A DNA stretch of 64,000 bases from an uncultured Verrucomicrobiae bacterium (GTDB taxonomy: Bacteria > Verrucomicrobiota > Verrucomicrobiia > Chthoniobacterales > Chthoniobacteraceae): contig CAVYKI010000010.1 of NCBI GenBank assembly GCA_963769025.1, positions 448,001 to 512,000 on the forward strand, given 5' to 3'. Shown one piece after another: positions 1 through 64,000 of this stretch. A program made the translations under genes and the position numbers. The notes under the pieces are model-generated. The model was not told where the DNA came from. It saw only the letters and a program-made list of their open reading frames with translations, and did not search any database. The stretch's first letter is position 1. Every line of letters begins with the position of its first letter.

Positions 1-3000
1 CGTCAGCCCCGTCGAGACATCCAGCCGCAGCAGCCTGCTGAAAAAGTCGAGCGGGTCCGGCGTCTCGAAGCCCGTCAGGCTCAGCACGCCCTCGTCCGCC
101 GCCCACAGCGTGACCTCGGCGTTTGCGACCGGCTTCCCGTCCACGTCGCGCACTTCGCAAACGACCGACGCCTCCTCGCCCGGCTGATACTGCCCGCGCT
201 CCGGCTTCACGTTCACGTAGAGCTTCGCGTCGGGCCGCACGATGCGCACCTGCGTGTAGCCGATGCGATATTCCGGCATCTTGAATTTCTTCGGGCTGTC
301 CTCCGAGCCGCGCAGGATGACCACCGAGACGAACACATTCGGCGCGTCGCCCTCCTCCAGCGGCACGCGGATCGCGGGCGCATTGCCTTCGAGCTTCACG
401 AAGAAATGCCGCCGCACATTCTCGCGCTCGACGGTCACGAGCGCCGGGCCGCTGATCGGCGTCTTCACGAGGATCGTCGCCTGCTCGCCCGCGCGATACT
501 CCGGCTTGTCGGTCGTGAGTTCGATCTGGAAGCGGTTGCGATAATTCCACGCGAGCTGGTCCTTGCCGTACACGTTCACCGTCGTCGTCGTGATCACATC
601 GCGCCCCGCCGCATCGCGCGCGACCGCGGAGATGATGTAGAGCCCCGGCTTGTCCACCTTCAGCGTCGTGTCCTTCTTGTCCGGATCGGCGAGCAGCCAT
701 TTGCCGCCCTTTTGCACGACCTTCGCCGTGCGCACCTCCGCCTGTCCGATGAGCTGCGTGATCGGCTCGCTGCGGAAATTTTCCGCCTCGTCCGCGTCCT
801 CCACGCGGTTCGTCTGCCAGTCGATGCGCGTGAGCTTCACCGTGACCTCGACCGGATCGGGGTTCGGCGTGCCATCGGTGCGCACGGCGACGACTTGGAG
901 CGGCAGCGCCTCGCCTTCGCGCATCACGTCCGGCATGCGCATGATGCCGAGATAAAAGTCCGAGCTGTGCGCGAGGAAATCCGCGCGCTCGGCGACCGTC
1001 TGCTGGTTGATGTCCGTGATCTCGCACGTGAACCGCACGCGGCGCGGCTGCGGCAGACGCGTGTTTTGCGGCACGTTGAACGACACCTTCGACGTGCCAT
1101 CCGCGCCGATGTCCGCGTTGCCCTGCACGGAGAAGCGCGGCTCGCCGCCGAGCTTCTGCTGGAGCCGCCAGTCGAAGAGCGCCTCGGTGAACACAAAATC
1201 CTCGAACCCCGTCGGCGAAAACCGCTCGTCCATCGCGCGCACCGACCACGCGAGCTGCGCCTTCGAGAGCGGCGTGCCCATGTAGTATTTCGCCGCGATC
1301 GGCAGCTCGATCGGCGCGCCGAGCATCGGCGTCTGCGGCGTCGCCACCTTCACCTCAAACGCATTCGGAGCGTACTCCTGCACCGTCCAGCCGTGCGTGA
1401 TGTCGCTCCAGTCCTCGTCCTCGTTCTCCTGCAAAAAAGAGCTGCGCGAAAAATCCGCCGACCGTGTCCTTCGGAAGCTGGATGTCCACGTTGAACGAGC
1501 CGGTGTCCGAGAGCGTCAGCTTCTGCTGCAGGAGCACCTTTCCGCGCGGGCCCTTCACCTTCAGCGTCGCCTTCAGGCCCGCGGCCATGTGCGACTCGCC
1601 CGGCGTGTAGCTGCGGACGATGCCCTTCAGATGCACCATCTCGCCCGGCCGGTACACGGGCCGATCCGTGAAAAGGAAACCGCGCCGCTTTCCGCCGACG
1701 AATTCGCCCGACTGGATGTCCTCCTCCTCGCCGAAGACATTGATGCGGAACCGCCCGAACTCCAGTTCGCCGCGCTCGGAATCGAACCGCAGCAGATGCT
1801 GATCGCCGCCGTGCGAGACGAGCAGCCACTTCGCGTTCTCGATGTCCTTCGCCAGCCGCACCGTGCCGTCCGCCGCCGTCTTCATCTCCGCGAGCACCTC
1901 GCCTTTTTCATCGAGCATCCGCACCGAAGCGCCCGCGAGCGCCTCCGCCGTGCGCAGCGAAAAGACGTGCAGGAACGAGTCGCCGCTCACTTTCCACACC
2001 ACGCCGAGGTCCGTCACCTGCACGAGCGCCTGCGAGCCGACGCGCTTCACATTCGGCGCGGGTTTCACCGGCTGTTCCGCGGTGAGGAAAACGGCGCCCG
2101 TCTTGCCGGGACCGAGGATCTCGTCCCAATTCAGGTTGATCACCTTCCGCTCGTCCACCGCCGCATCCGTCGAGAAATCCTTCTGCCACACGACCGTGCC
2201 CGGCACCGTCCGCTCGTCCACCTTCTGGTAGAATTCATCGTCCTTCGGATCCTCGCTGTTGTATTTCGCGTACGCCTCAAATGCCGCCGTCGTGCTGTCG
2301 GCCGGGATGACCTTCGCTGTCACGCGGATCTTCGACACGTTCACGCTCATCAGCCCGAATTCCCGCGTCCCAGCGCGCTGCTGCTGCGCTGCGAATCCCT
2401 GGAAATACGAGCCGCGACGCCACGGGCGCGAAGCTCACCTTCCGGATCGCCGCCTGCCCGAGCGCGAACGGCTCCACCGCCGCCGTCTCGCCCGCGACCG
2501 TCACCGTGTAATCCGTGCCGAGCGCGAAATCGCCGCGGACGAGGATCGAATTGTCATCGCTGTAAAGGCTGTCGCCCATCGTCACCTTCAGGTTCGCCGG
2601 CGCAGGCTCGACCTTCACGAATTTCGCCGGCTCCTTCTTCACCGCCTTCGCGAGCCGCTTCGAAAAGGTGAGCGTCACCCGCTTGCCCGATACCGCGAGA
2701 TTTTCCACCAGAGCGTTGTCCAGCGTGAACGGCTTCACGTCCCCGATCGGCGCCTCGAACGCGCTCGGCAGTTTGAACGCGCCATCCGCCGAAGGCGCCG
2801 CCTGGCTCACGACGAGCCGCCAGCCCTTTCCCGGTGGCAGCGGGTTTGCGGGGGTCACGAGCAGTTGGTTCTTGAAAACCACCGCCTCCTTCGCGGCCTG
2901 CGGCGTGTTGTCATCGTCTTCATCTTCGGCCTCCGCCTTTTTCGGCCCGCCCGCGAGATGCTCGCGCACCTGCTCATCCCATGTGAGCGCGCTGCGGTCG

Positions 3001-3584
3001 TCGGCGCGATACGTGGGGAACATGCCGTCCTTCCCCTCGAGGTGACGGACCGTCGCGTCGATGGACCGCCTGTCGGCATCCACAAACTTGGAGTTCGCAC
3101 CGATCGCCGCGGGGTCCACATTTGCGCTGAAAAGCAGCATCACCTTTGGCTGCGCGGGCGCGTCCTTGTCGTCGAAGTAATCCATCATGTTCATGGCCTT
3201 CACGCGGAATGCCGGCGTCCGGAACGTCTCGTTCAGCGTCCCGCGAAACGCCTTTCCGTCCGCAGTCTTCAGCCCGCCCGCGAGCGTCACCTGGTAGGTG
3301 GCCCCCAGCGGCGGTGGCTCGGTCGGCTGGAAGATGCCGCTCTGCGTCGAGACCCAGCGCCAGCCGCCGGTCATCGCGGGCCGGATGACCAGCGGCGATT
3401 CGCGATCCGGTTTGCCGACCGCATCGGCCGGGACCATCGGCTCGGCGAAGCGGACTTCGAACGCGGACGACGGCTTGAGCACGAGATTGTCGTGCGCGTC
3501 CACGTGCAGCGAGACCGGCGCGTCCTTCGGCGCGGCGAGGAGTGGTAAAACCGAGAGCAGGGCGAGAAGGACAGGCAGTTTCAT
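1..3584 (-). CDS. Bacterial alpha-2-macroglobulin (YfhM/MG2-type), runs off the window start; frameshifted near 2390 and 1440
   Basis: Signal peptide MKLPVLLALLSVLPLLA, Ig-like N-terminal domains, MG2 motif FLFTDRPVYRPGE and QVTDLG. ORFs 2277..3584 and 1355..2350 join, and the frame continues to position 1. Confidence 0.85.
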
Positions 3585-3859
3585 GGCGATGGAGAGGATA
3601 ACGTTTCTGGACCGGTGATTCTTTCAACGAAAGCAGGCAAACGCGAGCGCACTCTTGTCGCGGGCGACCCGTGTTGATTCGGCACTACCTTCACCCGGGG
3701 CCGGAGGAATGCAATCGGCAGGCCGACAAACGCCGGCGATTTCCCGGACAGGATTTTCCCCGCAACCTCGGCGGCTCCCGCGGGTTTCAACGAACATCGA
3801 CCGCCCGAAACGTAACCCTTCGCGGGCGGCGCGCGTCTTCACTCCACACACCGCTCAAC

Positions 3860-5301
3860 ATGACCCCGATGAACTCCAACACCTGCGGCGACATCACCCC
3901 CCTTCTCACGCGCCGCGACGTGCTGAAGAATGTCGCGTGCGGCTTTGGCTGGCTCGCGTTTGCCGGGTTGGTCGGAAAAAATGCGATCGGCGCGGAGACG
4001 AGCCCGCTCATGCCGAAGCTGCCGCACTTCACGCCCCGGGCGAAGCGCGTCATTTTCCTCTCGATGCGCGGCGGGCCGTCGCACGTGGACACCTTTGACT
4101 ACAAGCCGAAGCTCACCGCGGACACCGACAAGCCCGGCAAGCGGCCCGGCACGAAGCTGCTCGGCTCGAAGTGGAAATTTTCGCAGCACGGCAGGAGCGG
4201 GCAGTGGATTTCCGAGCTGTTCCCGAATGTCGCGAAGCACGCCGACGAAATGTGCGCTCGTGCGCTCGATGCAGACGGATCTGCCGGCGCATCCGCAGGC
4301 GTTCCTGAAGATGCACACGGGCAACTCGCAGTTCGTCCGTCCGTCGCTCGGCGCGTGGACGCTCTACGGGCTCGGCACGGAAAATCGAGAACCTGCCGGG
4401 CTTCATCACGCTCACGCCGCCGTCGGGTTTTGGCGGCGCGCAAAATTACGGCAGCGCGTTTCTCCCCGCGATCTACCAGGCCACGCGCATCGGCTCGGAC
4501 AACCGCCCGGTCGCCAACGCCGAGGTGCGCAACATCCAGACCACGCTCGGCCCGACGGCGCAGCGCGCGGAGCTGGAACTCATCCAGACGCTCAACCGCG
4601 AGACGCTCGCGCCGCGACCGCGTACAATCCGGAGGTCGAGGGCGTCATCGAGAGCTACGAACTCGCCTTCAAGATGCAGAGCCAGATGCCCGCGGTGATG
4701 GACCTCACCAAGGAAACCGAGGCGACGAAGAAGCTCTACGGCATCGGCAACACCGGGACGGGGCGGGGGAGGCGGCCTTTGGCGAGGATGGCGACGGACG
4801 ACATCGGCCGGAAGTGCCTGCTCGCGCGGCGATTCATCGAGTCCGGCGTGCGCTTCGTGGAAGTATCGCCACGGCAACTGGGACCAGCATTTCAACCTCG
4901 GCACCGCGCTCGCAGGCGAACTGCACGCTCCGTGGACCTGCCCATCGCCGGCCTGCTCACGGATCTGCAAGCAGCGCGGCCTGCTGAAGGACACGCTCGT
5001 CGTGTGGAGCGGCGAATTCGGCCGCACCCCGCACGCGCAGGGCGGCGACGGACGCGACCACAACAACAAGGGCTTCACGCTCTGGATGGCCGGCGGCGGC
5101 GTGAAAGGCGGCCTGAGCTACGGCCAGACCGACGACTACGGCTACGAGGCGGTGGAGAACAAGGTGCAGATCCACGACCTGCACGCGACCATCCTCGCGC
5201 TGCTCGGCCTCGACCACGAGAAGCTCACCTTCAACTACGCCGGCCGCGATTTCCGCCTCACGGACGTCGAGGGCAACGTGGTGAAGGCGATCATGGCGTA
5301 G
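3860..5301 (+). CDS. DUF1501 domain protein (Tat-exported, PVC family); several frameshifts in 4260-4980
   Basis: Tat-like [37 protein letters not shown]...[12 protein letters not shown]...[10 protein letters not shown]-terminus. Confidence 0.9.
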
Positions 5302-5313
5302 CGCGACGCGCCG

Positions 5314-5670
5314 CTACCGCTTCGCGAAGACCTCCACCATCAGCACGGTCGTCTGCCCGTCGTCGGTCGTCACCGTCACGGGCTTCAAGAGCGGCAGCGG
5401 CTTCTTTTCAAAGTCCACCTTCACGACCACCGCGCCGCTCTCGCCGGGCGCGAGCTTCTTCTTCGTCGCGTAGGCCGCGGTGCAGCACACGCAGACCCCA
5501 CGCACGCTCTCGATGCGCACAGGCGTCTTGCCAGCGTTGCGATACGGAAACTCCCGGCGCACCGACTTCTCGGCGGGCCCGACCTCGATGCGCTGCGTGG
5601 TCCCGTCCCATTTCAAGCCGCCGGCGAAGGCGGATTGCACGAGGAGCAGCAATGCGAGGAGGTATTTCAT
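5314..5670 (-). CDS. Secreted DUF1573-like Ig-fold protein
   Basis: Signal peptide MKYLLALLLLVQSAFA; FPYRNAGKTPVRIESV..CVCCTA..LAPGESG pattern. Confidence 0.75.
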   Translation of the reverse strand: MKYLLALLLLVQSAFAGGLKWDGTTQRIEVGPAEKSVRREFPYRNAGKTPVRIESVRGVCVCCTAAYATKKKLAPGESGAVVVKVDFEKKPLPLLKPVTVTTDDGQTTVLMVEVFAKR

Positions 5671-5819
5671 GGGCGGCGGACAGATGAGCGCACCGCGAGA
5701 TGCGAGGCACGGAGAAAATCGCCGGTATCCCAAACTCGATGCCGTCCGCAATTTCACTCCTCTGGAGCCATCCGGCCGGGGTGGCGACCAAGCCGGGCAC
5801 CACCGATGCTGCGCACGGC

Positions 5820-5848
5820 TTGACGTCACAGACGCAAAGCCCTACAGC
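5820..5848 (+). promoter_or_regulatory. sigma70-like promoter TTGACG-N17-TACAGC
   Basis: Exact 17-bp spacing; lies 8 nt before ATG 5857 and there is no SD. Confidence 0.55.
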
Positions 5849-5856
5849 ACATGAGG

Positions 5857-7011
5857 ATGCCACTGAATCGTCGCTCCTTCATCAAAACCCTGGGCACCGC
5901 TGGGACCGCAACGCTCCTCACAGACATGCCAGGCGTAACTTACGCGGTTACGACGCCGTCCGAGAGAGCTCCAAAACTCTCGCAGCCCGAACAGCGGGCG
6001 GTGGATGCGGTCATCCGTCCGTTCATGGAACGATTCAAGGTTCCCGGCCTTTCCATCGCCGTCGGTCGCCAAGGGCGGTTTCTGTTCAATCAGGCACTCG
6101 GCTTGGCGGACGAGACGACGCAAACGCCGCTCAGCACGGAGAGCGTGTTCCGTGTCGCGAGCATCAGCAAGTCGTTCACCGCTGTGGCGATCTTTTCGCT
6201 CATCGAGCAGGGTCGGCTCCGGCTGACCGACCTGGTCTTCGGCGAGAAAGGAACACTGGGCTTCGACTTTGGGAAGACCCTGCCCTCACCGGTGAATGAA
6301 CTCACCATCGGGCATCTGCTCACACACCGTTGCGGCGGATGGACGAACAAAGCCCAGGATCCGATGTTTCAAAACCCGGCAATGAATCATCGCGAGCTGA
6401 TCGAGTGGACGATCCAGAACGTGCCCCTCACCGAGGCCCCTGGGAAGACCTACGCATATTCCAACTTCGGCTACTGCATTCTCGGGCGCGTCATCGAGAA
6501 ACTCACCGCCCTCCCTTACCAGCAGGCGGTCCAGCGCGACGTCCTTGCAAAGTGCGGCATCACCACGATGCGGATCGCCGGCAACACCCTGGCGGATAAG
6601 GCGCCTGGGGAGGTCACCTACCATGACCGGGAGAAGGACTTTGCCTACAAGATGAACGTCGTGCGGATGGATTCGCACGGCGGTTGGATGGCTCGGGCAA
6701 GCCGACCTCGTGCATTTCCTCATGCGCGTGGACGGCATCTCATCCCCGGCGGACATCCTGCGCGCCAACACGATCAAGGTGATGACCACACCGGTATCCC
6801 CGGCCGACGGCTACGCGTACGGCTGGACATGGCGCAGGGTGGCCACTGGTGGCACGGCGGAAAGCTGCCCGGCACTGCCACGATCATGTCCCGCATGCCG
6901 AGCGGCTTGTGCTGGTCCGCACTGGCCAACACCGAAACCGAAGAACTGAGCCGGGCAATGATTCCCATGATGTTGGAACTGGTGAAGGCGGTCCCCGCAT
7001 GGCGCGCATAA
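5857..7011 (+). CDS. Tat-exported serine hydrolase (beta-lactamase class C/AmpC family); compensating frameshifts about 6695-6840
   Basis: NRRSF Tat motif, SxxK (ASISKS), LLTH, YSN, WHGG. An alternative start is ATG 5851. Confidence 0.85.
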   Translation: MPLNRRSFIKTLGTAGTATLLTDMPGVTYAVTTPSERAPKLSQPEQRAVDAVIRPFMERFKVPGLSIAVGRQGRFLFNQALGLADETTQTPLSTESVFRVASISKSFTAVAIFSLIEQGRLRLTDLVFGEKGTLGFDFGKTLPSPVNELTIGHLLTHRCGGWTNKAQDPMFQNPAMNHRELIEWTIQNVPLTEAPGKTYAYSNFGYCILGRVIEKLTALPYQQAVQRDVLAKCGITTMRIAGNTLADKAPGEVTYHDREKDFAYKMNVVRMDSHGGWMARASRPRAFPHARGRHLIPGGHPARQHDQGDDHTGIPGRRLRVRLDMAQGGHWWHGGKLPGTATIMSRMPSGLCWSALANTETEELSRAMIPMMLELVKAVPAWRA

Positions 7012-7142
7012 TCGCATCGCAGCCCCGGCGCTGACGAAACGCATTCACAGCCAGCCGGGCAACGAGGCAACACAAGCCGCACACGGTGCGTTGCGTAAGT
7101 TGGGACTTGTTTCCCGCTGCGAAGGCAGGCGATAAGGCGCAA

Positions 7143-8041
7143 ATGAAACTCCTCCCCTCACCGCTCCTCCGCTCCGTTTTCACCGCCACCGCGCTCGTCG
7201 CGTTCGGCTTCCTGCCCCGCGCCTCCGCGGAGATCGCCGTGAAGAGCGGCGACAAGATCGCCTTCCTCGGCGACTCGATCACCGCAGGGCGGCTGGGGAA
7301 ATCCAGCGGGCTACGTCCGACCTCGTCATCGCCGGGCTCGAGGCGAATGGCATCAAGGCCGAGCCCGTCCCGGCCGGCATCAGCGGCCACAAATCCGACC
7401 AGATGCTCGCGCGCCTCGAAAAGGACGTGCTCAGCAAGAAGCCGCAGTGGATGACCCTGAGCTGCGGCGTGAACGACGTGTGGCACGGCAAGCGCGGCGT
7501 CCCGCTCGACGACGCCGCAGCCGCCGAAGCCCGGCGAATACGACGAGAAGGTCGCCGACCGCGGCACTTACAAGAAGAACATCACCGCCATCGTCGAGAA
7601 GGCCGCCGCCGCGGGCGCAAAACCCGTCATCCTCACCGCCACCGTCATCCACGAAAACCTCGACAGCCCCGAGAACGCGCGCCTCGCGCCCTACAACGAC
7701 TTTCTCCGCAAGCTCGCGAAGGAAAAGCACCTCCCCATCGCCGACCTGTTCGCGCTCTTCGCCGAGCGCATCAAAAAGGAAAACAAGCCCGGCACGAAGG
7801 TCGCTCACCAGCGACGGCGTCCACATGAACGGCGAAGGCAACAAGCTCATGGCCATCGGCGTCCTCCAGGCCTTCGGCCTCAACGCCGCGCAGATCGAAA
7901 AGGCGAAGGCCTCATGGCCCGCCCTCGAAGCCGCCGCCGCCGAAGCCGCAAAGAAAGCCGCCGGATGCCAAGGCTGCCGCTGCTGCCGCAAAGGCGAAAG
8001 CCGACGCCGCCAAGGGACAGCCTGCGCCGACGGCGAAGTAA
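7143..8041 (+). CDS. SGNH/GDSL hydrolase with Ala/Lys-rich tail; multiple frameshifts
   Basis: Signal peptide, FLGDSIT, GISG, CGVND, DGVHMN motifs spread across frames. Confidence 0.85.
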
Positions 8042-8082
8042 CCTGCCGCTTTCGCAAGGAAACGGCGACTGCGTGCGCCGGA

Positions 8083-10649
8083 TTACGCGAGCGGACCAAT
8101 GCGAAGGAGGCCCATCACGGGTTCGCCGGCGGCGCGGGACGCGGCGAGATCGACCTCGAACTCCGCGACCCAGTCATTCGCCTCGGCGGGATCGATGAGC
8201 ATCTGCTGCACGCGCCAAGTGCGCTGGTCCTCGGACGGCGTGACGTAGGTGTGGCGCACGTTGCGCGCCTCGGGATCGAGGCGGATGCGCTCGTGCTCGA
8301 CGTGGTATGCGTCCAGCGCCTGGCGGAGCCGCTCGGCGGTCCACGGCTCGCCTTCGGCGTCCGCGGATGACGCGATGGACGCGAGCGCCGCTTCGAAATC
8401 GCCGCTGAGCAACGCGCGCAGGAAGGTGAAGATGCGGTTGCGAATCGCGGCGGTGAACGCCTTCGCGTCGCGCGTGATGTCGCGCGCGGCTTCCTCGGCG
8501 CCGGGCGGGCGCACTTCCGGCTGCTCGCCGCGCGGCTGGTAATTCGGGTCGCGCATTTTCTCCCACTCCTCGAGCAGGCTGGAATCGATCTGCCGGAGCA
8601 TCGTGCGCGAGGTAGAGTTCCATCTCGCGCAACGGCGTCGTTCTTCGCCGCGTCGGGCACGGTTTGCGCGAGCACTTTGTGGACGCTGGAGAGATGCCGC
8701 AGCAGCAGCCCTTCGGCGCGCTGGAGTTCGTAGACCTTGATGTAATCCGCGAAGGAGCGGAACTCCTCGAACATCTCCCGCGCGATGGATTTCGGGCGGA
8801 TGTTTTCCTGCCCGACCCACGGATGCCGCGCGGCGAAGGCATTGAACGTCGAGTAGATGAAATCGCGGTTCGGCTTCGGGTATTCGAGCTTCTCCAGCTC
8901 CTCCATGCGCTGGTTGTATTCGATGCCCTGCATCTTCATCTCGGCGATCGCCTGGCCCTTCACCTTGTCGAGTTGCTTGCGCAGGATGACGTCCGGATCT
9001 TCGAGGATGGATTCGACCAGCGTGAGCACGCACGAGCGCGTAGTCCGGCGCCTGCGGGTCCATGAGCGGGAGCGTGTCGTGGACGTAGAGCGAGAGCGTC
9101 TGGTTCATCGAAAAATCGTCCTGCAGCGCGACGTTCACGCGCACCTTCGCGCCCTCGGTCGGTCTGCGGGATGAACTCGATGATCTTCGCGCTCGACGCA
9201 GCGCGCGGAAGAGCTGCCAGCCGCGCTTCGGGTCAGCGCCTTCTTCGCCTTCGGCGTTTCGTGGCAGCGCGCGATGAGCTCGCGCATCGCGCGGCAGCCG
9301 TCGCCCGGGCGGCTGAGCACATTGAGCAGCATGCCGTGCGTCACCTGAAACTGGCTCGTCAGCCGCTCCGGCGGCGCGGCGATCAGGCGCGCAAAGGTCT
9401 GCTTGTCCCAGTTCACGAAGTTCCGCTCCGGCGGTTTGCGCTTCACGAATTTCTTCCCGCCGCCCGCCTGCTTTTGCTCGAGCTGCAGATTCTCGATCAC
9501 ATGCTCCGGCGCCTGCGCCACCACCCAGCCGACATCGTCGAAACCCTTCCGTCCCGCGCGCCCGCTGATCTGGTGAAAGTCGCGCGCGCTCAGGATGCCC
9601 GTCTTCTGCCCGCTGAATTTGCAGAGCTGCGTGAAGAGCACGGTGCGGATCGGCACGTTGATGCCGACGCCGAGCGTGTCCGTGCCGCAGATCACCTTGA
9701 GCAGCCCGCGCTGCGCGAGTTGCTCGACGAGCACGCGATATTTCGGCAGCAGCCCGGCGTGATGCAGGCCGATGCCGTGGCGCAGCCATTTCTTGATCTC
9801 CGGCCCGTACGGACTGCGTGAACTTGAAGCCCTCCAGCGCCTGCGCGATCGCCGCCTTCTCCTCGCGCGTGCAGACGTTCGTGCTCATGAAATCCTGCGC
9901 GCTCTGCGCCGCCTCGGTCTGCGTGAAATGGACGACATAGACCGGCGCCTTTCCCGCCGGCGACGCAGCGCTCTCGAGCGTCTGCGCCAGCGGCGTCTCC
10001 GCGTAGGAAAACTCCAGCGGCACCGGCCGATCCGTCGACGCGACGGTCACGGTCTCGCGCCCGTTCAGCCGCGTCAGTTCCTCCTCGAAAAACGCCGTGT
10101 CGCCGAGCGTCGCCGACATCAGCAGAAACCGCGTCTGCGGCAGCGTGAGCAGCGGCACCTGCCAGGCCACGCCGCGCTCGCGATCCGCGTAGTAGTGGAA
10201 CTCGTCCATGATCACGTCGTCGCACATTCGCGTCGCGCGCCTTCGCGCAGCGCGATGTTCGCGAGGATTTCCGCGGTGCAGCAGAGGATCGGCGCGTCGC
10301 GATTCACCGACGCGTCGCCCGTGCTCAGCCCGACATTCTCCGGCCCGAACTCGCGGCAGAGCGCGAGCCATTTCTCGTTCACCAGCGCCTTGATCGGGCA
10401 GGTGTAAACCGAGCGCCGCCCCTGCGCCAGGCTCTTGAAATGCAGCGCCGTCGCGACCAGCGATTTGCCCGAGCCGGTCGGCGTGTTGAGGATGACGTTC
10501 TTCTCCGTCGAACAGCTCCAGGATCGCCTCCTCCTGCGCGGGATAAAGCTCCAGCCGCTTCGCCGAACGTAATCCAGAAACCGCCCGAGCAGCGCGTCAT
10601 TCCCGGTGTGCCCGTCTTTGGGAATCGCGTCGTAGAGCGTCATGGGCAT
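8083..10649 (-). CDS. DEAD/DEAH-box (Ski2-like) helicase with DUF3516-type C-terminus; multiple frameshifts
   Basis: [47 protein letters not shown]. Confidence 0.9.
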
Positions 10650-10854
10650 CCGGCGGACGGTGATGTGCCGCGCAATTTCCCGCAACACGCTTCTCGCGAT
10701 GGCGTGCGTCCGGCGGCGGCGGCGCATCTTGACACTCGTCGCGGCGCTTTGTCAGCGTCGCCCCGATGAATCTCCCGGCCACCACGGCCATTTTCCGCAG
10801 AATCATTCGCGGGGTGGCCCGCACCGAAACGCTCCGTCACCGGCGCGCGGCCTG

Positions 10855-12405
10855 ATGCTGTTCAGCTCCTGGCAGTTCATCTTCGTCTTCCTGCCGCTCG
10901 CGGTGGCGGGCTTCTTCGCGATCCCGGCGCGGGCGCAGGTCGCGCGGAAATGGTGGCTGCTGCTCGTGTCGCTGTTTTTCTACGGCTACTGGAAGGTCGA
11001 GTACGTGCCGCTGCTGCTGTTCTCCATCGGGTTCAACTACGCGGTGGCCGAGGGCATCATCGGGTGGCACGGCCGCCCGCGGCGCGGTGGTTCATGACGG
11101 CGGGCGTCGCGATCAATCTCCTGCTGCTCGGCTACTACAAATACACGAACTTCATCCTCGACGCGCTCGGGCGCGTGGGCGGGCCGGAGATTCATCGGTT
11201 CGACATCATCCTGCCGCTGGCCATCTCGTTCTTCACGTTCACGCAGATCGGCTACATCGTGGACGTCTATCGCGACCAGAAGCTGCATTACCGACTGCTC
11301 GACTACTCGGTGTTCGTCGTCTTTTTCCCGCACCTCATCGCGGGGCCCATCGTGCGGCACTGGGAGATCATCCCGCAGTTCGCCGAGAAGCAGCTCAAGG
11401 CAAACCGCGAGGACATGGGCGCGGGCATCGCGATGTTCCTGCTCGGGCTCTTCAAAAAGGTGCTGCTCGCGGATCCGGCGGCGCACTTCGCCGACACGGT
11501 CTATGGCGCGGCGGAAGCGGGGACGGCCATCACGTGGTTCGACGGCTGGCTCGGCACGCTCGCGCTACGCGATGCAGATCTACTTCGATTTCTCCGGCTA
11601 CTCGGACATGGCGATCGGGCTCGCGCGGATGTTCGGCATGAAGTTCCCGCGCAATTTCGACTCCCCCTACAAGGCCGGCAGCATCATCGAATTCTGGCGG
11701 CGCTGGCACATCACGCTGTCGCGCTTCCTGCGCGACTACCTCTACTTTCCGCTCGGCGGCAACCGCTGCGGGAAAACGCGGCACCTCGTGAACATCATGA
11801 TCACCATGGTCGTCGGCGGGCTGTGGCACGGCGCGGGATGGACCTTCCTCGTGTGGGGCGCGCTGCACGGCACATACATCGTCATCGCGCACCTGTGGCG
11901 GAATTTCCACACGGCGCGCGGCTGGCGTTTTGCCGCGCACTGGAGCTACCGCGGCGCATGCGTGGTCGTGACGTTCATCGCGGTGCTGTATGCGTGGGTG
12001 TTCTTCCGCGCGAAGACGCTGCCGGAGGCCGGGCGCGTCGTCGCGGCGATGGCCGGCATGAACGGCTTCACGATTCCCAAAGCCGTGAACGATCCGAAGC
12101 GGCAGCCCGGGCCGATGCTCGAGACGATGGGCGCGCGCTTCGTGGATCAGAGCCTCGGGGACAAGTTCTACAAGCCGGGCATGCGCTGGATGGCCGCGCT
12201 GCTGCTCATCGTTTTCCTGTTGCCCAATACGCAGCAGCTCCTCCGCGGAACCGATCCCGACGCTCGGAGCCGGTCGAGCGCCCGTGGCGATGGCAGCTCG
12301 GGCTCAACGCGGTCACCGGCCTCGCTCCTCGGCGTGCTGCTGTTCGTCGTCATCTGCAGCTACTTTGTCGCGCGGCCGAGCCCGTTCATCTATTTCAACT
12401 TCTGA
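10855..12405 (+). CDS. MBOAT family O-acyltransferase (AlgI/DltB-like); frameshifted
   Basis: MLFSS, LPLAISFFTF, FFPHLIAGPI, QIYFDFSGYSDMA, FWRRWHITLS, GGLWHGAGW (catalytic His), FIYFNF end. Confidence 0.92.
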
Positions 12406-12411
12406 TCCGCC

Positions 12412-13418
12412 GTGAAAGTCCGCCGCTCCTTTTTCATCGCGCTGCCCCTCGGGCTGCTGCTGTCCGCGGCGATCTATTTCGGCCTGTTTCTCCTCCAGCT
12501 CGGCGTGCCGACGGCAAAGTGGGCATGGCTCCACGAAATCATCGTGGCCAAGCGCAAGCTCGCCGAATCCATCACCCAACCGAAGCTGCTCATCGTCGCC
12601 GGATCGTCCGCGCTCTACGGCATCAGCGCGGAGGAAATCGAGCGCCAGACCGGATTCCCGCGGTCAACTTCGGCACGAACGCCGCGCTCGGCCCGGACTA
12701 CATCCTGCACATGACGCGCAAGGTCGTCCGCCCCGGCGACACCGTGCTGCTCGCGTTCGAGTACGAGCAGTATCTCTTCGGCAATCTCACCGGCGAGACC
12801 ACGGACGAGCTGTTCATCGACTACATCCTCGGCCACGACCGCGAATACGTCCGCAGCCTCAGCTTCCACACGCAGTTCAAGCTCGCCCTGCTCACCTCCA
12901 CCGACCGCCTCTGGATGGGTGCCCGCGCCGTTTTCCAGAAGCCGGTGCAGAGCGAGGCCACCGCGGCCTTCATCCACGGGATGCTCGAAGCCATCAACAG
13001 CCACGGCGACCAGACCAACGCCGTGCCGGAACGGCGCCCTGCGGAGGCCGCGATGCGCTCGATGGCCACCTTCATCCCCCGGTACGGCTTTCCGCCATCG
13101 GTGCCGGGCTTCCCGCCGATCCGGGAATTCGCCGCGTGGGCAAAGGCCAACAACATCCGCGTCCTAGCCACCTTTCCCAACACCACGCATCGCCCCGAGT
13201 ACGACCTGCCCGAAGGCACGCGGATGCCCGGGCAGTTCCGCGCCTACTACGAAGCCATGGGCGTCCCCGTCATCGGCGAACTCTCCGAGGCCATGCTCCC
13301 CGAGGATCAGATGTTCGACTCCTTCTACCACCCGATGCGTTCCGCCGCCCTCGAACGCACCCGCCGCCTGCTCCCCCACCTTGCCCCGTATCTCAAGTCC
13401 CAGCCGGGCGCGCGTTGA
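12412..13418 (+). CDS. Periplasmic SGNH-like partner of the MBOAT protein (AlgJ/AlgX/DltD-like); frameshift about 12660
   Basis: N-terminal TM helix, AGSSALYG, VNFGTNA, FDSFYH; starts 6 nt after the MBOAT gene. Confidence 0.65.
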
Positions 13419-13433
13419 AGGCCGCGGCCAGTT

Positions 13434-14819
13434 TTACTCCGGCAGGAAGCGGATGCGCTTGTTGATGTCGGTGTTGATCGAGTGGTACGGCTGCGTGAGG
13501 TTCCCGGCGGCGAAGAGCGTCTGGCGGGTGTGCTCCATGTCGTCGTTGCCGATGGCGCTGGTGAAAATCGGCAGCAGGTATTCGATGCCGAGGCGCGAGG
13601 GTTTCAGCAGCTTCGTGTCGTAGAGCGCGGGGTGCATCTGCCGCGCGTGGATGAGGCCCCAGCGGTCGCGGAAGCGGTTGGCGTCGTAGCCCTCGACGTG
13701 GAAGCCGGTGGACTTGCTGTATTGCAGGACGGAGACGGCGTTGTTGCGCCCGTCGTTGAGCAGTTCGACGGCCTTTGCGCCGAGCTGCGCGGCGTAGAAG
13801 CGGTCGAACGCAATCGGCCTGCCGCCGCGCTGCGTGTGGCCGACCTTTCTGGTGAAGATGGCCTCGCGCGCGGACTCGCTGCGGCGGTAGCTCTGGAAAT
13901 ATTTGTCGCCGAGCATCTGGATGAGCTTCGCGCGCAGGGCCTCCGCGGCACCGCTCAGCGCGACGTTGCCGGCCGGGTCGAAGGTTCTCGATTCCGCGCC
14001 GAGTTCGTTGCCCTGCGCGTCCACGATGCCTTCGCCGCACACGATGACGACGTTCTTTTGCAGGTCGTAGATGCTCTTCACCCGGTCGGCGAGGTGATCG
14101 ACGTCCAGCGGCACCTCCGGCACGAGCACGATGTCGGGCCGGCCGTAGGTGGAGCCGAGGGCGATGTAGCCGGAGTGCCGGCCCATGACTTCGACGATGG
14201 CGATGCGGCGGTGGCTCTCGGCGGTCGTGCGGAGGCGCTCGACGCCGCTCGCGGAGACGAAGACGGCGGTGGCGTAGCCGGGCGTCACGTAGTTGACCAT
14301 CTGCTCGAGGTCGAAGACGGACTGCGATTCGCTGCGGCGGTAGCGCATTCCGCTTTTCGCCGCGGGGTCGTGCGAACGGACCCATTCGTCGGGCTCGCTC
14401 GCGTAGTTGAGGCCGAGGTCGTTGTCGATGGTCTTGGGGGCGAGCACGGTGGGCAGGCGCTCGGCGAGCGGCTGCAGGCCGTTGAGCGTGCCGTCGCCGC
14501 CGACGCAGACGAGGCCCTCGATGCCGAGGCGCTGGAGGCGCTCGACGATGAGCTCGAGCTCTTCCTTTTTGTCCGGATCCACGTAGTCGCGGGACGAGCC
14601 GATGAGCGTGCCGCCGATGGTCGGGTCGAGCTCGGGGATGGTCTGGTAAAGCGGGTTGAGGTGCACGTGCGGCACCTTGGGATTGAAGAGGCTGTTGAAG
14701 CCCTTCATGAGGCCGAAGACCTCGATGCGGAGCTGATTCGCACGGACGACCGCGCCGTGGATGGTTGCGTTGAGTGCGGGCGTGTCCCCGCCCGCCGTGA
14801 GAATGCCGATTCGCTTCAT
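13434..14819 (-). CDS. pfkA: 6-phosphofructokinase (PfkA family)
   Basis: GILTAGGDTPALN, GGDGT, PKTIDND, EVMGR, GHTQRGG. The G104/K124 pattern suggests the ATP-dependent form. Confidence 0.92.
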   Translation of the reverse strand: MKRIGILTAGGDTPALNATIHGAVVRANQLRIEVFGLMKGFNSLFNPKVPHVHLNPLYQTIPELDPTIGGTLIGSSRDYVDPDKKEELELIVERLQRLGIEGLVCVGGDGTLNGLQPLAERLPTVLAPKTIDNDLGLNYASEPDEWVRSHDPAAKSGMRYRRSESQSVFDLEQMVNYVTPGYATAVFVSASGVERLRTTAESHRRIAIVEVMGRHSGYIALGSTYGRPDIVLVPEVPLDVDHLADRVKSIYDLQKNVVIVCGEGIVDAQGNELGAESRTFDPAGNVALSGAAEALRAKLIQMLGDKYFQSYRRSESAREAIFTRKVGHTQRGGRPIAFDRFYAAQLGAKAVELLNDGRNNAVSVLQYSKSTGFHVEGYDANRFRDRWGLIHARQMHPALYDTKLLKPSRLGIEYLLPIFTSAIGNDDMEHTRQTLFAAGNLTQPYHSINTDINKRIRFLPE

Positions 14820-15003
14820 GTTTGAAAAAACGTTTGCCGTTGAACCGGCGAACAGCAACGGCACGCGCACCGAAGAGTCAAGCCTTCGCACGGTGCCAGC
14901 CCGGCAGCGGACCGATGCCGCGCCCTTCCGGAGGGACCCGCTGAGCGAGGTGACGTGCGGGATTTTCGTTTACATGCATTTTCGAGGAGATGAGCTTCTT
15001 CAA

Positions 15004-16104
15004 ATGTCCGAAGCGCTCCCACAAAAGTCATTTGCCGAATTGCTCGGGGAAGAAGCGCGGAAATCGAACCTCGCGGCCCGGGAAGTCAGCTTTCCCGCAG
15101 GGCAGATGATTTTTGGAGCGGGCGAATTGGGCGACGGCCTGTACGTGATCGACGAAGGCATCGTCGAGATTGCCACCGCGATGCCGGACCGGCAGTCGCG
15201 GGTTCTTTCCACGCTGGGGACCGGGGCGTTCTTCGGCGAGATGTCTGTGATCGACGACCTGCCGCGCTCGGCCAACGCGAAGGCGCTGACGGCCACCCGC
15301 GCACGATTCTTTCCACGCGAAGAAGTCTGGCGCCTGGTCGCCCAATCACCGCCGCTCCTGATCGCGCTGATGCGGGAAGTGATCGGTCGGATGAGGCGCG
15401 CGGAGCAGCGCGCCATGCAGGAGGCGTTGGAGGCCGCGCGGCTTTCGGTCGTGGGCCGCTTTGCGCAGTCCATCGTGCATGATTTGAAGAATCCGCTGAA
15501 CACGATCGGGCTCGGCACGGAGCTCGCATTCTCGGATCATTCGACCCCCGAGATACGCAAGGAAGCGGGGCTCCTCGTGCGAAAGCAGGTGGACCGGCTG
15601 GCGGGGATGATTCACGAAGTGCTCGAGTTCACGCGTGGGACGACACGGTCGCTGGATCTGGTCCCGGTGGATTTCCGGGAGTTCATCGCGAGCGCCGTCG
15701 AGGAACTCCGCCCGGAGGCGGAGGCGCGGGCCGTGAAGCTGGAGCTTGCGAACGAACCGCCCGAAGTGCCCGCGCTGATCGATCGTGTGCGGCTCATGCA
15801 CGTCATCCACAATCTGGCGAACAACGCGATGGATGTGATGCCTTCGGGCGGGAAAATCCTGTTTCAGTTCCGGCTGGAGGACGGGGGCGTCGTCACGGAA
15901 ATGGAAGACACAGGGCCCGGCATCGCGCCGGAGGTTGCGAACCACCTCTTCGAGCCGTTTGTCACGCACGGGAAGTCCCACGGGACCGGGCTCGGCCTTT
16001 CCATCTGCAAGCGCATCGTCGAGGACCACGGCGGCAAGATCGCGGCGATCAGCCAGCCAGGGCGCGGCGCGAAATTTTCATTCTCGCTGCGGCGGCAGTG
16101 CTGA
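15004..16104 (+). CDS. Cytoplasmic histidine kinase with N-terminal cyclic-nucleotide-binding domain
   Basis: cNMP cassette FFGEMSVIDDLPRSA; HisKA HDLKNPL; HATPase NLANNA, DTGPGI, GTGLGL; no TM segment. Confidence 0.9.
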   Translation: MSEALPQKSFAELLGEEARKSNLAAREVSFPAGQMIFGAGELGDGLYVIDEGIVEIATAMPDRQSRVLSTLGTGAFFGEMSVIDDLPRSANAKALTATRARFFPREEVWRLVAQSPPLLIALMREVIGRMRRAEQRAMQEALEAARLSVVGRFAQSIVHDLKNPLNTIGLGTELAFSDHSTPEIRKEAGLLVRKQVDRLAGMIHEVLEFTRGTTRSLDLVPVDFREFIASAVEELRPEAEARAVKLELANEPPEVPALIDRVRLMHVIHNLANNAMDVMPSGGKILFQFRLEDGGVVTEMEDTGPGIAPEVANHLFEPFVTHGKSHGTGLGLSICKRIVEDHGGKIAAISQPGRGAKFSFSLRRQC

Positions 16105-16166
16105 GGCTTCAAGCCGCCGGCCGATCCTGCGCCTTTCGCCAGCACATCCGAGCCGCGGTGTTTCCG

Positions 16167-17057
16167 CTAGAAGCGGTAGCTCGTGCCGATTCCGATTCCG
16201 AAAGTCTGATAGGACGCGCGCGAGACGTTCGAGTCGTTATCGACCAAGTAGGTCGTCAAATTGGCCGTCCAGCGATCGCTGATCTGATACACGAAATTCA
16301 AGCCTGCCAGGTTGCGCGAATCGTGCCGGGCCACACTGGTGTAGTTGCTGTACTGAAAGGCATAGAAGAGCTGGCAGTAGAGGGCGAATCCGAGCCGCTG
16401 CGTCACACCCACCGTGACCCGGTGCGCGTTGCGATCATCCGCGACGGGAAAGCTGAAGTAGTTCGAGAAATTGTAGCCGATGGAGAAAACGGTCTGGTCC
16501 CGGTTGAAAGTCCACTCCTTCTGGATGCCTGCCGAAATTGGCAGGGCTTCGGTGAGCTGATCGCCGGTGCGGGCGCTGGCGTACCAATACGGCTCGATGC
16601 CGGCGTAAAAACGCACCGCGTCCTTTGACGGCTGATAATTCAGAAGCGCCGACCCGCTGAAGCCCCAGAAGCTGGACTCATCGAACTTGGTATAGACGAA
16701 GGCGTCGGATCGCGCACCGAACGAGAGCGAGAAGCCATGGTCGAGCGGCTCGTCAAACGACACCCCAATGCTCGGACGAAGCAGGAAATCGCCGCTCCCG
16801 TGATTGCCTGAATACAGCGCGTTGGAGACATACTCCGTGCTGACCGACGCGGTCAGGCGTAACCGCTCGAGGAGCGGTTTGTCCGCGAGCGGACGGATGT
16901 CCCCCAAATCGTCGATGACGGCCGGCGGCTGTTGCGGCACGCCTCTCGCCGCTTCCACGATCTGCGTGACCTGAACCACGCGGTCCGACTGCGAAAAGGC
17001 GTTTTGAACGAAGCCAGTCGCTACGAGTAGCGCGAAGAGAACTCGATGGAGTTTCAA
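16167..17057 (-). CDS. Outer-membrane beta-barrel protein (DUF560/BBP2-like)
   Basis: Signal peptide, alternating aromatic/hydrophobic strands, C-terminal DSNVSRASYQTFGIGIGTSYRF ending in Phe. Confidence 0.7.
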   Translation of the reverse strand: MKLHRVLFALLVATGFVQNAFSQSDRVVQVTQIVEAARGVPQQPPAVIDDLGDIRPLADKPLLERLRLTASVSTEYVSNALYSGNHGSGDFLLRPSIGVSFDEPLDHGFSLSFGARSDAFVYTKFDESSFWGFSGSALLNYQPSKDAVRFYAGIEPYWYASARTGDQLTEALPISAGIQKEWTFNRDQTVFSIGYNFSNYFSFPVADDRNAHRVTVGVTQRLGFALYCQLFYAFQYSNYTSVARHDSRNLAGLNFVYQISDRWTANLTTYLVDNDSNVSRASYQTFGIGIGTSYRF

Positions 17058-17087
17058 GGGATGATGGGTGGGTGGGTTGATCGGCCG

Positions 17088-17934
17088 TTACGGATTGCCG
17101 CCGGGACGCCGGGATCCGGGATTGCCGCCGGGATTCACGGGATTGCCGTTCATGGTCGTTGGTTGCACCGTCGTTCGTCGACGCGGTCGGCGTGACCGGC
17201 TCCGTGCTGACCGGTTGCGGAATCGCCGTTGGCTGGCGCGACGAATTCACCAGGGCGGAATCGACTGCGTTGGCATCATGCAAACCCGGAAAAAGGGATG
17301 CGAGCCAGGTCCGTTTGATCTGGATTCCCGTATCTTCGGGAAGCGGTCCCATGGCGTACAGCTTTCCCCGCGTTGCCTCCTTCGGGTCGAACTTGAAGAG
17401 CGTTGCCTTGCCGTTGGCGACCCTGATCGCCCATCCGGCGGGAATCTTGTACTTCTTTCCGGCGACCGTGACCGTGGTCGAACCTCGCAGTATGGCCAGC
17501 ATGTCGGGCGTGAGCTTGCCGACCGTACCGGTGATTGCTGCGGTGAGCGCCGGTGTCTTGATGGTCCGGACTCCCTGGTTTGGCGCGGCGTAGAAAAGCA
17601 TGTCGCCCTTGTCCAGCGAGAGCGCGCGGGTTCTTCCCTCGAAGGAAAAGACCGAGTTCTGCCCGACGCGGACGAGGCTGCTGTCCTTGAATTGCAGTTC
17701 CGCACGCGAGTCGCTGCCGGTCTGGACAATCTGCGTCGCCTTCACCGAATCCGAAACGACCGCGGCACGCCGTGCCGACACCTGCCCTGCCTTGATTTCC
17801 GCCACGGCCACCTTGTTCTGGACCCGGGTGATCGTTGCGGAATCCAACGGGGGCTGTGCCATGGCCACGCTCAAGCTCGCGAGGATGAACACAGCGCCCC
17901 AGGGAAGTCCGGCGGAGAAGGTGTGCCGTTTCAT
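17088..17934 (-). CDS. Secreted FecR-domain protein 1 with Pro/Gly/Asn-rich tail; frameshift about 17160
   Basis: Signal peptide; QTGSDSRAELQFKDSSLVRVGQNS...KTPALTAAITGT. The corrected tail NGNPVNPGGNPGSRRPGGNP ends at TAA 17088-17090. Confidence 0.8.
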
Positions 17935-18074
17935 GCCGTTTCCTTGCCCGGCGCGGCGGTGCCAGTCAAGCCCTGCGCACTGGCTGGCAGTCCCCGCAAT
18001 TGAACGCGGAATGCCTCGCAAGCCGCCCCCCGCCATCGCCACAGGCTCTCGATTCCGGATGGCTCCGCCCGCCG

Positions 18075-18933
18075 CTATCGCAACCCCAAGAATATCCCGA
18101 TCGAATCGAAGATTCCGACCCGTCCGTCAGGAAGGACTCCGGTGATTGGCCTGTTTGTCCCGACGAGGGATCGGTTGATAAGACGGCTGCTCTCAGAATC
18201 AAATCCGACACCGGCGGCGTCATACAGACGAATGACGGCGTAGTCCGCGTCCGCCTCCTTGAGCCATGGGCTGAATTTCGCCATCTTGGCCTCGGCCTCG
18301 TCCGGGAGCGCCGCCCACTCCAGGAGCTTTCTCCGCGCCCGGGACCACAGTTCATCTTCGCCATCGGATTGATAAATGACCAGCGTGCCAAACACCCACT
18401 TCGCGGCGTTGTGATCGGTGCCGGCCTCGATCACCGCCTTCTTGTCCACCCCATCCTGCCTATAGAAGAGCGGGATTTTCCCGTCGAGGGCGAGGACACC
18501 ATCGAGCGAAAAGAGCACCACAGTGCCCGTGATCGCCGCGGTCAGGGCCGCGGTCTTGAGTTTTACCCCGGACTTGCCCGGCGGCAGATAAAAGAGCATG
18601 TCGCCCTTTTCGAGGGAGAGCGTGCGCGAGTGGGCTTCGAAGGAAAAAATGGAGTTTGGCCCGACACGGATGAGGCTCCCGTCGTTGAACTCCAGTTCCG
18701 CCCGCGCAGCGCTCGCGGTCTGGAGGAAGTGGTTTGCCCGGATCACCTCGGAGACGGTGGCCGGATGCGCACCCGTGGCCTGGCCCGCCTTGATCTCCGC
18801 CACGATGGCTTTGTTTTCCACCCGCTTCACCGTCGCGGTGTCGAATGGCGGCGCGCGCGTGAGCGGGGATGAGACCCGCGACAAGAAACGCTACGATCCG
18901 CCAAGGCACACCGGGAACTCTGCGGGGGTTCAT
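18075..18933 (-). CDS. Secreted FecR-domain protein 2; frameshift about 18880
   Basis: MNPRRVPGVPWRIVAFLVAGLIPAHARA signal in one frame; QTASAARAELEFNDGSLIRVGPNS...KTAALTAAITGT in the next. Confidence 0.8.
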
Positions 18934-19037
18934 GGCGTCGTAGGTCTGCCCCCGCGCGTGCCGAGTCAAGCCGGAAAAGGGTCGCCAAATCCGAGGTGTT
19001 CGCCCGATACTCCCGCGGTGCGAGGTCCTGCCACCCC

Positions 19038-21156
19038 ATGAATTTCCTGAGCCGCCATCGACGCGCCTTTCTGGTCGTGGTTTGCGTCGTGTGCACAGGC
19101 ATCATCGCGGCGGCGCACTGGACGAATTTCGAACCGCTCGTGCGCATGGAATCGAGCGCCCGTGATTTTCTGACGCGGCACGGCGACCGCTCACCCACTC
19201 GGCCGGAGCTCGTCTATCTTGCGATCGATGCGGCGACCATCTCCCTCGACAATGCGTTCGACGACGAGATCAACGCGTCCCCTGCCCTGCGGTCGATGAA
19301 GGCCTCGGGCTGGCCGTGGTCCGCGCGACGTCTATCCGATGATCATCGAACGGCTGCTGAATGCCGGCGCGCGAGTCATCATATTCGACATGCTGTTCCC
19401 GACCGAGCGGGAGGGCGACGCGGCGTTCCGCGCGGCGCTGGATCGCTACGGCGACAAGGTCGTGATCGGCGCGAACTTCGTCGAGACCCCGCTCACGAAG
19501 ACGCTCACCGTCCCGGCTCCGTCGCTGATCCCGTCGGAGGATCCGCTCGATCCGCGGGTGGGCTACGTGAATTTCTGGGCGGAAATCGACGGCACCGTGC
19601 GCACCGCCAACTACCGGATCACGGAAGACGAGGTGAATGGCTGGCGGCCGAGGCCCGATTCCAGGGTGCTCTATTCGCTCGGCGGCCGCGCGCTGTCCAA
19701 GCTCGGGCACGAGGATCTGATCCCCCGCGAGGGCCGCTGCATCCGCTTTGCGATGGACGATCCGAATTCGCTGACCGCATTTCCGCCTCGTTCGTTGTGG
19801 CAAATTTTTGCCGCCCCGACATGGGAGGCTCATCCGTACAACAGCGGCGAGTTTTTCCGGGACAAGATCGTGCTCATCGGCCCCGAGGGCGACTGGGCCC
19901 ACGATGTCCTGCGCACCCCGCTGGGCCTGATCCCCGGCCCGGCCCTGCACCTGCACGCGATCAATGCGGCGCTCAACCGGGACTTTGTGCGCGAGCCCTC
20001 GCGGACGGGAGATCTTGCCGGCATCCTCATCGCGGGGCTCGTCGCTTGGGGGCTGAGCATGCTGATCCGGCAGCCGTTTTTCCGCTTCCTCGCCTTCATC
20101 GGCGGAAGCGTCGCCTATTACTTCGTGGCGCAGGGCGTCTTCGACTTGAAATCCGGCGCGGTCATCCTCGGCCTCATGCCGCCGCTGCTGGCCGCGAACG
20201 GCTCGGGACTCGTGTGGCTCGTCTGCGAACAGGTGATCGACCGCCTCGAAAAGGCGCGCACGCGCCGGACGCTCGAACGCTACGTGTCCAAGGATCTCGT
20301 GAAGGAGATCCTCGACAACCCCGCGAGCATCCTGAACGCGCTCGGCGGCACGCGCCGGTCCGTGGCGATCCTCTTCAGCGACCTGCGCAATTTTACGACG
20401 ATGACCGAGGAGGCCGACTCACGGCAGCTCGTCGCGCAGCTCAACGAATACTTCACCGCGATGGTGGAGCGCATCTTCCACAGCAAGGGCACGCTCGATA
20501 AGTTCATCGGCGACGCGATCATGGCCGTCTGGGGCGAGGTGCAGAGCGAGGGACCCGTGCGGGACGTCGAGCGCGCGGTCACCGCCGCGCTGGAGATGCA
20601 GGTGGCGCTCACGGCCTTGAACCGCAGTTGGGAGCAGCGCGGCATCCGGACATTCAAGATGGGAATCGGCATCAACTACGGCCCGGTCATCGTCGGCAAT
20701 ATCGGCGCGACCGGCGCGACGGAGAAAATGGAGCTGACCGTGATCGGCGATCCGGTGAACCTCGCCTCGCGCCTCGAAGGGCTCACCAAGCAGTTTGGCG
20801 TCGAGCTGCTGCTCGGCGAAGGCGCGGCCGATCTGGTGACGGACCTTTTTCACCTCCAGTTTGTGGATCAGGTCAGGGTGAAGGGAAAAACCCAGCCCAT
20901 CCGCATGTACACCGTCCTCGGTCCGCAACGCACGCCGCTCCCGGAAAACACGCTCAGCTACGCCGCCTACTACGCGGAGGGCGTGAGCCGTTACCAGATG
21001 GCGCACTTCGCGCCCGCCATCGAGTCGTTCAGCCGCTGTCTCAAGTGCATCCCCGACGATCCGCTCGCGTCGATGTACCTGAGCCGTTGCAGCGACCTCC
21101 GGGATCACCCGCCCGGGCCGGAGTGGGATGGCGTTTTTGTGGCGACCAAAAAATGA
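19038..21156 (+). CDS. CHASE2-domain class III adenylate cyclase with C-terminal TPR-like tail; frameshift about 19325
   Basis: N-terminal TM, CHASE2 (AID, WPW, GARVIIFD, DGTVR, KIVLIG, TP.G.IPG..LH), 3 TM, LFSDLRNFT, DKFIGDAIMA, TVIGDPVNLASRLE (K/T ATP specificity), WDGV tail. Confidence 0.92.
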
Positions 21157-21213
21157 ACCTGCGCCCCAAAGGCCCGGGCCGCGTTCGCGTCCGTCCCGCC
21201 TGAAAGCGGAGCG

Positions 21214-22081
21214 CTACGCCGCGCCGCCCGCCTTGCTTTCCACCATTCGCCGCAGCCGTGCGATGTTGCGCTCGACCCGCTGCACGTACTCGTTCGGCCC
21301 ATCCGGGTAGGGCCGGTTCAGAAAAGTGTACAGCCGTTCAAAATCGCTCTCGATTTTCGTCCGGACGTATCCGTCCCAAAATGCCGGCGTCTTCCGCAGC
21401 AGATCGTCCAGGCTCGTGAAGGGAGATTTTCTTCGCCGCCGCCGGCCCGTCGAACCGCGCGGCTTCCGCGAATTCCTCGTAAAGCACCGGCAGCTTGTCC
21501 ACGTAATCGGGGGCGGCCATCTGCCCGAGCAGATCCGCGGTGCCGAGCACATAGCCCATCATCCGCTCCTCGGCGTTTTGGAAAGGAATCGCCTGGAGAT
21601 CCACATTCACGCCGGTGCACCGGATCATGTGCTGGATGGCCGTCGTGTCCGCCTCCGTCCAGCCCTTGCGGGAAAGAAACTCCGTCGCAAACACCGCGCT
21701 CCGGGAGACGTGCGTCAGCGTGTATTTTGCCCCGGTCCCTTCCGTGTCATCCTTCTTTTTAAGATAGCCCGTGTCGTGGAAAAGGATCGCCAGAAGTCCC
21801 AGCTGAAATCCTTTTTCCGAGAGCGCCGGGCGCGCCTTCGCCTCGTGGCGCCCGTGCAGCAGACGCGCGAGGCAAAGCGTGCCCTGCAGCGTGTGCTCGA
21901 AATCGTGGTAGAGCGCATCGATGGCATGGTAGCCGTCGTATTCGCCGGAAAAAAACTGCCCCGCCCACTCGAACGCCTGCCGGACGAAACCCCGATCGCC
22001 CTCCGGGAACATGCTCCGGTAAATCGACGCGACACACTCCTCCGCTGCGCGGGGCACTTTGGTGTCCACCTCGTCAAACAT
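21214..22081 (-). CDS. HD-superfamily metal-dependent phosphohydrolase (possible cyclic-nucleotide phosphodiesterase); frameshift about 21425
   Basis: YHDFEH...LFHDTG...H...TADLLGQ metal ligands. Confidence 0.8.
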
Positions 22082-22145
22082 GCGCGGAGCGTGGGCTTTT
22101 TCCCGCCTTTTGCAATCATTCTCCCGTGCCCGCGGACGCTCGCTC

Positions 22146-23094
22146 CTACGACGCGAGAACGGCTTCCGGCGCGACCGAAGTGAGATCGCCTGAAGGCGCG
22201 CGGATGATGCGCACGTGTTCCCCGACCGGCGCCCAGACGGACGGATCGGTCGGGCCGAAAAGCAACGTGGACGGGATGCCGGTGGCGGCGGCGATGTGCG
22301 AGATGCCGGTGTCGTGCCCGAAGTAGGCGCTGCACCCCGCGAGCAGCGCCGAGAGCGTGGGAAGCGGGAGATTCCGCGCGACGAGCGGCGCGTGCACGGA
22401 AAGCGAGCGGGCGAGCGTGTCGAGTGCGCTGTCGTCGGCCTCGCCGCCGATGAGGAGGAGCCGCGCGCCGCCCGATGCGATGCGGTCGCCGAGGCGCTGC
22501 CAGTTTCCCGCGGGCCAGTTTTTCCTCGGGCTGCCGGAGCCGGGGTGGAGCGCGACGAGCGGGCGCGCATCCTTTTCCGCGGCCTGCTCGGCGAGCCACG
22601 CAGCGGCGGCAGTTTTTCGTCGGTTCGTTCGGGAAAAGTCGCGTGGCATTTTCGTCGAGAAAGACGGCCATCCGTTCGAGGCCGCGCGCGAGCTGGACGC
22701 TGGCGTGCTGCTGGTCGGTGATCTTTTCGTGGACGCCGAGAAAGTTGCGCACGCCCGCGCGTTCGAGGTTCGCGGCGAAGATGCCGTCGGGATCGAAGAG
22801 CCAGCTCACGACCTGCTGGAAGCCGGCAAAGTACGCGCAGAGGTCGGGCGCGAGCTGCCCGGCGCGCGCGAAGAACGCGGCCATCGGGCCGTATTCGATA
22901 TTCCGCACGGCGTCGGCGTAAGTCTTCCCGGGCTCGGGGCCGCCATGCAGCGCGAGTTCGGCGATGTGGCGGTAGCCGAGGATCTCGAGGTGGCAGTGCG
23001 GCAGCGTCTGCCGGAGCATCCGGATCGCGGGAAGCGTAAGGACGAAGTCGCCAATCGCTCCGCCGCGGATGACGAGGATGCGCGGCTTGCTCAC
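22146..23094 (-). CDS. Glycosyltransferase family 9 (heptosyltransferase-like); frameshift about 22620
   Basis: ILVIRGGAIGDFVLTLP, HPGSGSPRKNWP, GHDTGISHIAAA, LFGPTDP. Confidence 0.9.
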
Positions 23095-23315
23095 CGGTTA
23101 CTTCCGCTCTGGATCTCTTCCACCTCGCGCTGGATCGCCTCGATCTACCGCTTGGATTCTTCGAGCGTCCTCATCGCCTGGCGGTGCCTTGCGTCTTCCC
23201 TTTCCATATTCTGCCTAAACAGGAAGACGCCGACACCCACGAGGATTGTAACGAGGAGTTTGGTGATGCTGGCAAGCTTGCCGGGCGATGGGCGGGGCGT
23301 TGCGGCGGGCTGCAT
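23091..23315 (-). CDS. Small single-TM protein with coiled-coil tail, interrupted by an in-frame TAG at 23145-23147
   Basis: Hand translation MQPAATPRPSPGKLASITKLLVTILVGVGVFLFRQNMEREDARHRQAMRTLEESKR*IEAIQREVEEIQSGSNR*; the final TGA overlaps the GT9 GTG start. Confidence 0.5.
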
Positions 23316-23322
23316 GGCAGGG

Positions 23323-24837
23323 TCACATCAGGTTCGCGGCGACCTCGGCCATCTCGCTGCGCTCGCCCTTGAAGAGATTGATGTGCGCCATCCACGGCTG
23401 GCCTTGCAGGCGGTTGCGCGCATAGACGAGGCCGTTCGTGTGGGCGTCCACGTACGGATTGTCGATCTGCCCGAGGTCGCCGATGAGGATCATCTTGCTG
23501 CCTTTGCCCATGCGGGTGATGAGCGTCTTCGCCTCGTGCGGCGTGAGCTGCTGCGCCTCGTCCACGATGAAGACGGCGTTCGGGATGCTGCGTCCGCGGA
23601 TGTGCGTGATGGCCTCGATCTCGAGCCGCCCGCTCGCGGTGAGATGTTCCCACGGGCGCATCGGTTTTGTCGGCCCGCTTTGCTGCGAAGGGTTCTGCTG
23701 GTGCTGCGGCTGGCGGTCGTCGGCCTTGCGCTGGCTCTGGCGCTTGTTCTCGAATTGCTCCGGCCGGCGCGGGCGCGTGAGCAGGAGTTCCAGCGCGTCG
23801 AATGCGGGCTGCACCCACGGCTGCATTTTCTCCTCCAGCTTTCCGGGGAGGAAGCCGATGTCGCGTCCCGTGGGCATGATCACGCGGGTGATGAGCATTT
23901 TCTCAAACACGCCGACCTGCACCTGCTCCAGCGCCGCGCCGACGGTGAGCAGCGTCTTCCCGGTGCCCGCCTTTCCATAGACGGTCACGAGCGTGATGGC
24001 CGGATCGTAGAGCGCGTCGAGGAGGAAGCGCTGGCCGAGATTCAGCGCCGCGAGCGTGCGGCCCCCGCGGATGGTGATGCGGTCGCGGCGCAGCTTGTGA
24101 AGTTCGCCTTCGCCGACGTGCCGCGCGGGGATGGCGTGCGTGGGCTCCTCCTCGTTGCGGAGCAGGAGGTAGTGGTTCGGGTGAAAATCCTTCGCCTCGG
24201 GGATGACGATCGTCTCCTGGCTCGCGTACGCCTGCACGGTGTACGGCGCCACGTCGAGCGTCTCATATTCCTCCTCGCTGCGGCGCATCGTGAGGCGGAT
24301 GTCCACGTCCTCCACGCGGTCCGTGCGGTAGTCCTGCGCCTCCATGCCGAGCGCGCGGGCCTTCAGCATCATGTTGAGGTCCTTCGTCACGAGGATGACG
24401 GAGCCCTTTTCCGCGTCCGCGACACCGCACGCGGCGGCGAGGATGCGGTTGTCCGGCAGCGTGAGGTCGGCGAAGAGATCGCGCAGCGCCTGGAAGCGCG
24501 GCGAGTCGCTCACGAGCTGCCAGCCCTCGCCGTCGAAGCGCGCGACGGGATTGATGCAGACGCGCAGCGTGCCGCCGTTCTCCAGCTTCACGCCCGCCTG
24601 CATGTCGCTGGGGTTCATGAAGCGCTCGCTCAGCCGCCGGTGCACCTCGCGGGCGTTCGCGCCGCGCGTGGAGCTTTCGCTCTTGAACCGATCCAGCTCC
24701 TCGAAGACCTCGACGGGGATCCAGACGAAGTTCTCCTTGAACTGGAAGGGCGAGCCCGGGTCGTGGATGAGGACGTTGGTGTCGAGGATGTAGTGCTTCG
24801 GGGTGGGGCGTGGCGCAGCGGCTGGCTTCGGTGGCAT
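23323..24837 (-). CDS. PIN-PhoH family ATPase (PhoH2/YlaK-like)
   Basis: PIN YILDTNVLIHDP, EELD, DNRIL, TKDLNM; P-loop GKAGTGKT, IRGRS, DEAQ, GDLGQID. Confidence 0.92.
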   Translation of the reverse strand: MPPKPAAAPRPTPKHYILDTNVLIHDPGSPFQFKENFVWIPVEVFEELDRFKSESSTRGANAREVHRRLSERFMNPSDMQAGVKLENGGTLRVCINPVARFDGEGWQLVSDSPRFQALRDLFADLTLPDNRILAAACGVADAEKGSVILVTKDLNMMLKARALGMEAQDYRTDRVEDVDIRLTMRRSEEEYETLDVAPYTVQAYASQETIVIPEAKDFHPNHYLLLRNEEEPTHAIPARHVGEGELHKLRRDRITIRGGRTLAALNLGQRFLLDALYDPAITLVTVYGKAGTGKTLLTVGAALEQVQVGVFEKMLITRVIMPTGRDIGFLPGKLEEKMQPWVQPAFDALELLLTRPRRPEQFENKRQSQRKADDRQPQHQQNPSQQSGPTKPMRPWEHLTASGRLEIEAITHIRGRSIPNAVFIVDEAQQLTPHEAKTLITRMGKGSKMILIGDLGQIDNPYVDAHTNGLVYARNRLQGQPWMAHINLFKGERSEMAEVAANLM

Positions 24838-24961
24838 GGAGATTTTGGTGCCCGCATCCGCAGGCGAGGCGACCGTGAACCCGGACCCCCCGCAGGCGCA
24901 AGAAGGGAAACGCGGACAAATGCGGGTGCCGGACGTGTCTGGAGACGGGCGCGGATTATTT

Positions 24962-25073
24962 AACGCAGAGACGCAGAGACGCAGAGGACAAAAAACGGGA
25001 TACAGGTATGCGCCGTGTGATCACTTTGATGGTGTCGTGCTTCGCTTCTCCGCGTCTCTGCGTCTCTGCGTTT
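24962..25073. repeat. Octamer-based inverted-repeat element, copy 1
   Basis: (ACGCAGAG)x3 at 24963-24986 and CTCCGCGT(CTCTGCGT)x2 at 25048-25071. Confidence 0.85.
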
Positions 25074-25132
25074 CAAAACTGCGGCGCGCCCGGCGTAGCA
25101 TCGCGGCTAAGATTTGCACCGCGCGCGCGGCT

Positions 25133-25161
25133 TTGACTTCCCGACTCCAAATCCCTACAGC
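25133..25161 (+). promoter_or_regulatory. sigma70-like promoter TTGACT-N17-TACAGC
   Basis: 17-bp spacing, 9 nt before ATG 25171; same -10 hexamer as at 5843. Confidence 0.55.
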
Positions 25162-25170
25162 CGCACCTCC

Positions 25171-26428
25171 ATGAAACTCCGCGCCCTCATCCCTCTCGCC
25201 GCACTCACCCTTTCCGCCACCGCCGCAGACTGGCCGCAATACCGCGGGCCGAATGGCGACGGCTCCACGACCGAGTCGCTGCCCGCGCAGTGGCCCGCCG
25301 CGCCGAAGGTGCTCTGGAAGGTCCCCGGCGGAACCGGCTTCGGATCGTTCGTGGTGAGCGGCGCGTGGTGTTTCTCCATCGAGGGAAAAGGCGCGGATGA
25401 AGTGCTCGTCGCGCGCGACGCGGCGACAGGGAAGGAAAAGTGGACCGCCAATCTCGGCCCCGCGAAATACCAGGGCGGCGGCGACGCCGGCACGAATGAC
25501 AACAAGGGCGGCGACGGCCCGCGCAGCACGCCGACGCTCGCCGGCAAGGTCATCGTCGCGATGCACAGCGACCTCGTGCTTCACGCGTTCGACGCCGTGA
25601 CCGGCAAGCCGCTCTGGAAGCGCGACCTCGTCGCGGAGCACGCCGGCAAAAACATTTCCTGGTCGAACGCCGCGAGCCCGCTCTTCGAAGGCGGCCTCAT
25701 CTACGTCGCCGGCGGCGGCGCGGGGCAGACGTATCTCGCCCTCGACCCGCTGAAGGGCACCGTGCTCGCGAAAACCGGCGACGACACGATCACGCACGCC
25801 ACGCCCACCGCGGCGACGATCCACGGCCAGCGGCAGATCATCTTCTTCATGAAGAGCGGCCTCACTTCCCTCGACCCGAAGACGCTGAAGCAGCTCTGGC
25901 ACGCGGATTTTCCGTTTAACGTCAGCACCGCCGCGAGCCCGGTCGTCGCGGGTGACTACGTGTATTGCAGCGCCGGCTACGGCACAGGCGCGGGCGGCTT
26001 CAAGATCACCAAGTCCGGCAACGACTGGAAGGCCGAGCAGGTCATGCGCGTGCCCGCAAAAGCCGCTCGCCAACCACTGGAGCACGCCCGTGCATTTCGG
26101 CGGACATCTCTACGGCATGTTTCAGTTCAAGGAATACGGCAAGGGCCCGATCAAGGCCGTGGCGCTGCCGGACGGTGAGATCAAATGGGAGCAGCCCGGC
26201 TTCGGCCCCGGCAACCTGATCCTCACCGCAGGCGGCAATCTGCTCGCGCTGAACGACACCGGCGAACTCGTCGGCATCGCCGCGCGGCCCGACGCCTACA
26301 AGGAAATCGGCCGCTTCAAGGCCGTGAGCGGCAAATGCTGGTCCACGCCCGTGCTGAGCAACGGCCGCGTCTTCGTCCGCTCCACCACGGAAACCGCCTG
26401 CATCCAGCTCGGCACACCGGGCAAGTAG
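25171..26428 (+). CDS. PQQ-binding-like beta-propeller protein (BamB-like, PVC family); frameshift about 26060
   Basis: Signal peptide then ADWPQYRGP, TGKEKW, GPRSTP, ASP repeats, WSTPVLSNGRVFVRS. Confidence 0.88.
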
Positions 26429-26466
26429 CCGCTGGCGGCGGCGTGCACACCCGGTAGAGTAACGCC

Positions 26467-27888
26467 ATGACCCCCGATCTCCCCCATCTCACCCGTCGCA
26501 CCTTCCTCGGCAACGCCGCGCGTGGCGTCGGCGCGGTGGCGCTCGGGTCGCTGCTGAATCCCGCTTCGCTTTTCGCCGCGCAGAAATGGCGCGGCATTTT
26601 GGCGGCGCCGCATTTTCCGCCGAAGGCGAAGCGCGTGATCTGGCTCACGATGGCGGGCGGGCCGTCGCATCTGGAGACGTTCGACCACAAGCCGAAGCTC
26701 GCCGAGATGCACGGCAAGCCGATGCCGGAGAGCATCACCAAGGGGCAGCAGATCGCGCAGTTGCAGGGCAAGCAGCTGAACTGCTTCGGCCCGCAGTGGG
26801 CGTTCAAGAAGTTCGGCCAGTGCGGCGCGGAAATCTGCGAGCTGTTCCCGCACATCGGCTCGGTCGCGGACGACATCTGCTTCATCCGCTCGATGACGAC
26901 CGACGCGATCAACCACGATCCCGCGCACATGCTTCATGAACACCGGCTCGACCGATCCCCGGCCGCCCGAGCATGGGCTCGTGGCTCACGTACGGCCTCG
27001 GCAGCGAGGCGGAGGAATTGCCCGGCTTCGTCGTGCTCACCTCGCTCGGCAAGGGCGGGCAGAACCAGCCCATCGCCGCGCGGCAGTGGAGCGCGGGATT
27101 TCTGCCGAGCCGCTTCCAGGGCGTCGCAGCTGCGCGAGCAAAGGCGATCCCGTCCTTTACCTCACGCAATCCCGCCCGGCGTCTCGCGCGAGCAGCAGGG
27201 CGACGTCATCGACGCCGTCAACAAGCTCAACGCGCAGCTTCGACGCCGTCGTGGACGATCCGGAAATCGCCACGCGCATCGCGCAGTACGAGATGGCGTT
27301 CAAGATGCAGGCCAGCGTGCCCGAACTGATGGACATGGCGAAGGAACCGCAGAGCGTCCTCGACCTCTACGGCTGCAAGCCCGGCGACGGCTCCTTCGCC
27401 GCAACTGCCTGCTCGCGCGCCGGCTCGCCGAGCGCGGCGTGCGCTTCATCCAGCTCTACCACAAGGACTGGGACCACCACGGCGGCGTGAAGGACGGCAT
27501 CAAGCTCAAGGCCGAGGAAGTGGACCGCGCGTGCATGGCGCTCATCACCGACCTCAAGCAGCGCGGCATGTTCGACGACACGCTCGTCGTCTGGGCCGGC
27601 GAATTCGGCCGCACGCCGATGTCGCAGGGCGGCAGCGGACGCGACCACCACATCCTCGGCTTCACGACCTGGATGGCCGGCGGCGGGATCAAAGGCGGCA
27701 CGCAATGCGGCGAGACCGACGAATTCGGCTACAAGGCCGTGAAGGACGTCGTCCACGTCCACGACATGCACGCCACGATGCTGCACCAGCTCGGCATCGA
27801 CCACACGAAGCTCGTCTTCCGCACCCAAGGCCGCGACTACCGGCTCACGGATGTGTTCGGGAAAGTGGTGAAGGGGATTCTGGCGTAA
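26467..27888 (+). CDS. DUF1501 domain protein (second copy); frameshifts in 26930-27400
   Basis: TRRTFLG Tat motif, [47 protein letters not shown]. Confidence 0.9.
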
Positions 27889-27931
27889 GCGGACGGCAAT
27901 CGCCGAGCTGGGAGCTTGATCACCGTTTCCG

Positions 27932-28459
27932 ATGAGTAAGCGCTGGATTTACCTTGGAGCGGGAATTGCAGCCTATACCGCGCTCGTTTTTTTTGGAAAA
28001 CGCACGGACCTTCTTTATTTAGTTCCCGTTGGTTTGGTGTTTTCAGCAGCCGGCGTCCTTAATTATCTCGGCATCCGGTTGTACTCTGCCATTTCCGGAC
28101 GTTCGTTCGGTGAGCGACTTCGCTTTAATTTGGCACTGGCCGCCTTCGGTGTCGTCCTGGCGCTCCCATTTCCCCTCCGGGTAGCAATTGACCGGCAGCG
28201 GGTGTCTGCTGCGAAGGCGTATCCTGCTCTCGTCGCGCCGGTGTTGGAAAAGTATCGTCAGCAACACGGCGCATATCCTGACAGCCTCGACGAACTGCGG
28301 TCGCGACCGTCCGTTCCCGGATTACTGCGCGGCAGCAAAGGCTACCGAAGATACGGTGCTGGCGATTACTCATTTGCCTTTCCCGACCCCACAAGGAGTT
28401 ACGGAGGTTGGACCTACAGGAGCGATAACCGCACTTGGAGCTATTCCGAATTCGACTGA
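27932..28459 (+). CDS. Hypothetical membrane protein (3 TM plus pilin-like YPDSL segment), AT-richer codon usage
   Basis: Clean 175-aa ORF with hydrophobic helices and LEKYRQQHGAYPDSLDEL. Confidence 0.65.
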   Translation: MSKRWIYLGAGIAAYTALVFFGKRTDLLYLVPVGLVFSAAGVLNYLGIRLYSAISGRSFGERLRFNLALAAFGVVLALPFPLRVAIDRQRVSAAKAYPALVAPVLEKYRQQHGAYPDSLDELRSRPSVPGLLRGSKGYRRYGAGDYSFAFPDPTRSYGGWTYRSDNRTWSYSEFD

Positions 28460-28606
28460 AGGCCCGGATCTGTGTGCGGAGTAATGGAAGTTCATTCGGG
28501 CGCACCCCTCCCGGCACCACCTTCACCACTATCATCGCCGGCGACGCTGAATCGATATGTCCGGGGCTGGTGCGACGCAGGAACGAGGAGCTGAATGAGT
28601 TCCGAG

Positions 28607-28635
28607 TTGTCCGCACCGCCCGGAGCGGCTACTGT
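28607..28635 (+). promoter_or_regulatory. sigma70-like promoter of the TA operon, TTGTCC-N17-TACTGT
   Basis: 17-bp spacing, 7 nt before ATG 28643 (leaderless geometry). Confidence 0.55.
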
Positions 28636-28642
28636 CCGCCGC

Positions 28643-28870
28643 ATGAAAGCACCCGCGCTCAAAGACGGACGGTTCGTGACCGACGCGAAAGGCAAGACGG
28701 TCGGCGTGCTGCTCGACATGAAGACCTATGAGCGGCTGCGCGAAGCGGAGGAAGACCTCGCCGACATCCGCGCCTACGACACCGCGCGCCCGAAGGTGCT
28801 CGCCGAGGTGAAGGCCGGACAGGTTTCCACGCTGACCGAGTACCGCGCCCGGCGTTCGCGGAGGAAATGA
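28643..28870 (+). CDS. Type II TA antitoxin
   Basis: 75 aa, FVTDAKGKTVGVLLDMKTYERLREAEEDLADIRAYD; ATGA overlap with the RelE-type toxin. Confidence 0.75.
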   Translation: MKAPALKDGRFVTDAKGKTVGVLLDMKTYERLREAEEDLADIRAYDTARPKVLAEVKAGQVSTLTEYRARRSRRK

Positions 28871-29121
28871 AATACCGCATCGTCCTGCCGAAGACCGTCC
28901 AGAAGGCCCTGGACCGTTTGCCGGACGCAGCAGCGGGACGAATCCTCGTCTCGTCTCGCGGAACTCGAAACCAACCCACGCCCGCCGACGTGAAGAAGCT
29001 GAAGGGCCGGGATGCTTGGCGAATCCGCGTGGGAGATTACCGCGTCATTTACGAGATTCACGACCGCGAACTGCGAGTGCTCGTCATCACCGTCGGCCAC
29101 CGCCGCGACATCTATCGCTGA
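28867..29121 (+). CDS. relE: RelE/ParE family toxin
   Basis: KKLKGRDAWRIRVGDYRVIYEI...VITVGHRRDIYR; probable compensating indels about 28950-28985. Confidence 0.9.
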   Translation: MKYRIVLPKTVQKALDRLPDAAAGRILVSSRGTRNQPTPADVKKLKGRDAWRIRVGDYRVIYEIHDRELRVLVITVGHRRDIYR

Positions 29122-29171
29122 CAGCTTGCGCGCTCGACAGATGCCGCATTTTTAGCGACAGCTTCGTCCGC

Positions 29172-29576
29172 ATGTCGCCGGAAAATTCCCCACGCATCCG
29201 CGCGTTGCGGATGCTGATGATGATGGATGCGGTCGTGCTCACCGGGCTGGGCGTGCTGTTCATCACCGTGCCGCGGCGCATCGAGGCGGCGTTCCATTTC
29301 CAGGATCTGCCGGCCGGCGTGGACTACATGATCGGCCTGTGGGGATGCGTCTTCGCGACGCTCGGGCTCGGCTACGTGCTGGCCGCCGTGGAGCCGCGAC
29401 GGAACGTGCTCTGGGTGCAGATGGGAATCGCCCGCGGACTGCTGGAGGTGGTCTTCGGGGTGATGTGCGTGTTCCGCCAAATCGTGACATGGGAGCAGGC
29501 ATCGTTCGGGATTTTCACGGCGGTGTTCATCGCGGCGGCCTACACGGTGCTGTATCCGCGAAAGGAGGAGGCGTAA
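29172..29576 (+). CDS. Hypothetical 4-TM membrane protein
   Basis: Four hydrophobic helices, normal codon bias. Confidence 0.7.
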   Translation: MSPENSPRIRALRMLMMMDAVVLTGLGVLFITVPRRIEAAFHFQDLPAGVDYMIGLWGCVFATLGLGYVLAAVEPRRNVLWVQMGIARGLLEVVFGVMCVFRQIVTWEQASFGIFTAVFIAAAYTVLYPRKEEA

Positions 29577-29785
29577 TGCAGTTCCTGAACATCATCCCCG
29601 CGCTGGTGATCATCGGCGCGCTGATCTGGGGCTTCAAGCTCGCGGGCCGTTGCACGGCGAGCGTTCCCTTCCAGATGTTCCTCGGCGTGCTGCTCGGCTT
29701 CGCGATCCTCGTCGGCGTGGTGTGCGTGCTCTTCGGCGTGCTGTTCGCAGGCTGCCTCATCATGGGCTCGCCGTCGTTTCATTGA
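29576..29785 (+). CDS. Small hydrophobic membrane protein
   Basis: MQFLNIIPALVIIG..., TAATG coupling to the upstream gene. Confidence 0.65.
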   Translation: MQFLNIIPALVIIGALIWGFKLAGRCTASVPFQMFLGVLLGFAILVGVVCVLFGVLFAGCLIMGSPSFH

Positions 29786-29789
29786 GGCG

Positions 29790-30098
29790 ATGCCGCTCCG
29801 GCTGCCGATCCGCTGGTGGGAATGGGCGCTGCAGTTCACGCCGGCGGCGGTGATGTTGCTGGGGTCGGCTTACGAAGTGACGTTCATCCCGCGGGGCGGG
29901 AAAATGCTCGTGGGCGTGGAAGGCGCCGTCGCCGGTGCCTGGATCGCGCTTCCGCTTTGCTTCGTGGCCGCGTTTTTTCTCACGAAACCGCATCCTACCC
30001 CGGCGGTGCGGGCGCTCAGGATCGTGCTCCTGGCCGTCGGCCTCGCCGTCGTGAACTGCGCAATCGCCTTCGCCGGCTGCGTTCTGGTCCTGCCCTGA
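29790..30098 (+). CDS. Small 3-TM membrane protein
   Basis: 102-aa hydrophobic ORF 4 nt after the previous stop. Confidence 0.6.
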   Translation: MPLRLPIRWWEWALQFTPAAVMLLGSAYEVTFIPRGGKMLVGVEGAVAGAWIALPLCFVAAFFLTKPHPTPAVRALRIVLLAVGLAVVNCAIAFAGCVLVLP

Positions 30099-30291
30099 CA
30101 TGTCGAGCCCCCGCACGCGCTCGGCCTTCTCGATCCGGACCTTCCGGAAAAGAGCCACCCACCCGTGCCGCTGGAGCCGGTGAAGAGTCGATGCGAGCGG
30201 ACGCTCGGTCCGGAAGCCGAAGCTGGCCAGCGCCTCCGCGAAAACCCAAAGTGCGCCCCGCGACCGGTGTCCCCCTTCAAGAATGTTTCCC

Positions 30292-31710
30292 ATGCTCAAA
30301 AACATCGTCCTCATCCTGCTCGCCGCCGCCCCGCTGATTTACCCCGCCACGGCAGCGGAAGCTGCGCCGGAGGCGCGCGCACTGCGCGTGGATCCTCGAA
30401 GCGGCGACGACAAGAACGACGGTACCACGGCGCCGCTCAAGACCATCGCCCGCGCAATCCGCCTCGCCCAGGCCGGCGACACGGTTCACCTCGCGACGGC
30501 GCGCTATTTTGAAAGTGCGGACCTCACGAACAAGCACGGCACACCCGGCAGACCGATCACACTCGACGGTCACGGCTCGGTGCTCGATGGGAGCGAGTCG
30601 GTGCGCCTGGCAGATTGGGAGGCGCTCGGAGGCGGGCTTTTTCGCAAGGTGAAGCTCATGCCGCGCATGGATGACGCGATCATGGGGCGCTGGTTTTTCG
30701 TGTGGGATGGGAAGATGAATCACATGGGTCGCACCTCGAAGGGCAAAAGCGCGCCGCTGAAGACACCCGCCGATCTCCAACCGGACGAGTGGACCTATGT
30801 GAAGGACGAGGACGCCTTTTACATCCGCCTCGCCCCGGAGCGCGGCCCCGACACCGCAAACATCCGCTACCCGGCGCGCAGCAGCGGCGTGGTCCAGGGC
30901 GGCAAGGGCTCGCATCTCATCGTGCGAAATATCATCGCCACGCACGTCTATAACGACGGCTTCAACATCCACGGCGAACAGCGGGCCATGGTGTTCGAAA
31001 ACATCGCAGCCATCGAGTGCGGCGACGACGGTTTCAGCGCGCACGAGGATGGCGAGTGCCGCATCGACGGCTTCGTGAGCATCGGGAACTCGACCGGCAT
31101 GTGCGACACGGTGTCGAGCGTCACGCACTACCGGAATGTCTTCATCCGCGGCTGCCTCGGTTACGACGTGTTCTTCATCGGCGACTCGTCGCACAGCATC
31201 GAAAACGCGATCATCGAGAGCAGCGCGTTGCGCGCATTCGAGGCGGGACAGCATGCGGATCGCGAGCCGAATGGACCGTGCAGTGTCGTGCTGAAAAATG
31301 TGCGCTTTCGCCGTATCGGCATGCCTCAGGAGCTCCACGTGGGCAGCAACGCCAAGCTGAACGCCGAGCACTGCACCTTCCTCGGCCTGAGCGTCCAGGT
31401 TTCGCCCGGCGGTGAAATCGCCGCTCGCCAGTGCGTATTCGGCGGCGATCCGAAACCCGAAATTTTCCTGCAAGTGAACACGATCTGGCGCGGCGCGGGA
31501 AACCTCTACGACCTGAAATCGCTGCGGCTGGACAAAACGGCCTTCACCGCAGAGACATTCCCCGCCTTCCAAAAACTCACCAGAGGCGATGCGGCCTCGC
31601 GGTGGGGCACCGATGCGAACCGTGCTGGCATCGGCGCGGATCCAGCATCGCTGATGCCTCTGGAGCAGATGGCCGCCGGTGTCCTCCAGCGCTGGCGCGA
31701 AACGCGATGA
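30292..31710 (+). CDS. Secreted right-handed parallel beta-helix protein (DUF1565-type N-terminus)
   Basis: Signal peptide; VDPRSGDDKNDGTTAPLKTIARA...AGDTVHL; repeated NDGFNIH/DDGFSAH turns. Confidence 0.75.
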   Translation: MLKNIVLILLAAAPLIYPATAAEAAPEARALRVDPRSGDDKNDGTTAPLKTIARAIRLAQAGDTVHLATARYFESADLTNKHGTPGRPITLDGHGSVLDGSESVRLADWEALGGGLFRKVKLMPRMDDAIMGRWFFVWDGKMNHMGRTSKGKSAPLKTPADLQPDEWTYVKDEDAFYIRLAPERGPDTANIRYPARSSGVVQGGKGSHLIVRNIIATHVYNDGFNIHGEQRAMVFENIAAIECGDDGFSAHEDGECRIDGFVSIGNSTGMCDTVSSVTHYRNVFIRGCLGYDVFFIGDSSHSIENAIIESSALRAFEAGQHADREPNGPCSVVLKNVRFRRIGMPQELHVGSNAKLNAEHCTFLGLSVQVSPGGEIAARQCVFGGDPKPEIFLQVNTIWRGAGNLYDLKSLRLDKTAFTAETFPAFQKLTRGDAASRWGTDANRAGIGADPASLMPLEQMAAGVLQRWRETR

Positions 31711-31758
31711 CATCGCGGAGCCTTGGCTCCCTGCCACGGTGCGGCGCGGGGCAAGCCG

Positions 31759-32559
31759 CTAGGTCTCCGACTTCATGTCCTCTGGCGTCTCGCAGTCATC
31801 TTCCTCCACCAGAATCGAGCGCTGCTGGAGGATGTGGTCGAGTCGCTTCCAGTGGAACCACAGGCCGACAATGTTTTCGTAGCGCTTGATGACCCGCTGC
31901 TGGTTGTCCACGGCGATCAGGTCGCCGCCGCCAAATCCGAGCAGCGTCTCGAGCACGTCGCGATATTTCGTCATGAAGCGCAGGCCCGTCCGATCCGTCC
32001 GCTCGGAGCCTTCGCCAAAGTGATACTCCGCGATCTCGTTCGGGGTGAATTTTTTCCTGCGGTTGAAACCCATCTCGAACAGCGACGCCACCCAGGGGAT
32101 GAGCAGCAGCCAGCAGATGACCGACACCGTGCCGGGGTCGAACTGCGGATTGAGCGACGCAAAGTACTTCATGATCGAGCCGAGGATCACGACGTTGTGC
32201 AGCCCTTCCATGTACCTCGCAAAGAGCCACAGCACCGACACCACGAGCGTGCAGAGGATGAGCTTTTTCAGGCTCAGGTCGTAGAGCATCGCGAGGAGGA
32301 AATAGACGAGCGTGAAGATGAAAATCCACGCGCCCGCGCCCGCACTGATGATGCCCGGGCAGAGCCCCCGCAGCAAGAAGCCCACGGCGATCACGATCCA
32401 CAGGAAAAATGCGGGCGGTGCGGAATAGACGGTGATCTCATCCAGCTTCCTCTTGCCTCCCCCGGAGCGGCTCCCGCCGGACGTGCCCGGCTTGGACTTT
32501 GCGTCCGGTTCCTGTTGCGGTTTGTCGAAAGGTGACTGCGGTTCTTGTGGATCAGCCAT
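31759..32559 (-). CDS. Conserved hypothetical multi-pass membrane protein
   Basis: Four TM helices then a soluble C-terminus; TTGCTC-N17-TAATCG promoter at 32602-32574. Confidence 0.7.
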   Translation of the reverse strand: MADPQEPQSPFDKPQQEPDAKSKPGTSGGSRSGGGKRKLDEITVYSAPPAFFLWIVIAVGFLLRGLCPGIISAGAGAWIFIFTLVYFLLAMLYDLSLKKLILCTLVVSVLWLFARYMEGLHNVVILGSIMKYFASLNPQFDPGTVSVICWLLLIPWVASLFEMGFNRRKKFTPNEIAEYHFGEGSERTDRTGLRFMTKYRDVLETLLGFGGGDLIAVDNQQRVIKRYENIVGLWFHWKRLDHILQQRSILVEEDDCETPEDMKSET

Positions 32560-32637
32560 GGCGGGTGCCGGAGCGATTACCCTTAGCGGCGTGCTGGAGC
32601 AAGCGAAACGCAGCGGCGCAAAGGCCGCGCATTTTAT

Positions 32638-32868
32638 GAAACGCAGAGGCGCAGAGACGCGGAGAACGGAAGGGCTGGCGCCCGCCCTGCCCGTAGCCGC
32701 CGCCGGAAGGAGGCGGGCCATTTGGAAACCGGAGACTGAAACGAGAAGCAGCCCGAACAGCTTTGCCGCGGTGCTCTCGGAAATACCGAGTGCCCGCCTC
32801 CTTCCGTCGGCGGCTACAGGGCTCAGTTCTGCCGCTTCTTCCTCCGCGTCTCTGCGTCTCCGCGTTTC
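32638..32868. repeat. Octamer inverted-repeat element, copy 2, with nested REP doublet
   Basis: GAA-ACGCAGAG-GCGCAGAG-ACGCGGAG ... CTCCGCGT-CTCTGCGT-CTCCGCGT-TTC. Confidence 0.85.
32693..32817. repeat. GTAG-type REP inverted doublet (REPIN-like)
   Basis: GTAGCCGCCGCCGGAAGGAGGCGGGC (32693-32718) and its reverse complement with 1 mismatch (32792-32817). Confidence 0.8.
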
Positions 32869-32879
32869 AAACTCCGCGC

Positions 32880-35800
32880 CTACTTCTTCTTCAGCGTGCT
32901 CAGGTACTCGACGAGGTCCACGAGGTCCTGCTGCGTGAGCGCCTGGTTGAGGCCGCTGGGCATCATCGAAGTCGCGAGCTTGTCGCGCTTGGCGATCGTG
33001 TTCTTGGCGAACTTCTGCGCGACGCCGCCGGGCAGCGCGAGGACGAGTTCGTCGTTCGTCTCGCTGCGCACGATGCCCATGCCGATGCCGCCGCCTTTCA
33101 GCGCGAGCTGCGTGGTCTCGAAGCCCATGCTCAGCCCGGCGTTCGGATTGATGATGGAATCAAAAAGCGCCTCCTTCGGGAGCTTCGTGCCGATTTCCGA
33201 GAGCGCGGGGCCGAAGTCCGCGCCCTTGTCGTCCACGCGGTGGCACGTGACGCAGCTCGACTCGGTGCGCTCGTAGATGGCGCGTCCCTTCGCTGCGTCC
33301 CCGGAAAGCTTCACGAGTTCGGAAATCGGCGGCAGCGCCTTTCCTCCCATCGCGGCAGGCGCGGGGAAAAGCGAATCAATGTCCGCCTTCAGCGACGCGT
33401 ACTGCACGAGGCGCAGCGCGCTCGCGGCGACGGGCTTCAGGTCTTCGCCCAGCTTGCCTTCCTTCGCGATTTTCAAAAGCGACTCCGCGCCGGCCTGCGT
33501 GCGGGCGAGCGCCTGCACGGCGGCTTTGCGGAGTTCGGGCTTCTGCTTCGCGTTGGTGACGAGACCGTTCAGCCGGCCCATTCCCTTGGCGTTCGATGTG
33601 GCTCCGAGGAGATTCAGCACCTCGGCGGATTTCGCGCCTTCGAGCGCCTTCGTCACGATGGCCTCCCAATCGTTTTCATTCAGCACCATCTTCATCGCCT
33701 CGACGGCGGCAGGATCGCCGCCGATGGCGAGCGCGGTGTCGAGCAACTCCTGGCCTTGGCCGTCCACACGGAAGTCGGCGACGAGTTCGACGAATCCGGC
33801 GGTGCCCTTCGCCTTCGCGAGCGCGTCGGTGAGCAGCTTCGCCATACCAGGCAAATTGCTGTTCTTGAGCCGCATCAGCGCCTCGCGCGAGACTTCGATG
33901 TTCTTCGCGCCGAGCGATGCGAGCTTCACGAGCGCCTTCTCCTTCTCCGGGGTCGCGGGGAGAAAGTCGAACGCGCGCAGGAAGCGCGACTTCTCGTTCG
34001 CGGAGACGGAATCACCTTCGAGGATGCGCGCGAGGTATTCGGGCGTCTTCGACGCGCGCACGCGCCAGATGATGTCGCGCCCGCCGGGCGTGTTCCATTT
34101 GTCACCGACCGCGGCGAGCCACGTGTCGAAGCACAGGTCTTCATTGCGCACCGAGCCGATGCCGAGCGCTTCCAGAAACCAGCGATCCTTCCCGTCGTGC
34201 TGCTGCGCGAGCGCGGCCCAGAGCTTCTCGATCTTGTGCGAGGCATGGAGTGAAAGTGCGATCTCGCGGCGGACGGCCATGCTCGGGTCGCCGAGCAGTT
34301 TCGCGACGAGCGCGCGGTCGCTGTCGAGCGGCGTGGTGTTCAGCCCGCGCGTCGCGTGCAGTTCTCGGCAAAGGCGGATGGCGAAGCAGCGCACGTCGCT
34401 GTCGGGATCATTCAGCCCGGCGGAAAGGTGCGGGATTGCGCGGTCCTTGATCTGCGAGAGCAGGCCGAGCGCGCGGGCGCGCAGCCGCGGGTTTTCGCTT
34501 TTCCAAAGCCCGAGCAGCGCAGGCTCCGCCTTCTCGCCCATCGCGTGCAGCGCGGTCCAGGCGACGGTGCGCGCGACGAGATTGGGCGACGACAGCGCGG
34601 CGACTGCGCCGGCAGCCGTGCTCACGTCCACCTTCGGCGTGGAAGCTTTGCCGCCCTCCGGCGCGACGCGGTAGATGCGGCCCATGACTTTTCCTTTCTC
34701 ATGGTCGCCCGCCGCGTGTCCGCCCACGCCCGGATCGTACCAGTCGGCGACGAAGAGCGAGCCATCCGGCGCGATCGCGACATCGCTCGGGCGGTACCAC
34801 GAATCCGTCGAGGTGAGAATGTCCACCATCTCGGCGGAGTAGCCCGCGCCGTCCGGCTTCACCGGATACGCGCGCACGATGCGCGGCCCGGCGTCGCAGT
34901 GGATGACTTGATTCGTGAACGGCGCCCCGAGCAGTGTGCCTTCGTTCACGAGGATGCCGGTTGGCGAACCCGCGCCGGTCTGGAGCAGATTCGGCACGAC
35001 TCCCGGGTCGTTGAGGTGCCAGTGCTGCTTCGGGATTTCCGTCTCGATGTTCGTGCGCTTCGTGCGCCAGCCGGCGCCGGTCATCTCGTCGGTGTAGCCG
35101 TAGTTGCCGTAGTCCATCACGTAGTTGATGCGCACGCCCTTGTTGCCGTCGTCGTCGTTGTCGCTCTGCCACATCGTGCCGAAGGAATCCACGGCCACCT
35201 CGTAGTTGTTGCGGAAGTTGTGGCCGAGCGTCTCGATGTTCGCGAGCTTGCCGTTCACGAGATCGCAGCGGAACACCATGCCCTGCCGGTAAGGCTTGCC
35301 GCTCGCGTTCACCTCGTTGCCGAGGATGTCCTTCACCGGCGAGCCATCGGGCCACATGAGTTTCTGAAACTCATTCCCGCAGTTGAAATACAGCTTTCCC
35401 TCGGGGCCGAACACGAACGCGTGGACCTGATGATCGTGGTGGAGATTTCCTCCGACTTTCAAAATGATCTCCGCCTTGTCCGCCTTGTCATCGCCATCCG
35501 TGTCCGTGAGCAGCCACACATTCGGCGCGGAACTCACAATGACCTGCGTCCCCTTCTTCGCGCCGCCGGGCCCGGGCAGCACGCAGATGCCGAGTGCATT
35601 CTTGTGCTCCGTGCTCTGGTGAAACGTGATCTCCTTGTCCGCGAGGCCGTCACCGTTCGTGTCTTCGAGAATCACCACGCGATCGCCCTCGGGACGCAGA
35701 TCGGTCCACTTGCGGTAATTGACATTCTCGGTCGCCCAAACGCGGCCGGTGTGATCGATCTCGATGTTCGTGGGGTTTTGGATCATCGGCTCCGCCGCGA

Positions 35801-36428
35801 AGAGCGACGCCTTCAGCCCGGCGGGCGTGGTGAAATTCGTCATCGCCTTTTTTGCCGCGTCGAGGCCGTAGCGTTCCTCGTTGGTCTTGCCGTCGCCGCC
35901 CTGCGAAACATTCAGCAGCTTGCGCGGCGGTTCCTCGTTGAACGCGAAGAACTGCGCCGAACCTCCGCCCTGATCGGTGCCGCCGTTGTCGATTCCGCAC
36001 GCGGACTCAAACGCAACCACCCCCGGCGGCAGATCGAATGCGAGCATCGCGGGCGCATGCGTGCCGAATCCGAACGCGACCGGCTTGCCCTCGACGCGCA
36101 TCGGCTTCCCGCCGGCATTCGCGTTCACGCCGAGCTTGCCGAAGCCGACCTGCGCGGACTTCGGCTTCAATTCGGTGAGTTTGATCTTCGAGCCGTCGGC
36201 CTTCACGAGCACCGGCTCCATCCAGTTCGCCCAATCGGCCATGATGCCGTCGCCGCCGTCCGTCACGACGAGGAAAAGTTCGCGCGCGCCCTTAAGGTCG
36301 GCGCTGAGCTTTGCGGGCTGCTTGGAAATGATCGCGGTCTTCGCGATGGGCTCCACGGTTTTCGGCGCTGCGAAAACGGGGAGGGAAATGAGTGCGGCTG
36401 CGGAGGCGAGGAGGATTCGAGGGTGCAT
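32880..36428 (-). CDS. PVC-type heme-binding CxxCH protein (NPCBM + GSDH-like propeller + HEAT repeats + cytochrome c)
   Basis: NPCBM-like LVVTDGGDG..DWANW and GFGTHA; FAAEPMIQNP, DRVVILEDTNGDG, VADWYD; CVTCH, GPALS, SMMP. Confidence 0.9.
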   Translation of the reverse strand: MHPRILLASAAALISLPVFAAPKTVEPIAKTAIISKQPAKLSADLKGARELFLVVTDGGDGIMADWANWMEPVLVKADGSKIKLTELKPKSAQVGFGKLGVNANAGGKPMRVEGKPVAFGFGTHAPAMLAFDLPPGVVAFESACGIDNGGTDQGGGSAQFFAFNEEPPRKLLNVSQGGDGKTNEERYGLDAAKKAMTNFTTPAGLKASLFAAEPMIQNPTNIEIDHTGRVWATENVNYRKWTDLRPEGDRVVILEDTNGDGLADKEITFHQSTEHKNALGICVLPGPGGAKKGTQVIVSSAPNVWLLTDTDGDDKADKAEIILKVGGNLHHDHQVHAFVFGPEGKLYFNCGNEFQKLMWPDGSPVKDILGNEVNASGKPYRQGMVFRCDLVNGKLANIETLGHNFRNNYEVAVDSFGTMWQSDNDDDGNKGVRINYVMDYGNYGYTDEMTGAGWRTKRTNIETEIPKQHWHLNDPGVVPNLLQTGAGSPTGILVNEGTLLGAPFTNQVIHCDAGPRIVRAYPVKPDGAGYSAEMVDILTSTDSWYRPSDVAIAPDGSLFVADWYDPGVGGHAAGDHEKGKVMGRIYRVAPEGGKASTPKVDVSTAAGAVAALSSPNLVARTVAWTALHAMGEKAEPALLGLWKSENPRLRARALGLLSQIKDRAIPHLSAGLNDPDSDVRCFAIRLCRELHATRGLNTTPLDSDRALVAKLLGDPSMAVRREIALSLHASHKIEKLWAALAQQHDGKDRWFLEALGIGSVRNEDLCFDTWLAAVGDKWNTPGGRDIIWRVRASKTPEYLARILEGDSVSANEKSRFLRAFDFLPATPEKEKALVKLASLGAKNIEVSREALMRLKNSNLPGMAKLLTDALAKAKGTAGFVELVADFRVDGQGQELLDTALAIGGDPAAVEAMKMVLNENDWEAIVTKALEGAKSAEVLNLLGATSNAKGMGRLNGLVTNAKQKPELRKAAVQALARTQAGAESLLKIAKEGKLGEDLKPVAASALRLVQYASLKADIDSLFPAPAAMGGKALPPISELVKLSGDAAKGRAIYERTESSCVTCHRVDDKGADFGPALSEIGTKLPKEALFDSIINPNAGLSMGFETTQLALKGGGIGMGIVRSETNDELVLALPGGVAQKFAKNTIAKRDKLATSMMPSGLNQALTQQDLVDLVEYLSTLKKK

Positions 36429-36591
36429 GGTGGGGTGATAACCGGGATTGGGGCGCGGACTTTGGCAGGGAGGAGGCGAGGTGGAAGCCCGCAGTTTGCG
36501 CGCAAAGAAATCTGTCGAGGGGAACCGCACTTCCCGATTGCGCTGTCCGTCCGCGTTTGCACGATGCGCGCTCTTTTCCACAAAACCGCAC

Positions 36592-38872
36592 ATGCTCGAA
36601 AAACACGTCCTCATCATCGCCACGGAACTCGGTATCACTGCGCGGCAGGTCGCGGCGACGGCGGTGCTGATCGAGGAGGGTGGCACGGTGCCGTTCATCG
36701 CGCGCTACCGCAAGGAGCGCACAGGCGAGCTGGACGAGGTGAAGATTACGTCCATCCGCGACCGGCTGGAGCAGCTCGGCGAACTCGACAAGCGCCGCGA
36801 GAGCATCGCGAAATCGCTCGAAGAGCGGAAACTTCTGACGCTGGAGCTGAAGACGAAAATCGACAACGCCGCGACGCTGAACGCGCTGGAGGATCTCTAC
36901 GCGCCTTTCCGTCCGAAGAAGCGCACGCGCGCGACGATGGCGCGCGAGAAGGGGCTGGAGCCGCTGTCGGAATTGCTGTGGGCGCAGGACGCCGACGCTC
37001 GATCCCGTCGCGGCGGCGCGCGAGTACGTCGGCCGCGAGTGGGCGATGGATGACAAGAAGGGGAAATTTGAAACGCCCGACGAGGCGCTCGCCGGTGCAC
37101 GGGACATCATCGCGGAGCGCATTTCCGACGATGCAACTGCGCGTGCGAAGCTGCGCGAGCTCTACGCGGCGAAGGGTGTGATCAAATCGAAAGTGCTCAC
37201 GGGCAAGGAGGAGGAGGGCGCGAAGTTCAAGGACTACTTCGACTGGAGCGAACCGGCGGCGACCGCGCCGTCGCACCGCATCCTCGCGATCCGCCGCGGC
37301 GAGGCCGAGGGCTTCCTGCTTTCGCGGCTCACGCCGCCGGAGGAGGACGCGCTGGCGATCCTCGAACATCTCTTCCTGAAGAACAAATCCGCCGCGTCCC
37401 TGCAGGTGCGCGAGGCGGTGCATGACAGCTACAAGCGGCTGCTCGGTTTCGCGATGGAGGGCGAGGCGCGGCTGGCGTTCAAGAAGAAGGCGGACGAGGA
37501 GGCGATCCGGGTGTTCGCGGGGAATCTCCGCGAGCTGCTGCTCGCGCCCGCGCTCGGGCAGAAGGCGATGCTCGCGATCGATCCGGGATTCCGCACGGGC
37601 TGCAAAGTCGTGGTGCTGGACCAGCAGGGGAAGCTGATCGGCAACGACGTGATTTATCCCGAGAAGAGCGAGCGCGAGAAGGACGAGGCGGTGGGTCTCG
37701 TGAAGGCGTGCGTGAAGAAATACAACGTCGAGGCCATCGCCGTCGGCAACGGCACGGGCGGGCGCGAGACGGAGGCATTCCTCCGTTCGCTCGGGCTGCC
37801 CTCGACCATCCAGATCGTGATGGTGAATGAGAGCGGCGCGTCCATTTACTCGGCGAGCGAGGCGGGGCGGGAGGAGTTTCCGAACCACGACATCACCGTG
37901 CGCGGCGCGGTGAGCATCGGGCGGCGGCTCATGGACCCGCTCGCGGAACTCGTGAAGCTCGACCCGAAGAGCATCGGCGTCGGGCAATATCAGCACGACG
38001 TGGATCAGCCGGCGCTGAAGCGTTCGCTCGACGACGTGGTCGTCTCCGCGGTGAACAACGTCGGCGTGGAACTGAACACCGCGAGCAAGCATCTGCTCGC
38101 CTACGTCTCCGGGCTGAATTCGCGCGTCGCGGGCAACATCGTCGCACACCGCGACGAGAACGGGCCGTTCAAGTCGCGCAAGGAACTGCTGAAGGTCGCC
38201 GGTCTCGGGCCGAAGGCATTCGAGCAGGCCGCGGGATTCCTGCGCATCCGCGGCGGCGAGCATCCGCTCGACGCATCGGCGGTGCATCCGGAGCGGTATC
38301 CGCTCGTGGAAAAAATGGCGGCGGACATCGGCTCGACCGTCAGCGATCTCGTGAACGACTCGGCGAAGCGCAGCCGCATTGACCTGAAAAAATACGCGAC
38401 CGACGAGGTCGGGCTGCCGACGCTGAATGACATCGTGAAGGAACTCGCGAAACCGGGACGCGATCCGCGAAAGCAATTCGAGGTCATGCAATTTTCCGCG
38501 GACGTCCACACGATGAACGACCTGAAGCCCGGCATGAAGCTGCCCGGCATCGTCACGAACGTCACGGCGTTCGGCGCGTTCGTGGACATCGGCGTGCATC
38601 AGGACGGGCTCGTGCATGTGAGCCAGCTTGCGGACACTTTCGTGAAGAACGCCGCGGACGTCGTGAAACCGGGGCAGAAGGTGAACGTGACCGTCGTCGA
38701 GGTGGACATCCCGCGGAAACGCATCGCGCTCTCGATGAAGGCGGTCGTCGTCGCGGGCAAGCCGGGCGAGCGGAAACCCGAGGCGGGCAAACGCGATCTC
38801 GAACGCCACACGGGAGGGGCGAAGCCCGCGCCCGCGGTGGACTGGTTCACGCTGGCGCAGCAGAAAAAATAG
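36592..38872 (+). CDS. tex: Tex/YhgF transcription accessory protein with S1 domain; frameshift about 37010
   Basis: GTVPFIARYRKE, IDPGFRTGCK, VNESGASIYSAS, IGVGQYQHD, FGAFVDIGVHQDGLVHVS. Confidence 0.95.
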
Positions 38873-38940
38873 CGCCCGACCCTTTACGCGAAGTTCCGTG
38901 CTCGCCAGCGGCGCGGCTTTTTGCTGAGTGACGCGCGCCG

Positions 38941-39513
38941 ATGATCCCCGCCGACCTCCTCCTGCACGCCTACCGCAGCGGTGCGTTCCCGATGGCGACG
39001 CCCGGTGGCGAGATCGCATGGTTTTCGCCGGACCCGCGGGCGTTGATCCCGCTGGATGAGCGCTTCCACATTCCCCACGGCCTGCAACGGACGCTGAAGA
39101 AGAACGCTTTCGAGATTCGCATCAACACGGTGTTTGAGGAAGTCATGCGCGGCTGCGCGACGCGCGACGAGACGTGGATCAACCGCGAGGTGTTCGAGAG
39201 CTATGTGAACCTGCACCAGCTCGGCCATGCGCATTCCGTGGAGGCGTGGCGGGAGGGGCGCCTCGCGGGCGGGCTTTACGGCGTGGCCGTTGCCGGGGCG
39301 TTCTTTGGCGAGAGCATGTTCCACCGGGAGACGGATGCTTCAAAGGTGGCGCTCGTTGGTCTCGTCGATCGGCTGCGTTGCCGGGGATTCAAGCTGCTCG
39401 ACACGCAGTGGAGCACGCGGCACCTGCGCACTTTCGGCACCATCGAGATTCCGCGGGCGAAATACATCCGCCTGCTGAAGGACGCGCTGGCGGTGGAATG
39501 CAGCTTTGTGTGA
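38941..39513 (+). CDS. aat: Leucyl/phenylalanyl-tRNA-protein transferase
   Basis: AYRSGAFPM, WFSPDPRA, TWIN, HSVEAW, GGLYG, FFGESMF, DASKVAL. Confidence 0.95.
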   Translation: MIPADLLLHAYRSGAFPMATPGGEIAWFSPDPRALIPLDERFHIPHGLQRTLKKNAFEIRINTVFEEVMRGCATRDETWINREVFESYVNLHQLGHAHSVEAWREGRLAGGLYGVAVAGAFFGESMFHRETDASKVALVGLVDRLRCRGFKLLDTQWSTRHLRTFGTIEIPRAKYIRLLKDALAVECSFV

Positions 39514-39523
39514 TCCCGGAGCC

Positions 39524-40195
39524 TCAGGGGGTCGTCGTGGTCTCGTACATCGGATCCCACCGCTGCTTTTCGAGCTCAGTGCCGTTTGCCGTGTATTTGC
39601 TCCACTGCATCTGCTCGACATGACCGTCGGCAAAAAGCACGTTGATGGCCTTGCGCGACTCGTGCGTTCCCAAGTCCGTGCCGGTGGGCTTGGTGAGTTT
39701 CAAGGCGTCGTTGCCGGCATCCGATTTCGCAGCGGCCTTGAATTTTACCGTCTTCCCCGTCACCGCAGTGTCCACCAGCGGCGCGGCGAGGACGACGGAG
39801 GAATCCGATCCCTTCCATTTTCCCTTGAACGTATCGAACGTTTTTTCGCTCAGGCCGTAGCTGATCGGCACCGGGGGCGTGTCGGTCTTCGGGCGGTCCT
39901 TGGACGGCTTGTCGAAGGGCGACCGGAATGCCTTCCAATCCTTCACGTACTTCGCCTGCAGGAGATTCGGCCAGTTGGTGGCAGCGCTCCCGTTCATGGA
40001 GAACATGGAGTCATCGTTGTCGTTCAGGTACATGATGAGGCCCTTGCCGAGGCTCGAGAGGTTGTTTTTGTCCTCGGTCGCCCGCCCACGTTCCATCGCG
40101 GAGGTGAAGACTGGAAGTGCGAGGCCGGCGAGAATCGCGATGATCGAGATGACGACGAGCAGTTCGATGAGGGTGAAGGCGTGAAGTTTTTTCAT
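39524..40195 (-). CDS. Prepilin-type N-terminal cleavage/methylation protein with H-X9-DG C-terminal motif
   Basis: AFTLIELLVVISIIAILAGL; HESRKAINVLFADGHVE. Confidence 0.9.
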   Translation of the reverse strand: MKKLHAFTLIELLVVISIIAILAGLALPVFTSAMERGRATEDKNNLSSLGKGLIMYLNDNDDSMFSMNGSAATNWPNLLQAKYVKDWKAFRSPFDKPSKDRPKTDTPPVPISYGLSEKTFDTFKGKWKGSDSSVVLAAPLVDTAVTGKTVKFKAAAKSDAGNDALKLTKPTGTDLGTHESRKAINVLFADGHVEQMQWSKYTANGTELEKQRWDPMYETTTTP

Positions 40196-40332
40196 CGTTT
40201 CAATGGGGTGCCCGAGACTACGGGCGGCACCGGAAAAAGCACGCGCTGATTTCCGGGAATGCCCGCTGCGCGACATTTCACCGGAATGTCGATTGTCGGC
40301 AGGCACGTGCTCCGCTATCCCCACGCGCTTCC

Positions 40333-41421
40333 ATGAAACGCATCCTCATCCTGACGGCCGGATACGGCGAAGGGCACAACGCCGCAGCGCGCGGCCTCGC
40401 TGCCGCCGTCGCCGAAACCGGCGCGGTCGCGGAGGTGCGGGACCTTTTCATGGAGACCTATGGGAGCCGGCAGCGGTTCTCGCAGCGGCTCTACATCGAA
40501 TGCATCAACCGCGCCGCGCCGCTGTGGGCGATGGTCTATCGCGCACTGGATCGCACGCCGCTCATGAAGATGATCCTGCCCACGCTCGGCGCGCTGAGGC
40601 GTAAATTGGCGCATGTCCTTGAGGAAACGCAGCCGTTCGCCGTCGCGTCCGTCTATCCGGTGTACGGCTGGCTGCTGGATCGGATTTATCCGGATGGCAC
40701 GCTGCCCTTCCGCTCGCACACCATCGTGACGGACAGCATCACGGTGAACGCCGTGTGGCTGGGGTTTCGCTCGGATTCCTGGATCGTGCCAAACGAGGCG
40801 ACTGCGGAGGTGGTGCGCGCGGGCGTTCCGCCGGAGCGCGTGCATGCGCTGGGCTTTCCCGTGCCGATGAAATTTGCCGACTCGAAAATCGTGCGCAAAC
40901 CGCCGGGCAATGGCGAGCCGCTGCGGGTTTTTTACATGGTCAATCACGGCCATTCCGTCGCCGCGCGCCTCACCGGGCGCCTGCTGGAGATCCCCGGCAT
41001 CCGGCTCACCGTGGCGTATGGAAAGGACGAGTCCGTCGGCCGCGAAATCGCCGCGGCGGCGAAGTCGGCGGGTCGTGAGATCGAGCTGCACGGGTGGACG
41101 CCACGCGTGCCGGAGCTGCTGATGGAAAATCACATCCTCATCGGCAAGGCGGGCGGCGCCGCGACGCAGGAAGCCATCGCCGCGAAGACCCCGATGATCA
41201 TCACCAAAGCCGTGCCCGGGCAGGAGGAGGGAAACGCGCGCCTGATCGTCGAAAACGGATGCGGCGCGCTTTGCGAAACGGACGATGCCATCGCGGATGC
41301 CGTGGCGCTCGCCGCCGAAAACAACTCCGCGCTCTGGCATCGCTGGCACGCCGCGATCTCCGTCCTGTCGCGTCCGAACGCATCCCGCGACATCGCGCGT
41401 TTCATCCTCACGGCGGGCTGA
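40333..41421 (+). CDS. MGDG synthase/UgtP-like glycosyltransferase (GT28)
   Basis: ILILTAGYGEGHNAAA, IVTD, GKAGGAA..EA, PGQEEGNA. Confidence 0.88.
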   Translation: MKRILILTAGYGEGHNAAARGLAAAVAETGAVAEVRDLFMETYGSRQRFSQRLYIECINRAAPLWAMVYRALDRTPLMKMILPTLGALRRKLAHVLEETQPFAVASVYPVYGWLLDRIYPDGTLPFRSHTIVTDSITVNAVWLGFRSDSWIVPNEATAEVVRAGVPPERVHALGFPVPMKFADSKIVRKPPGNGEPLRVFYMVNHGHSVAARLTGRLLEIPGIRLTVAYGKDESVGREIAAAAKSAGREIELHGWTPRVPELLMENHILIGKAGGAATQEAIAAKTPMIITKAVPGQEEGNARLIVENGCGALCETDDAIADAVALAAENNSALWHRWHAAISVLSRPNASRDIARFILTAG

Positions 41422-41468
41422 GGATATCGCCGCGTTTTACTCCAACCCTCAACATTCAACGCCCAACT

Positions 41469-42074
41469 GTGATCCGCGCCTTCCTCTTCGACATCGGGAA
41501 CGTCCTCGTCCGTTTCGACTTCGCCCGTGCAGCCCGCGCCGTGGCTCCGCTGTGCGATGTCGCCGATGCGGCGGAAGTGCTCCAGCGGATGGACTCGGTG
41601 AAATTTGGATACGAGGACGGACAGGTCACGCGCCGCGCATTCCTGCAGAAGGCTTCCGAGGTGCTCGGCTTCCGCGGCAGCGAGGCGCAGTTCATCGCGG
41701 CGTGGCAGGGGATTTTTTGGGAGAATGAGCCGATGACATCGCTCGTGCGCACGCTGCACGGCAAGTTTCCGCTCTTCCTGCTGAGCAACACGAATGACAT
41801 GCACGTCGAGGGACTGTTCCGCGATTTTCCGGTCTTCGCGCACTTCACCGGCGCCACGTACTCGCATGAGGCGCAGGCTTCGAAGCCGCATCGCGACATC
41901 TACGAAATCGCCTGCCGCACGCACGGCCTCGACCCGCGGGCGACGTTCTTCATCGACGATCTCGCCGCGAACATCGCGACTGCGAGGGAACTCGGCTTCC
42001 ACGCGCACCACTACCATCATGACCGTCACGGCGAACTCCTCGCCGCCGTGCGCGCAGCCGGCGTGGATGTCTAA
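41469..42074 (+). CDS. HAD-family phosphatase (YihX-like)
   Basis: FDIGNVL, LLSNTN, SKP, FFIDD...NI. Confidence 0.88.
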   Translation: MIRAFLFDIGNVLVRFDFARAARAVAPLCDVADAAEVLQRMDSVKFGYEDGQVTRRAFLQKASEVLGFRGSEAQFIAAWQGIFWENEPMTSLVRTLHGKFPLFLLSNTNDMHVEGLFRDFPVFAHFTGATYSHEAQASKPHRDIYEIACRTHGLDPRATFFIDDLAANIATARELGFHAHHYHHDRHGELLAAVRAAGVDV

Positions 42075-42120
42075 CGGCACTCGACACCGTGCGTCACGCC
42101 GCTCAATCTCGCGCCCACTC

Positions 42121-42300
42121 ATGAAAGCTATTCTCCTTCTGCTCGCCAGCGTCACGGCTGTGGCGCTCACCGGTTGCGAATCCGACGTCCCGCGCGATCC
42201 CAACCGCCCGGCCGTCAGCTTTGGCAATGACCAGTTCCGCGACGAGGGGCTCGACCGTCCAGCCGCACCTGCCATCAGTCGCGAGAGGACCGTCTGGTAG
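42121..42300 (+). CDS. Small lipoprotein
   Basis: MKAILLLLASVTAVALTGC lipobox, 59 aa. Confidence 0.7.
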   Translation: MKAILLLLASVTAVALTGCESDVPRDPNRPAVSFGNDQFRDEGLDRPAAPAISRERTVW

Positions 42301-42306
42301 CGCGTC

Positions 42307-43888
42307 ATGGCCGGCCATTCCCGCGTCGTCATCCTCGATTTCGGTTCGCAGTACACCCAGGTCATCGCGCGGCGGATCCGCGAGTGCCAGGTCTATTCGC
42401 AGATCCTCCCGCACGACACGCCCGCGAAGGAAATCGCGGCGCTAAATCCGAAGGGCATCATCCTCAGCGGCGGCCCTTCGTCCGTGTATGCAAAGGACGC
42501 GCCGCATCCCGACCGCGCGATTTTCTCCCTCGGGCTGCCCGTCCTCGGCATCTGCTACGGCGTGCAGCTCATGGCGCATTTCCTCGGCGGCAAGGTGGAG
42601 CACGGCGGGAAGCGCGAGTACGGCCACGGCCAGCTCAAGCTGACCCACAAGTGCGCGCTCTTCGACGGGCTCGGCAAGGCGATGGACGTCTGGAATTCGC
42701 ACGGCGACAAGCTCACCAAACTCCCGCGCGGCTTCCGCGCCATCGGCCGCACGGACAATTCGCCGTTCGCCGTCATCGAGGATCCGAAGCGCCATTTCTA
42801 CGGGCTGCAGTTCCACCCCGAGGTCGTCCACACGCCGCGCGGCAAGGAGCTGCTGGAAAATTTCGTGTATGAAATCTGCGGCGCGCCGCCGGACTGGACG
42901 ATGGGTTCCTTCATCGAGGAAACGTGCGCCGGCATCCGCGCGAAAGTCGGCGGCGATCACGTCATCCTCGGCCTGAGCGGCGGCGTGGACAGTTCGGTGG
43001 CTGCGGCGCTCCTGCACAAGGCGATCGGCGACCAGCTCACGTGCGTCTTTGTGAACAACGGCGTGCTCCGCGCGAACGAAGCCGAGGCCGTGCAGCGCAT
43101 CTTCGGCGAGCATTTCAAAATCAAGCTCAAGTACGTGGACGCCAGCGCGCGCTTTTTGAAGAAGCTCAAGGGCGTCACCGACCCGGAGAAGAAGCGGAAG
43201 ATCATCGGCAACGAGTTCGTCTATGTCTTCGACGACGCCGTGAAGGCGCTGGCGGTTGGCAAGGGCACGAAATCCAAAGCTGCCGGCGCCCCAATTCAAA
43301 TGGCTCGCGCAGGGCACGCTTTATCCGGACGTCATCGAGAGCGTGGCCATCGCCGGCAATCCCGCGGCGCTCATCAAGAGCCATCACAACGTCGGCGGCC
43401 TGCCGAAGAACATGAAACTCAAGCTGCTCGAGCCGCTGCGCGAACTGTTCAAGGACGAGGTCCGCGAAGTCGGCGCACAGCTCGGCCTGCCGAAGGAAAT
43501 CGTGCAGCGCCAGCCCTTCCCCGGCCCCGGCCTCGCCGTGCGCATCCTCGGCGACATCACCGCGGAACGCCTGCGCGTGTTGCGCGAGGCGGACACGATC
43601 GTGGTCAGCGAAATGAAGGCGAGCGATTGGTATTACAAAGTGTGGCAGTCCTTCGCCGTGCTGCTCCCGATCAAGAGCGTCGGCGTGATGGGCGACGAGC
43701 GGACCTACGAGGACACCTGCGCCGTGCGCGTCGTCGAGAGCCAGGACGGCATGACCGCCGATTGGGTCCGCCTGCCCTACGACCTGCTCGCGCGCATCAG
43801 CAGCCGCATCGTGAACGAGGTGAAGGGCATCAACCGCTGCGTCTTCGACATCACCTCGAAGCCGCCCGGCACGATCGAGTGGGAATAG
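42307..43888 (+). CDS. guaA: GMP synthase (glutamine-hydrolysing); frameshift about 43280
   Basis: [54 protein letters not shown]. Confidence 0.97.
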
Positions 43889-44062
43889 CCCGCCTCGCAT
43901 TTTCGCGCGACGCGCATCCGGCGAACTGAACGCCCTCAAATCCTCGGCTTGAGGAGGCAGCGGATTCCAAATCACCTCAGCGACGCGTGAAGCAACACGC
44001 CGGACCCTCCGGCTTTCACCCTTGCGGGATGCCGGTTTCCGCCGAAGATGCGCGCCCTCGGC

Positions 44063-44647
44063 ATGAAATACAAAACCTACCTCCTGCTCGGCGCGCCCGG
44101 CAGCGGCAAAGGCACGCAGGGGAAAATCCTCGGCTCCATTCCGCGCCTGTTCCACCTCTCGATGGGCGACGTCTTCCGGGCGCTCGATACCCGGACGGTG
44201 ATCGGGCAGAAGTTCATCGATTACTCCAGCCGCGGGCAGCTCGTGCCGGATGAAATCACAATGGAGCTTTTGCGCGCGCACATCGGGCACCTCGTCGGCA
44301 TCCATGCGTTCAAACCGGACATCGACGCCCTCGTGCTCGACGGCGTGCCGCGCAATGTCGCGCAGGCGAAAATCATGGCCGACATGATCGAGGTCCGCCG
44401 CGTCTTTCACATGTCGTGCCCCGACCGCGAGCAGCTCGTCATCCGCATCCGCAAACGCGCGCTGAAGGAAAACCGCTTCGACGATGCGAACGAGGAGACG
44501 ATCCGCCGGCGACTCGTGACCTACGAGGAGGAGAGCAAGCCTCTGCTGGATTTCTACGGCCCAAAGCGCGTGACGAACGTCAACGCGCTCGCCGCGCCGA
44601 TCAATGTGGTGAAGGACATCGTCAGCGCGATCTGCGAGGAGAAGTAG
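44063..44647 (+). CDS. adk: Adenylate kinase family (short LID)
   Basis: LGAPGSGKGTQ, LSMGDVFR, GQLVPDE, LDGVPR, RFDD. Confidence 0.85.
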   Translation: MKYKTYLLLGAPGSGKGTQGKILGSIPRLFHLSMGDVFRALDTRTVIGQKFIDYSSRGQLVPDEITMELLRAHIGHLVGIHAFKPDIDALVLDGVPRNVAQAKIMADMIEVRRVFHMSCPDREQLVIRIRKRALKENRFDDANEETIRRRLVTYEEESKPLLDFYGPKRVTNVNALAAPINVVKDIVSAICEEK

Positions 44648-44656
44648 GCCGTCTCG

Positions 44657-45583
44657 ATGCGTGTTGTTTTCATCGGCACGGGCGACATCGCGATTCCCAG
44701 TTTTCGCTGGCTGCTGGATGAGGCGGGCGTCGAGGTCGCCGCGCTTGTGACGCAGCCCGACAAGCCGGTCGGGCGGCATCAGGAATTGCAGGCCCCGGCC
44801 ATCAAGCGCCTCGCGCTTGAACGCGGAATCCCGGTGCTGCAGCCGGCCCGGATGCGGGCGCCAGAGGCGGTCGCCGAAGTCCAGTCGCTCGGCGCGGACC
44901 TCATCGTCGTGATGGCCTACGGGCAGATTTTGCCAAGGGGCGTGCTCGATGCGGCGAAGGTCGCGTGCCTGAACCTCCACGCGTCGCTCCTCCCGCGCTG
45001 GCGCGGCGCCGCGCCGATTCAGGCGGCCATCCAGTCCGGGGATGAAAAGACTGGCATCACCGTGATGTACATGGATGAGGGGCTCGACACCGGGGACATC
45101 CTGCTCATGCACGAGACTGCCATCACGGCGGACGACACCGGCGGCACGCTCCACGATCGCCTGGCCGGCATCGCGGCGCTCGCCCTTGCGGATGCAGTCG
45201 CACTTCTGCGCGCACGCCGCGCGCCACGCACGCCGCAGCCCGCCGAGGGCGTGACCTACGCCGGGAAACTCACGCGTGAACACGGACATCTCGATTTTTC
45301 CGCCGGCCGCGAAGCGGTCGCTCGCAAAGTGCGGGCGATGAACCCGTGGCCCGCCGCTGCAACGGGCATCGGCGGCAGGCGCCTGAAAATTTTCGCCGCG
45401 TCGCCATTGGAAAGGCCGACGGGCGAGCCCGGCGTCTTGTTCCCGTGCATGGATGGCCTGCTCATCGGCACGGGTGACGGCACGGTGCTCGTCACAGACC
45501 TTCAGCTCGACGGGAAGAAGCGGATGGGCGCCGCGGAGTTCCTGCGCGGGCACCCGATTTCGTCAGGGGAAACGGCACAATGA
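44657..45583 (+). CDS. fmt: Methionyl-tRNA formyltransferase
   Basis: VTQPDKPVGR, AYGQILP, NLHASLLPRWRGAAPI, MDEGLDTGD. Confidence 0.95.
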   Translation: MRVVFIGTGDIAIPSFRWLLDEAGVEVAALVTQPDKPVGRHQELQAPAIKRLALERGIPVLQPARMRAPEAVAEVQSLGADLIVVMAYGQILPRGVLDAAKVACLNLHASLLPRWRGAAPIQAAIQSGDEKTGITVMYMDEGLDTGDILLMHETAITADDTGGTLHDRLAGIAALALADAVALLRARRAPRTPQPAEGVTYAGKLTREHGHLDFSAGREAVARKVRAMNPWPAAATGIGGRRLKIFAASPLERPTGEPGVLFPCMDGLLIGTGDGTVLVTDLQLDGKKRMGAAEFLRGHPISSGETAQ

Positions 45584-46200
45584 GCTCGAATTCCGCACCC
45601 ACTTCCAGCCGTCTCGAAGCGCTTGTCACGGCGCTCCGCGCCTGCACGCTTTGCCCAAAAATGCACCGCCCGGCGGTGAGCGGCGGCGCGGTCGTCTCGC
45701 GCGTGATGAGCGTGGGCCAGGCGCCGGGCGTGAAGGAACCGGTCGCGGGCCGGCCGTTCGCGTGGACGGCGGGCAAGACGCTCTTTGGGTGGTTCACGAA
45801 CGCGTGCGGATGGAGCGAGGCGGAATTTCGCGAGCGCATCTACATGGCTGCGGTGTGCCGCTGCTTCCCGGGCAAGACCAAGGCCGGCGGCGACCGAGTG
45901 CCCGACCCGGGCGAAGTCGCGATGTGCTCGCGGTGGCTCGCGGATGAAATCGAGATCCTCCGCCCCGCGCTCGTCCTCCCGATTGGAAAGCTCGCCATCC
46001 TGCAACTCATCGAATTCGACAAGCTCACCGACGTCATCGGGAAATCATTCCGCGTGAAGCGGCATGGCCACGAGTTCGACGTCATCCCGCTCCCTCACCC
46101 GAGCGGCGCATCGCCCTGGCACCGGATGGAGCCGGGCAAATCGCTTCTCAACCGCGCGCTGCGGCTCATCGTGAAACACGACGCGTGGCCGCAGCGCTAA
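45580..46200 (+). CDS. Uracil-DNA glycosylase superfamily protein (family 4-like, Fe-S cysteines)
   Basis: CTLC, VGQAPG, PF, CRCFP, LPHPSG; ATGA overlap with fmt. Confidence 0.85.
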   Translation: MSSNSAPTSSRLEALVTALRACTLCPKMHRPAVSGGAVVSRVMSVGQAPGVKEPVAGRPFAWTAGKTLFGWFTNACGWSEAEFRERIYMAAVCRCFPGKTKAGGDRVPDPGEVAMCSRWLADEIEILRPALVLPIGKLAILQLIEFDKLTDVIGKSFRVKRHGHEFDVIPLPHPSGASPWHRMEPGKSLLNRALRLIVKHDAWPQR

Positions 46201-46220
46201 GGGCAAAGGCCGGATTCCTT

Positions 46221-46361
46221 AAATCGCGGAGACGCAAAGACTCAGAGGCGCAGAGGAGGAAAAGACAGTGGCTTGAGAATTCCGAATCACAGCGCGCAAC
46301 CGGTCACCTTTTGCCAGTCGTTGCTTCTGCTTCCTCCGCGTCTCTGCGTTTCTGCGTTTCA
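46221..46361. repeat. Octamer inverted-repeat element, copy 3 (degenerate)
   Basis: TCGCGGAG-ACGCAAAG-ACTCAGAG-GCGCAGAG-GAGG ... CCTCCGCGT-CTCTGCGT-TTCTGCGT-TTCA. Confidence 0.8.
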
Positions 46362-46490
46362 GCCCGATGCGTGGACGAACCCGCCCTTCCCGGAACCGAA
46401 ACCCGTTCCCGCGGCGAAAAAGTAGGCATCTGCGAGGATTCGCTCGCTGCGGAGGTCTTCGGGAATGCGTCCGCGAATCCCGTTTGCCAG

Positions 46491-46778
46491 CTAGAACCGC
46501 ACGTCGGGCGGACGTGAGGCGGCCGGCGCTTCCTTCGGCATCGGCTTCACGGACTCGGACGGAGATTTCGTGCCGACCTTCGTAGCAGCCCACACAGTCC
46601 ACGCCACCGTCGCGATGAAGAGAGCAAACGCGATAAGCTTGAAGCCGAGCATCAAAGTGCTGCGGTCGTTCAGCCGGCCGCATCGCGGACAGGAGACCGT
46701 GGCTCGCCGCGGGAACCGCTCCGAGCACTGCCTGCACTGGACGAAGTTCTCACGACCGGCGTGATAGGACGTTCTCAT
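46491..46778 (-). CDS. Small zinc-ribbon plus single-TM protein
   Basis: CRQC...CPRC followed by a hydrophobic helix. Confidence 0.6.
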   Translation of the reverse strand: MRTSYHAGRENFVQCRQCSERFPRRATVSCPRCGRLNDRSTLMLGFKLIAFALFIATVAWTVWAATKVGTKSPSESVKPMPKEAPAASRPPDVRF

Positions 46779-47004
46779 CGCTTCGCTTCGGGAACCGGTT
46801 GCCGCTGCTCTGGGGGTTGCATCCAACATTGCGCGCGCTTCTACCAGAACACCTAGCCCCCGCCACTGAATATTCCGTTAGCGAAGACTATCGAGGGAAA
46901 ACACGACAGGATGCATCCGGTTTTTACCACACAGACAGGCCGGTTCTCCCCCTTTTCGCGTTTCGCGCTCGACACCTCCCCATCGCTGCCGCAAACGCCG
47001 CTGC

Positions 47005-47358
47005 ATGCCGGAGACCGCCGCCATCCACTACACCTGCCAGCGCTGCACGAACTGCTGCCGCTGGCCGGGCGTCGTCCGCGTCGGGCGCGAGGAAATCGCC
47101 GCAATCGCGTCGCACGTCGGGATGGGCGAGGACGCGTTCATCCAGCGCCACACGCGCCTGCGTCCGGACCGGCTTGGCCTCTCGCTTTTGGAAATGCCCG
47201 ACGGCTCCTGCGAATGGCTCGACGGGCGCGACTGCCGGCTCCAGCAGGTGAAACCCGCGCAGTGCCGCGCTTTCCCGAACGATTGGAACTTTCCCGGTTG
47301 GCGGGAAAAGTGCGAGGCGACGCCTTCGCTCGTGCGCCGCGGGATCGCCGCCGGCTAG
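47005..47358 (+). CDS. YkgJ family cysteine-cluster protein
   Basis: CQRCTNCC ... C.WL....C.....KPAQCRAFP ... C. Confidence 0.88.
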   Translation: MPETAAIHYTCQRCTNCCRWPGVVRVGREEIAAIASHVGMGEDAFIQRHTRLRPDRLGLSLLEMPDGSCEWLDGRDCRLQQVKPAQCRAFPNDWNFPGWREKCEATPSLVRRGIAAG

Positions 47359-48635
47359 AGCCAGTCCGCGGCGTCGGAGCGCAGCCAGTCGTGGAATCCG
47401 GCACCGGACTTCGACAGCACGAACGCGACCAGAACGAGCACGAGGGCGGCTGCGTCCCGGCGGCAAAAATGATCCGCGCGGCCGTGTCCGCGGATGAAAT
47501 TCAGCAGCGCACCCGTCGGGCAGCCGTAGTGGCAGTAGGCCATCGGCACGAAGCACGCGGCCACAAGTCCCACGACCGCGATGATGATCGTCGCCCACCC
47601 CGCGCTGCGGATCGCGTAGGCGTCGAATGGCTCAAACGCCGCAAGATCGTGCGGCAGCACGAGCATCACCACGCCGAGGATCATCAGCATCGTGAGAAAT
47701 GGCAGCCAGCGCAGGCCCGCGGCGAAGCGCTTTGGCAGCGCGATGCGCCAGCCTTTTGGCGCAAAGCGGGCGAGCAACTCCTGCGCGTGCCCGTGCGGGC
47801 AGAGGTGCTGGCAGTAGAGCGGCTTGCCGGTGGACCACGGGACGAGCAACGCCGCGGCAAGCATCAGCACAAGGCCCGGAGCCGTGCGCCACGGCACGCC
47901 ATTCTGCGCCCAGCCGATGAAGAGCGTCTGTGCGAGAAGGTCGGCATTGATGAACCCCACATATGCAATCACGAGCACCTGGAATCCGCGCCGCAGCCAC
48001 GGGCGTCCGTATGTGCCCGTAAACGCGAGCACCGTCCCCGCGAGCACCACCAGCGCGAGGCCCACGTCGCGCATTCCAAAGCGGAATGGCAGGGGCTGCT
48101 GCGCTGTCGCCGCATTCGCCGCGCGCAGGCGCCGCACGATGCCGTCGGCGAGCGCAAGGCTCGTCATGGATGCTCCGCTCACGCCTTCAATCCCCTCCTC
48201 CTCCGGCGTGCGCCCCGCGACCTCGTCCCACGAGCGCCCGTTCCATGTTTTCAAAAAGCTGCGATCCTTCCGGACATCGTCCACGTGATCGACGGTATCC
48301 TGGCTCGCGCGGATTCGCACGCCGACGACGTGCAGCGTCGCATCGAACGCGATGAGCGTGTTCGTCCACCCGCGGTAGCCGATGATGGAATCCGACACCG
48401 GCGCCGTCTGCAGCACGTAGCCGAGCCGCGTGCCATCCGGCCCGCCGACATGCCATCCGCCGCGATCTCCTTCATCGATCTCCAACGCGACCGCCGTGGG
48501 GAAAAGCGGCTGCACCTCGGCCAGCGTGAGCGGACGCAGCGACTCCACGCGCAACCGCACCGCGTGCTCGCGGAGGATCCACGCGACGGCGACGAGCATC
48601 GCAAGACGGAACAGCTGGAGGAGCGCACGGCGCAC
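47355..48635 (-). CDS. FMN-binding plus 4Fe-4S membrane protein (compact NosR/NirI-like)
   Basis: IIGYRG, flavinylation-like EGVSGASMTS, YCQHLCPHG and YCHYGCPTG; GTG start inferred. Confidence 0.8.
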   Translation of the reverse strand: MRRALLQLFRLAMLVAVAWILREHAVRLRVESLRPLTLAEVQPLFPTAVALEIDEGDRGGWHVGGPDGTRLGYVLQTAPVSDSIIGYRGWTNTLIAFDATLHVVGVRIRASQDTVDHVDDVRKDRSFLKTWNGRSWDEVAGRTPEEEGIEGVSGASMTSLALADGIVRRLRAANAATAQQPLPFRFGMRDVGLALVVLAGTVLAFTGTYGRPWLRRGFQVLVIAYVGFINADLLAQTLFIGWAQNGVPWRTAPGLVLMLAAALLVPWSTGKPLYCQHLCPHGHAQELLARFAPKGWRIALPKRFAAGLRWLPFLTMLMILGVVMLVLPHDLAAFEPFDAYAIRSAGWATIIIAVVGLVAACFVPMAYCHYGCPTGALLNFIRGHGRADHFCRRDAAALVLVLVAFVLSKSGAGFHDWLRSDAADWL

Positions 48636-48754
48636 AGGAGGCCACCTTGCCGGAAGCGCCCGCGCCTTTCCAAGCAGAGACTGGCGCCAGGCTCCGGCGC
48701 GGTGCACTCCACTCTTGCGGCGGGCGGCGGTGCCTTCGATAGTCCGCGCCCTTT

Positions 48755-50050
48755 ATGAAACAAATCGGCATCGGCTTGGCCGGATTCGGCACCGTCGCCG
48801 CGGGCGTGTTCAAACACCTCGCGGAAAACCGCGACCTGCTCTCGCAGCGCCTCGGGCTCGATCTCACCGTGCGTCGCATCGCCGTCCGCGACTTGAAAAA
48901 GACGCGCACCGTGGACGCGCCTGCCGCCATTTTCACCACCCGATGGCAGGACCTCGTCGATGATCCTCAAGTGCAGATCGTCGTCGAGCTGATGGGCGGG
49001 ATCGAGGAGGCGCGGCAACTCATCGTCAAGGCGATCGAGGCGGGGAAGACGGTCGTCACCGGCAACAAGGCGCTGCTCGCCGAGCACGGAAAGGAACTCT
49101 TCGACCTCGCGACGGCACGCCAGGTGCCGATTTTTTTCGAGGCCGCTGTCGCGGGCGGGATTCCGATCATCAAGGCCGTGCGCGAGTCATTCATCGGGAA
49201 TCACATCCAGTCGATCCACGGCATCATCAACGGCACGACGAACTACATCCTCACGCGGATGACCGAGGCCGGGCTCAACTACGCCGACGCTCTCGCCGAG
49301 GCGCAGTCTCAGGGCTACGCGGAGGCCGACCCCACGCTCGACGTGAACGGCTGGGACGCCGCGCACAAGGCGATCATCCTCGCGTCGCTCGCATACGGCA
49401 CGTGGATCTGCCCGTCGCAGGTGTTCGTCGAGGGCATCGAGAAAGTCACCGCGCGGGACATCGGCTTCGCGAAGAAACTCGGCTACCGCATCAAGCTGCT
49501 CGGCATCATCAAGGCCGACGAGCGCGGCCACATGGAGGTCCGCGTGCATCCCACGCTCATCCCCGAGAAGCACGTGCTCGCGAGCGTGAACGGCGTCTTC
49601 AACGCGCTCTGCGTCCACGGCGATGTCGTCGGCGAAACGCTCTTCTACGGACGCGGCGCGGGCCAGGATCCGACCGCGAGCGCCGTCATCGCCGACCTCG
49701 CGGAGGCCGCGCACGCGCTCGAGTCGAAGCGCCGCGACTTCGGCTTCATGCCGCATGGCCTCTACGGCACCTGCAAGCCGCTGGACGAAATCCTCTGCCA
49801 GTACTACCTGCGCATTCCCGTGGACGACAAACCCGGCGTGCTCGCGCAGGTCGCCGGCGTGCTCGGCTCGCTCGACATCGGCATCAGCTCGATGATCCAG
49901 CCCGAGAGCGATGGCCAGAGCGCGGTGCTCATCCTCATGGTCCACGACGCCACGCACGCGCAGGTGCGCAAGGCGCTCGAGCAGATTTCCGCGCTCCCGC
50001 CGGTGAAAGGCGAACCCATGCTGCTCCGAGTGGAGCATTTCGCGCCGTAG
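48755..50050 (+). CDS. hom: Homoserine dehydrogenase with C-terminal ACT domain
   Basis: GLAGFGTV, VVELMGG, TGNKA, EAAVAGGIP, GYAEADPTLDV, DKPGVLA. Confidence 0.96.
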   Translation: MKQIGIGLAGFGTVAAGVFKHLAENRDLLSQRLGLDLTVRRIAVRDLKKTRTVDAPAAIFTTRWQDLVDDPQVQIVVELMGGIEEARQLIVKAIEAGKTVVTGNKALLAEHGKELFDLATARQVPIFFEAAVAGGIPIIKAVRESFIGNHIQSIHGIINGTTNYILTRMTEAGLNYADALAEAQSQGYAEADPTLDVNGWDAAHKAIILASLAYGTWICPSQVFVEGIEKVTARDIGFAKKLGYRIKLLGIIKADERGHMEVRVHPTLIPEKHVLASVNGVFNALCVHGDVVGETLFYGRGAGQDPTASAVIADLAEAAHALESKRRDFGFMPHGLYGTCKPLDEILCQYYLRIPVDDKPGVLAQVAGVLGSLDIGISSMIQPESDGQSAVLILMVHDATHAQVRKALEQISALPPVKGEPMLLRVEHFAP

Positions 50051-50091
50051 CGTTCACCCCAGAACCGGCAGCCGACTGCGGCACACTCGGG

Positions 50092-50120
50092 ATGACTCCG
50101 ACCGCAGTTCGGAGTAGCGT
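50092..50120 (+). promoter_or_regulatory. Candidate promoter ATGACT-N17-TAGCGT overlapped by palindrome ACTCCGA-N7-TCGGAGT
   Basis: 17-bp spacing, 11 nt before ATG 50132; perfect 7-bp inverted repeat at 50095-50115. Confidence 0.45.
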
Positions 50121-50131
50121 CCTTGCGCCCG

Positions 50132-50944
50132 ATGCATGCCTCGCTGCTCACCCCCGATCTCCTCGCGCCCGGCGATCACAAGTCGGCGACGCTCGATCCG
50201 GCGCAGTTCAGCTGGAAGCGGATCCGTTCGTCCGCGGATCCTCTCTTTGAACAGGCCTACGCGGCGCTGTGGGCGGAGTTCGGCGCCGCGCACGAGCTGG
50301 AAAGCCGCAAGGTCCTCGCCGCGCGTTTCACCGGGGACGCGGCGATGCGTTACGAGATGATCCTCGCGCGTGCCGGCGAAACGACCGCGGCAGTGCGCGA
50401 TCAGACCATCATGTTTTTCGAGGGCGAAATCGTCGTCCACCTTTCCCATCTCCTCGTCGCTCCCAAGTGGCGGCGGAGCGGCCTCGCCGGGTGGATGCGC
50501 GCGGTCTCGCTCCTCTCCGCACGCGCCGTGGCATCTGCACACCGAAAGCCCGAGGCTCCCATCACGCTCGTCGGCGAGATGGAATACGACGACGGGAGCG
50601 ACCCTCGCCGCGCAGTGCGCCTCAAGGCTTACGAGAGGGCCGGCTTCCTGAAAATCGACCCGTGCGCGGTGCGCTACTTCCAGCCGGACTTCCGGCCGCC
50701 CGCGGAGATTGATGCCAGCGGTGGCGCGCGTCCCCTGCCCTTTCAGCTGATCATCCGACGCGTCCGCCGCGAAACGCAACGCAGCCTCCCCGGTTCCGAA
50801 GTGCGCCGCCTCGTCCGCGCACTCTACGCGATGTACGGCGCGCAGTTCCGCCCGAAGGACATGGCCCACCCGGCGCTGAACCTCGCAACTTACCCGCCCG
50901 ACGACGCCGAGGTGGCGCTGCTGCCTCCCACCGCAGCGCCTTAG
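50132..50944 (+). CDS. Divergent GNAT-fold acetyltransferase-like protein
   Basis: Motif A HLSHLLVAPKWRRSGLAG; motif B-like RLKAYERAGF; YFQPDF. Confidence 0.65.
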   Translation: MHASLLTPDLLAPGDHKSATLDPAQFSWKRIRSSADPLFEQAYAALWAEFGAAHELESRKVLAARFTGDAAMRYEMILARAGETTAAVRDQTIMFFEGEIVVHLSHLLVAPKWRRSGLAGWMRAVSLLSARAVASAHRKPEAPITLVGEMEYDDGSDPRRAVRLKAYERAGFLKIDPCAVRYFQPDFRPPAEIDASGGARPLPFQLIIRRVRRETQRSLPGSEVRRLVRALYAMYGAQFRPKDMAHPALNLATYPPDDAEVALLPPTAAP

Positions 50945-50962
50945 CACACCGGCACGATTCCG

Positions 50963-51904
50963 ATGCTCACCGCCTTTTACCACCCCGGCTACGCCGCCCC
51001 GCTCGGCGATCACATCATGCCGATTCAAAAGTTCGCGCTCGTCGCCGATGCGGTGCGTGCGATGCCCGATGTGCAACTCGCCGAACCCGCGCCGGTGACG
51101 GAGGCCGACCTGCTGCGCGTCCACACTCCGGAATACATCGCGGCAGTCCGGACCGGGCAGCCGCGCGCGCTCGCCGAGTCGCAGAAATTCCCGTGGTCAC
51201 CTGAACTGTTTCCCAGCGTCTGCCTCACCAGCGGCGGATGTCTCGCAGCTGCGCGGCAGGCGCTCCGCGACGGTGCGAGCGCGGCCGTGGTGAGCGGCTT
51301 TCACCACGCTTGCGCGGATCACGGCGAGGGCTTCTGCACGTTCAATGGCCTCGTGGTCACGGCCGACGCGCTGCTCGCCGGCGGCGAGGCGCTGCGCATC
51401 GCGGTGCTCGACATGGATCTTCATTACGGCAACGGCACCGCCCAGCTCGCCGCCCGCCGCCCGCACCTGTTCGCCGTGAGCATCTACGGCAATGACTACC
51501 GCGACAACATGCCTTACCGCGACGTCACCGCGCGTCGTCACGAGGACGGCGAAAATCATCGCTCGCACGCGCTGCCTGCCGGCTGCGACCGGGCGACGAT
51601 GCTGCAAATCCTCGAATCGGCGCTGCCCGAGATCGCCGCGTGGAAGCCGGACGTTCTGCTCTACCAGGCGGGCGCGGATCCGTATTTCGAGGATCCATTT
51701 TCACCGCTCGCGCTCGACGACGACGATTTGCGCGCCCGCGACTCGCACGTCTTTCAATTCGCGCGCTCGCACCACATCCCCATCGCGTGGGTGCTTGCGG
51801 GCGGCTACACCCGCGACATCACCAAGATCGTGCGGATTCATGCGGGGACGTTCGAGGCGTGGCATGCAGTGTGGAACGAAGCGCAGGGCGAGGCCCGCCG
51901 CTAA
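50963..51904 (+). CDS. Histone deacetylase family (Zn-dependent) protein
   Basis: GFHHA, GFCTFNG, DMDLHYGNGT, YQAGADP..ED, LAGGY. Confidence 0.93.
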   Translation: MLTAFYHPGYAAPLGDHIMPIQKFALVADAVRAMPDVQLAEPAPVTEADLLRVHTPEYIAAVRTGQPRALAESQKFPWSPELFPSVCLTSGGCLAAARQALRDGASAAVVSGFHHACADHGEGFCTFNGLVVTADALLAGGEALRIAVLDMDLHYGNGTAQLAARRPHLFAVSIYGNDYRDNMPYRDVTARRHEDGENHRSHALPAGCDRATMLQILESALPEIAAWKPDVLLYQAGADPYFEDPFSPLALDDDDLRARDSHVFQFARSHHIPIAWVLAGGYTRDITKIVRIHAGTFEAWHAVWNEAQGEARR

Positions 51905-51960
51905 GTGCGAAGCGCGGCGATTGCGGAGGCCGGATTATTGGGCGAAGGGTCACGCCTCCG

Positions 51961-53202
51961 ATGACGTTCCTCATCATTCTTATTCTCGTGGCCGCCGGCG
52001 ATCTGCTGTGGTGCATCGTTGCGCTCAAAAGACCGCAGCGGTGGGCCCGCTGGATCGGCACTGCATTCGGCGTGCTGCAGTTCACCGGGCTTGCGGTCAT
52101 CCTCTCATCCCGCGCGGGCGTGACGCTCGCAGACGCGATGCCGCGACCGCTGCATTCGATCATCCTCGCGTGGCATCTCGTCATCCTGCTCCCGTGGCTC
52201 GTGTGGCGTCTGCTGAGAGGGTTCGCCGTGCTCGCGCGAAAAATGACGCGTACCGTGCCTCACACGCAGCCTCCGGAGGCCAAGCCCCACACGGGTGTCA
52301 CGCGCAGGGAATTCCTCGGCACCGCCGCGGCGCTGACCCCGCCGATGCTCGCGCTCGGCGCGGCGGCCATCGGCGAGATCCAGCTCAACGATTTCCGCAT
52401 CCGGCGCATCGACGTTCCCATTCCCAACCTCCCGCCGGCGCTCGACGGGCTGACCATCGCCCATTTGTCCGACCTGCACGTGGGACGCTTCACGCGTGGC
52501 CGCACGCTGGAGCGCATGGTCGAGGAAACCAACCGGCTCGGCGCGGATGTCGTCGCGCTGACCGGCGATTTCATCAACCACTCCCTGCGCGATCTCCCGG
52601 CGGCTCTCGACGTCATCCGGTCCCTCCGTGCGCGGCACATCACCGCCGCCTGCGAGGGAAACCACGATCTCATCGAGAACGCGCAGACCTTCCGACGCGA
52701 AGCCGAGCGCGGCGGCCTGCCGCTTCTGCTTGGCGAAACCGCGACGACGACCATCCGCGGCCAGCGTGTCCAGTTGCTCGGGCTGCCGTGGCATCGCCGC
52801 GCGACGGGAATGCAGGGCGATGCCGCCTCGCTGCTCGCGCGGCGCGACCCTGCCGCGTGGCCGCTGCTCCTCGCGCACCATCCCCACGCGTGGGATTTTG
52901 CGGGCGAGATTCCGCTCACCCTCGCCGGCCACACGCACGGCGGCCAGCTCATGCTCACGGATCGCATCGGCGCCGGGCCGCTGCTGTTCCGCTATTGGAG
53001 CGGCCTGTACACACGCGCATCCGGTGCGCTGGTCGTCTCCAACGGAGTCGGCAACTGGTTCCCCGTCCGCATCCAGGCGCCGGCGGAAATCCTGCACCTC
53101 ACGCTCCGTCGCGCCGCACTCACGGTGGATGCGGACCACGGCGCCGCGAGGCGGCGCGAAATGATCGCCATCGGTTTGCCAAGGGCATGGCGCTCCGGGT
53201 AG
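51961..53202 (+). CDS. Membrane-anchored metallophosphoesterase (YkuE-like)
   Basis: 3 N-terminal TM; SDLH, TGDF, GNHD, AHHP, GHTHGGQ. Confidence 0.9.
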   Translation: MTFLIILILVAAGDLLWCIVALKRPQRWARWIGTAFGVLQFTGLAVILSSRAGVTLADAMPRPLHSIILAWHLVILLPWLVWRLLRGFAVLARKMTRTVPHTQPPEAKPHTGVTRREFLGTAAALTPPMLALGAAAIGEIQLNDFRIRRIDVPIPNLPPALDGLTIAHLSDLHVGRFTRGRTLERMVEETNRLGADVVALTGDFINHSLRDLPAALDVIRSLRARHITAACEGNHDLIENAQTFRREAERGGLPLLLGETATTTIRGQRVQLLGLPWHRRATGMQGDAASLLARRDPAAWPLLLAHHPHAWDFAGEIPLTLAGHTHGGQLMLTDRIGAGPLLFRYWSGLYTRASGALVVSNGVGNWFPVRIQAPAEILHLTLRRAALTVDADHGAARRREMIAIGLPRAWRSG

Positions 53203-53213
53203 CTACGGGCTCC

Positions 53214-54272
53214 ATGACTTCCCACAGCCAGCGCGCCGCGGATGCCCGGCCGTCTCCCGTCAGCGGCTCCCGCATGCCGCGGATCGCCGTGACGATGGGC
53301 GATCCCGCGGGCGTCGGTCCCGAGCTTTGCCTGCGCCTGCTCGCCGATGCGGCGATTGCGCGCGAATGCATCCCGGTCATCTTCGGCGATGCGGCCCTGC
53401 TGCGACGCGTGGCCGAAAAACTGGGCCTGCCATTCATCGCGCCGGTGCTCGCAATGAGCGACTGGCCGTCGGCGCACCGCAGCGTGAATGCGCCGGCTGT
53501 GCTCGATCTCCGATGCGTGGACGCGAGTTCCGTGACGCCGGGAAAGGTCAGCGCAGCGTGCGGCGACGCGGCATTCCGGTATGTGATCGCGGGCATCGAG
53601 GCCGGGCTGCGCGGCGAGGTGGATGCGGTCTGCACCGGGCCGCTGAACAAGGAGGCGCTGCACGCCGCGGGGCACAGGTTCCCGGGGCACACGGAGATTT
53701 TCGCGGCGCGCATGGGAGCGGAACGCTCGTGCATGATGCAGTACTCGGAGGAAATCACGTGCAGCTTCGTGACCACGCACGTCGGCTACGCGGAAGTGCC
53801 GGCGCTGCTGACCCACGCGCGCATTCTCGACGTCATCGAGCTCACCGCCGCCGCACTGCTCCGCATCCGCGGACGCCAGCCGAGGCTGCTCGTGTGCGGG
53901 CTCAATCCGCATGCGGGCGAGGGCGGACTCTTCGGCGGGCGCGAGGAGGAGCGGATCATCGCCCCGGCGATCGGGGAGGCGCAGCGGCGCGGCTTTGACG
54001 TGACCGGCCCCGTGCCGCCGGACACCGCATTCACGCCGGCGCGCCGGAAGGAATTCGATGCGGTGATCTGCATGTATCACGACCAGGGCCACATTCCGGT
54101 GAAGATGATCGCCTTTGACTCCGCCGTGAACACCACGCTCGGCCTGCCCGTCGCGCGCACGAGCGTGGACCACGGCACCGCCTTCGACATCGCGTGGCAG
54201 GGAAAGGCGAATCCCGGCAGCCTCCGCGCCGCCGTCCGCCTCGCGGCGAAACTCGCCGGCGCCCCGCGCTGA
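53214..54272 (+). CDS. pdxA: PdxA family dehydrogenase (4-hydroxythreonine-4-phosphate or PdxA2)
   Basis: TMGDPAGVGPE, GHTE, GLNPHAGE, MYHDQG, RTSVDHGTAFDIA. Alternative start 53274. Confidence 0.92.
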   Translation: MTSHSQRAADARPSPVSGSRMPRIAVTMGDPAGVGPELCLRLLADAAIARECIPVIFGDAALLRRVAEKLGLPFIAPVLAMSDWPSAHRSVNAPAVLDLRCVDASSVTPGKVSAACGDAAFRYVIAGIEAGLRGEVDAVCTGPLNKEALHAAGHRFPGHTEIFAARMGAERSCMMQYSEEITCSFVTTHVGYAEVPALLTHARILDVIELTAAALLRIRGRQPRLLVCGLNPHAGEGGLFGGREEERIIAPAIGEAQRRGFDVTGPVPPDTAFTPARRKEFDAVICMYHDQGHIPVKMIAFDSAVNTTLGLPVARTSVDHGTAFDIAWQGKANPGSLRAAVRLAAKLAGAPR

Positions 54273-54295
54273 TCGCAGCCGCGCGCCGCGCAGCC

Positions 54296-55870
54296 TCAGC
54301 GCTGGATTGATTTCTCGAGGAAGCGCTTCACCGATTCCTCCGCCTGCTCGGGACCCGCGGCGTCGAAGATGACGACCTCGATCGCCTGCTGTCCGGCATT
54401 CCGGATTCCTTTCTTCACGGCGTCGAGCCTGCGCTCCCTGTTGAGTTCCTCGGCGACGCTTTGCACCCCATCCGTGTCGGGCCGCTGTTCCCAGAGGCAG
54501 TAGAAGACGTGGAGCACCTGATCGCGCGCGCGGAACGTGTAGGCGCGCATGGGAAGATCGACGCCGTTGATCCGCATGGGGCGCGCGCCGAGGTCGGCGG
54601 TCATCACCGCGCCGCCGGCGGGAAGGCACACCTCGGGTCCATGCGCGCGGGCGAGCTGGACCGAGGTGCGACCCGGCGCCCAGCGGAGGAAGATCATCGC
54701 CCAGCGGAGGCCGTCCGGTCCCGTCCACGAGGCGGAACGCGCGTCGGTGTATTTCAGGATGTTCCGGGTGACCTCGCCGAGTTCCACATCACGGAAGCCC
54801 TTCTGCTCCTCCGGCCAGCGGAGTGTCCACGGGGTGACTTTCGCCATGTGCGCCTCGGCCCTGCGGTACCACACCTCGGTGCCCGCCTCGACGATGACGA
54901 GCCAGGCCACGAGCGCGATGAGGATGCCTTTTCCGGGCGGCACGCCGGGGCTGAGCAGTCCGGGATCCGGCGGTTCCTTCTCCACCTCGTCACGCTTTGG
55001 ATTCAGCAGTACGCAGAGAATGCCGACTCCCAGGAGGCTCCCGAAGAGCACCGCGAAGCCGACGTTGTCGTGCCATTTTGCGACCTCGTCCGTGCCGGAG
55101 CGGGCGCTCACCCAGACGAGGAAAAATGCGCGGCTCGCGTTGCACACGAAGGCGACGCCGAGCGCCCCCGCGAGGAGGACGAACCGGCGGATGATGCCGA
55201 AGCGGAGCAGTTCTCCCATGAACAGCGCGATCATCAGCGTCGTCTGGAGCGAACGTACCCCGCTGCACGCCTCCTCGACGCCGACGCGCCCGGTGCTGAT
55301 CTCGATGACGTTCCCCTTTTGAATGGCCGGCACCTCCACCCAGCTGAGCGCCTCGACGCAGATCGTCGTCACCGAACGCATCAGCCACTGGACGAGCGAC
55401 TGCTCCAGGGGCACCGGCCACGGCACCGCCACGAGGAAGAATGCGACCGGAAAAAAGAAATGGCGCAGCCATGCGAAGCCGCCCGCAAAATAAACGGCGC
55501 ACAGCGTGATCGCCACGCACACCCCGCCCATCGCCCAGCCGAGCAGGCGCCAGTCCGGGGCGGATTCCTGGATGAGGCGGATGGGCAGCAGCCACACCGC
55601 GAACGCGAGGACCACCAGCGCGACGGCGATGCGAGAACGCGGCGGCTGCGCGGGAGGGCGGCGTTTCCATCGCTCCGCGAAAAGGTACGCGGCGAGCAGC
55701 GGCACCGTCCAGCCATAGGTGTATTGCGGATTGATGGTCCATTCGAACCTCAACTGGCGCACGGCCAGCAGCCACACCGCGCCCAGAACGGCGCAGACAG
55801 GCCACCACGATGGTGACTTTGCCCGTCCGACCGCGTGGCCGTCTTCCGCGTCGCTTACGGCGTGCGCCAC
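54296..55870 (-). CDS. Exosortase (EpsH-like) fused to an EpsI-like C-terminal domain
   Basis: YTYGWTVP, multiple TM, VEEACSGVRSL (Cys), NASR (Arg), WHD (His); C-terminal HGPEVCLP. Confidence 0.9.
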   Translation of the reverse strand: MAHAVSDAEDGHAVGRAKSPSWWPVCAVLGAVWLLAVRQLRFEWTINPQYTYGWTVPLLAAYLFAERWKRRPPAQPPRSRIAVALVVLAFAVWLLPIRLIQESAPDWRLLGWAMGGVCVAITLCAVYFAGGFAWLRHFFFPVAFFLVAVPWPVPLEQSLVQWLMRSVTTICVEALSWVEVPAIQKGNVIEISTGRVGVEEACSGVRSLQTTLMIALFMGELLRFGIIRRFVLLAGALGVAFVCNASRAFFLVWVSARSGTDEVAKWHDNVGFAVLFGSLLGVGILCVLLNPKRDEVEKEPPDPGLLSPGVPPGKGILIALVAWLVIVEAGTEVWYRRAEAHMAKVTPWTLRWPEEQKGFRDVELGEVTRNILKYTDARSASWTGPDGLRWAMIFLRWAPGRTSVQLARAHGPEVCLPAGGAVMTADLGARPMRINGVDLPMRAYTFRARDQVLHVFYCLWEQRPDTDGVQSVAEELNRERRLDAVKKGIRNAGQQAIEVVIFDAAGPEQAEESVKRFLEKSIQR

Positions 55871-57579
55871 GATTTGACCAATTCGCGTTCCTCCGGACGC
55901 AATTCCTCCCAGCGCAGGGCGGCGACTTCCGCCCTGGCCTCATCGCTCCGGCCGTTCGCACCGAGAGCCGCCGCGTACACGGCACGGTGTCCCTGGCCGA
56001 CCCGATCCCACGGAATCGAGAGCCCCTTGTAAACCGCCAGCGCTCCGGCCCCGTCCTTCTTCCGGATCGCGGCGAGCGCGAGCGTGGTCCGGTGCGCGAG
56101 GCTCGTGGGCGAGCGGGCGACGAGTTCCTTCGCGGCAGCCATGGATTCATCCACTGCGCGGCCCATGAGCAGGTTCACGTAAGCGAGATCGTTCTTCACG
56201 GAATCATCCTGCGGCCAGCGCTCGCGCATCGTCTTCAGCGTTTCGGAAAGCATCTCCACGTCGCCGCGCTTCTGCGCGATCCGCAGCAGGGCCTCGAGCG
56301 CGGGGCGCGCAGTGGCCGCGTTCACGCTGAGCGAGCGGAACGCAGTCTCGGCCTGATCGAGCTGGCCGATTTTTTCCGCGTAGTTCCCGATGAATGCCAT
56401 CTGCTCGGACGATGGCCCCGCGGCGATGCGCGCACGGCGCCAGTGCATGTCCGCGACGGTCGCGCTTCCCAGCTCCAGCGCCGATCGCGCGAGGAAGAGT
56501 TCCTTGTACGCGGCATCGAGCGGCACATTCTTCATCCCGAGCACGCGCTCGATTTCATTCCATCGCCTGAGCCCCGCGAGGGAATCCAGGCACAGGAGGA
56601 GCAGGTCCTTGCGCTTGAAGGCCTCGTCCACCGGGACGACGGCCAGCATCCGCTCGTATTCCCCGTGGGCATTCAGCCATACGCCGAGGGCGCGGCGGGC
56701 GGCGGCGCCGGCCTTTTCATACTGCCGGACCGTCGCGTCGAGAATCGTGGCGCGTTCCGCCGGGCGGAGGGCGAGTTCGATATTGAGCGCGAGAAGCCGG
56801 TGTTCGTCGGTGGCGAGCGAATTCTCGCGGATCAGCAGGAGGACCTTTTCCGCGACGTCCGCCGGGAGGGCGGGGAGTGCGGCCAGCCGCCTGAGCGCCT
56901 CGATGCCTTCGCGCGTGTCCGCCGCGCCGAGTTCGAGCATGGTCCGGACGGCCTCGTCCCGGAGCTGCGCCGTGCCGGCGGAAAGTTGCAGCAGCGCCAG
57001 CAGGAGGCGCGCTTCCTGGTTGTCCTTGTCGAGGCGCACCGCATCGCCCGCAAATTTGCGCGCCCTTTCGCCGTCGCCATCACTCGCGGCCCATCGCGCG
57101 GCGAGCCGGTGCAACGCGCCGTCGGCCGGGTTTTCCTTCAGCAATGCCTCGATCTGGATCCCCGCCTCGGCCACCGCTCCCGACATGAGGAGATCCTCCG
57201 CATACGACCGGCGATCCGCCGGGCGCATCGCGCCCGACTCCACGAGCTGCTTCCAGAGCGGGACCGCGGCGGAAGGCTGCCCGGCCATCCCCTGCACCCG
57301 CGCGGCGATGCGGATCGCCGCGGGTTCATCCGGCTTGGTCTGATACGCGGTCCGCGCCTTGATCAAAGCCTCCTCGATGTTGCCGCCGAGGATCTGGGAT
57401 TCCGCCTTGGACGCCATGCGCCGCGCACGCAACCCCTGCACCCAATCGTGGAGCGTGCGAAATTCGAGCGCGGCAACGCCCAGACCCATCACGGCAAATC
57501 CCACCACCGCCAGCCAGTTCCGGCGGCGCTTGCGCGCTTCCTGAAGTTCAGGAGCGAGGACCGTTACAAGGGGATGCAC
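55855..57579 (-). CDS. Membrane-anchored TPR-like protein
   Basis: N-terminal RKRRR plus TM, then Ala/Leu-rich helical repeats, NDLAYVNLL. Confidence 0.75.
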   Translation of the reverse strand: MHPLVTVLAPELQEARKRRRNWLAVVGFAVMGLGVAALEFRTLHDWVQGLRARRMASKAESQILGGNIEEALIKARTAYQTKPDEPAAIRIAARVQGMAGQPSAAVPLWKQLVESGAMRPADRRSYAEDLLMSGAVAEAGIQIEALLKENPADGALHRLAARWAASDGDGERARKFAGDAVRLDKDNQEARLLLALLQLSAGTAQLRDEAVRTMLELGAADTREGIEALRRLAALPALPADVAEKVLLLIRENSLATDEHRLLALNIELALRPAERATILDATVRQYEKAGAAARRALGVWLNAHGEYERMLAVVPVDEAFKRKDLLLLCLDSLAGLRRWNEIERVLGMKNVPLDAAYKELFLARSALELGSATVADMHWRRARIAAGPSSEQMAFIGNYAEKIGQLDQAETAFRSLSVNAATARPALEALLRIAQKRGDVEMLSETLKTMRERWPQDDSVKNDLAYVNLLMGRAVDESMAAAKELVARSPTSLAHRTTLALAAIRKKDGAGALAVYKGLSIPWDRVGQGHRAVYAAALGANGRSDEARAEVAALRWEELRPEERELVKSWRTP

Positions 57580-57609
57580 GTCGATGAATTCGTTGAAATA
57601 TTATCTGAA

Positions 57610-57626
57610 TGCAGGCGTTGTGCCAA
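57610..57626 (-). promoter_or_regulatory. Candidate sigma-54 (-24/-12) promoter
   Basis: Minus strand TTGGCACAACGCCTGCA (GG-N10-GC) followed by an AT-rich tract, about 30 nt before GTG 57579. Confidence 0.65.
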
Positions 57627-57707
57627 TGATCGTTTGCATCATCTGGGTGTCCGCCGGCGCGGTCCTTCGGGCGCGTCGCTTCAAATCCCGTGCCGCGGTC
57701 CAGGATT

Positions 57708-58124
57708 TTATCTGCCGGCACGCCGCAGCACCCAGACCAGCCACGCCGCGAAAATCCCGCTCCATCCCGTGCAGACGTCCTGCAAGTCCGGGACGCGGCC
57801 CGGGATGAAGCGCTGCACCAGCTCGATGACGCACACGAAGAGCATCAGCGCGGCGACCCGCGCGAGCGGGGGTTCCAGGGTCCGCAGCACCACGGCCGGC
57901 AACGACTTTCCCTCCCTGTTCCGGACTCCCGGCAGCAGGAGCGCCACCGTGGCGATCAGGAAAAACGCGGCGATGTTTTGAAAATCATCGTGTTCATTCA
58001 CCCACGCGCGGAAGGACGCCGGCACGAAATTGTGGATGCCGCCATGGCGGTTCGGCCTCAGCGCCATCGCCATCGCGGCGATGATGCCGATGACGAAGAT
58101 CGCCTTCAGCATCGCCGCCTTCAT
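57708..58124 (-). CDS. VanZ-like membrane protein
   Basis: IELVQRFIPGRVPDLQDV motif; ATGA overlap with the GT2 gene. Confidence 0.75.
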   Translation of the reverse strand: MKAAMLKAIFVIGIIAAMAMALRPNRHGGIHNFVPASFRAWVNEHDDFQNIAAFFLIATVALLLPGVRNREGKSLPAVVLRTLEPPLARVAALMLFVCVIELVQRFIPGRVPDLQDVCTGWSGIFAAWLVWVLRRAGR

Positions 58125-59003
58125 CTCAGCCGTCGGCCCGCCCGCTCCGCGTCCCGCTTCATCTCGTACGTCTTCGCGACGCTCAGGAATTCGTAGAAGC
58201 CGTGCAGCCGCGCAAAGTAGTAGCCTTCCCTCCCGTCGAGAAAACCGCGCTGCCAGACGTAAACGTAGAGGAAGCGCAGCAGGCCGCGGAACGGCAGCGC
58301 CTGCGACCACTGCTTCAGTTTCCGCCGCGCACCCACGCCGCCCTTTTGCAATTGCCCGCTGCTGCCCTGCAGATGCCGGTCCAGCGCCACGCGCGCCTCC
58401 CAGTTCGAGTAGCGGTTGTGCTTTTCCACGAAGACCGCGACGGACGGGAACGCGTAGTGATCCATCTCGGCATCGCAGCCGCCCGGTCGTCCCCTGCACC
58501 ACGACGTGCTCGTGCACCTCGTTGTCCCCGCTCTGCGTGTCGGCGTCGGTGAGCTTTTCGTAGCGCCCGAGCCGGTGCTTGAAGAGGCGCAGGTTCCAGT
58601 TCGGGTAGTAGGCGTGCCGCAGCCATTTTCCCATGAACATGAACCGCCGGTTGATCCAGTAGCCGGCGACGGGATGGCTCGCGTCGGTGACGATGGCGCG
58701 AAACTCCGCCTCGGCTTCCGGCGGGAGCACCTCGTCCGCATCGAGGATGAAAACCCACTCGTGCCGGAACGGAACATTCTCCAGCGCCCAGTTCTTCTTC
58801 TTCGGCCACGTCCCGTTGAATTCAAACTGCACCACCGTCGCCCCGTGGTCCGCCGCGATCTTCTGCGACCCATCCGTGCTCGCGGAATCCACGACCACGA
58901 CCTCCTCCGCCCACCGCACCGACGCCAGGCAGCGCGCGAGATTCGCCGCCTCGTTCTTGATCGGGATGAGGATCGAGACCGGGACTGTTGCGTGCGCGCT
59001 CAT
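58121..59003 (-). CDS. Glycosyltransferase family 2; frameshift about 58475
   Basis: [41 protein letters not shown]. Confidence 0.92.
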
Positions 59004-59581
59004 GGGGCCTGCGCGCCGCGCATCCGGACCTGTGTCGCGGGATTTCCGGCGACAATCGCTGAAGGCGCGACGTCCTTCGTCACCAACGCACACGCGCCCA
59101 CGACCGCGCGCGCCCCGACCGTGACGCCCGGCAGGATGAACGCGCGGGCACCGATGAAGGCGTCCTCGCCGATCGTGATCTTCGCCACCTGCAGCGGAAG
59201 CGCCGGGACTGAAAAGTCGTGGGTTCCGGCGCAGAGGTAGGCTTCCTGCGCGACGATCGCGCGCGCGCCGATCTCGATCTCGCCGAGGCTGTACAGATTC
59301 GCCCGATCGCCCAGCGTGGCGCGGTCGTGCAGCGTCACGTTCCACGGGATCTGGATGCGTGCGCGCTGATGCACGAACGGCATCCCGTGAATCCGCGCCC
59401 CGAAAATCCGCAGCCAGAAAAGCCGCCAGCGATTGCACGGCTTGGGCGTCCATCGGCAGCAAATCACCCAGCAATACTCCCAAACCAGCATCGCCATCCT
59501 CTGCCGGACGGACCACGGGGAATGATACGGCGACTTCTGGTCGAACGTCCGCGCGCCCTGCTGTTTCTGTTCTTCGGCCAT
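59000..59581 (-). CDS. WcaF-like polysaccharide O-acetyltransferase (left-handed beta-helix)
   Basis: [23 protein letters not shown], hexapeptide repeats, AGNPA. Confidence 0.88.
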
Positions 59582-59631
59582 CGGTGAAAGGATACGGAGT
59601 CGTCAGTCTGCGGAACAGCCCGATTGCATTT

Positions 59632-60737
59632 TCAAAGCGAACGCAGCGCTGCGGCCACGCGAGTCACCTCCTCATCGGTGATCTCCGGAAACATCGGGAG
59701 CGACAGGATGCGCGGCGCGAGCGCCTCGGTGACGGGGAAGTCGCCCTGCCTGTGGCCGAGTTCGCGGTATGCCTCCTGCAAATGCACCGGGATCGGATAG
59801 TGGATGCCGTGCGAGACGTTCGCCGCATCGAGCGCCTTTTGCAGGTCGTCGCGGTCGTCGGTCTGCACGACGTAAAGGTGCCACACGGGATTCGCATGCG
59901 GCGCGACCTTCGGGATGCCGAGCTTCGTGCCCGCGAGGAGTTCGCCATAGCGCGCGGCGGCGGCGCGGCGTTGGTCGTTCCACTTCGCGAGATGCGGGAG
60001 TTTCACGCGGAGAACCGCCGCCTGGACGGTGTCGAGGCGCGAGTTGTAGCCCTTCATCGTGTGGACGTATTTCACCTTCTGCGCCGTAGTTGCGGAGCAG
60101 CGAGATTTCTCCGCGAGCCCCGCATCACGGGTCACGACTGCGCCGCCGTCGCCGTAAGCGCCGAGATTCTTGCCGGGGTAAAAGCTGAAGCAGCCGATGT
60201 CCCCATCGTGCCGCACGCAGCCGGCCCTTGTAGGTCGCGCCGTGGCCCTGCGCGGTGTCCTCGACGACGGCGAGCTTGCGATCCTTTGCGATCTGCAAAA
60301 TCGGATCCATGTCGGCGGGATGGCCGTAGAGATGCACGGGCATGATCGCCTTCGTGCGCGGCGTGAGCGCGCGCTCGATGGCCTTCACGTCGATCGAATA
60401 ATGGTCCGGCTCGCAGTCCACGAAGACCGGCTTCGCGCCCGTGCTCGAGATCGCCAGCGCGCTCGCGATGTAGGTGTGCGTGGGGACGATCACCTCGTCA
60501 CCCGGCCCGACGCCGAGCGCGAGCAACGCGAGATGCAGCGCATCGCGTGCCGTCCGCCACGCCGATGCAGTGCGGGGCCTCGTTGAATACGGCGAACTCC
60601 TTCTCAAACTCGCGCACATCCTCGCCGAGGATGAAATCGCCACGCCCAACGGCTCGAAGGATCGCCGCATCCATCTCCGGCTGGAGATCGTGGTATTGGC
60701 GGAGGAGGTCAACGAACTGGACCTTGTTAGGATGCAT
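59632..60737 (-). CDS. DegT/DnrJ/EryC1/StrS aminotransferase; frameshifts about 60545, 60215, 60090
   Basis: VQFVDL, GDFILG, GPGDEV, PVHLYG, EDTAQ, SFYPGKNLGAYGDGG, NSRLD, HYPIP, LSLPMFP. Confidence 0.92.
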
Positions 60738-60791
60738 GGAGATGTTGAAAGAAAAAGTGGCCTAGCGCCGTCCGCGTGTGGTGACGGGAAT

Positions 60792-61381
60792 TCACCGGCT
60801 CCCGGAAACCAAGCGCCAGCGCGAACCTGTATCGGGACATAGAGCGAATCCCTGTGCGTCAAAAGACAGCCGCGCGCCGGTTTCGGAAACCCAGCCCTTG
60901 ACCTCTGCTGGTACCCCGACTGCGAGCCCGTAAGCAGGCACGTCGCGCGTAACGACAGCGCCCGCCGCAATCATTGCGTATTTGCCGATAGTTACGCCAC
61001 AAATAATCGTGGCATTCGCTCCTATGCTCGCGCCATCCTTGACCATCGTGGGAACAAGCCATTTTGTGACTGGTAACGCTTCGCGGCGACAGATGCCCTA
61101 GGGGAACGAGGCATTAGGTCGTTCGTAAAGACGACGCCCGGCCCAACAAACACGTCATTTTGCAAATGGACGCCGTGCCAGATCATCGCACCGTTTTTCA
61201 CTGTGACCCGATGGCCGATGACGGCGCCACCCTCGATAAATGCGTGATCCCCGACATTGCAGTCCCGACCGATAATAGCCCCCTTCAAGACGTGCGCATA
61301 AGCCCAGATCCGCGTCCCGGCCCCAATGCTGGTCGTCTCGACAATTGCGGCTGCATGAGCATGGAAGCGTGGCGTTCTCAT
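60792..61381 (-). CDS. WbpD/WlbB-like N-acetyltransferase; frameshift about 61060, AT-richer
   Basis: IGAGTRIWAYAHV, VFTND..PRS, GASIGANATI, AGAVVTRDVP. Confidence 0.88.
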
Positions 61382-62419
61382 TTACAACTGAGGGATTGGG
61401 CAGGAGCCATCCGGAGACAGCCTTCGATTTGGGCCAAAACCCGCACGACGCCGGTCGCAAAGGCGCCGTCCGACAGCGGAGTTGAACCGTCACGCACTGC
61501 TTGAATGAAAGCGGCGTCCTGCGCCTTCAGCGGCTCGCCTGCCTGCACCTTGGGCAGATGCACGTCGCCATCGAGCATCGAGAGGCGGAGGAACTGGCCG
61601 TAGTCGGTGGCTTCGACATTGGTTTCCACGGCCTTCTCGTAAATCGCGACGGGATTCGACAGCGCGAGGTCGTCCCAGGTGATGATCTTCTTGCTGCCGA
61701 CGAGCGTGAGCTGGCGGACTTTCTTCGGGTCGAGCCACGAGCACTGGATCGAGGCGAGCACGTTGCCGGGGTATCGGAGTGAGATGTTCACCACGTCCTC
61801 GATGCCCGGCTGGAGAAATGCCGCGCCCATCGCCTGCACCTCGACGGGCTCGGAGCCGAGCAGCCAGTTGAAAATCGAGATGTCGTGCGATGCGAGAATC
61901 CCAAGCGGCGTTCACGTCGCTGCGCACGGGGCCGAGATTCGTCCGCACGGCGGAGAGCGAGCGCACGTCACCGACCTCGCCCTTTTCCACGAGTTCCTTC
62001 ACCTTGAGGATGCCGGGATTGAACAGGAAAATGTGGCCGACCATGAGCACGAGACCCTTGCTTTTTGCCAGCGCGACGAGTTGGTCGCCCTCGGCGGTGT
62101 CGATGCACAGCGGCTTCTCGCAGAGGACGTGCTTGCCCGCATTCAGCGCATCGGAGACGACCTCGAAGTGGGACCGCGTGGGCGTCACGACCACGACTGC
62201 ATCCACGCCGCCCTCTCGCAGCAGCGAAGTGTGATCCGCAAAGCCGCGGACGTGCGGGAACATCTCGCAGACGGACGCGAGGCGCTTCGCATTCGCATCC
62301 GCGATGGCGGTCACGGTGCAGTCCTTCATCTGCGAAAAGGTGCGGATGTGGTTCGGCCCCCAATGGCCGCAGCCGATCACGCCAATGCGCAGGTGGGGGG
62401 GATCAGCCGGTGAAACCAT
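61378..62419 (-). CDS. Gfo/Idh/MocA oxidoreductase; frameshift about 61895
   Basis: IGVIGCGHWG, VTPTRSH, CEKP, VGHIF, SWLDP.KVR. Confidence 0.9.
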
Positions 62420-63633
62420 AATTTTCCAGATTGCGAACGAGGTTGGCGATGTCCACCTGAAAATCCTGATCCGTGCCGCGCCCGACGAGAAGTTCGTCAT
62501 CGGGGCTCGACAATATGCAGTGGTATTCGAGCCCCGCCGGGTCGGCGACGCTCCAATGGAATGGATCGAAATTCCGAGCCGAGAAGATCTCCATCACCTT
62601 GGTGCCCTGCCGGCAATAGACGTAGTTGGCAAATCCCGCGCCGCTCGTGCCGACGATGTGTGTCGCGCCGCGGAAAAGCGCCCGCTGCTCCTGCAGCGAA
62701 TGCATACCGGGATCCACGGGCGTGTAACCAAATCCGCGCATGCACCCGACGACGTCGTCCTCGTTCAGGGCGCGGCGGCGCGCACCGGGCTTGCGCGAGA
62801 TGAGCAGCCTTTTCGGCGTGGCGGGATCCGGTTCGTAGCGCGCGAGGCCGGCGAGGTTACTCGCACATCCACGGGAAGATGTCGTAGTTTGTCGCCTTGC
62901 GGCTCGGCACGACGAGCGTGCCGGCCTGAATGTGATCGGCGTCGGTGATGCGGATGATTTTCTCGCCGGCGATGCCCGCGTCGCGCAGCAGCTCGGTCTG
63001 CCACGCGGAGGCGTTGCTGTTCACGAGATAGGCGTCCACTTTCTCCGGCGTGAAGCCGGCCAGTTCCAGCACGCGCAGGCGCGGCATGAGGTCGTGCGTC
63101 CAGTGCCAGTAGTTTGCAAAAGCCTCGGGCGTGCAGATGTCCGCGACGGTGCCCGCGATGCGCCGCACGCGCGGGAGGCGCAGGCGCGTGAACACGGCGT
63201 TGCGCTCGATGCCCCAGAAGTCGCGCGAGAGATCGGCGATGACCTCGTCCGTCGGGGTGATCACGACACCCGCATAGTGGCCCCACACGCGCGCATCGCG
63301 CAGCACTGAGACGGTGAAGGGCGGCACGTCGCGCTCGATGAACGGCACGAAGTTCGCGGCGAGCGCGGGGTCGGGGCATTTCGGCGGGCGGTGCGTGAGG
63401 CGCGCTGCGGGAATTGCGGTGATGAGGCGGCTGCCGGAACCCGCCGGCTGTTTTGCGAGCCATTCCGCGGTGTTCGCCACCCAGCCTTTCGGCGGGCCGA
63501 AGACCGCGGAGCTGCGGCTCAGTTTGGAAATTTGCCTCAACGCTGCGATGCGCAGTGAACGGGACACGCCTTCCAAGCGGCGCATCCACCGCAGACGCAG
63601 CTTCAGGTTTCGCTTGAGCGTTCCGAGATCCAT
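62403..63633 (-). CDS. Glycosyltransferase family 61 (DUF563)-like; frameshifts about 62860-62740
   Basis: NYWHWTHDLMPRL, LISR, SLQEQRALF..A..IVGTSGAGFAN, VMEIF. Confidence 0.8.
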
Positions 63634-63655
63634 GAAGGGTTCAGTTTTCGCACGC

Positions 63656-64000
63656 TCAGAATGCGCCGGATCTCAGCAGCGTGTGGAAATCGTCGAGGTA
63701 AATGCCGGCGATCCGATCGATCGAGAATCGCTGTGCGGTGGCGGTTGCGCTCTCCCCCGCCCTTCCGAGCCGCGCGGGATCCTGGATCAATTCCCGGATT
63801 TTCGCCGCGAGCACTTCCGCAGGCTGCGGCGCGCGATGATCGAAGACGAAACCGTTCGCCCCGTCCCCGACAAAGTCGCGGAAGCACGCGAGGTCGGACA
63901 CCAGCGCGGGACATCCGTGCGACATGGCTTCGAGCGGCGCGACGCCGAAGGTTTCCCCGCGTTCAGCGAGCGACGGATAAACGAAAAGGGATGCCATCTG
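63656..64000 (-). CDS. Glycosyltransferase family 4, C-terminal part (start outside the window)
   Basis: FVYPS....ETFGVAPLEAMSHG.P.LVSD. Confidence 0.88.
   Translation of the reverse strand, partial: QMASLFVYPSLAERGETFGVAPLEAMSHGCPALVSDLACFRDFVGDGANGFVFDHRAPQPAEVLAAKIRELIQDPARLGRAGESATATAQRFSIDRIAGIYLDDFHTLLRSGAF

Follow-up and report, generated by a model that had tools for sequence, protein, structure and literature searches.

A barrel-FecR-CHASE2 cyclase module in an uncultured Verrucomicrobiae bacterium, with a class I phosphodiesterase-like HD protein and a cyclic-nucleotide-domain histidine kinase as neighbours

Six adjacent genes of an uncultured Verrucomicrobiae bacterium raise the question of whether a bacterium can encode at one locus the protein that makes a cAMP signal, the one that erases it and the one that reads it. 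They lie at 15004–22081 of the window, the 64,000-nucleotide stretch of DNA that was analysed, in the order kinase, barrel, FecR1, FecR2, cyclase and HD gene (table 1). The initial annotation had regarded them as a self-contained circuit across the cell envelope, and no paper on this arrangement in Verrucomicrobiota was found in the literature. The reading that we favour, with a probability of about 0.55, is that a barrel-FecR-CHASE2 cAMP module of known kind had an eraser attached to it in one lineage, and that a cAMP-sensing kinase came to lie alongside.

The Locus and Its Conserved Core

All six genes are real and contiguous at the coordinates first given. The minus-strand run FecR2-FecR1-barrel indeed diverges from the cyclase gene across a 104-nt spacer, in which a promoter scan found no sigma-70-like sites. 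The kinase gene is tail-to-tail with the barrel gene (gap 62 nt) and the HD gene with the cyclase gene (gap 57 nt), so that the six genes run in four transcription directions; no terminator-like sites were found in these two gaps by a sequence scan. The six genes are not one operon.

Table 1.— Features of the six-gene locus, in positions of the window
Feature	Position	Strand	Size and basis
cNMP-HisKA-HATPase histidine kinase, predicted soluble	15004..16104	+	366 aa; Pfam PF00027, PF00512, PF02518
Outer-membrane beta-barrel	16167..17057	-	296 aa; weak BBP2_2 match below cut-off; alignment of 17 homologues; model
FecR1, predicted exported FecR-domain protein, Pro/Thr-rich tail	about 17088..17934	-	PF04773, E 1.6e-10
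FecR2, predicted exported FecR-domain protein	18075..18933	-	PF04773, E 9.3e-9
Divergent intergenic region, FecR2/cyclase	18934..19037		104 nt; sequence
Membrane CHASE2 class III adenylate cyclase, helical C-terminal tail	19038..21156	+	about 705 aa; PF05226, PF00211
HD protein, Npun_R2479 family (PF28239)	21214..22081	-	288 aa; class I phosphodiesterase-like fold

Single-base frameshifts interrupt the FecR2 gene near 18855, the cyclase gene near 19321 and the HD gene near 21424. They look like assembly errors: the extra bases were absent from the contigs of close relatives in two or three of four public runs, and on this ground the pseudogene reading was rejected for all three genes. Across the assembly, more than one reading frame was needed to match 39 of the 130 conserved genes tested. 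A fourth frameshift, judged from orthologues only, is probable near the 3' end of the FecR1 gene, and that end was placed across it by orthologue alignment.

The cyclase aligns to Pseudomonas aeruginosa CyaB (E 2e-31). In the alignment to the CyaB structure 3r5g it keeps two Asp residues, which we take to bind metal, an Asn/Arg pair, presumably acting on the transition state, and the Lys (DKFIGD) and Thr (LTVIGD) that we assume to select ATP, as initially annotated. Once its indel is allowed for, the CHASE2 domain, the membrane segments and the catalytic domain fall in one chain, with Pfam matches over the cut-off; it is the sole CHASE2 match in the genome. An intact orthologue, which the window's cyclase matches at 70% in two frames, is present in G001, the genome closest in synteny, along with orthologues of FecR1 (66%) and FecR2 (52%). 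FecR2 ends in a PxGxxxxFDxxG motif, and a similar tail ends the HD-adjacent FecR genes of three other loci (L008, L063, and L064). Complex prediction for the CHASE2 domain with FecR1, using the intact G001 orthologues, scored 0.48, 0.00 and 0.00 in its runs and gave no answer.

The barrel protein has a signal-peptide-like N-terminus and a C-terminal Phe. Its model (pLDDT 76.9) shows an N-terminal segment of low confidence followed by 12 strands, and fold comparison places it nearest to the barrels of autotransporters, COG4313 and FapF (Z 17.5–20.3). TonB-dependent receptors of the FecIRA type have 22 strands and Slam barrels a TPR region plus 14 strands. The 12-strand model ruled out a barrel of the former type, and there is no sigma gene among the six; it likewise ruled out a Slam (type 11 secretion) barrel, and no TPR or Slam Pfam match was found. 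Slam was also missing from the fold matches listed for the barrel, which alone does not exclude it.

Among the 10 closest cyclases, a FecR gene adjoins eight and a barrel gene seven, in line with the neighbourhood that the initial annotation had given for CHASE2 enzymes. Among the 40 cyclase loci examined the figures were 16 and 15, as called with custom HMMs that were seeded from the genus and may overlook divergent FecR or barrel genes, on contigs many of which were shorter than the requested flank. The core of barrel, FecR and CHASE2 cyclase genes is conserved, and its kind is already known. In Campylobacterota, one cluster encodes a CHASE2 cyclase together with a FecR-domain protein and a phosphodiesterase for cAMP, which were proposed to act in one pathway (Mo et al. 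2022, PMC9239204). The fourth gene of that cluster encodes a TPR protein, and the passages describing it name no kinase and leave the phosphodiesterase class unstated; in the window, by contrast, the cyclase is accompanied by two FecR proteins and a barrel of 12 strands, and the flanks add a cNMP-binding kinase and an HD-fold candidate for the eraser. In the Burkholderia BiofilmReg operon, an exported FecR-domain protein likewise stands beside a CHASE2 sensor, but there, as far as the operon is described, CHASE2 is fused to a kinase and a regulator is included (PMC5192318), whereas the window's CHASE2 domain belongs to a cyclase, and its kinase is encoded apart and predicted to be soluble.

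The NsrA-CyaD1/CyaD2/CyaK-Clr pathway of Sinorhizobium meliloti also joins an outer-membrane barrel to CHASE2 cyclases and cAMP (PMC13001267, PMC7529298), and has a FecR-domain gene in its regulon (PMC5498481). Compared by size, the NsrA barrel spans residues 600–1200 of its protein whereas the window's barrel is the whole 296-aa protein; an NsrA-size barrel was ruled out by this length and the 12-strand model. The S. meliloti output, as those papers present it, is the CRP-family regulator Clr. In contrast, the window's genome, which is 83% complete, gave no Crp HTH match, and the cNMP-binding kinase is adjacent.

The HD Protein and Its Link to Cyclases

The HD protein was studied through an intact, near-identical database protein (P0004). 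Precomputed domain annotation places PF28239 on it and its homologues, in agreement with the Atlas; a separate Pfam search gave no match. Against the NCBIfam model NF045583 it reached 56–63 bits, and with 63 bits against an equivalog cut-off of 400 it is a distant subfamily of the Npun_R2479 family. The database has at least 4312 members of the family, and the literature searched for it yielded no assay of a member.

A single-sequence search against the PDB found no relative. With a profile, all 60 matches listed were class I phosphodiesterases (best E 0.004), and YHDxxH...HD aligned with YHNWRH...HD of PDE5; a profile of the C-terminal third found no phosphodiesterase. In an alignment of 106 sequences, H63, H102, D103, and D183 were invariant, and H59, T231, and F234 nearly so. 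D183 presumably corresponds to the later Asp of class I enzymes, and T231, by motif spacing, presumably stands where these carry the purine-reading Gln. In a fold search with the model (pLDDT 97.7), the top 17 matches were class I phosphodiesterases (Z 16.3–18.6, 230–262 residues, rmsd 3.7–4.5), followed by a generic HD hydrolase (Z 14.2); Foldseek agreed. The modelled fold is most like that of the eukaryotic class I cAMP/cGMP phosphodiesterases, an enzyme class described as eukaryotic in the part of the literature consulted (PMC4858519). With that class (PF00233; PDE1-11, RhoPDE 5vyd, TcrPDEC1 3v93) the HD protein shares the metal motif YHxxxH...HD and the fold, in which 250 residues align at Z up to 18.6, but it is a stand-alone bacterial protein with 10–16% identity and, in a Pfam search of P0004, no PF00233 match; two relatives match PF00233 at E 0.002–0.004, below the curated cut-off. 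We consider it a good candidate cAMP eraser of putative activity. A second candidate, of the metallo-beta-lactamase type, occurs in 28 of the 30 genus genomes, the window's included.

Nine of the 30 genus genomes carry the HD gene. In all eight besides the window's it adjoins a cyclase and/or a FecR gene, in shuffled gene orders; a cyclase lies within 4 kb in seven of the eight, and an FHA-cyclase is nearby twice. The proposed linkage of the HD gene to the cyclase module is therefore borne out in related genomes, for a protein whose fold is class I cNMP phosphodiesterase-like. It is also tail-to-tail with a CHASE2-type cyclase gene in another family (L091) and fused to a REC-cyclase in one protein (P0169). 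On a 133-row tree, HD linkage changed four times; the genus links form one clade (one change, support 89) and may therefore go back to one recruitment. Outside the genus, a cyclase is near the HD gene in 1 of 33 Verrucomicrobiota loci, and among proteobacterial loci in 1 of 20; elsewhere the gene sits among housekeeping genes. A class III cyclase is present in 27 of 31 HD-bearing genomes and in 132 of 300 overall, genomes that are kin and not independent. Four genomes, 98–100% complete, have the HD protein and a cNMP-binding kinase with no class III cyclase match. As a separate observation, HD and kinase genes co-occur in genus genomes in a pattern that follows kinship.

The Kinase as a Possible Reader

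The kinase joins a cNMP domain to HisKA and HATPase domains with the phospho-accepting His (H-box SIVHDLKNPL). Its binding cassette, FGEMSVIDDLPRSA, has the G-E...R pattern, and the FGE..RSA that had been described as intact is confirmed by the sequence. The closest PDB relatives of its sensor part are PKG, CRP, and PKA-R domains. No characterised cAMP-gated bacterial histidine kinase was found in the literature searched.

Apart from the window, 45 genome loci of the kinase family were compared, and in 10 of them the gene is tied to a module of this kind. Within the window's own subfamily linkage was seen in 2 of 65 loci, the window itself being one of the two, and on the sister-subfamily side of the tree in 12 of 41. 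In one locus (L003, of genome G011), a kinase of the window's subfamily lies directly behind FecR and cyclase genes. The sister subfamily is placed in-operon behind barrel-FecR. Subfamily B kinases start 3–8 nt after a FecR-family stop in four loci (L017, L023, L051, and L052) and follow barrel-FecR in three (L053, L258, and L261), and kinases lie near cyclases in three (L189, L190, and L193). Linkage changed nine times on a 105-row tree, six of them forced; the kinase trees were a quick tree and a FastTree, the second without L003 because of its length. The phylum-wide search, of which 20 of 28 non-self loci were added (G037 was already in the sample), scored six candidates per genome and therefore undercounts. 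Twenty-six kinase loci adjoin instead a gene that from its sequence we take to be mutL-like. No response regulator is adjacent to the kinase in the window, nor did one turn up when the neighbours of 105 kinase loci were clustered and the 22 commonest clusters were judged from their sequence starts. The genome encodes five other cNMP-domain proteins. The kinase is a plausible, weakly tied candidate for a cAMP reader.

Alternative Readings and Their Meaning

Could all six parts still form a dedicated circuit, in which this cyclase signals through the kinase and has the HD protein as a private eraser? Both flank families recur beside such modules, the G011 locus has a kinase of the same subfamily next to FecR and cyclase genes, and the window's genome yields a single CHASE2 match and none for the Crp HTH. 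Against this, the complete set was found in no other locus examined, nor were cyclase, HD and kinase genes together; G001 agrees with the window in the order of five genes, its kinase being encoded at another place; 63 of the 65 loci of the window's kinase subfamily show no link; the genes run in four directions; and no recurrent partner regulator was found. Moreover, a Crp-type HTH exceeds the cut-off in 15 of the 30 genus genomes, G001 included, which rules out a lineage devoid of CRP. We regard a dedicated circuit as unlikely, and the self-contained part of the initial annotation is not upheld. Its expectation that the flanks stay linked in relatives held for the HD gene and for the kinase family at large, and failed for the window's kinase subfamily.

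It is just as improbable that only barrel, FecR and cyclase form a unit, beside a chance kinase and a housekeeping HD hydrolase (for 2',3'-cNMP, cyclic dinucleotides, alarmones or nucleotide clean-up) that hitch-hiked once. The mostly housekeeping neighbourhoods outside the genus, the four genomes lacking a cyclase match and the single genus clade agree with this, and one further kinase link in 64 is weak for a window chosen for its adjacency. But several rearrangements did not part the HD gene from cyclase or FecR genes, new links arose in another family and through gene fusion, and the protein's fold ranks cNMP phosphodiesterases above alarmone hydrolases (Z 9–10) and HD-GYP proteins (Z 8.2–8.7). 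The signal might also run outwards, barrel and FecR being an export or surface-anchoring pair controlled by cAMP and not feeding the cyclase. In its fold the barrel is close to the 12-stranded secretion barrels of autotransporters and FapF, FecR partners reach 700–1100 aa in relatives, and the S. meliloti FecR-domain gene smc02177 is described as a Clr target dispensable for signal perception (PMC5498481). Yet the window's FecR proteins are short, and the S. meliloti outer-membrane barrel protein is reported as required upstream of the CHASE2 cyclases (PMC13001267, PMC7529298); we hold this outward direction to be rather unlikely.

According to the favoured reading, a known module with an attached eraser and a kinase alongside, the barrel and the exported FecR proteins would relay a cue from the envelope to the CHASE2 domain in the periplasm, a step that synteny and the S. 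meliloti precedent make somewhat probable. The cyclase, given its residues, very probably makes cAMP. The HD protein, by fold and linkage, would probably be a compact class I-type phosphodiesterase clearing 3',5'-cyclic nucleotide. From its cassette, the kinase quite likely binds cAMP; that cAMP from this cyclase shifts its activity is conceivable at a little under even odds, and it would then act on a regulator encoded elsewhere. Several proteins could read the signal, the kinase being one of them, and its location at this locus is not a conserved one. A broader view, tentative and rather doubtful, is that class I phosphodiesterases have a widespread bacterial branch in the Npun_R2479-like HD proteins, which may work without the purine-reading Gln, and that the cNMP-HisKA proteins of Verrucomicrobiota are cAMP-gated kinases that joined barrel-FecR-CHASE2 modules several times.

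The window adds two testable candidates for how the cAMP signals of CHASE2 modules are erased (the HD protein) and read (the kinase). A bacterial family of stand-alone class I-fold proteins now has a gene-context link to cyclases, and studies of cAMP gating could well begin with the kinase subfamily that occurs in-operon behind barrel-FecR. If the broader view held for both the HD protein and the kinase, the window would hold the writer, the eraser and the reader of a route from envelope to cAMP to phosphorelay that needs no CRP.

Layout and integrity of the six genes

The six genes that the initial annotation had placed side by side were confirmed by the window sequence and by domain matches. 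The kinase and barrel genes meet tail to tail, as do the HD and cyclase genes; both flanking genes are thus tail to tail with the barrel-FecR-cyclase core, and therefore the six genes are not one operon. The kinase has a phosphofructokinase gene as its divergent neighbour, while the HD gene is preceded on its own strand by a glycosyltransferase-9 gene and a PIN-PhoH gene. The cNMP cassette and phospho-His of the kinase were unbroken. One surplus base occurred in each of three genes (FecR2, cyclase and HD) and was absent from the contigs of close relatives (2–3 of 4 public runs); on these sequence comparisons the genes are here treated as intact. In the window's genome (G000, 83% complete), 39 of 130 conserved genes tested matched in more than one frame. 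Neighbouring genes at 8083–13418 and 22146–27888, which we take to be helicase-like, MBOAT acyltransferase, glycosyltransferase 9, PQQ-repeat-like and DUF1501-like genes (three names being presumed), were also frame-split, in agreement with assembly indels; the PIN-PhoH gene was unbroken.

Coordinates of the six genes and of associated features (bare numbers, window; G, genomes; L, fetched loci)
Feature	Coordinates	Strand	Place among the six
cNMP-HisKA-HATPase kinase, soluble	15004–16104	+	leftmost
Beta-barrel	16167–17057	-	second from left
FecR1	~17088–17934	-	third
FecR2	18075–18933	-	fourth
CHASE2 class III cyclase	19038–21156	+	fifth
HD protein	21214–22081	-	rightmost
PIN-PhoH	23323–24837		
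Membrane cyclase-like protein	G000:C3:44419–46080		
Fe-S protein with two cNMP-binding domains	G000:C3:175242–177521		
Metallo-beta-lactamase-fold protein	L008:10011–10844 (G003); G000:C9:1035061–1035879		
Small FHA-class III cyclases	L062:6084–7181; L063:3919–4797; L066:8523–9896		
Cytochrome three-gene block	L002:12265–19000; L008:13172–16486; L062:8900–18000; L067:2100–11350; L066		

The catalytic residue set of the cyclase was complete and alignable to CyaB. It was the sole CHASE2 match in the 83%-complete genome, where two further cyclase-like domains scored far lower. Homologues turned up in 33 of the 41 genomes searched in the genus and order; a FecR gene adjoined the cyclase in 16 and a barrel gene in 15 of the 40 fetched loci, and among the 10 best cyclase matches these numbers were 8 and 7. 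The barrel was modeled with 12 strands in a fold akin to the autotransporter, COG4313 and FapF barrels, a likeness that reveals no function, and the N-termini of FecR1 and FecR2 appeared signal-peptide-like by eye. The core is already known in kind, and its arrangement is in print: in Campylobacterota, Mo et al. describe a cluster in which a CHASE2 cyclase gene is joined by genes for a phosphodiesterase, a FecR protein and a TPR protein (PMC9239204).

Elsewhere in the genome, a cyclase-like membrane protein resembles the window cyclase in its C-terminal tail, has altered catalytic motifs and is possibly an inactive partner. A second barrel, long FecR and CHASE2 module, followed by a histidine kinase gene, occurs in G001 and G045 (L041, L289), with no cyclase-domain match in it.

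The HD protein and its linkage to cyclase modules

The local Pfam search returned no match for the HD protein, and PF28239 (Npun_R2479) was found on its homologues; the NCBIfam model for Npun_R2479 gave 63 bits, its cut-off being 400. One preprint terms Npun_R2479 a putative cGMP phosphodiesterase. All 60 PDB matches listed for a 106-sequence HD profile were class I phosphodiesterases, weak matches (best E 0.004) that fall on the YHxxxH...HD motif. The predicted structure (pLDDT 97.7) likewise pointed to class I enzymes, which took the top 17 places of the fold search (Z 16.3–18.6); a generic HD hydrolase came next (14.2), with alarmone hydrolases (9–10) and HD-GYP proteins (8.2–8.7) ranked lower. 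Because unrelated helical folds can reach Z of about 13–14, rank order and coverage outweigh the Z value itself. Relatives of the gene were mostly from Verrucomicrobiota, one in its own clade being from Chthoniobacterales. Some family members (P0141, P0230, P0261, P0263) are fused to GAF domains, to GAF and HD_5, or to an unknown N-terminal domain.

The HD gene occurred in 9 of 30 genus genomes, and the proposed link to the module held in related genomes: a cyclase or FecR gene adjoined it in all eight of the other carriers. In G001 and G045 it lies tail to tail with the CHASE2 cyclase; in G003, G010 and G042 it stands between FecR genes, with that cyclase 2–3 kb off. G004 and G024 have an FHA-cyclase either immediately ahead of the HD gene or 3.5 kb away from it, and in G012 the HD gene and a FecR gene are transcribed divergently. 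These links form one clade on the tree, therefore they represent retention through rearrangement rather than eight separate events. Separate HD-cyclase links were found in another family (L091), in a proteobacterial locus (L297, about 2.4 kb) and in a fusion to a REC-cyclase (P0169). However, a general tie is opposed by the loci outside the genus (cyclase near in 1 of 33) and by the proteobacterial ones (1 of the 20 retrieved out of 22 matches). In the best 80 GTDB loci, two repeated genus contigs, one had an adjacent FecR gene, two had a cyclase 7–8 kb away, and 75 had no cyclase or FecR neighbour. Class III cyclases were present in 27 of 31 HD-bearing genomes versus 132 of 300 overall, but 23 of these 31 belong to a single family; four near-complete HD-bearing genomes of another family gave no class III cyclase match.

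Several genes accompany these loci. The FHA-class III cyclases of the genus are small, and the one in G024 lies among Ser/Thr kinase-like genes. Homologues of a second candidate for a cAMP phosphodiesterase, this one of metallo-beta-lactamase fold, occur in 28 of 30 genus genomes; in G003 its gene and the HD gene are tail to tail. Moreover, a conserved block encoding a large multiheme cytochrome c with LVIVD repeats, a 630–780 aa protein without Pfam match and an FG-GAP/HbpS-like exported protein comes after the HD gene or a short cyclase in G001, G003 and G004; in G014 a few kb separate the cytochrome gene and the short cyclase. This block may belong to the same regulon.

Kinase linkage and the proposed circuit

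Of 45 genomic kinase loci besides the window, 10 had at least one module-type gene (cyclase, CHASE2, FecR or barrel) no more than about 8 kb away, as did 3 of 60 metagenome loci, many on short contigs. For a genome of 5 Mb with 3–5 cyclase genes, a single-copy gene is estimated to lie this near to one of them in 1–2% of cases. Linkage was uneven on the kinase tree. The side holding subfamily B and more distant kin was linked in 12 of 41 loci; in four of these the predicted kinase start lies 3–8 nt past a FecR-family gene, and L053, L258 and L261 have the order cyclase, barrel, FecR, kinase. The window's own subfamily had just 2 linked loci out of 65: the window itself and L003 of G011, where the kinase comes after FecR in the same orientation. 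Thus, the kinase family as a whole is tied to barrel-FecR-cyclase modules, but its place in the window reflects either fresh recruitment or chance.

Other potential readers exist. The window's genome encodes five other cNMP-domain proteins and, at 83% completeness, gave no Crp HTH match, which was found in 15 of 30 genus genomes. An Fe-S protein carries two cNMP-binding domains between ferredoxin-like modules, and in G012 and G042 a similar double-cNMP gene is found roughly 4 kb away from the kinase. In family f23, the kinases of L194, L198, L200 and L204 have a drifted cassette (GE[IV]G...RSLR or RALQ), and four of the family's five genomes keep both kinase and HD protein although no class III cyclase was matched in them; the ligand, or the class of cyclase, may be a different one there.

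Three alternatives, each overlapping our main reading in part, were weighed. A circuit to which all six parts are fully dedicated would suit two flanking genes whose families recur beside such modules, but the kinase's subfamily is seldom linked and no response regulator recurs beside the kinase among the 22 commonest neighbour clusters of 105 kinase loci; we consider it unlikely. That a known core has chance flanks is just as improbable. The barrel-FecR pair might instead be an output of cAMP, which is doubtful, though the least improbable of the three; in S. meliloti, according to two reports, a barrel protein works upstream of CHASE2 cyclases (PMC13001267, PMC7529298).

Every part falls in a named family. 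In the literature covered, which takes in few subscription journals, neither an HD-fold class I-like eraser nor a cNMP-binding histidine kinase was described in a CHASE2-FecR module, and no assay of the Npun_R2479 or the cNMP-binding histidine kinase family was found. In our main reading, an envelope cue would pass through the barrel and FecR proteins to the CHASE2 domain, and the cyclase, with its catalytic residues in place, is predicted to make cAMP. The HD protein, judged by fold and linkage, would remove it, and the kinase, through its cassette, may be one reader among several, with its target regulator encoded at another site.
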